Below, piece after piece: positions 1-30,638 of a DNA stretch of 30,638 nt; the stretch's first letter is position 1, and each line of letters starts with the position of its first letter. Made by a program: the position numbers and the translations under genes. Below the pieces are notes generated by a model. It was not told where the DNA came from, searched no databases, and saw only the letters and a list, made by a program, of their open reading frames with translations. The DNA comes from an uncultured virus (IMG/VR IMGVR_UViG_3300024518_002726). Its lineage: Duplodnaviria; Heunggongvirae; Uroviricota; Caudoviricetes; Crassvirales. The DNA lies in the IMG/VR virus record IMGVR_UViG_3300024518_002726. One strand, given 5' to 3'.

Positions 1-1679
1 CCATTAGGAAGAAGGAGATCTTCATCAATAAGATGAGCATATATTTTGGGAACACTTCCTTCGATGTTATTAAGTTGATAGTTTGCTTCAGTGGCCTCTG
101 ACGAACTCTCAATTATCAATAGAGGAGGAGTTTCAACTAATCTTTCATGGGAGAATTTATTTAAGTCTTCAGCAAGTAATTCAATATCATCTTTTATATC
201 ATCAGGAGCATCTGGTACAGTATCCTCATCTACCGTACCAAGTTTCTTACTCAGTGCTGAAAACTGTATAGCTCCGGGAGTAGCTCCAAATTGTTCAAGT
301 TGACCTCTTTGAGATGCTGTGTGCATTAACACACTATCCTCAGCCCACCCCCTTATCTCATCTTCAGTATAAATCTTACTCCACTTGTCCCTCATAGTTA
401 TCCATTCAGGACTTTCTTCATCAAAGTAATCATCTATAAGAACTCTTGCTCTAAAATCAATAGTAGCTTCTCTAGCAGCAGTTACATCAGGATCTACATC
501 GTTTGTCTTATCTTCTCTAAGATTTCTAGCCTTCCTCTTTTGAAGACCAGAAATTGTATCTTCACTTACAAGAACATTTTCACTTCTTCCTTGGGTGGGG
601 ATGAAAGGTGGTTCTCCTCTCACGCCCGTAGTATCTCTACTACCTCCCATTCCAACTCCTAAACCTTTCTTAGACGCCCAGTTTCCAAGCTGATCTGACA
701 GATAAGAAACATCCACATTCGTTCTTGCATTTGTAAGAATTGCCTGTTGTATTACGGGATCTGTGATCTCTCTCCTAGCAAACTCAGCAATACTTATAGA
801 GTCAATCTCAGCCATCTCTTTCTTTCTTTCTTCTTCAGAAAGATTGCTGTCAAGAATTATCTGATTTGCATCTTCTTTGAACTGATTCAAACGAGTAGCA
901 AGCTCAGGATCATTAAACTGAGAAAGCCTGACCATATCATTGATTCTAGATCTGGTCTCTGGATTATTCTCAAGTTCTAATCTGACAACTTCCTCTACAA
1001 GATGAGGAAGAACTTCATTTACACCTACTCTAGTAAAGTAACCGGGAACTTCAGAAGGAAGAAGATTAAGCTTCCTTATAAGACTATTTACAGCATCGTC
1101 ACCAAATACTTGCGAGAGTCCTTCTTGTGTAAAGTTCTCCTTTATAAATGCATACTTCTCAGGTTCTATTCTTGCAGCAGCTTGTTGAGCAGGAGTATTC
1201 AGATTTGAATATTTGCTAAAGGGAGTTACATCGCTAGGGAGGGGATGTACACCAGATACCTCTTCTGGAAACTGATCCTTATAATACTGTTGAATCTCAT
1301 AGAGAGGTTCTCCCGTGTAACCCATGTCCTTCAATTCATCAGTTATATTCTTGAAATATTCGCTACGCCTATTGTAAGGCTGTATGTCTCTCCCCATCTG
1401 TCTAGCGAGAGCCTTTACATTAGAGAGTTGACCATAAAGAGGACCTTCCGCCATAGTATCTATTTCTGATAGATACATCTCTGACATCTTCTCTACAGCA
1501 GGACGGTCAATATCAAGATGATCAATAGCAGACGCTACTGTACGTGCTCCAGTGAGAATCTCTTCTGCCTTCTCTATCCTAGATTGAGCTAAAGCAGTAG
1601 AGCGAGTAATAGCTTCAATAGGAAGTCTTGGTTCAGGTATGGGAGCAAGACCCCTTGCTGGTCCTAAACTAATTGGCAT
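1..1679 (-). CDS. Putative cargo/ejection protein 2 (partial; continues past window start; absent from ORF track)
   Basis: ATG at 1677-1679, 5 nt after the stop of the 749-aa gene. Reads MPISLGPARGLAPIPEPRLPIEAITRSTALAQSRIEKAEE..., and the same frame is still open at the window edge (...DLLLPN). Helical, charged composition; position matches the second cargo gene of crAss-like phages. Confidence 0.7.
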   Translation of the reverse strand, partial: MPISLGPARGLAPIPEPRLPIEAITRSTALAQSRIEKAEEILTGARTVASAIDHLDIDRPAVEKMSEMYLSEIDTMAEGPLYGQLSNVKALARQMGRDIQPYNRRSEYFKNITDELKDMGYTGEPLYEIQQYYKDQFPEEVSGVHPLPSDVTPFSKYSNLNTPAQQAAARIEPEKYAFIKENFTQEGLSQVFGDDAVNSLIRKLNLLPSEVPGYFTRVGVNEVLPHLVEEVVRLELENNPETRSRINDMVRLSQFNDPELATRLNQFKEDANQIILDSNLSEEERKKEMAEIDSISIAEFARREITDPVIQQAILTNARTNVDVSYLSDQLGNWASKKGLGVGMGGSRDTTGVRGEPPFIPTQGRSENVLVSEDTISGLQKRKARNLREDKTNDVDPDVTAAREATIDFRARVLIDDYFDEESPEWITMRDKWSKIYTEDEIRGWAEDSVLMHTASQRGQLEQFGATPGAIQFSALSKKLGTVDEDTVPDAPDDIKDDIELLAEDLNKFSHERLVETPPLLIIESSSEATEANYQLNNIEGSVPKIYAHLIDEDLLLPN

Positions 1680-1684
1680 ACACT

Positions 1685-3934
1685 TTATCCTTCATATTGA
1701 ATATGAAAATGATTGCTTTCTTGAACAACTCGCCAACCTTTACCTAACTTACTTTTCATCGCAGCAGCAAGTTTCCCTCTGTCTGTTCTAGATAGACCCT
1801 TATAACTTATATCAAAAGCTTCTCCAGTCAGATGTCTAGAGTTATCAACTCCACCCTCCCGTTCATTTTCTTCTTTACTTCTCTTCGTACTAGTTATTGT
1901 GGGTTTTACGCCGAGTGTATCACTAAACACTTTCCCTACAACACCAATAGCTCTTTGAGTTTCACCACTAGAAGTTGATGGGCTAACACCAGCCTTAAAG
2001 TTAACATCAAGAGAAGTCTTAAACGGCTCACTTCTTTTAATTCCGGGAGATGGTGTATTCTTCAGAGCCTCAATGAGATTTCCTTCTACGGGAGGAGGAG
2101 GAGATTTTCCTTCTCTTACTTCCTTTTCCATCGTATACCGCTTAACACCGGGATACTTCGTAGTCTTCAACTCTTCTACAAGATTAGAAACAGGAGCAAA
2201 TGTAGCACTTTCAACCTTCAGAGGACCAGCCTCCACCTCACCCATATATGTAAGTTTTGCTTTTGGAACCTCCATCCTTTTCACTTTAGGAGCACTATCT
2301 ACAAGACCAGCCTTACCAATCTTTGTGGAAGAGAAAGGACCAATAAAAGCCTCAGTTTCTGCCCTCAAACCTTTAGGGGCCTCTCCTGCTCGAATCCTTG
2401 CAGGATCAAATCCCATAGCCTTCAACTCTCTATCTGAATATTGAGAAAGATATGCTTGTCTTGATTCATCACTTTCAAAGTTAGACAGTGCTGTAGTCAT
2501 AGCTACCTTATCCATCAACGCTTGACGCTTTCGAGCACTTATTCTTTGACCTGCCTCAGCAAAGTCTATACCAGCATCCCGCACAGAAGCAACTCTAAAG
2601 TCAATATCTTTATTGATTAGACCTGTATTATAAAGATTAACTTGTTGTCTATTTCTACTATCTATTGCACTTAATCCGAGACGTGTTCGAGATTCAAGTT
2701 GTCTCTTCCCTGCTTCACGTTCAGTTTCAACATTAGCTTTTCTAGCCATTTCAGCACTGGCCTGTTTTGTACCAGTAGCGTGAGCTGCTTGAAGATATGC
2801 AGGAGTTGCTGAAGGATGTGCCATCACAGCACGTTGACTAGCTGATATATTAGCAAGTTGAGGAGTTATATCTTCCTTAGTCGGAATAGCAGATATAGCT
2901 TGAAGAGCACTTCTATCAGCAGGAGTATGTCTAGCAAGTTTAGGTTTAGGAGCAAATGCAGCACCAGCTAGATCTACAATACCGGGAACAAATTCAAGAG
3001 CATCTGTAAATCCAAATCCTCCTTCTTCCCTTTTGGCAAGATTTTTAAAACCGCCAGTAGTTTCAAGAGAATTTCTACCAGCAGTAGCTTCTTGGAGATG
3101 AGCAAGAGATTCTATTTCTTCATCACCTGCCCCACGAGCAAGTAGAAGTTTATGTGCTTTTGCAAAAGTAAGTCTTCCTCCTTTTGCCATCTTACCGTAG
3201 TTAACATCAGGAATTTCTAACCTATCGGAAAACACATAAGGCATAGCTCCTTCTGGACGACCAGAAAGTTCACCACCATATTCCCTTTTAGACCCCTTCT
3301 TAGATATAGATTTCCTAAGCATACCACGAGCTTCCTTTATAGTAGTACCAAGAAACTTTTTACCCTTGGCAATATCTGCACGAAAAGGAGCAAGACTAAT
3401 TTTCTTATTATTTTTGGACATAGAGCCTGCAATCATATTACGAGCTTGCTCTGGTGTAGTGCCTAACATCCTTTTCTTACTTTTAGTAGAATCTGAAGCT
3501 GCAAATTTACCCCTGTCTGTAGGACTAATATAAACCTTACCTCCTTTTCCCATTTGGAGATAATCAATAGTCTCTCCACCTTCTACCTCTACACCAAACT
3601 CAGGTAACTCTACTCCTCCTTTTCCATGTTTTGGGCCTTGAACCGACATAGCTCTCCCTCCCGCTATAGGGACCACCCCACCATCTGAGTAATTCATGAA
3701 GACAGGACTAGGAGAATACATCGCAGGATTTGAAAGTTCAGGAATCTTCCTCTCCTTTTTATCCGCACCGAGAAGTTTACCTATAAAATCACCACCGATT
3801 TTACCAATCATTGCACCTATAGGAGCAGGAACACCTATAGTTTGAAGACCAGCAGCAGCTACAGGACCTCCTATATCTCCACCAAGATTACGCTTCTTGA
3901 GCTTTCCTCCACGACAATACTTTTTCTTAGCCAT
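1685..3934 (-). CDS. Cargo/ejection protein 1-like (crAss) with C-terminal peptidase M15 domain
   Basis: Lies directly after the muzzle gene. Motifs GPKHGKGGV..EVEGGETI and VFSDRL, repeated xxxGG units and a Gly-rich hydrophobic stretch. The C-terminus ITSTKRS..N...GGVDNSRHLTGEAFDI...HFHIQ has the M15 H-x6-D + HxH zinc-ligand pattern. Confidence 0.75.
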   Translation of the reverse strand: MAKKKYCRGGKLKKRNLGGDIGGPVAAAGLQTIGVPAPIGAMIGKIGGDFIGKLLGADKKERKIPELSNPAMYSPSPVFMNYSDGGVVPIAGGRAMSVQGPKHGKGGVELPEFGVEVEGGETIDYLQMGKGGKVYISPTDRGKFAASDSTKSKKRMLGTTPEQARNMIAGSMSKNNKKISLAPFRADIAKGKKFLGTTIKEARGMLRKSISKKGSKREYGGELSGRPEGAMPYVFSDRLEIPDVNYGKMAKGGRLTFAKAHKLLLARGAGDEEIESLAHLQEATAGRNSLETTGGFKNLAKREEGGFGFTDALEFVPGIVDLAGAAFAPKPKLARHTPADRSALQAISAIPTKEDITPQLANISASQRAVMAHPSATPAYLQAAHATGTKQASAEMARKANVETEREAGKRQLESRTRLGLSAIDSRNRQQVNLYNTGLINKDIDFRVASVRDAGIDFAEAGQRISARKRQALMDKVAMTTALSNFESDESRQAYLSQYSDRELKAMGFDPARIRAGEAPKGLRAETEAFIGPFSSTKIGKAGLVDSAPKVKRMEVPKAKLTYMGEVEAGPLKVESATFAPVSNLVEELKTTKYPGVKRYTMEKEVREGKSPPPPVEGNLIEALKNTPSPGIKRSEPFKTSLDVNFKAGVSPSTSSGETQRAIGVVGKVFSDTLGVKPTITSTKRSKEENEREGGVDNSRHLTGEAFDISYKGLSRTDRGKLAAAMKSKLGKGWRVVQESNHFHIQYEG

Positions 3935-3939
3935 TTTAC

Positions 3940-6900
3940 CTACCTATTCGAAGGTTTATAACCAATTCCTGCTTCAAGTAGAGAAAGCTTCTTATTCAAG
4001 GTGTTATCGTAGACCAACTCGACCACATTGTACTTACTACTGAGTCTTCTTCGTTGTGCCCATGATGGAATTTGACTTGCCCCATCAATATTGGTCTCGT
4101 CTCTGAAACCATTAATTGACCATCTTCCCAGAGTTCTTCGAGCATTACCATTGGGTTGATCGAAGTAAGTAATTGTGACAGTCGTAGTATCTTGCCTGTC
4201 GTTATAGATTCGGAAAGTGTCAAAAGTCTTCTCTGTATCTTCCACCCCTACAGCCGAGACGATCCTAGTATCTATTTTTAAAGTACTTGCGGTCTTTTCA
4301 ACAGCAGGTTCAAGATTATCTGCGAAATGTATTTCAAAATTATAAACAGTCCCGTAGAACTTTCCTATATCTCCTAACCCATGTTCCCAGAGGTCTCTCC
4401 CTTTAGTAGTGATAAGAGGTGTGGTGCCTATAATATAGTGGTCTGGTATATACGAATGAAAGCCCTCCCAAGAAGAAACATCAGCTAAATAGCTTATTGT
4501 CCAATCGGTTGAACCGAGATGAGTGAGAAATAGACGATTCTGATCTTTATCTACGCCTACAATCACTTTTCCAGCAATTTCGATATTAGCTTGGAAGTAA
4601 TTCCTCACTCCTGCTAGGCTTATCTCAGCAAGTTTACCTGTATATAAGAAAACCTTCTGTTGCCCCCTATCTATGAAGAAATACCCAAACTGACTCATCA
4701 CCGCTCCAAGGGGATCTTGTAGACCTGCATATCCTCCTTCAGTATCAACTATTTCTTGAGGTGGAGCAGTAAATATATCGCCTGTACCGATGAAGGCTCT
4801 CTGATCACTAGTAACTAACTCTCCTCTAGCACTCATTATATGGAGTGTTTTCTCCATGTGGACTAAAAGCCTATTTTGAAAACTTGAGAGTTTGATTATA
4901 GCTCCCTTATTGCGGGGGAAATCAAATCTATCACTCTCTAAGAAAGTTCTCCAACTAGCATTAGCAAAACTCTTCTCATCCTTAAGACTTCTTATAATTC
5001 TAGTAGAGAAGTCTTCTACTTCAAACTTCTGAGAGTTAGGACCATAAGGAAAAGCAGGTTTTGTTGTATTAAGAAGTGAGTAGCTAGGATTGTAAGACTT
5101 AGGATTATCCCACTGTTCATAGAAAGAGTTCCACTCTGTATAGAAGTCAGCGTACTTCTGGAATACAGGGAATGCTGTGAACTGTGTTACATCAGGTACA
5201 GTTATATTTTGAATTTGAGGATAACCGAAGTCCTCTCCTTCTATCTCAAAACTAACTCTGGCATATTTACCAAAGATAACTTCTTCAATATGTCTGAGTA
5301 GAGGATTGTCTTTATATTCCCCTACCTCAAAAGATATAAGACCAATCGCTATTACATACTCACGTAGAGGATCGTGTGTGTCATCTACTGCACCATCTTG
5401 AGTATCATCTTCAAAACTAGGTTCAGTCGAATACAAAGAGGGCCAATCATCAAATATGTATGTCCATGCTCGATCAGTAGGATCTGCCACAGCAGAACCA
5501 AAATAAGTTGGATGGAAGAAGCTCCAAGGAGTTGCAGCAGAGAAGTAATAGGGAGCTATTACTATGTCTCCTCCTATTAAGTCCTGCACATGAGAACCAC
5601 CAGAACCCAGAGAACTAGTATCAGTCCTCATTACACCTGTAAATACAAGTTCTTGTTGGTCAAACTCATTGTGTACATCTTCTTTAAACTGACAGAGATT
5701 TATCTGAAACTTCTCTCCTGTTCCAAGATCATCTTTAAGCTCTATTACGTACTTGGACTCACACAATCTATTGTTAAGTCTATTCACAGTTCCGGGAGCT
5801 ACTGCTTCCAAATCTATGTTGACTTCATCCATTCGTACCTCACCATGATTATGAGGCACAAAACCTATACCCTTTATAGCATAGTTATCATTTATAGCAG
5901 CATATGTAAATCCACTTGAAGGTTCAAGCCATGTTGCAGGACCAAAAGTAGACCCTCCATATGAACTAGCAGGGTGAGAATATTCAGCTATCTTCTTTAC
6001 AAACGTAGCACCAGCTAGACTTGCTTCATTTATCAGAGAACTGAAAGGATGTATGTACACCACACTGGGTTGTACAATAAACTTAGCAGGACTAATACCT
6101 CCCGCTACACCATCTAGATTGAAATCCTTATGATATCCATGTGGCAACAGCACGCTGCCATCATTCTTCCACACTTGAGCAAGTTGTCTGTGTCTTGATA
6201 TATCTCCGTCCTTAGTAGCAGGGATGGTACTAGCTTGATCAAGTATTAGCTGATTGCTGTTATCCTTCTTAGCATAATAGATCTTATATCCAGTTACTTC
6301 ATTGAGAAGATCTCTATTACTTTGAGTAGGATCGTCTTCAGGTATCTTTATGTTCTTGATAACAGGAACAATAGGAAGTACAGTAGTCTGATCAGGACTA
6401 GATGAGGTATTTACCTTTACTGAAACAGTATCAATAGTTCCTATGAACTCATTGGTTGGAATACCAGCATCTAATTTACTAGGAAGTATTTCGAAATTGT
6501 AAGTCGTCGTATCTGGTCCAGCAAGTATTGTATCAGTAAATGCTTCTGGTCCTCCTCCTGTAACTGAATGTGGAGCACCACTTGTTCCTTTGAGTCTAAC
6601 AGTAACTCTAGATCCAGCGTTAGCATCTATAGTAAAAGCAATATCGTAGTATACTCCTTCTATAAGATCCACACTCTGGGATAGCACATTAAGCTCTATA
6701 TCAGTCTGACCTGTCATGTCACAGTATGCTTTACTTGCAACTGCACCATCTATATCCCATTCTCCATCAGGAACCCAATAAGCCATACCATCGAATCCAC
6801 CATTCTTTACTAGGTTAGGATCACTAGCTCCTCCAGCATCAGGAATAGCATAGTATGGATAATCAAAGTTTTCAGGCATCCTGTGATGTCTTACATTCTT

Positions 6901-8319
6901 ATTACGGAGAGTTGGTTTACTTGCATGAACAATACCTACACCAGAACTGTTTACATCATATACATTATAGTCATCTGTATTTGGATAGAACTCATTTGCA
7001 TTTTCCCAAAAACCTGTATTAAGAACACCAGTATCTCCAGATACAGTACCTTTTCTAGCATTTATCTGCCAATCGAATATATCCTGTCCTATCTTATCTC
7101 TTACATTACCAGAGGTAATCGAAGTATCTTCACTGTTTCCCGGATCTAATTCTCTTCCCGGTATGTGATAAGCCTTTGTTTCTGTACCATCCTTCAGAAG
7201 CCAGCTTATATATACAGCAACAACCTCTCCTCTTCTAAAGGTTCTGAACTTGTGTAGATATATAGGATTGAGATACTTCTTCAGTCTATTGTTCTCTGTA
7301 ACTTCAGGAAGAACATCTCCGTGAACCGATTCTATAACAAGTTCTATGTTATTAGCATATTTTTGATATCCTATATCTAAATTTCTATCTAGATTACCGA
7401 GATAAAGAGTACCGTCAATTTGAGCTATTGCTTCAGCTTTAGAGTAACTAGCTTGATCAATTATCACCTCATCTATAGATCCCGGTATATAACTCTCTCC
7501 TCCCGTGTAGTTATAGTGCAGTTGACTACTTGAAGATATAGTTCTATCTGGAAGTATAGTTACAGTTATGCTATCTTTAATTACTGCAACCCTTAATGAG
7601 TCAAAATTGCCATCCAAATTCGCAACATTGAACTCAATAGTAGCTCCTGTCTTACTTTCAGGTGGATCTCCATCATAATTAAGAAGTGTATTGTCAACTC
7701 CTTTTGCTACATAGATAGGATTACTTACATAGAGATAATTGGTAACTGATAGATCTGACCCTACGTATGCCAAGGCAAACTGATATGCCCCTGCCTCAAG
7801 AAGTCCACCAGTAGATTGAATCTGTTCAAATGTGAACAGAGGTGGATCATTCACTAGGGGAAAGATACGAGTATTGTCACCAGTGGGAGGTGCAGGCAGA
7901 TTATCGATATTGATAAAGCCGGGAGGTCCATTATCCCTCACCCAGTAGACTTCAACCTCTCCTTTTATATTAACTCTGAACTCAGCCTGAATAGGACTTG
8001 AGGGAACAAAGTCAAGATCTGTTGAGGTGGCGAAAATGATTGTATAGGCATCTGCACCTATATCATATACACCTATCTCAGAGGGATTTGGACTGACTAC
8101 AGCAGTCTGACAGGAGAATATTACGACTCTATCATCATTAAGAGAAATAGAGCCTATTACCTCATATCCTATAGGGACTTGTTCCAGAAGTGAAGTCCCA
8201 ACCTCAGTTACTACAGCACCTCTCTCCTTATTAAGTCCTCCATTGAGAAGCCATCTATAAGTGTTCTGAGGTTGAAATAGGATATCATTATCTAAGTGAA
8301 GTCCTTTATCGAATCTCAT
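3940..8319 (-). CDS. Muzzle / tail stabilization protein (P22 gp10-like, crAss type)
   Basis: 1459 aa, beta-rich. N-terminal FDKGLHLD..QPQNTYRWLLNG, plus RTFRRGEVVAVYI, AYHIPGR, VRHHRMP, GYAGLQ, FGYFFID and SWEGFHSYIPD, typical of crAss stabilization proteins; syntenic position before the cargo genes. Confidence 0.85.
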   Translation of the reverse strand: MRFDKGLHLDNDILFQPQNTYRWLLNGGLNKERGAVVTEVGTSLLEQVPIGYEVIGSISLNDDRVVIFSCQTAVVSPNPSEIGVYDIGADAYTIIFATSTDLDFVPSSPIQAEFRVNIKGEVEVYWVRDNGPPGFINIDNLPAPPTGDNTRIFPLVNDPPLFTFEQIQSTGGLLEAGAYQFALAYVGSDLSVTNYLYVSNPIYVAKGVDNTLLNYDGDPPESKTGATIEFNVANLDGNFDSLRVAVIKDSITVTILPDRTISSSSQLHYNYTGGESYIPGSIDEVIIDQASYSKAEAIAQIDGTLYLGNLDRNLDIGYQKYANNIELVIESVHGDVLPEVTENNRLKKYLNPIYLHKFRTFRRGEVVAVYISWLLKDGTETKAYHIPGRELDPGNSEDTSITSGNVRDKIGQDIFDWQINARKGTVSGDTGVLNTGFWENANEFYPNTDDYNVYDVNSSGVGIVHASKPTLRNKNVRHHRMPENFDYPYYAIPDAGGASDPNLVKNGGFDGMAYWVPDGEWDIDGAVASKAYCDMTGQTDIELNVLSQSVDLIEGVYYDIAFTIDANAGSRVTVRLKGTSGAPHSVTGGGPEAFTDTILAGPDTTTYNFEILPSKLDAGIPTNEFIGTIDTVSVKVNTSSSPDQTTVLPIVPVIKNIKIPEDDPTQSNRDLLNEVTGYKIYYAKKDNSNQLILDQASTIPATKDGDISRHRQLAQVWKNDGSVLLPHGYHKDFNLDGVAGGISPAKFIVQPSVVYIHPFSSLINEASLAGATFVKKIAEYSHPASSYGGSTFGPATWLEPSSGFTYAAINDNYAIKGIGFVPHNHGEVRMDEVNIDLEAVAPGTVNRLNNRLCESKYVIELKDDLGTGEKFQINLCQFKEDVHNEFDQQELVFTGVMRTDTSSLGSGGSHVQDLIGGDIVIAPYYFSAATPWSFFHPTYFGSAVADPTDRAWTYIFDDWPSLYSTEPSFEDDTQDGAVDDTHDPLREYVIAIGLISFEVGEYKDNPLLRHIEEVIFGKYARVSFEIEGEDFGYPQIQNITVPDVTQFTAFPVFQKYADFYTEWNSFYEQWDNPKSYNPSYSLLNTTKPAFPYGPNSQKFEVEDFSTRIIRSLKDEKSFANASWRTFLESDRFDFPRNKGAIIKLSSFQNRLLVHMEKTLHIMSARGELVTSDQRAFIGTGDIFTAPPQEIVDTEGGYAGLQDPLGAVMSQFGYFFIDRGQQKVFLYTGKLAEISLAGVRNYFQANIEIAGKVIVGVDKDQNRLFLTHLGSTDWTISYLADVSSWEGFHSYIPDHYIIGTTPLITTKGRDLWEHGLGDIGKFYGTVYNFEIHFADNLEPAVEKTASTLKIDTRIVSAVGVEDTEKTFDTFRIYNDRQDTTTVTITYFDQPNGNARRTLGRWSINGFRDETNIDGASQIPSWAQRRRLSSKYNVVELVYDNTLNKKLSLLEAGIGYKPSNR

Positions 8320-8672
8320 TGTCCACCACGATCAAAACCCTCTCCCGTTTCTATATCAGTACTCGTCTCTACAACCCCAAGGTGTCCACCGTGGATCATA
8401 TCTTGGTTGTCTGTAAATAGTACGAAACGTGTAGCCGTAAGAGCACTTATGAGAATCCTCCATGCATCCAGACTCTGATTAGCGTCATAGGGATAGTGGG
8501 GAGAGGCTACATCATAATCAAAAGGATCTAGATATTCTTCAGTGCTTGCAGGAATAACTTCATTTGGTCCTCTAGTTACACAAGCAAGAATACCCGGCCT
8601 TAAGACTTCAATTATGTGAGGATCTACATCTCGCAGAACATATCTATTCTGCCATACTTTTTGATTAGGCAT
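8316..8672 (-). CDS. Hypothetical protein (tail module)
   Basis: 118 aa; short overlaps with both neighbours (ATGA overlap with the muzzle start). Confidence 0.6.
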   Translation of the reverse strand: MPNQKVWQNRYVLRDVDPHIIEVLRPGILACVTRGPNEVIPASTEEYLDPFDYDVASPHYPYDANQSLDAWRILISALTATRFVLFTDNQDMIHGGHLGVVETSTDIETGEGFDRGGQ

Positions 8673-10020
8673 TACAACTACAGGTTGAGGTCGTAACAGC
8701 GACCGCTTCGCTCTCAGAATCTGTCATATTAGTAACCCAAAGATGATCATTGGGTCCTTCCACTTCTGGTACTCTACAATCACAAGGCTTACGGAAGATA
8801 CATCCTTCTCTTATAGTCTGAATTTCATCTTTGGGCGAAGTCACATGAATCATATAAGGGTATCTTACATTCGTCTGGAAAGCTGTAAGTTGACTTGCTG
8901 GTATAAACAGCACCAGAAAACGATCCCATCTCAAGAAGTCTCTAAACGTATAGAAAGGAATGGAGTCACCACATTTGTATACTTCAAGCTTAAAACTATA
9001 ACAGTCATCAGTAACGTTTGCGAAGTTATTGATTGTTATAGGGAACTTACAACCATCCCATGAAAGAGCAGGTTCACAAGTATCACCTTCAACCAACACC
9101 TCTCCTTCACCAAACAGATATACTTCCTGTATGGGTTCATCTTGAAGGAAAACAATATCACGAAGGATAATGGGATTAGATGCAAGGCTTTCTGCTAGAG
9201 ATATAAAGTTAGTACCACCTGCTGTGAGATCTGAAGACAGAACCATGCTATCTAGCTTGATCTCAACTTCAGTAGATACATGCCCGTCTGATCCTTCAGA
9301 AAACAGAAGAATTGTTTCATTGCCAGCGTGATCGTGATAATACTTATAACTAGTAGCATTACCACGGTAGAGAGTGAGACCATCAACAGTCTGAAGTACA
9401 GCGTTCTTAAAGTCTTTATGTGTTGGATTTGTCCATGTAATCGTTGTGTCTTCATTATCTCCTGCGGGTACAGCACTTACAAAGGTAGGTGCAGGAAGAA
9501 GAAGTGAATCAACACCTCTAGACTCTCTTGTTACTATATAAGCTGTATCAATCACATGACTCCCGGCAGCAGGATCTTCATACATGATGTCTAACTTATA
9601 GAACCCTCCATGATATAGGGAAAAGTCCGAGATATCAACTGTAGCTGCCTTTGCATTTCCACCATCAATAGTAGTGGACGATGCGATCTCTCTCCCATCT
9701 TTATTCCATCGAACTTTGACATACGAGTCATCTGTAAGATCAATTAGAGAGGTCACAGCGATTTGCTTCCTCTCTCCCCTACTAATATAGTGGAATTGTG
9801 GATTTGACGACACAGAGAGCGTGTCTATGGCCTCCATGACCACGAGACGGTTCGTCCTAGCGTTGTGTCTTCGTAAATATTCCAACATCTCTTCGAGAAA
9901 CTGACTCTGGAGATCTGTGATGGAAGAAAGTCCTTTTGAGACAAGTTTTCCAACAGCCTCAGTCCTTCTATTTCCGAGAACAGAGAGTTTTGGAAGTAGG
10001 CTTATAGCTGCTCTACTCAT
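8665..10020 (-). CDS. Putative tail-associated protein with Ig-like/FN3-like beta-sandwich domains and Cys-rich C-terminus
   Basis: 451 aa. VRWNKDGREI...GGFYKL is Ig-like; PAPTFVSA..TTITWTNPT...LYRGNATSYKY is FN3-like. Many Cys in the last ~140 aa. Confidence 0.55.
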   Translation of the reverse strand: MSRAAISLLPKLSVLGNRRTEAVGKLVSKGLSSITDLQSQFLEEMLEYLRRHNARTNRLVVMEAIDTLSVSSNPQFHYISRGERKQIAVTSLIDLTDDSYVKVRWNKDGREIASSTTIDGGNAKAATVDISDFSLYHGGFYKLDIMYEDPAAGSHVIDTAYIVTRESRGVDSLLLPAPTFVSAVPAGDNEDTTITWTNPTHKDFKNAVLQTVDGLTLYRGNATSYKYYHDHAGNETILLFSEGSDGHVSTEVEIKLDSMVLSSDLTAGGTNFISLAESLASNPIILRDIVFLQDEPIQEVYLFGEGEVLVEGDTCEPALSWDGCKFPITINNFANVTDDCYSFKLEVYKCGDSIPFYTFRDFLRWDRFLVLFIPASQLTAFQTNVRYPYMIHVTSPKDEIQTIREGCIFRKPCDCRVPEVEGPNDHLWVTNMTDSESEAVAVTTSTCSCNA

Positions 10021-11150
10021 GACGATTCTATTGTAATATTCTGAGTTATACCAAAGACCGTAACAGTAGCTGAGTGTGGACCTGTTGTAAAGTATGGAGC
10101 GGTAATCCTTATACTACCTGATACAAGAGTTGCTACTGCACTAGCAGGAAAACTAGCGAGTATAACATCACCTATAACCAATGCTTTAGTACTTCTATAC
10201 CCTACATCAAATACAATCCCATCAGTACCACATTGCTCTACCTTAACAGGAGGATTTATAAACAAGAACTGAATACCTACTGCTTCCGGTTGTGAAATGG
10301 TAGGAACTAGAGGGGTAGTATCATCAACACAACAATCTGATTGTATAGCCATCTCGTCTGCCTGTTGTTCTTCTGCTATTGCTCGTTGAAGTACAAGATT
10401 GTATTCAGGAGTAGTTAGAGAATTATATTCACTTGTACCATAAACGGGACCACCGCCTGTAGCTGGAAAGGCAGGAGTAGTTCTCATAGCATAAAGGGAA
10501 TAATCTGTTTCATTAGGTGAAATCCCTGTCCAGTTTATCACCAGATCGTCCATCTGATCAGGAGTAGGATACGTAATTGTATCTCTAGCCTGTCTTACAT
10601 ATCTAAGATATTCTGCACGTATGAAGTGAACATCTATCTTTGGATTGGGATGAATCCATCCTCTGAGAGACATCTTAAACATAAAGTAATAGAGAGCAGC
10701 TTCCTCAAAGTTCTGGTTATCTGGTACAAGAGGATACCCTTTATCATCTACACATTGAATGCGATATTTAAGTAGAACACTACCTTCCTCAAAGGTAAAG
10801 GCAAGACATGTAGGTTCTATTCTATAAGCATATCTTCGTGAACCTTCTTCTATACCAACTACTTCTTGTTGAAAGTCATCTTCAGAATGACTAAGCCTAG
10901 CTCCTATACCATTATCCTCTATTTTCCATACCTCATCTAGCCTTGTCATATAGTCTGGATATGCAGCTTTGAAGCTGGACACAGCCACATTAGCCTGTCC
11001 GGGTAATTGAAATTGATGTGCCCCAATTTGACGTAGAAGATCTCCTACCCATTCAACCGCACTAAGCTCCCAGTTTGCATCTCTGATATCAAGGTCCCTG
11101 TAAACCTTAGAAATAACAGCTTGGGATGAGACAAACTTATATACTGCCAT
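10017..11150 (-). CDS. Ring / tail tubular protein (P22 gp4-like, crAss ring 1 type) with C-terminal extension
   Basis: YKFVSSQAVISKVYRDL...AVEWVGDLLRQIG and DDKGYPLVPDNQNFEEAALYY are recognisable crAss ring-protein motifs; follows the IHF-like gene. Confidence 0.75.
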   Translation of the reverse strand: MAVYKFVSSQAVISKVYRDLDIRDANWELSAVEWVGDLLRQIGAHQFQLPGQANVAVSSFKAAYPDYMTRLDEVWKIEDNGIGARLSHSEDDFQQEVVGIEEGSRRYAYRIEPTCLAFTFEEGSVLLKYRIQCVDDKGYPLVPDNQNFEEAALYYFMFKMSLRGWIHPNPKIDVHFIRAEYLRYVRQARDTITYPTPDQMDDLVINWTGISPNETDYSLYAMRTTPAFPATGGGPVYGTSEYNSLTTPEYNLVLQRAIAEEQQADEMAIQSDCCVDDTTPLVPTISQPEAVGIQFLFINPPVKVEQCGTDGIVFDVGYRSTKALVIGDVILASFPASAVATLVSGSIRITAPYFTTGPHSATVTVFGITQNITIESS

Positions 11151-11151
11151 C

Positions 11152-11637
11152 TCAATCTACCTTATCGTATCTGGTGTGGGCAAGGGGATTACTCCGAAGG
11201 AATGCCTTAAGTCTAGTTTTATTACCCGCCTCACCTCTGGTAGCGTTGAACCTATATACACCCTTGTTAGGCAATCTACATCTGGACTTGTGCCAGTAAA
11301 AGTGAATAAATGTGTCGAAGGTGTAATAGACCAACCACTTATGTCCTGTAGGATTCTGCTCCGAATATAAGGGTTTCCCTTCTCCTTGAAGCTTTTTCTT
11401 AAGTTTGATTGACTCTCCCCAATCAATTCGTTGTCTCTCATAATCCAGTTCAGATTTGACTACTTGAATAGTTGCAAGATTACATCCCATGTTCAAGGTT
11501 CTACCATCTTGGATTATCTCATCCATCGCAGCAGAGTTGAACCTTACGCATACTTCACGGAAAAGCTTATGTGAGAGAGTACCCCCATTTTGAGTATAGA
11601 AATTGAATATGTCTTTAAATATATAGTTAGCTACCAT
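11152..11637 (-). CDS. IHF/HU-like protein of the crAss tail module
   Basis: FREVCVRFNSAAMDEII..G..LNMGCNLATIQV...IDWGES...FYWHKSRCRLPNKGVYRFNATR. Start placed at MVANY (11637) to shorten the overlap; the ORF track gives 11658. Confidence 0.7.
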   Translation of the reverse strand: MVANYIFKDIFNFYTQNGGTLSHKLFREVCVRFNSAAMDEIIQDGRTLNMGCNLATIQVVKSELDYERQRIDWGESIKLKKKLQGEGKPLYSEQNPTGHKWLVYYTFDTFIHFYWHKSRCRLPNKGVYRFNATRGEAGNKTRLKAFLRSNPLAHTRYDKVD

Positions 11638-12328
11638 CTTTTGCATCAGGAACTGCAACGAGTTCAGTATCTGCTGGTTGATCTACCATTAGCTTCATCT
11701 CACCATTAAGTAGACTCTGAGTTATCCTCTGAATCATATCCGAAGATATAGGATACTCTGAGTTCTCAGTATAGCCTGTTATTAGAAGAGGGTCTTCAAA
11801 GACCCCCCGCATAACAGCAGCGGAAAGAGGAAAACAGTCACTATCTACGTTATTTTCTATAGCAGTGACTCCGGGATCGTTTGTTATATACAAATATGTG
11901 TTTAGAACATAAGCTCTACGTCCATTTGACGTATATCTATCATATTCCGTATGTCTCGTCTGATAGAATCTACTAAGAGGTATAGAATTACGATTAGCTG
12001 TACCTACCCATGATAGATCATAGCCATTTTTTATTCTTACCGTTCTTGGGACAGTGAGGGTACTCTTAAGAATTAGATTGAATAGATCACAGAGTTCTAT
12101 TGCGTTATTATCCTCAGAGGTGCTTACTATTGTAAGAGGTGTCTCAAACTCCTGTTCAAACTGCTGTAAATCTATAAGACTTGCTTCTGCATCTCGTCGT
12201 AAAAGAAGTGCTCTGTAATACCTGACGTTGAATTGTATGTTTCTAAGAGAGTAGTATTCACTATTCGTTCCCCTACCACCCTCCATAATATTGAGGATGT
12301 TGTAGGATATCTCCTTGAGAGTAGGCAT
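11627..12328 (-). CDS. Ring protein (crAss tail)
   Basis: 233 aa: TLKEISYNIL...IQFNVRYYRALLLRRD...YLYI...RGVFEDP...EYPISSDM; syntenic with a crAss ring gene upstream of the IHF-like gene. Confidence 0.7.
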   Translation of the reverse strand: MPTLKEISYNILNIMEGGRGTNSEYYSLRNIQFNVRYYRALLLRRDAEASLIDLQQFEQEFETPLTIVSTSEDNNAIELCDLFNLILKSTLTVPRTVRIKNGYDLSWVGTANRNSIPLSRFYQTRHTEYDRYTSNGRRAYVLNTYLYITNDPGVTAIENNVDSDCFPLSAAVMRGVFEDPLLITGYTENSEYPISSDMIQRITQSLLNGEMKLMVDQPADTELVAVPDAKDGS

Positions 12329-12888
12329 TATCTTCTCACTAAAGGGAGCGTTATATCGACAAAGTAAACAGGTTTGGTTGCAGGAAACATCCCAAACCCA
12401 AACGTTTTATCTCCTCTGGTTTTGAACTGAGCTTTGGGTCCTATGTAAAACTCTCCTACACCAAAAACAGAAGCTACACCTAGATTCAAACTCCACTCCC
12501 TTAGAATCTGCTTGGTGTGAATCTTGGTCTCTATTATCACCGAGTCCTTTACTACAGGTATGGTCAGACTATATCGAAATCCCCAATCTACAAGGACACC
12601 TTGAACTGTAGCAGTAAGTTCGCCATCAAGTAGAGAGTCTTCAAAGGCTCTGGTATATCTATTAACTAGAACGGTATCTGAAGGGAGATATAACGTATCT
12701 ACTACAGGAAAAGGAACTGGAATTGGAACCTCTCTGGGGGGAGTCTTTAACCACAACGTATCAGTTACCCACGTTGTATCTCTATCAATTGTTGTAACAG
12801 TCTCAATCTGGGGCTTATCAAAAAGGTATAGAAGAAGGAACGTAAGAGCAAGAGCACCAAGAAGGATTGGCAGAAAAGAGTTTTTCAT
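12328..12888 (-). CDS. Membrane-anchored putative spanin-like lysis protein (Bacteroidota phage type)
   Basis: N-terminal TM helix, repeated DT(T/L/V) beta motifs, Pro-rich linker and C-terminal WSLNLGV..FYIGP beta hairpins. Confidence 0.5.
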   Translation of the reverse strand: MKNSFLPILLGALALTFLLLYLFDKPQIETVTTIDRDTTWVTDTLWLKTPPREVPIPVPFPVVDTLYLPSDTVLVNRYTRAFEDSLLDGELTATVQGVLVDWGFRYSLTIPVVKDSVIIETKIHTKQILREWSLNLGVASVFGVGEFYIGPKAQFKTRGDKTFGFGMFPATKPVYFVDITLPLVRR

Positions 12889-13430
12889 TGACAGGTACCA
12901 TCACTACCTTGAAATCCAATTCCTAGCTTGTGTAAACAGAAGTCACATGTGCCAAACCTTCTATATAGTAGAGTAAACAGGGTTCCTTTCTCTACTTCAG
13001 CATAATGGGGTTGTTCAGCAGCTATCTTGCCGTAACCTCCTCCATTTATAATATGAGTCTTCCCATTCACCTTCACATTTACATTTCCTTTAGCTACAGT
13101 TATAATTTCACAGGCATCAGGATGTATATGCCAATCATAAACATGATCCTCAGTTGCAAGGAAGATTGCTACTCTTACACCTTCTTCAAAATCTTCTAAT
13201 ATCTTCTTTATTCTTACATTTTCAAATTTAGGATCTGTATGCCATCCACCATCATCTGGAACATCCCAAGTCCATCTCTTCTCACCATATAAATGAAAAG
13301 CAAGACCGTTAAACATGAGGGCAGACAAGGCATTTTGTATCTGATTAAAAACCAGATCATTATGCTGTCTTATCTCCTTCCTTTCCTTTACCGAGTCCAT
13401 CAACGAGACCAAGGGTTTTAAGAATACCAT
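12885..13430 (-). CDS. Cupin-domain protein (start may be 13400)
   Basis: WHIHPDACEIITVAKGNVNVKVNGKTHII..G....IAAEQPH matches cupin motifs 1 and 2, with His-His-Glu-His ligands. Confidence 0.8.
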   Translation of the reverse strand: MVFLKPLVSLMDSVKERKEIRQHNDLVFNQIQNALSALMFNGLAFHLYGEKRWTWDVPDDGGWHTDPKFENVRIKKILEDFEEGVRVAIFLATEDHVYDWHIHPDACEIITVAKGNVNVKVNGKTHIINGGGYGKIAAEQPHYAEVEKGTLFTLLYRRFGTCDFCLHKLGIGFQGSDGTCQ

Positions 13431-13761
13431 CTCTAATCTCTGTTAATATCGTTTCCTGAGCTTCTCGCTGCTTCTCTGCACTTTTACGATAAACTTCTGT
13501 CTCTGCATGATGAGTAATAGATAGCCTTCTATCATTTTCATCATTTTTTATATAATCCTGTACTTTAGTTAAGAGATTAACGTTATCATGTAATCTCTTA
13601 GCATCCTTTCTACCATCCTTATATAAGTATCTTACAACAAAACTCAGTACTATAACAATACCAATGAGTCCTGTTATAAGAACATATAGGACAGGATCAC
13701 TTCTGAATCCTTCAGTACTAGGAACGTCCTGAAGAAGAAGTGATATGGGCAGACTTATCAT
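13360..13761 (-). CDS. Single-TM membrane protein, holin-like
   Basis: TM segment VLYVLITGLIGIVIVLSFVVRYLY followed by a charged, coiled-coil-like tail; first gene after a terminator and upstream of the spanin-like gene. Confidence 0.5.
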   Translation of the reverse strand: MISLPISLLLQDVPSTEGFRSDPVLYVLITGLIGIVIVLSFVVRYLYKDGRKDAKRLHDNVNLLTKVQDYIKNDENDRRLSITHHAETEVYRKSAEKQREAQETILTEIRDGILKTLGLVDGLGKGKEGDKTA

Positions 13762-13808
13762 GCTGCTAACCCGGTTGAGGGGAGGGCGCGACCCCGGATG
13801 ATGAGTAG

Positions 13809-13840
13809 AAAAGGGAAGAGGGTTGGCTCTTCCCCTTTCC
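13809..13840 (-). terminator. Rho-independent terminator after the fibre-like gene
   Basis: Minus strand AAAGGGGAAGAG-CCAACC-CTCTTCCCTTTT, immediately after the stop at 13844. Confidence 0.7.
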
Positions 13841-13843
13841 GGC

Positions 13844-14671
13844 TTACGCAGCTTTTACGTCAGCAGCACTGACCATTCCATACATATTTGTTCCGTCAGA
13901 AAAGAACATCAGGAGATCTCCTTCATCAGTACCTGAAATAGTAGGAGCAGAACCTCCTATCCATTTAAAGTTGGAACTAAAGAGGAGAGTTGCACCAGCA
14001 CCAGCAAAAGTTACATGAAGGAAGTATAGTCCACCATCTGCCTGATTGGTTGGTGCTGCAAGTTGTCTGGTTACACCACTGGGAATAGCAATTCTTAAGT
14101 TACTATAAGTATCAACATCCCAAGCTACATCTGGTACCAACTTGACAGAAAAGTCATCTACATCTCCATCCCAGTTTACATCTGCTCTAAGATCAAGATC
14201 AGCGCCAGAACCAGCCAGTATATACTGCGTATAGGTTGTGTTTCCTGCACGATCAGTACCTTCAGTACCACCTACAACAACAGTGAGATTTCCAGCAGTT
14301 CGGTTAGCTGTCTTAAAGGAAGTAAGATATAGTGCATTCTCAACTAGAGCTACAGCAGGAGTCTGAGTTAAATCTGAATCTCCAACTTGACTTGCATCTG
14401 AATCAGCAACACCTGCTGCAATAGTCCAACCTGTTCCTTTGGTAAAACCAGTATCTGCTGCAAAATCACCACCAGCAATCATCTCTGCACCAACAGCAAC
14501 TAGAGTCGCTACTTGCGTAGGCTGTCGTTCTCTTAGAACTTCAAGAACAGCAGCTTCTACATCCAATGCTGAAATACCTGAACCACTGGGGGGTTCAAAG
14601 CGGATCTCATCTGCAATCTCTACAAGCTTATCCTGCCCTGTCCTTAGACCGTATACTCGTATCTTCGCCAT
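13844..14671 (-). CDS. Fibre-like structural protein (jelly-roll/CBM-like domain plus fibre-type C-terminal domain)
   Basis: Gly/Ala/Thr/Asp-rich. N-terminal DVEAAVLEV, then GGDFAADTGFTKGTGWTI, and C-terminal APTNQADGGLYFLHV...FKWIGGSAPTIS...DLLMFFSDGTNMYG, a pattern common at phage fibre ends. Confidence 0.6.
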   Translation of the reverse strand: MAKIRVYGLRTGQDKLVEIADEIRFEPPSGSGISALDVEAAVLEVLRERQPTQVATLVAVGAEMIAGGDFAADTGFTKGTGWTIAAGVADSDASQVGDSDLTQTPAVALVENALYLTSFKTANRTAGNLTVVVGGTEGTDRAGNTTYTQYILAGSGADLDLRADVNWDGDVDDFSVKLVPDVAWDVDTYSNLRIAIPSGVTRQLAAPTNQADGGLYFLHVTFAGAGATLLFSSNFKWIGGSAPTISGTDEGDLLMFFSDGTNMYGMVSAADVKAA

Positions 14672-14692
14672 TTTATTTACCTTTGGTTATAG

Positions 14693-14730
14693 AAAAAAAG
14701 GGAAGGGAAGCTACACCACCCCTCCCTTTT
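14693..14730 (-). terminator. Rho-independent terminator after the auxiliary capsid gene
   Basis: Minus strand AAAAGGGAGGGG-(11 nt loop)-CCCTTCCC-TTTTTTT. Confidence 0.75.
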
Positions 14731-14752
14731 AATCTTTTGCTAAAAAATCCTA

Positions 14753-15658
14753 CTAAACTGTAGTGAGTATAGCAGCGAAGAAATCCTCAAACTCCGATTC
14801 ATTCGTTATATCAGCATCTATAGCCAGTATAATCTCCTGATGACCAAAGCTACGGTTGATCGACTCATCGAAGTTGTTCTGATACTCGATGGTGTACATA
14901 GCATAGAGTTCACCAGAAACAGCGAATGTTCGGGGCGGGAACGTGAAGCTATCTCCCGGTCTTGGACCAAGGATCTGATCATTCACATAGTACTCTGCAA
15001 CAGTACCTTTAACATTCTTCTCAAGCTCAAGAACTTGAGCGTAGGTACCACTACCTCCATCTGGACTAGCTGTAAGGACCTCCGTAGAACCTATGAACAG
15101 ATCATCCAAAGCTACATCGAAAGGTTCACCCGTAGCAATTGCGGTGAGAATCAACGTAGTCGTACCCGTACCATTAACAATACGACTTGCATCAGCATTG
15201 ATAACAGCACGAATATCATCTAGATCCAGAGTACCACCCGCAGCATATCGGAAGTCATATGACTTCAGCTTATGGGGATATTCTTGTTGATGAGCAGTAT
15301 GACCAATTCGGATGGTATACACACCACCAGCCGTAGGAACAGCGGGTACACTAGAAATGGTCGTTACCTGAGCAGCGGCTGCCCGGTATGCCCGTTTCAG
15401 AACTCGCTTAATACGACTCACTTGAAGTTCGGTCGTAACTACGGGTAGTTCCCCGCTAGCTACACCCCGAACAAGTTGAAGGACGTTGTAGTCTGCAACT
15501 ACAGGTGAACCCGAAGAGATATCTATCTCACCGGGAGCGGAGGGATAACCAACATCGAAAATGGCTATCGTAGCATCTGTTACCGATGCGGGGTCAGTAG
15601 CAGAACCATTCGAAATTGCCCCTGCCGTTTGCACTAAAACTTGCGTAAGAGCTTGCAT
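14753..15658 (-). CDS. Auxiliary capsid (decoration) protein
   Basis: 301 aa, Ala/Thr/Val-rich; YRAAAAQVTTI and GSGTYAQVLELEK motifs; position after two ring genes as in crAss-like phages; followed by a terminator. Confidence 0.65.
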   Translation of the reverse strand: MQALTQVLVQTAGAISNGSATDPASVTDATIAIFDVGYPSAPGEIDISSGSPVVADYNVLQLVRGVASGELPVVTTELQVSRIKRVLKRAYRAAAAQVTTISSVPAVPTAGGVYTIRIGHTAHQQEYPHKLKSYDFRYAAGGTLDLDDIRAVINADASRIVNGTGTTTLILTAIATGEPFDVALDDLFIGSTEVLTASPDGGSGTYAQVLELEKNVKGTVAEYYVNDQILGPRPGDSFTFPPRTFAVSGELYAMYTIEYQNNFDESINRSFGHQEIILAIDADITNESEFEDFFAAILTTV

Positions 15659-15670
15659 AATAGGTTAAGG

Positions 15671-16372
15671 TTAGGTTACGCTTGTTAGCTCGGTCAGGTT
15701 CTGCTTGTCTTCGACTTCTTTGTTTTTGTCGAGAAACATTGTAACTGCCAAGTCAACAATATCTTGATGAACAAAATTGGGAAGATCACTATTCCCACTT
15801 TCCGAAATCTCTGTAGGTTCCTTAATGTAGTTGATCTCTATATCAGTGACAACAAAAACATCACTAGTAAATACGTGGAGATCACCACCAGCAAGGTCTA
15901 CCAGAGGATCAGCTTTTATTGGAGTATTAAAGGGATCATCTAAAAGTCTATAGATATCATCACTTTGAATCTGTCTATTTAAGACCTTAGTAGCTGTCCC
16001 TGTTCCAGTCCTTTGTACTCCTGCGGTTTGTGCAGGATTAGCTGTATCTTTCACAATAGATCTACTTGAAATCAAAAACAAGTAGTCATTAGGAAGAACA
16101 ACTTTATCTGCATGTACACTAGCCTGTATAACTCCGACATAGACCGTGGGAATATTATAATTCTTAATTTGTAACGGTCGGAGAAAGTCTGTCATCATCT
16201 GACTCTGATCAAAACCCTTACCTGTAGGGTTCAAACCAGAGAACCAATCTGCTATCAGCTTTTCCTGACCTTTGTTCAGGAAGTAAAAGATATCCTCAGA
16301 ATCAACACTTGCTCTTTTACCATAGAGCGTAAGCTCGGTAACAAAAGCATCCTGCATTTCAACTGCTGTCAT
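15671..16372 (-). CDS. Ring / head-tail connector protein
   Basis: MTAVEMQDAF..SEDIFYFLNKGQ...LPNDYLFL...INYIKEP...LPNFVHQDIVDLAV; paralogue of the next gene. Confidence 0.75.
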   Translation of the reverse strand: MTAVEMQDAFVTELTLYGKRASVDSEDIFYFLNKGQEKLIADWFSGLNPTGKGFDQSQMMTDFLRPLQIKNYNIPTVYVGVIQASVHADKVVLPNDYLFLISSRSIVKDTANPAQTAGVQRTGTGTATKVLNRQIQSDDIYRLLDDPFNTPIKADPLVDLAGGDLHVFTSDVFVVTDIEINYIKEPTEISESGNSDLPNFVHQDIVDLAVTMFLDKNKEVEDKQNLTELTSVT

Positions 16373-16373
16373 C

Positions 16374-17015
16374 TTAGCTAGCTTTAGCTCTACCTTGCAT
16401 CAAATCTTCAATCATCAAGCTGACAGACATATCAACTATTTCTTGATGAGTGTGATCTGGCAAGTTACAATCTACATTGTTTCCGGGAGTATCATCATCT
16501 CTCAATATAACATCAGGAGCCTTTACGTAGATTATCCTGAGTTTGGTGAGATCTGACATTTCCCTGTCCTTTATAACTGTAAACACACCACTGGATAGAA
16601 GAACAGGAACCTCTCTGAATATCGGCTTATTCTTATAGGTAGGTAGATAGCTCTGCCAATCTATAGGACTCTTAACTGAGCATCTAAACCAGTTTGCATC
16701 ATCATATGCAATTGCAGATAGAAAGATGTAGTAGTCAGCAGGTACAGCCCCTGTAAAACTATTAGGATAAATACCGTGTGGACTCAGAGCAGGCGTATCA
16801 GTATCCTTTACTAGCGTCCACAAGTTCTCATTAGCTATCTTTACTGCATTGTTATCATCTGAATCTCTAAGTATGGCTACAAGAGCCTTTATATACTTAG
16901 TTACAGAGTCATTCAGATAGACATCTATCTCTTCACTCTGAAAGTCATCAAAGGCATTAGAACCTATCCTCTGCAAGCCTAGATTGAGGGCTATGTGCAT
17001 TTCAACTACTGTCAT
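16374..17015 (-). CDS. Ring / head-tail connector protein
   Basis: MTVVEMHIAL..SEEIDVYLN...VPADYYIFL...IYVKAP...CNLPDHTHQEIVDMSV; crAss ring family. Confidence 0.75.
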   Translation of the reverse strand: MTVVEMHIALNLGLQRIGSNAFDDFQSEEIDVYLNDSVTKYIKALVAILRDSDDNNAVKIANENLWTLVKDTDTPALSPHGIYPNSFTGAVPADYYIFLSAIAYDDANWFRCSVKSPIDWQSYLPTYKNKPIFREVPVLLSSGVFTVIKDREMSDLTKLRIIYVKAPDVILRDDDTPGNNVDCNLPDHTHQEIVDMSVSLMIEDLMQGRAKAS

Positions 17016-17926
17016 ACGGCAACGCCTAAGTTACCCTGATCAATTCTAGTTGAACCTTCCATTACTACTTCTTCAGGTGGTTTATCAGGAAGGGTCTTAC
17101 GAGATTCGGAAAGCTTGGCCTTGAGAATATTAAGAGTCTCACTGTTGGAAGGATTCTTGATAAACAAGACAGCTTCCATCATAGTTGCACCAAGAATTGT
17201 ATCACCAAACAAGTAGTTAGTGCCTACTTTATTAATAACATTCTTCGCAACCATCTCCTCAATTATAGCCTTAACTTTAAGATCTTTATCTCCTACTACT
17301 TTCAAGAATGCTTCAGGCTCATTAGATACAACATCGCTAATTGCGTTGTCTACATCTACAGCAGTCATGAAGTCAGGATTAACTCCTCTCATTCTAAGGA
17401 CTCTACTGAGGATACCCAGTCCTACCTCTGTACCAGATAATTCAGCAAACTTAGTGTACGCCTCTTTTCGAAGACTCACACTAGCATGTTGCTTCATTTT
17501 CACTTTCTCAGGATCATGGACATAGAAATCTCTTCCTTCCGATCTCATCTTCCCTTCACTCTCAGCAACCTTTGGATGAGAAGCAGCAAAACGATAGATA
17601 ACGTAATCTCTAACGTTTACAGGCTCTCCATCTGCTCGCAGACTTATATTAAGAATAGGACCTTCTTCATCTACCTTGATCTCAAATTCTCTCCAGAATC
17701 TATCAGCATTTCTACGCCAATCTTTAGACTCAGGGTCAATGTCATGAATTAGAGGTAGCCACTTCTTTTCTTCTTCTGGAGTTAGAGGCTTATACAGGAT
17801 ATTGTTCTTAAAAAGACTACTAATCTTAGTGACAGCATTAGCAGCAAGATCACTAGAGATCTGCCCCGTACCCGGAGCTTTTCTTCTCAAAGTAATCTCT
17901 TTACCCATTACAGATACGTTTTCCAT
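17012..17926 (-). CDS. Conserved crAss-like protein downstream of the MCP
   Basis: LTPEEEKKWLP...FWREFEIKV...PVNVRDYVIYRFA..HPKVA...NYLFGDTILG...EAVLFIKNP; syntenic. Confidence 0.7.
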   Translation of the reverse strand: MENVSVMGKEITLRRKAPGTGQISSDLAANAVTKISSLFKNNILYKPLTPEEEKKWLPLIHDIDPESKDWRRNADRFWREFEIKVDEEGPILNISLRADGEPVNVRDYVIYRFAASHPKVAESEGKMRSEGRDFYVHDPEKVKMKQHASVSLRKEAYTKFAELSGTEVGLGILSRVLRMRGVNPDFMTAVDVDNAISDVVSNEPEAFLKVVGDKDLKVKAIIEEMVAKNVINKVGTNYLFGDTILGATMMEAVLFIKNPSNSETLNILKAKLSESRKTLPDKPPEEVVMEGSTRIDQGNLGVAV

Positions 17927-17961
17927 TGTTCTAAGGGGGTTTTTATTATTCTGTGTGATGA

Positions 17962-17986
17962 TGATGGGAGATTGTCTCTCCCATCA
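17962..17986 (-). promoter_or_regulatory. Perfect 10-bp hairpin after the MCP stop (mRNA stabiliser or attenuator)
   Basis: TGATGGGAGA-TTGTC-TCTCCCATCA; no U-tract follows on the minus strand. Confidence 0.55.
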
Positions 17987-18006
17987 AAGGCTGTAAGCTA
18001 AACTTG

Positions 18007-19425
18007 TTAGCTCGCAACACATTGCAAGTCGAGACTCGTATCAAACCTGCGAAGCAGTACGTGTCCCATCTTCAGGAAGTGTACCGCTGCACCGTCAATA
18101 TCACTCGCCCGAAGGTTACTCCCTTGATCGAATCCCCTTGGAACTGTCGAACCAGCAACGGCCCAACGTAGGAACTCTCGACCTTTCTTGTTAACCATCG
18201 TGAGGTTAGACTCACCTTCGTAGTTAGAGTTATCAAGGAAGACCATACGATAACTTTCAAGAGGAAGTCCCGATGTCGGATGCTTTTCTCCTGCTTCAGC
18301 AACCACGCCATGATCAAACAGCGGGTTGTAAGTAAGCCGTATGGTATACCCGTCAATGTGCTCATACGTGGTAAAGTAGCCCGTCAACGTGAGTTTACGA
18401 CCAGAACCTGTAACGAACTTACCATCATTCAACTGCTGGTATACGTTAGAGGTCAGTTCATCTTTCATTGCACGGTCAAACTCTTCCATACCACCAGTAC
18501 CCGTCATAAGGTCAACAACCTTATTTCGAGCATCGGTCATACCGAAGAACACATCTCGAAGTGTACTCTTCATCTTACCATGAGTAAGCTGTGAGTACGT
18601 ATCCTTGTTGATGATCTGCTGAAACATTCCGGGAGGAACAACAACGGGTTGTCCATTCTCATCCTTCATTCCAACTTCTCCACTGGCGTTATAGGTCTGC
18701 TCACCGTACCAGTAGAACATCTCACATTCTTCCTTCCAGTTCATCATATGCTGCCACTCTTCGAAATCCATCCAAAGATTGGTAAGCCGACCATCAACTG
18801 GAAGTTGAACGTCCATTACGAAGTCTTTCGCATTCCCCGAAAGTTGGTAACTCTTACGAACCGTTCCCAACTTCTGGCGAATTTTACCCGGTGCATACCA
18901 GTTACTGGCATTTCCACGCGACCAATCGGTACCTACAGGAGCAAACAGTTGCCCAAATAGACTTCCTTCTACCAGATCTGCCTCTGGTAGACTAGCTGCC
19001 GGGTCAGGATTAATGAGACGTACAGGATAGATATAGTTACTACCCTGTGGTGTAGGATCACCCATGATCCGTACTTGAACTCCACTCTTGGAGATAAGGA
19101 CGTAATCCTTGATGAACCATTTGTCAGTGAACGGGATATAGAATAGAGCACCACCTACACCCTGAGCGTTAGCAACGGTGCTAGCAACAGGACGGACTCT
19201 ACGTACCCGTGTTTTTACATTATACTCATACTCAAGGCGATCAATACTCTTGGTATTGCCAACGCCTTCCGTGAGCATAGTAAGAGGGAATCGCTGGCTT
19301 TCCTTTCCACCAAGATACGTAAGTACCGGAGAGAGTTTGGTTGGGTTAGCTAGCAACGCTCTTGCCAAACTATTCATGTCAGTCATTTGACTGTCACTAT
19401 AGTAAGTTTTGGAAAGGGTAGCCAT
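18007..19425 (-). CDS. Major capsid protein (crAss type, HK97 fold)
   Basis: 472 aa: MTDMNSLARALL..P..LSPVLTYLGG...FPLTMLTEG, RKSYQLSGNA, TGTGGMEEFD, GYFTTYEHIDG, HPTSGLPLESYRMVFLD. Confidence 0.92.
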   Translation of the reverse strand: MATLSKTYYSDSQMTDMNSLARALLANPTKLSPVLTYLGGKESQRFPLTMLTEGVGNTKSIDRLEYEYNVKTRVRRVRPVASTVANAQGVGGALFYIPFTDKWFIKDYVLISKSGVQVRIMGDPTPQGSNYIYPVRLINPDPAASLPEADLVEGSLFGQLFAPVGTDWSRGNASNWYAPGKIRQKLGTVRKSYQLSGNAKDFVMDVQLPVDGRLTNLWMDFEEWQHMMNWKEECEMFYWYGEQTYNASGEVGMKDENGQPVVVPPGMFQQIINKDTYSQLTHGKMKSTLRDVFFGMTDARNKVVDLMTGTGGMEEFDRAMKDELTSNVYQQLNDGKFVTGSGRKLTLTGYFTTYEHIDGYTIRLTYNPLFDHGVVAEAGEKHPTSGLPLESYRMVFLDNSNYEGESNLTMVNKKGREFLRWAVAGSTVPRGFDQGSNLRASDIDGAAVHFLKMGHVLLRRFDTSLDLQCVAS

Positions 19426-19444
19426 TGTTGTTATTGGTTAGTTG

Positions 19445-20578
19445 TTACTCCTCCTGATACAGATCCTGCTTTTCCCAATCGACTTCATCTACATTAACAG
19501 GTGTGGAGTCTTCTTTAACTCCTTTTAATCTGCTCTCTTGGGTCTTGCCTTTCAATCTGTCTCTAAGGTTTTCCTTATTTAATGATCTTGCTTTTTTGGT
19601 TATGAGATCACTAAGATCGAATTTCTTATAGCTCAGAAACCAACTTGCTATCAGTTTGTCTCTATCGTCTTTACTTCTGCTTAGTTCTCTTTGATCAAGG
19701 ATCAGTTGACTTACTCCTTCTCCTTCTACAATAGCAGAGATGTATTCAAAGAAGCCTTTCTTCTCGTCTTCAGGGATTGCGACACCTGAAAAGACATTTC
19801 CTCCATTAAGTTCTTCTTCAATACCATCCCAATAATCAACTACTTCTTGTTCTTGTTGTTTAGCTATATTCTGCTGATCAGTTAGGAGATTATCCTTAGC
19901 TTCTTCTTGTTGTTTCTGTAATACACTAAGAGCTAGTTTGGATTCATCTTGTAGGAGACCCGCCGCTTTGATCCTTTGCACAGCATCTTGAACTGTCTGA
20001 TCATCATGACCATCTTGCTTAAGCTTAATACTAAGCATACGTTCCTGAAGTCCTTCATCTGAGTCCGTAAGTTGAACTTCAGAGAAGTCTGTCTCAGGGA
20101 AACGTGTTTCCAAGAATCTATTAGGATCTCCCCCGGATCTAAGGAAATCGTAGTACTCTCTAAGGTGTGGAAATTGATCAAGGGTAGACTCGACGTGCTG
20201 AGTTGCAATTTGAACTGCCGACTCTTTAACGAGACCGACAATACCCTCAACGCTGTCTTCGAATTGTACATCTTCCCCGAACTCAATGCCTAGAAGTTGT
20301 TGAACCTCTTCTATAAGCGGTGGAGGTTCACCATCTTCTGTTTCCTCTTCTACCTTAGTTTCATCTTCTACTGTCTCATCTGGACCAGAAGACTCTTCTT
20401 CTTCAGCAGGAACGTCAGTTTGGCTCTCCTTACCTTCCTCTTGAGTTTCACCCTCAACAATCGGTGTCTCTTCCTCTGCGATGATATCATCTAGCGAGAG
20501 ATTTTCAAGATTTGGACTGAAAGGTTCGTCCGGGGTTTCTGACGCTTGTTTTACTGCTTCCTGTGCTGGTGTTAGCAT
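19445..20578 (-). CDS. Acidic scaffold-like protein upstream of the MCP
   Basis: Glu/Asp-rich disordered N-terminus, helical C-terminal half; conserved position in crAss-like phages. Confidence 0.65.
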   Translation of the reverse strand: MLTPAQEAVKQASETPDEPFSPNLENLSLDDIIAEEETPIVEGETQEEGKESQTDVPAEEEESSGPDETVEDETKVEEETEDGEPPPLIEEVQQLLGIEFGEDVQFEDSVEGIVGLVKESAVQIATQHVESTLDQFPHLREYYDFLRSGGDPNRFLETRFPETDFSEVQLTDSDEGLQERMLSIKLKQDGHDDQTVQDAVQRIKAAGLLQDESKLALSVLQKQQEEAKDNLLTDQQNIAKQQEQEVVDYWDGIEEELNGGNVFSGVAIPEDEKKGFFEYISAIVEGEGVSQLILDQRELSRSKDDRDKLIASWFLSYKKFDLSDLITKKARSLNKENLRDRLKGKTQESRLKGVKEDSTPVNVDEVDWEKQDLYQEE

Positions 20579-20668
20579 TTCTGTTGCCGTTTAAAGTAAG
20601 GGTTTTTTCTCTAAGTGTAAAGAGAACTTATACAATGACAGAGACTAGATCATATAGTAAAGCACTCT

Positions 20669-23026
20669 TTATTGTGATTTCGATTGCTTCGAAATCCTCT
20701 TTGATTCAAGTTTCAATTTACTCTTATCAATTTTATCTTTCTGAGCTAGTTTCTCTCTATCTAGCCTCTGTTGTTTGGTCAACTTCTCTCTTTCCCAATC
20801 AATTCTCATCCCAGTTTCTTCAACTTGATCCATCGCTTCGAATATATCAGGTACTCCAGACTCATCTGCATCTACCTTATATATGCTATCCTCTCCCCCT
20901 CCAGATGCTTCAGCCCTTATTGTAGCGACCTGAATTTCAGTATCACGATCTTTCTGCTTCTCAACAGCTTCAAATTGCTGACGACTATCCTCAATTTTAG
21001 CTTCGTGTTCACGCTGCTCTTGAGCAAGTTGTTGCTCTTGTTCTCTGAGTTGTTGTGCAGTATCATCCAGACTTCTCATCTGCTCTTTAAGCTGAGAGAA
21101 ACTGGTAGCATCTACAATACTGGCAATGATAGATAGGGGAGTTCCTTGTTGTTGAGCTATCTGACTTGCCAGAGCCTTCATTACATTTATCTTATCGCTC
21201 TCTTTTCCACTCTGAGTAATTTTGATTCCATACTCAGTTTCCATATGCTGAGAACCTTCAAGATTCAGATAACCTCTGGAAGAATCAGAAAGAACATATT
21301 CTCCTTTCTTACCATTTATCCAAGCTATCTTAGACACATCAAGAAGTCCTTTCAATTCCCTCTCTTCAAACTCAGCATACTTCATGAACAGGTCCTCTGT
21401 TATATGAGAGGACTGAACAAGAGCTTGCTCAGTAACAGCCTTACCCTCATATGGTCCAGTGGTCCCTTTACGTTGTCGAGAGACACCAGAGAGGCGTTCC
21501 CACTGAATCTCGATCATTTCTAACAGCTTTACATACTGGTCAAGATTCTTAATGCTAAGGTCTATAACGCTCTTGTGTGTTGGATCTATAGAGGGATCAC
21601 CTTCTTTCCTCTGAGTCCAAGCTATACCCATTGCATCTATATGATACATGAACGTGTCCATATCCCAATCAGAAGGGATCATGTTCTTGTCCAGATGCAT
21701 GATGGCTTCCTTGGCCTTGGCTACAGCAACCTCAAGTCTAAAATGATAGATATTGTAGAGTTGTTGGAAAGGCATACCCAACATCACAAGAGAAATAGGT
21801 GCTGAGTTCACCTCATTATATGTCCTACCATTCATAGGTAGTTTACAGATACTGGGGTTGTCTAGAGAGTTGCGTTGTGGATCGAAAGGTCCTATTCTTT
21901 TATAGTACTTCTCAGCTATCCTTGAACCTTCCCAAACCTCATTAACCCAGAACCAATCTATTCTATCGTCAGGTGTAGGTTTATATGTATCATCTACCTC
22001 TTCTACAAATACTTCTCCTGATTCTTCATCTATATGTGTAAGAAAGCCTATCTTCTTCATAGCCTTCCAATACACCTTTATAACTTCTATCAGTCTGTTG
22101 TTATGTCTACCTTTATCTAACCTATCATCAGAATAACCCTGATCTAGATCTGTAGCGAAAAGAAAGTCATATGTATCCTGACCACGCAATTTCTCAAGAT
22201 CTGTTATCTCTAAAGGAGTAAGATCCTCATAGAACTCATCTATTACATCAGACAAATGACAGAGCCTACGGTCTGCTGCCCACTCTCCATCTTCTATAAA
22301 CTCTGTATCAGGAGACTTATCATAATCTATCTCAATAGGATTACGTACTTTGTACCTTACCTCATCTCCTATTACCTGCTTCTCTGTAACCACCATTCCG
22401 CTGACAAGGAAGTGAAAGAAGCCCTTACGAAATTTTCTAGGTATTTCGGCGTGATCCTCTAAATAATTTAGGCTCTCCTGTCCAGCGATGGCACGAGTAT
22501 CAGTATAATCACGCTCAAACGTCTTTATAACCGACTCAGGCGGCTCCACATTTCCGGCTTCTTCGCTAGTATCTATTCCCAGACGCCGAAGTTCATTTAT
22601 AAAGTTTTCTGTGAGGTTTTGTACCAGTATCTGCTTCTGTTGCTCTTCCCTTTTAGATATCACATCTGGGTTACTAATAGTAACTACATAATTAAACGGT
22701 CTATTAGCCTTCTCTCCAAGGAGAAGATCTATAGAAGGTTTGATTATATTGTAGTTCTCTAGTTTAGCTGGCATGTTCTTACGCTTCTTCCCATATGGTC
22801 TAAGCACATGGGAATAATCGTTCATGTCAATTCTTCCACTATAGTAGTCATATGACTTTTGAGTAAGATGACTAAGTGAATGGAAGAAGTTCTTTCCAAA
22901 GAAAGAAAGACCTATAATTGCTTCAACAGTCTCTTCCTGCCACTTCTTGCTATTCTTCTTAGCAGTACTGGCCCTTTGGGGTGGCATCTGGACTATAGTA
23001 CGTAGGGAATCTGTTGTAATAGCCAT
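20669..23026 (-). CDS. Portal protein
   Basis: 785 aa: PPQR..KKNSKKW, PAKLENYNIIKPSIDLLLGE, WFWVNEVWEG, KLPMNGR, PFQQLYNI, SGVSRQRKG and a C-terminal coiled coil; directly after TerL. Confidence 0.92.
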   Translation of the reverse strand: MAITTDSLRTIVQMPPQRASTAKKNSKKWQEETVEAIIGLSFFGKNFFHSLSHLTQKSYDYYSGRIDMNDYSHVLRPYGKKRKNMPAKLENYNIIKPSIDLLLGEKANRPFNYVVTISNPDVISKREEQQKQILVQNLTENFINELRRLGIDTSEEAGNVEPPESVIKTFERDYTDTRAIAGQESLNYLEDHAEIPRKFRKGFFHFLVSGMVVTEKQVIGDEVRYKVRNPIEIDYDKSPDTEFIEDGEWAADRRLCHLSDVIDEFYEDLTPLEITDLEKLRGQDTYDFLFATDLDQGYSDDRLDKGRHNNRLIEVIKVYWKAMKKIGFLTHIDEESGEVFVEEVDDTYKPTPDDRIDWFWVNEVWEGSRIAEKYYKRIGPFDPQRNSLDNPSICKLPMNGRTYNEVNSAPISLVMLGMPFQQLYNIYHFRLEVAVAKAKEAIMHLDKNMIPSDWDMDTFMYHIDAMGIAWTQRKEGDPSIDPTHKSVIDLSIKNLDQYVKLLEMIEIQWERLSGVSRQRKGTTGPYEGKAVTEQALVQSSHITEDLFMKYAEFEERELKGLLDVSKIAWINGKKGEYVLSDSSRGYLNLEGSQHMETEYGIKITQSGKESDKINVMKALASQIAQQQGTPLSIIASIVDATSFSQLKEQMRSLDDTAQQLREQEQQLAQEQREHEAKIEDSRQQFEAVEKQKDRDTEIQVATIRAEASGGGEDSIYKVDADESGVPDIFEAMDQVEETGMRIDWEREKLTKQQRLDREKLAQKDKIDKSKLKLESKRISKQSKSQ

Positions 23027-23028
23027 GA

Positions 23029-25122
23029 TTATGCAAATAGTTCTCGTGCAAAGAACTCATCTATTTTATTCTGTGTCTTAGCAATAACTTCCCTATGGGT
23101 CAACTCTTTAACATGATACATAGCTATCATAAGAGCCATCACCCTGTCAAAGTTACCATCCTTGTTATACTTGATAAGTTCCTGAAGAAGAGCAGGATCA
23201 AGTATAGTATGCAATATCTTTATGGGGTCCTTATTGTCATCAGTTGATATCTTGGTATTCAACCAATCACGTATGTACAATTCTCCCTGACTTTTTCTAT
23301 TAGGAGTCATGTGCATACCATAATTCCTCTTCACCTTACTAGAAGCAAGTTGCTTCTTATCTAGCATCTTAAACTCCTCTTCCAGCAAGTACAACATGTG
23401 ATGTCGCCTAGCATATGCTATGACATCGCCACGGTCATTCTCAAAACCTATCTTTGCATTGTAGTATTTAGCAAGAGCAAAGAGATTTCTATTGTAGTCA
23501 TCCTGAGTACTCGGTCTACCAACATACCAAGCAACAATAGCATCATTATAGGTCCTGCTAAAATTGTTGGTCATCTTGAGTACATACGCTGCACCAAGAG
23601 AGTTTCCAGTACTCTGATCATGAGCATACGGGTCATGACCTACTATATATAGTCCGTGGGGTACAGTACCCCCAATCTTAACAGGAGTCTCCACCACACA
23701 GGTTGCACCTGTAAGATTCTGATGTGCTTTTGTGGGATAGTCCAGTACAGGTTTGGGAAGAGGAGAGGGGTGGAATTGAATTTCTCCTTTAGAGTCTTCT
23801 ATAAGAAGTCCGTGGAGTGCAGACTTATAGACCCCTGTGAGGTTGATATGGTTAAGCTGAATGTTGAGTTCGTGGGTGGGAAAGAGATTAGCACTTACCC
23901 TGAGAGTTGCTTCCTGTGGAGTAAAGGGATTCTCTGAAGTTTCCTGCTCAAGAGCACGAGAGTCTCTAGCCTTCTTCTTTATCTCTCGTACACCCTGTAG
24001 GTACTCCTTGGCATTTACTGAATAGGAATTACCATCTCCATCCATATATCCTTCCCAGTTCTGATATGCAGGAAAGAAGAAAGCACTTTTAGTACCAGCT
24101 TTACCATCATCCCAGATATTCTCCATAGGTAGGATGTTATATGTATCTGGGTCATAGAACATTGATTCCAGTCCTTCATAATCAGCTTCTTCTGTTCCAC
24201 CAGTACCATATGCTATCATAGTACCAATCACAAAAGAACCCTGTTCTACAGAGTTTTTACATATAACCCAGACAGGTAGAAGGTTTGGGAATTTACCAGC
24301 CTCCTCAAAAAATATCAGATCTCCCCTCTTACCTCTAGCTTTCTGAGGGTTATTCTTGGTAGATACACCAATTATCTGATTGTTACGACCTCTTTCAACA
24401 TCAGTACCTCCTATCACTACCTTATAACCAGCCCTCTTGTGCATCTCAGTATCTTTAAGTCTGGGCTGTCTCCATGCAGTATTATGATCTATAAAGTTAA
24501 CTGTATCAAATGCCTTGGTTAAAAGACCATCCTCTACTAGATAAGTCTTATCGTCTGCCAGTGCGTAGTTCTTGGATTCTCGACCAAGGTTGAAGTTTCT
24601 GGCAAGCATTGATCCTCCCTTATAAGAGAACCCTTTCCCTCTAGCCTTCAGTATTGCGAAGTGCTTCCCCCCATCTAAATGATCGGGATCTATGTTTACC
24701 TGAAGATCTAGACCTTTATATATAGCAATCTTCTCTTCCCTACTCAGAGTAAGTCTTAGATCATCTTTCTCCTTAATAGAATAGTAGTCAGGGTGGAGAA
24801 TACCGTACTTCGCTATCTCTAGCGCCCAGAAGTAGTTGTAATCACCATCCCAGAAAGCAGGTAAATGCAGACTTTTACTTGCTCCTTTCTGCTTGGTAAT
24901 TAGGTACTTATCCTCTACTCGGAGGATAGGGGAGAAGTTCAGATAGAAGTAGTGGTATCCAGTGATACGCATCCCACCGACGCTATAGCCTTCCATACAG
25001 CGTCTCTCCTGCTCGTCCCAGTAGTCAAAGTACTCTTTCGTTCCCGGAACCGCTGCCGTGTAGTACTTGTTCGTCTCGAAGTGCAGAGCAGGACGACGGA
25101 ACTCCTCTGTATTCACATACAT
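23029..25122 (-). CDS. terL: Terminase large subunit
   Basis: Walker A-like LKARGKGFSY, Walker B LIFFEEAG, GTGG coupling motif, nuclease motifs GHDPY and DRVMA; N-terminal ITGYHYFYLNF. Start moved to ATG 25122 because the ORF-track start (25179) lies inside a terminator. Confidence 0.95.
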   Translation of the reverse strand: MYVNTEEFRRPALHFETNKYYTAAVPGTKEYFDYWDEQERRCMEGYSVGGMRITGYHYFYLNFSPILRVEDKYLITKQKGASKSLHLPAFWDGDYNYFWALEIAKYGILHPDYYSIKEKDDLRLTLSREEKIAIYKGLDLQVNIDPDHLDGGKHFAILKARGKGFSYKGGSMLARNFNLGRESKNYALADDKTYLVEDGLLTKAFDTVNFIDHNTAWRQPRLKDTEMHKRAGYKVVIGGTDVERGRNNQIIGVSTKNNPQKARGKRGDLIFFEEAGKFPNLLPVWVICKNSVEQGSFVIGTMIAYGTGGTEEADYEGLESMFYDPDTYNILPMENIWDDGKAGTKSAFFFPAYQNWEGYMDGDGNSYSVNAKEYLQGVREIKKKARDSRALEQETSENPFTPQEATLRVSANLFPTHELNIQLNHINLTGVYKSALHGLLIEDSKGEIQFHPSPLPKPVLDYPTKAHQNLTGATCVVETPVKIGGTVPHGLYIVGHDPYAHDQSTGNSLGAAYVLKMTNNFSRTYNDAIVAWYVGRPSTQDDYNRNLFALAKYYNAKIGFENDRGDVIAYARRHHMLYLLEEEFKMLDKKQLASSKVKRNYGMHMTPNRKSQGELYIRDWLNTKISTDDNKDPIKILHTILDPALLQELIKYNKDGNFDRVMALMIAMYHVKELTHREVIAKTQNKIDEFFARELFA

Positions 25123-25149
25123 GGCGTATAATCTAAGTGACTTTATACC

Positions 25150-25184
25150 AAAAAACAAGGGGAGGTTATATATAACCACCCCTC
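25150..25184 (-). terminator. Terminator-like palindrome upstream of terL
   Basis: Minus strand AGGGGTGGTTATA-TATAACCTCCCCT followed by TGTTTTTT. Confidence 0.65.
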
Positions 25185-25213
25185 TATTTCTATTACAAAA
25201 AACTATATACGTC

Positions 25214-25789
25214 CTATGTATTATACTTCGATAGTGTTACACCTCTTCTTACATCGACTCCACGGCTCTTATGTTTTTCTGCTTCCTCTCTGAGCTTCTC
25301 CAAATTCTCAACTACAGGACCTAGACCTTTAAGATTTGTAATCAAGTCCTTAGCAGAGTATACAGGTCTCTTCATACTATCCATCTTCTTTAGATCTACT
25401 TCCTCAAAGTAGTCTATTAGCTTAAATACACCTGTATATGCTGCTGCAAGAAGACGCTCATGGATACTCCTGTTAATTTCTATATACTTTTCTACAGCAC
25501 TAGCAAGTTGCTCATCACCTTCTAAATTCCATCCTTCAGGATAACCTAGATCTCTACCGAGATGTTCTTCTCTAGCGTCTTCCGCATAAGAAGTATAAGG
25601 AGACTCCAAGTCCGAAAAGAAATATACAAAGGCCAGATCTCTCTTAGCCTGTAGTTTCTTTCTTCCTTGAGAGTCTCCTGTAGATCCTCTATCCCTTTTG
25701 ATGAGAGCTTTGAACTCTCCTATCTCTAAGGTTAAAGGACTGATTTGGACAACTAGACCGTCCTCTATACGATTGGACAGTAGTTTCAT
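25214..25789 (-). CDS. Conserved crAss-like TerL-adjacent protein (candidate small terminase)
   Basis: EFKALIKRDR...AKRDLAFVYFFSDLESPY...LLAAAY..V.KLIDYF; helical. The TerS role is inferred from position only. Confidence 0.6.
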   Translation of the reverse strand: MKLLSNRIEDGLVVQISPLTLEIGEFKALIKRDRGSTGDSQGRKKLQAKRDLAFVYFFSDLESPYTSYAEDAREEHLGRDLGYPEGWNLEGDEQLASAVEKYIEINRSIHERLLAAAYTGVFKLIDYFEEVDLKKMDSMKRPVYSAKDLITNLKGLGPVVENLEKLREEAEKHKSRGVDVRRGVTLSKYNT

Positions 25790-25938
25790 TGAGGCTTTCT
25801 ACGCCAGAGATGTTTGAACTCTGGATAACCTCTATCTCCACCCCTACCTTTCCTATAGATAATCCAGTTTCTTCGTGCTATATACCATGAGGCATAGCTG
25901 GCAGCAAAGCCCATAAGTAGAGCTACAAGTTCACTCAT
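25786..25938 (-). CDS. Small membrane protein, 50 aa (below ORF-track cutoff)
   Basis: MSELVALLMGFAASYASWYIARRNWIIYRKGRGGDRGYPEFKHLWRRKPQ; fills the gap and has an ATGA overlap with the next gene. Confidence 0.6.
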   Translation of the reverse strand: MSELVALLMGFAASYASWYIARRNWIIYRKGRGGDRGYPEFKHLWRRKPQ

Positions 25939-25942
25939 AACA

Positions 25943-26152
25943 TCAGTTATAGTTTACTTCGTAGACGATGGAGGTCACGTCTATGATCGTCCGATTGAAA
26001 ACTTCTCTACCATCAAGTTCAATTACAAGTCGTTTTCCCCCGAAGCAGAAATCTTCTTGGATTTTGAGTCTTCCTTGATTGATGAGAGCTTCTTTGTCCG
26101 ACACTCTAAATCCGTGTCTCGTGAGTTGCTCGTTGATCATTTGGGTGAACAT
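25943..26152 (-). CDS. Hypothetical protein
   Basis: 69 aa, co-directional, tightly packed. Confidence 0.55.
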   Translation of the reverse strand: MFTQMINEQLTRHGFRVSDKEALINQGRLKIQEDFCFGGKRLVIELDGREVFNRTIIDVTSIVYEVNYN

Positions 26153-26603
26153 TTTCTAACCCTCCTGCCGGGAGTGATTCTGCGATTCCGGCAAATCGGT
26201 CTTGGGCGATTGTAACTTTGGTCCATGCTTGTTCTAACGCTATGAACGACCAGAAGTTACAACCTTGTTCCCCCATTTTCAAGTGAATTGTTTCTATTTC
26301 TTTAATAATTACGTAGAAATCCCTAATGACTCGTTCAAAGAACATTTTTCGTCCTTTGGCATCACCCGGATAGATTCTGTATTTCTCTACGACCTCAATA
26401 CCCGGCTCACGTCTGTTAAAGATTTTGTAGAAACACAACCTGAGATAAAAATGAGCTTCAAGTAAATCAATCCTTCCCTTCCCTCCAGAAAAGGTAGAAT
26501 CTAGAAGTGCTGAATAGTACTTCTGCAACCTACTGAGTAGGTCCCGGATTTTCTCCTCTATTTCCACCATAAGAGGTATATCCTTCTTCTTGGAATAGGC
26601 CAT
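26106..26603 (-). CDS. Hypothetical helical protein
   Basis: 165 aa, co-directional. Confidence 0.6.
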   Translation of the reverse strand: MAYSKKKDIPLMVEIEEKIRDLLSRLQKYYSALLDSTFSGGKGRIDLLEAHFYLRLCFYKIFNRREPGIEVVEKYRIYPGDAKGRKMFFERVIRDFYVIIKEIETIHLKMGEQGCNFWSFIALEQAWTKVTIAQDRFAGIAESLPAGGLENVHPNDQRATHETRI

Positions 26604-26615
26604 GCTCTTTATCTA

Positions 26616-26909
26616 TTATAGAGGTTGCATCTCTCTAGCTTTTTCCATCGCCTCTGCATGTTGTCTGGTAAACTCCTTATCCCTCATATATATAAATTCA
26701 TCTAATCTATGAGGATTTATTGCGTCTAACGTAACTTTAGATGTAAGCCAACTAGTAGTAATCACTCTTCCATTTATAGTATCCCATATTCTTCTATATC
26801 TATCTCCATCAACAAACTCTTCAACATCTCCACTTAGTGGTCTCTTTTTCTTCCCATCAAATAGAGGATTATGTTCTAGATTCATAGTATATCCAAAGTC
26901 TTCCATCAC
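26616..26909 (-). CDS. Hypothetical protein
   Basis: 97 aa; start overlaps the previous stop. Confidence 0.6.
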   Translation of the reverse strand: MMEDFGYTMNLEHNPLFDGKKKRPLSGDVEEFVDGDRYRRIWDTINGRVITTSWLTSKVTLDAINPHRLDEFIYMRDKEFTRQHAEAMEKAREMQPL

Positions 26910-27256
26910 TTCTTCCTACTCTTCAACTGGTGATTACGTTCATAAAGGAGAAGAATAGTATCTATTAACTCTAACATTAGCTCTTTAGTCACCTTAATAA
27001 CATCTTCTTGCCCCTCTATCTTCTTCTTAAACTCTTTTACATTTGACCACTTAACCATCCTCTTCTTCCTCACTCTATATTGATCTGGGTAAAACCTACC
27101 AAAGAAAGGGAGTCGTATACCCCTTTCAACTTGCGTAGACATAGCCTGAGATAGAAATCGAAACTGTGCTTCAACAGCCTCTTTAACCTTTCCGGGAGGT
27201 AGATCAAGCTCATTAGCTATCTCGTTATATATCTTTCTCCTTTGTATCTCCCTCAT
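26906..27256 (-). CDS. HU/IHF-like DNA-binding protein
   Basis: KIYNEIANELDLPPGKVKEAVEAQFRFLSQAM....IRLPFFGRF matches HU helices 1-2 and the I-x-L-x-x-FG-x-F strand. Confidence 0.75.
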   Translation of the reverse strand: MREIQRRKIYNEIANELDLPPGKVKEAVEAQFRFLSQAMSTQVERGIRLPFFGRFYPDQYRVRKKRMVKWSNVKEFKKKIEGQEDVIKVTKELMLELIDTILLLYERNHQLKSRKK

Positions 27257-27608
27257 ACGGCCAAAAGTTTCTAAAGATAGCTGGTACTTTCTTGTAAGCC
27301 TGTTTCCACTTCTTCATCTCCTGCACCCAATCTCTAATCCGTCTTATGAAATCATCTGGCTCCATCGAAACCCATCCTGATTCTCCACCCCACATCTCAT
27401 CAGATATAGCATCCATAACAGGATAGAGTTTATCTCTCTCCCTCTGTATCTGAATCCTATACGCACTCACCTCTTTCTTAAGCTCTAGAACTCTAAGAGG
27501 ACCTATATCTATTCCTTCATGAGCAAGCCATCTATCAATTGCATCTGCTTCAGGCCATGTGTAGCCACTTATCCTAGAATGAGTAAGGGCAAAGGGTTCT
27601 TGATTCAT
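27225..27608 (-). CDS. Hypothetical protein
   Basis: 127 aa, co-directional. Confidence 0.55.
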   Translation of the reverse strand: MNQEPFALTHSRISGYTWPEADAIDRWLAHEGIDIGPLRVLELKKEVSAYRIQIQRERDKLYPVMDAISDEMWGGESGWVSMEPDDFIRRIRDWVQEMKKWKQAYKKVPAIFRNFWPYEGDTKEKDI

Positions 27609-27828
27609 CTGTTAGTCTGATTTTACCTATAACATCACCATTGTATACAACATCTGCATCAAATGGTGCATCTCTGAAGGTCATGAGAGTAATTCTACCT
27701 TGTTGGGCTTCATAAAAGGTCTGTGAGTAGTCAAACCCTATGTTCTTCATAGAGTCAACAATGAGTCGTTCGACCTTATCATTCCACTGTTTATAGAGAT
27801 CAAAGAAGGTCATTGTCCTCCGGGCCAA
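27574..27828 (-). CDS. Hypothetical protein
   Basis: 84 aa; start may be at MTFF (27813, ATGA overlap). Confidence 0.5.
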   Translation of the reverse strand: MARRTMTFFDLYKQWNDKVERLIVDSMKNIGFDYSQTFYEAQQGRITLMTFRDAPFDADVVYNGDVIGKIRLTDESRTLCPYSF

Positions 27829-28010
27829 TGAAGAAGATCAACTCTTCCTGTGAATGCCAACCATGCAGCCCTAAAACGCCAAGATATACTATAAAGTCCA
27901 AGGGGTCTAGCAGGATACCACTTCCCATCAATCTCTATAAGAGGCTGGTCTACAAATAGATCCTTGTAGTTGCTTTCCCTTAAATTATAGATACTAGGTG
28001 CTTTCTTCAT
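27810..28010 (-). CDS. Small hypothetical phage protein
   Basis: 66 aa, IDGKWYPARPLG...RFRAAWLAFTGRVD; ATGA-coupled to the upstream gene. Confidence 0.6.
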   Translation of the reverse strand: MKKAPSIYNLRESNYKDLFVDQPLIEIDGKWYPARPLGLYSISWRFRAAWLAFTGRVDLLHWPGGQ

Positions 28011-28702
28011 GACACACCTTTTGCAAAGTCAATAGCCATCTCTTTTGCTTCTTCTAAAGTCGTTGCTGTCCACTCTCCTTTACCATAGTCTTCACTCACA
28101 GGATAAACAGCAAATGCACCACCTATCGTTCCTCTTATTTTCTCATTTGGACTTGTATCATCATACTCCCACTCAATATGTATTCCAAACATATCATCTA
28201 TCACCTCCTCTCTTCCTGTCCGAACATTGATATGACCGGGATCTGACCAGAAACGTATCATATCCTGTACGAAATCGTCCTTGTCTCTGGGAACATAGTG
28301 ACAATCTCCTTTCTTACACGTAGACCCTATAGTGAAACCAAAGATTGCCCGGTGGGACCAACCATACCACTTCTGTTCTGCTGGATTAAACCCAACAGCA
28401 CAAGTTGTTCCTTCCGCATCTGGACGTGGCCTTTGGATATCAACAACAATACCTCTCTTCTTCAGGAATTGACCATAGCTACTGGGTCCTATATAGTGCC
28501 CTTCTCGATTATAGGCAGACTTCATCTCAGTCGGTGGATTAACACCATCATCCCATATCTCCTTTCTATAGATATAGGCACCACGATCTATCTCATTCAG
28601 GACTTTCGTTACTGTTATCATTTCTCTAGGGTTTTTATAGGTAGGACCTCCGATAATAACCATCAGTGAGATCTCTACGAGCTTATAGATTACATCCATC
28701 AC
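28007..28702 (-). CDS. Hypothetical phage protein with KWYGWSHRA motif
   Basis: CAVGFNPAEQKWYGWSHRAIFGF and WTATTLEEAKEMAIDFAKGVS; function unknown, start uncertain. Confidence 0.65.
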   Translation of the reverse strand: MMDVIYKLVEISLMVIIGGPTYKNPREMITVTKVLNEIDRGAYIYRKEIWDDGVNPPTEMKSAYNREGHYIGPSSYGQFLKKRGIVVDIQRPRPDAEGTTCAVGFNPAEQKWYGWSHRAIFGFTIGSTCKKGDCHYVPRDKDDFVQDMIRFWSDPGHINVRTGREEVIDDMFGIHIEWEYDDTSPNEKIRGTIGGAFAVYPVSEDYGKGEWTATTLEEAKEMAIDFAKGVS

Positions 28703-29058
28703 TTCATCAACTTAAACACCACTCTCTCCTCACCTTGAGGTAGAAGTAGTCTATTAATAGAATAGCCATCATCTGATTTGACAATGGCTTTCTTATCAGC
28801 TAGTCGCTTTATATAGATATTCAGAGTATTAAAATCAGCTTTTCCTAGAAGTCTAGCAGCTTCCTTCTTCATCTCTGTAGAGAAGGCGTTTATCTGTAAC
28901 TGCTTCTTTCTAAGACCAACGTGAATACCTATAAATACAGCTAGTACTTCGCTTTCCTTTGGTGTAAGATTAAAGATACCATTAAACAGTTGAAGATACT
29001 TCCTCACTGAGTTGGCTCTTATCCTCACCATCTTCTGCTTGGGTGGGGCGATCTGCAT
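28699..29058 (-). CDS. Winged-helix-like DNA-binding protein
   Basis: YLQLFNGIFNLTPKESEVL...KKEAARLLG...TLNIYIKRLADKKAIVKSDDGYSINRLL has a wHTH pattern. Confidence 0.6.
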   Translation of the reverse strand: MQIAPPKQKMVRIRANSVRKYLQLFNGIFNLTPKESEVLAVFIGIHVGLRKKQLQINAFSTEMKKEAARLLGKADFNTLNIYIKRLADKKAIVKSDDGYSINRLLLPQGEERVVFKLMK

Positions 29059-29356
29059 TCAATTTTAGTCTTACATAACTACCCTCTACATAAAGGGTAA
29101 TTTCATCCTGCGCTTCATTAAAAGAGGAGAAATAGCCATCTAACGGAATCTTCCTATTAACAGCAGAGAGGAACAGGCCAAGAGATTTACTGACCTTACG
29201 AACGCGGTCTTGCATCTTCTCAGCAGCTTCCCTTACCCGCTCCGTCTCTTTTGCTGCGTTGAGAACCCTAATGTACTCCTCAATAGGAAGTATGACATGT
29301 GATGACCTCACACCTTGTTCTAGACCTTTAATCAGATCTGTTAGTAGATTCTCCAT
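28982..29356 (-). CDS. Hypothetical protein, first gene of the minus-strand block
   Basis: 124 aa with a central coiled coil. Confidence 0.6.
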   Translation of the reverse strand: MENLLTDLIKGLEQGVRSSHVILPIEEYIRVLNAAKETERVREAAEKMQDRVRKVSKSLGLFLSAVNRKIPLDGYFSSFNEAQDEITLYVEGSYVRLKLNADRPTQAEDGEDKSQLSEEVSSTV

Positions 29357-29361
29357 AGAGA

Positions 29362-29393
29362 TAAATATAAGCTCTTTGTATAGGCTAAGTCAA
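29362..29393 (-). promoter_or_regulatory. Candidate host-type promoter for the minus-strand block
   Basis: Minus strand TTGACT-N18-TATATT(TA), 7 nt before ATG 29356; TATATTTA is also one mismatch from the Bacteroidota -7 element TAnnTTTG. Confidence 0.45.
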
Positions 29394-29638
29394 TAGTTCT
29401 CTAAACTTTTTTTATACGGCTGTAGATCCCTTTAATATGAGGATGAATGATGGCTTGATATATGGGATATATCTCCTCTACATGGTATAAAGAGGATAAA
29501 TGTGGTAACTGTAAGTGCTTGTTTATAAAGGAGTTAATGAGTCTTAATATACCTTAGTATATTATAAGTGTTATAAGAAATAAAAGAGATCACTTTTGAG
29601 ATAGGGTAGGAGTTGATCTATGTGGTAGGGGTGTTTGA

Positions 29639-29672
29639 AAAAAATATTGGTAAAAAATATTGGTAAAAAATA
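29639..29672. repeat. 13-bp tandem repeat AAAAAATATTGGT x2.6
   Basis: Copies at 29639-29651 and 29652-29664, partial copy at 29665-29672. Confidence 0.9.
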
Positions 29673-29794
29673 AGAGGGAGGGCCAAGGGGATTCAACACC
29701 GGGGCTTACTGCTGGCTTCCGAAACCACCCCCACGGGTAAGAACGGGAGCGATTGTCTTAACGGTCTTCATAACAAACCAAATGTACGTGTAAG

Positions 29795-30403
29795 ATGAGA
29801 AACATAGCTCCGATCACAGAAGCTGGAACGTATAACAACGTTCCGGTAGCTTACGTAGCTGACGAGTCTCACATTGATGCAACGCAGGAAGAGCGTGACC
29901 CGGTGAATTATATGTATTCACTGATGGTCGCGGTCTGGGCCTACGATGTCAGTAATGTGAAGGCAGTCGCTGCTGCGCTCAAGAACTACTACGTCGTCAT
30001 CAAGGCGAAGGCTGCATTCTATGCTAAGAATGCGGCTGAGGATGGTTCGTGGCGCATCACTGACCGAGTAAGCGGAGGGGAGAAGATCGAAGGTGTACCT
30101 TTGAATGCTAAGTTGGCGAAAGCCGACGAACAGGCATGGGTTGACCTCACGTCTCTCTTCGTTGTGGGTTCACTCCACTTCTACCGGGACCGTCCCACGT
30201 TCCAGCCTGCCTCTGGTGAAGGCGTCATAGCCGTCATCAGGGAGAGTCAGTCCATGAAGGAAGGCACTGCTCGGTTCAGGCTTGCCAGAATCGAACCAAT
30301 GCCTGCCAAGAACCTCAAGTTCCAAGATGCGGAACAACTGGGCGCTTTGAGTGCTGAGGATCTCGCCAAGTTGAGCGATTTCGTCACCGAAGACTCCGAG
30401 TAG
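29795..30403 (+). CDS. Hypothetical protein, first gene of the divergent (probably early) unit
   Basis: 202 aa, visibly more G+C/C-ending codons than the neighbouring genes, acidic C-terminus, followed by a strong hairpin. Confidence 0.75.
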   Translation: MRNIAPITEAGTYNNVPVAYVADESHIDATQEERDPVNYMYSLMVAVWAYDVSNVKAVAAALKNYYVVIKAKAAFYAKNAAEDGSWRITDRVSGGEKIEGVPLNAKLAKADEQAWVDLTSLFVVGSLHFYRDRPTFQPASGEGVIAVIRESQSMKEGTARFRLARIEPMPAKNLKFQDAEQLGALSAEDLAKLSDFVTEDSE

Positions 30404-30417
30404 GACTGATGATCAGC

Positions 30418-30499
30418 GTATCAAGGGAGGAGGCCAGGGTAAGAAAAGACCTTGGCCTCCTCTTTGGTAAACTAGGGTTCGAATCCCTACATGATACCA
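30418..30499 (+). ncRNA. tRNA-like element (acceptor-like stem + long hairpin + canonical T-arm + CCA)
   Basis: TAGGG-TTCGAAT-CCCTA T-arm at 30473-30489; GTATCAAG (30418-25) pairs with CATGATAC (30490-97) with one mismatch; CCA at 30497-99; no D or anticodon arm. Confidence 0.4.
30427..30465 (+). terminator. 14-bp GC-rich hairpin after the plus-strand gene (possible terminator, short U-tract)
   Basis: GAGGAGGCCAGGGT-AAGAAAAG-ACCTTGGCCTCCTC-TTT. Confidence 0.5.
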
Positions 30500-30638
30500 A
30501 CCCCGAAAGGGAGTGCCAATGGGGAGTGGGAGGCAGTCAGGTGGCTGCAACCTCCGTCTATCTCTCATTCTAGTTGGCAATTGTGTGGTTCATTAACTAA
30601 CCTGAGACAGTCATGAACTTCAGACATGTACCTCAAGA

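What the first reader, a model, noticed from the sequence alone, without database searches (positions are those of the whole stretch)
30418..30499. D-arm-less tRNA mimic with a 14-bp hairpin replacing the D and anticodon arms
Seen: a perfect T-arm (TAGGG-TTCGAAT-CCCTA) stacked on an acceptor-like helix (GTATCAAG/CATGATAC, one A-A mismatch) ending in CCA. Between them lie a 14-bp hairpin with a purine-rich 8-nt loop and a TTTGGTAAAC linker containing a D-loop-like GG. Known: acceptor plus T-arm is what RNase P, RNase Z and the CCA-adding enzyme recognise, as in tmRNA and bacterial Y RNA tRNA-like domains. Inference: not a decoding tRNA, but possibly a processing signal for the upstream mRNA, a decoy for anticodon nucleases, or a new phage ncRNA. 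A tRNA remnant invaded by a terminator is the alternative.
Basis: partly seen in the sequence, partly recalled or inferred. Interest (0 to 1): 0.7.

Follow-up and report, generated by a model that had tools for sequence, protein, structure and literature searches.

The report
tRNA-like fold between crAss-like phage genes
Just after a gene of an uncultured marine crAss-like phage lies an 82-base stretch that copies the top half of a tRNA but has one long hairpin in place of the rest; it is not a working tRNA and most likely marks where the phage message is cut or stabilised, though nothing shows yet that it is used.

Summary
The element has a perfect T-arm, TAGGG-TTCGAAT-CCCTA. It has an 8-layer acceptor-like helix with one A-A mismatch, a 14-bp hairpin with an all-purine 8-nt loop, and a 10-nt GG linker.

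There are two caveats. The first C of 'CCA' is the last pair of the helix, so there is no discriminator base. The acceptor helix also competes with a nearly iso-energetic fold (-40.8 against -39.8 kcal/mol), in which its 5' strand extends the hairpin.

ARAGORN and Rfam call no tRNA, tmRNA, Y RNA or mascRNA. The likeness to tRNA is still not chance. A second non-canonical acceptor plus T-arm element lies 1,013 nt downstream on the same strand, and two such composites arose in 1 of 300 shuffles.

The phage is crAss-like and about 92 kb. Relatives carry true tRNAs, or other odd tRNA-like elements, in the equivalent gene block.

No homologue of the element could be fetched, so there is no covariation test, and no RNA data exist.

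Best reading (about 0.4): a tRNA-derived processing or stability signal, like a plant-mitochondrial t-element or T4 RNAC. Main rival (about 0.3): a decayed tRNA gene joined to a terminator hairpin.

The parts
29795..30403 (+). ORF1, 202 aa, no known family. Its stop codon lies 15 nt before the element, and it is presumably co-transcribed with it.
   Evidence: One search lists the ORF. PHROGs and Pfam give no hit. The word-index search found only the protein itself. HMMER found one 42%-identical 208-aa relative, P0002, and a repeat match in a 2119-aa protein. G+C is 50-57% against about 40% for the phage.
30418..30425 (+). 5' strand of the acceptor-like helix (GTATCAAG).
   Evidence: It pairs with 30490-30497 in 7 of 8 layers. 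Pair probability is 0.29-0.48 in short contexts.
30427..30462 (+). 14-bp G+C-rich hairpin with the 8-nt all-purine loop AAGAAAAG. It is the most stable part of the element and occupies the place of the D and anticodon arms. It may also act as a terminator or stabiliser.
   Evidence: inverted repeat I3. Pair probabilities are 0.82-1.0. The terminator scan did not flag it because its T tail is weak. Its sequence is not repeated elsewhere in the window.
30463..30472 (+). Linker TTTGGTAAAC. It contains a GG, and it is also complementary to the 5' acceptor strand, which gives the alternative extended hairpin.
30473..30489 (+). T-arm: 5-bp stem TAGGG/CCCTA and loop TTCGAAT, containing the canonical GGTTCGAATCC.
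   Evidence: It is the only match in the window at up to 1 mismatch. Pair probabilities are 0.85-1.0. The one population variant, A30489G, keeps the closing pair as U-G (one contig at depth 3.3, which the tool warns may be an error).
30490..30499 (+). 3' strand of the acceptor-like helix (CATGATAC) followed by CA. Read together they give 'CCA', but with no discriminator base.
30500..30612 (+). Structured spacer before the start of the next + strand ORF. The ATG is at 30613, and the ORF runs off the window end.
   Evidence: No sigma-70-type promoter was found on the + strand.

Best explanation
E1 is a tRNA-derived, non-decoding tRNA-like element. It has an acceptor/T-arm minihelix of 8+5 layers, with one 14-bp hairpin where the D and anticodon arms would be.

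It sits inside a block of small, same-strand, probably early or accessory genes of a marine crAss-like phage of about 92 kb.

Inferred mechanism: the element is transcribed as part of the ORF1-ORF2 message. Host tRNA-end enzymes recognise the minihelix, with RNase P cutting at its 5' edge and RNase Z, exonucleases and the CCA-adding enzyme acting at its 3' edge. This punctuates the message. It would set the 3' end of the ORF1 mRNA near 30417 and possibly release a stable RNA of about 80 nt, whose hairpin protects it.

Shown: the sequence anatomy, the absence of a decoding tRNA, the non-random likeness to tRNA, and the gene context. Inferred: transcription, cleavage and any benefit to the phage.
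For: - The T-arm is canonical and the flanks pair.
- A second element, E2 (L029:1431-1513, which is 31079-31161 in window numbering), lies 1,013 nt downstream of E1 (start to start) on the same strand, after the next ORF. It also keeps the acceptor (7 of 7 pairs) and the T-arm (GGTTCGACTCC) but has no proper cloverleaf.
- Two such composites occur in 0.3% of shuffles.
- In both elements the parts that tRNA-end enzymes read are intact, while the decoding parts are gone.
- The E1 hairpin is a new, perfect structure (z = -6.5). That is not what random decay produces.
- Strain variants seen are compatible with pairing. E1 A30489G gives U-G. In E2, 3 of the 8 listed substitutions fall in stems (1432 C>T, 1437 A>G, 1469 A>G) and each gives G-U if the partner is unchanged. 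The other 5 listed substitutions and 2 of the 3 listed indels fall in the unpaired core; the third indel lies upstream of E2.
- Relatives hold tRNA-type genes in the same gene block, divergent from TerL and between small same-strand ORFs. G002 and G004 have tRNA-Arg and tRNA-Leu. G006 has a 60-nt element with an intact acceptor and T-arm that neither ARAGORN nor the Rfam tRNA model calls.
- In 5 complete crAss-like genomes, 10 of 27 GGTTCRANYCC sites lie outside tRNA calls at the gathering score. The reversed-pattern control gave 1 hit.
- No + strand promoter-like site was found anywhere in the 1,697-nt L029 stretch, which covers ORF1, E1, ORF2 and E2, so none lies between E1 and ORF2.
- Plant-mitochondrial t-elements, found through the same motif, do exactly this job (PMC1920247, passages read).
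Against: - There is no evidence that the element is transcribed or cut. No RNA run is listed.
- No homologue of E1 was found, so there is no covariation test.
- The acceptor helix is only marginally favoured over an extended hairpin.
- The geometry departs from a standard RNase P/CCA substrate: 13 layers instead of 12, an A-A mismatch, and no discriminator base before CCA.
- E1 alone is only modestly unlikely by chance (a composite occurs in 11.7% of shuffles).
- The population variants come from single low-depth contigs.
- The promoter scan knows only sigma-70 sites, and a Bacteroidota host or a phage RNA polymerase would use others.
- The hairpin might end transcription before the T-arm is made.
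Confidence: 0.4

Rival explanations
1. E1 is a decayed tRNA gene joined to a working hairpin. A former phage tRNA lost its D and anticodon arms to a deletion or replacement. The 14-bp hairpin serves ORF1 as a terminator or mRNA stabiliser, and the T-arm and acceptor strands are a leftover with no function.
For: - Relatives have true tRNAs in the equivalent block.
- crAss-like genomes hold many orphan T-loop motifs, and several have broken stems or no acceptor helix. Four of 10 have only 2-3 of 5 T-stem pairs, and one has a T-arm only. That pattern looks like decay.
- Other genes of this phage end in comparable hairpins with weak T tails.
- The extended-hairpin fold is nearly as stable as the tRNA-like fold.
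- The ORF1-E1 region has foreign-looking G+C, as expected at a recombination joint.
Against: - A deletion that spares both acceptor strands and a perfect T-arm, seen twice within about 1 kb (E1 and E2), is not what neutral decay predicts.
- The only variant seen in E1, and the 3 stem variants seen in E2, keep pairing.
Confidence: 0.3
2. E1 is a decoy or sponge. The released minihelix RNA soaks up a host factor that acts on tRNA acceptor ends, for example a defence toxin that modifies or cuts the 3' end, or it is bound by a phage protein.
For: - The acceptor/T-arm half is the part that is kept.
- The element lies in an accessory-gene block 1.7 kb from a Tad6 anti-Thoeris homologue.
- T4 makes a stable T-arm-bearing RNA of unknown role (PMC3014915 and PMC9697503, passages read).
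Against: - This is inference from position only.
- No partner protein is identified, and ORF1 has no recognisable fold or family.
- There is no anticodon-like loop, so the anticodon-nuclease form of the idea does not fit.
Confidence: 0.1
3. E1 is a long terminator hairpin followed by a chance T-arm look-alike. The real structure is the 21-22-bp extended hairpin at 30419-30470, and the rest is coincidence.
For: - The alternative fold lies within 1 kcal/mol of the tRNA-like fold.
- One composite occurs in 11.7% of shuffles.
- The 11-mer at up to 1 mismatch occurs in 22 of 100 shuffles.
Against: - E1 has an exact GGTTCGAATCC with a perfect 5-bp stem and flanking complementarity.
- E2 has the same layout nearby on the same strand, and two composites occur in 0.3% of shuffles.
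- The T tail is weak (CTCTTTGG), and the terminator scan did not flag the hairpin.
Confidence: 0.1
4. E1 is an attachment-site remnant. The 3' part would be a copy of the 3' end of a host tRNA gene, left by integration or used as attP.
For: Phages often integrate into tRNA 3' ends, and the T-arm plus 3' strand is the part usually copied (general knowledge, recalled).
Against: - Exact scans of one genome for each of 185,579 species found no tRNA with the E1 3' end or the E2 3' end. These were exact matches only.
- No integrase is among the 21 ORFs scanned.
- An att copy would not bring a matching 5' acceptor strand.
- The same DNA appears in 8 seawater metagenome runs as phage sequence.
Confidence: 0.05

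Closest known systems
t-elements of plant mitochondria (Forner et al. 2007, PMC1920247; passages read)
   Same: Both were found through the same GGTTCRANYCC T-arm motif. Both have a non-canonical cloverleaf with an acceptor-like helix. Both lie directly downstream or upstream of protein genes on the same transcript. In mitochondria the edges of the elements coincide with mRNA ends made by RNase P and RNase Z, and non-encoded C/CA additions are seen.
   Different: t-elements are organellar and E1 is in a phage. There is no sequence kinship. For E1 no RNA ends are known. The single 14-bp hairpin core and the 13-layer stack of E1 are its own features.
Phage T4 RNAC (species 1 RNA), AF158101 70908-71046
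   Same: Folded here, the 139-nt RNA carries a tRNA-type T-arm, CCGGG-UUCGAAU-CCCGG, near its 3' end. That is the same loop as E1, with the 13-nt core GGGUUCGAAUCCC in common. Long foreign hairpins fill the middle and the two ends pair imperfectly. It is a stable phage RNA of unknown role (PMC3014915 and PMC9697503, passages read).
   Different: RNAC is longer, has two core hairpins, and lies inside a true tRNA cluster. Its expression is proven and E1's is not. There is no similarity outside the T-arm.
mascRNA / MEN-beta tRNA-like modules (Rfam RF01684)
   Same: These are tRNA-like folds at the 3' end of a longer transcript, and RNase P cleavage there makes the upstream RNA's 3' end (recalled knowledge). 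The element in relative G006 has this family as its best, though weak, match (18.6 bits, E 0.35).
   Different: These modules are eukaryotic. E1 itself gives no match to RF01684 even at E<=10.
tRNA-like domains of tmRNA and of bacterial Y RNA (YrlA; PMC4201824 seen in a search listing only)
   Same: Acceptor and T-arm are kept, and a long helix stands in place of the anticodon arm.
   Different: ARAGORN finds no tmRNA and Rfam gives no tmRNA or Y RNA match. There is no tag reading frame. No rsr gene was seen among the ORFs scanned. In tmRNA the D-loop stand-in lies 5' of the long helix, whereas in E1 the linker lies 3' of it.

Membership tests
Canonical tRNA (Rfam RF00005 / ARAGORN) | Cloverleaf with a D arm, an anticodon arm with a 7-nt loop, and a score above the family threshold. 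| tested here: not met
   ARAGORN finds 0 genes in the window. Rfam gives nothing at gathering scores. No tRNA-clan match appears at E<=10 in 30200-30638. ARAGORN calls the element only at -ps70, with a 4-base 'anticodon', a shifted acceptor and a 4-bp T-stem.
Canonical tRNA (Rfam RF00005 / ARAGORN) | A T-arm with GTTCRANYC, stacked on a 7-bp acceptor helix, then a discriminator base and CCA. | tested here: inconclusive
   The T-arm is perfect. The acceptor has 8 layers with an A-A mismatch, giving 13 layers rather than 12, and there is no discriminator base before CCA. Acceptor pair probability is 0.03-0.48 depending on context.
tmRNA | A tRNA-like domain plus a tag reading frame and pseudoknots, scoring above the family threshold. 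| tested here: not met
   ARAGORN's tmRNA search found nothing. Rfam gives no match.
Bacterial Y RNA (YrlA) | A match to the family model, an Rsr-binding stem formed by the two ends, and a neighbouring rsr gene. | tested here: not met
   Rfam gives no match. None of the 21 and 9 ORFs scanned is Ro60-like. The rest of the roughly 92-kb genome was not available.
mascRNA-menRNA (RF01684) | A match to the family model. | tested here: not met
   E1 gives no match at E<=10.
t-element-type processing signal (functional class, not a sequence family) | The GGTTCRANYCC motif in a non-canonical tRNA-like fold, next to a protein gene on the same strand. | tested here: met
   The element starts 15 nt after the ORF1 stop codon.
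t-element-type processing signal (functional class, not a sequence family) | RNA ends that coincide with the edges of the element, made by RNase P/Z cleavage and CCA addition. | not testable with these tools
   No RNA run is listed for this DNA. An RNA-end mapping or in vitro cleavage experiment is needed.
T4 RNAC-like stable phage RNA | A T-arm near the 3' end, foreign hairpins in the core, and paired ends. | tested here: met
   The fold of T4 rnaC was compared with the fold of E1. This is a likeness of architecture only. No homology is shown.
Intrinsic terminator | A G+C-rich hairpin followed directly by a run of T. | tested here: inconclusive
   The hairpin is strong, but its tail CTCTTTGG did not pass the scan. 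Other gene-end hairpins of this phage also have weak tails.
tRNA-gene attachment site copy | Identity to the 3' end of a host tRNA gene, with an integrase nearby. | tested here: not met
   There were 0 exact matches in genome contigs for the E1 and E2 3' ends. No integrase was found among the scanned ORFs.

The most novel reading that the evidence does not exclude
crAss-like phages, and perhaps many other phages, use a class of tRNA top-half mimics as punctuation marks in their early or accessory operons. E1, E2, the G006 element and the unannotated crAss001 elements would be members. Host RNase P and RNase Z would cut the message at these marks and release stable small RNAs that may also act as decoys for factors binding tRNA acceptor ends. 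This would be a bacterial-virus counterpart of the tRNA punctuation of mitochondrial transcripts.
Probability: 0.3. Interest if true: 0.65.

Novelty: new variant of a known kind. Interest (0 to 1): 0.4.

Why it matters
If E1 is processed, phages of one of the most abundant viral orders would be using the host's tRNA-maturation enzymes to shape their own messages. That is known for organelles and a few eukaryotic long RNAs, but it has hardly been explored in phages.

It would also give a handle on T4 RNAC, whose role is still described as unknown in the two papers whose passages I read.

In practice, such elements are missed by tRNA finders and left as blank intergenic DNA. The motif survey here suggests they are not rare in Crassvirales: 10 of 27 T-loop motifs lay outside tRNA calls in five genomes.

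If instead E1 is a decayed tRNA, it only records tRNA gene turnover in this phage lineage.

Tried and rejected
**Homologue hunts that found nothing**
- Exact scans of viral contigs with four E1 or E2 sub-stretches.
- Protein-guided locus searches with ORF1, ORF2 and P0002.
- blastn and tblastn against cultured phages.
- The one metagenome scan returned only the same phage (L029).
- Notes from this scan on this genome or on look-alike sequence: none.

**Expression**
- No RNA holder is listed.
- The contigs laid cannot show RNA ends.

**Readings rejected**
- Decoding tRNA, D-armless mitochondrial-type tRNA and intron-bearing tRNA. ARAGORN with -i, -mt and lowered thresholds gave only forced or spurious calls.
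- tRNA-Sec. E2 has a weak 21-bit match (E 0.38, gathering score 47) that comes from the 13-layer stack and a long side hairpin. It has no D stem and no anticodon arm.
- Homology of E1 to a relative's tRNA-Arg and of E2 to its tRNA-Leu. The alignments show little beyond the T-arm.
- A minus-strand reading. There is only a 19.4-bit match to a plastid UTR family (E 0.2), and two -10/-35-like sites overlap the 3' strands of E1 and E2 with no gene to drive.
- Small ORFs overlapping E1 (54 and 55 aa). They have no family.
- The hairpin as a repeated mobile unit. No other copy exists in the window.
- ORF1 function. There is no family, and the Atlas model has pLDDT 0.32.

**Not tried**
- Structure prediction and complex prediction were not run, because ORF1 has too few relatives.

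Full report
**What is there**

- GTATCAAG (30418-25) pairs with CATGATAC (30490-97) in 7 of 8 layers, with A opposite A at 30424/30491.
- GAGGAGGCCAGGGT (30427-40) pairs with ACCTTGGCCTCCTC (30449-62) over 14 bp with one G-T.
- The hairpin loop AAGAAAAG is all purine.
- TTTGGTAAAC (30463-72) links the hairpin to a T-arm: TAGGG, TTCGAAT, CCCTA (30473-89).
- The T-arm contains the canonical GGTTCGAATCC. It is the only match in the window even at one mismatch.

The 82-mer folds at -40.8 kcal/mol with z = -6.5.

Two corrections are needed. First, the 'CCA' uses C30497, which is already paired with G30418. There is therefore no discriminator base, and the next base is A. Second, the acceptor helix is not secure. 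Its 5' strand can instead pair with the linker, lengthening the hairpin to 21-22 bp at -39.8 kcal/mol. The acceptor pairs have probability 0.29-0.48 in short contexts and 0.03 in a 265-nt context. The T-stem and the hairpin stay at 0.82-1.0.

**It is not a known RNA**

ARAGORN finds no tRNA or tmRNA in the window. Rfam finds nothing at gathering scores. At E<=10, Rfam gives 8 weak matches around the element, and none belongs to the tRNA clan. ARAGORN with introns, with mitochondrial models or with lowered thresholds gives only forced calls. E1 appears only at -ps70, with a four-base 'anticodon', among six calls that include ones inside ORFs. E1 is therefore not a decoding tRNA.

**It is still tRNA-like beyond chance**

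A metagenome contig of the same phage (L029) overlaps the window identically over 990 nt. It extends the sequence by 707 bases.

In that extension, after the next ORF (115 aa), lies a second element, E2 (L029:1431-1513).
- Its acceptor GCACCTA/TAGGTGC pairs in 7 of 7 positions.
- Its T-arm is CATGG-TTCGACT-CCATG.
- It has a 7-bp side hairpin with an 8-nt loop.
- It has no usable D or anticodon arm.
- Its best Rfam match is tRNA-Sec at 21 bits, E 0.38, far below the gathering score of 47.

I ran 300 dinucleotide shuffles of window plus tail. One T-arm plus acceptor composite arises in 11.7% of shuffles. Two arise in 0.3%. Both real elements lie on the same strand, in intergenic DNA, just behind + strand ORFs.

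**Context**

The minus-strand block of the window encodes the large terminase, portal and major head protein. The terminase matches 149 phage records, all below 60% identity. These are mostly Crassvirales of Bacteroides together with Flavobacterium and Cellulophaga phages.

ORF1 occurs on six contigs, the longest 92,638 bases. The DNA is held by 8 seawater metagenome runs from 8 studies, 4 of them marked as possible sources of this DNA. This is therefore a marine crAss-like phage.

E1 lies about 0.6 kb into the gene block that diverges from the terminase block. ORF1 has no family. It has one relative at 42% identity. ORF1 and E1 have 50-57% G+C, against about 40% for the rest of the window.

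**Relatives**

None of the 28 terminase-related viral loci contains GGTTCGAATCC. The whole records behind five of them were then searched.
- Two records (39% terminase identity) carry true tRNA-Arg(TCT) and tRNA-Leu(TAA). These lie in the equivalent divergent block, between small same-strand ORFs.
- A third record (30% identity) carries a 60-nt element with a perfect 7-bp acceptor and a T-arm but only a 29-nt core. ARAGORN and the Rfam tRNA model do not call it. Its best weak match is the mascRNA family.

I then surveyed five complete crAss-like or Flavobacterium phage genomes.
- 27 GGTTCRANYCC sites were found, and 17 lie in tRNA calls above the gathering score.
- The other 10 do not. The reversed-pattern control gave 1 hit.
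- Six of the 10 have a full T-stem.
- Three of those six also have a good acceptor helix.

In phage crAss001, an unannotated 0.9-kb gap holds two such items. One is a tRNA with an 82-nt insert in its anticodon arm. The other is a 142-nt acceptor/T-arm RNA with a 103-nt core.

Odd tRNA-like elements are therefore a recurring feature of this phage order. Whether they work or are wreckage is not shown.

**Population data**

Contigs from four runs were laid on L029.
- E1 shows one variant, A30489G, which turns the closing T-stem pair into U-G. It comes from one contig at depth 3.3, which the tool warns may be an error.
- A divergent E2 haplotype has 13 substitutions and 3 indels in 101 nt, and 8 of the substitutions are listed.
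- The three listed changes that fall in stems would all give G-U wobble pairs.
- The other five listed changes, and two of the three indels, fall in the unpaired core; the third indel lies upstream of E2.
- Five further changes near the contig ends are not shown, so true compensation could not be checked.

This is weak support for a maintained fold.

**Interpretation**

The parts that tRNA-end enzymes read are the T-loop, the T-stem and the acceptor stack. These are intact in both E1 and E2, while the decoding parts are absent. In E1 they are replaced by a new, perfect hairpin.

This is the pattern of plant-mitochondrial t-elements. Those were discovered with the same motif, and they direct RNase P and RNase Z to make mRNA ends (PMC1920247, passages read). 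It is also the pattern of T4 RNAC. Folded here, RNAC shows the same T-loop, foreign core hairpins and paired ends. Its role is still described as unknown (PMC3014915 and PMC9697503, passages read).

I therefore favour a processing or stability signal that may yield a small stable RNA, at about 0.4. A decayed tRNA joined to a terminator hairpin stands at about 0.3.

Three other readings rank lower:
- A decoy for factors that bind tRNA acceptor ends.
- A terminator with a chance T-arm.
- An att-site copy. No host tRNA with either 3' end was found in one genome for each of 185,579 species, and no integrase was found.

**Literature**

Searches for phage tRNA-like decoys or processing signals and for crAss-like phages together with RNase P listed no paper on such elements in crAss-like phages. 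The single paper that holds both 'crAss-like' and 'RNase P' is a wastewater survey. These searches cover only the held library.

Earlier AI notes from this scan describe similar tRNA top-half mimics between genes of other uncultured phages. They are leads, not evidence.

**Verdict**

The element is a real tRNA-derived, non-decoding structure, and a new variant of a known kind. Its function is unproven because neither homologues nor RNA data could be obtained.

Noticed in passing
L029:1431-1513 (+), which is 31079-31161 in window numbering, beyond the window end: A second non-canonical tRNA-like element, E2. It has a 7-bp acceptor, the T-arm GGTTCGACTCC, a 7-bp side hairpin with an 8-nt loop, and no proper D or anticodon arm. 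It gives a weak tRNA-Sec match (21 bits). A divergent haplotype exists in one run.
   Followed up: partly
window 28007-28702 (-): A 231-aa protein with a strong match to Pfam Tad6, the Type I Thoeris inhibitor (E 4.7e-43, 147 bits). It is an anti-defence gene 1.7 kb from the element, on the other strand.
   Followed up: no
window 29700-30600: G+C rises to 50-57% over ORF1 and E1, against about 40% across the other 29 kb. This suggests a recently acquired cassette.
   Followed up: partly
window 29640-29672: An A+T-rich tandem repeat, AAAAAATATTGGT twice then AAAAAATAAG, lies upstream of ORF1 in the divergent intergenic region. It may be a promoter of the + strand block.
   Followed up: no
L036:1491-1550 (-), record G006: A 60-nt acceptor/T-arm element with a 29-nt core in a distant relative (30% terminase identity), between small same-strand ORFs. 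It is not called as a tRNA. Its best weak Rfam match is mascRNA-menRNA (18.6 bits, E 0.35).
   Followed up: partly
L022:12298-12414 (+): A 117-nt tRNA-like stretch directly behind a terminator hairpin. It has an 8-bp acceptor, TAAGTGTT/AACACTTA, and the T-arm ATAGG-TTCGATT-CCTGT. The Rfam tRNA score is only 17.1 bits. ARAGORN calls it tRNA-Phe with a 43-nt intron, but only at a lowered threshold.
   Followed up: partly
L072:1201-1597 (-), which is NC_049977.1 96200-96596 (phage crAss001): An unannotated 0.9-kb gap between Gp95 and Gp96 (an 'RNA-binding protein') holds two RNA-like elements. One is a tRNA (46.6 bits) with an 82-nt insert in the anticodon arm. The other is a 142-nt RNA with a tmRNA-like acceptor/T-arm and a 103-nt core (tmRNA model 11.2 bits, far below threshold). 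Two more orphan T-loop motifs lie at 99294 and 99510.
   Followed up: partly
L029:961-1147 and 1516-1636: Strain variation in seawater runs. ORF2 has a second haplotype with 16 differences in 187 nt. In one variant the roughly 120-nt stretch holding a 30-aa hydrophobic ORF behind E2 appears to be absent.
   Followed up: no
P0003 (2119 aa): Residues 83-128 of ORF1 match 12 repeated stretches of a 2119-aa protein, so ORF1 contains a repeat-type module of about 45 aa shared with a giant protein.
   Followed up: no
L011:11650-11718 and L012:8843-8911 (+): ARAGORN reports a 69-nt 'tRNA-???' with a two-base anticodon (tg) in two related contigs, another odd tRNA in this phage group.
   Followed up: no
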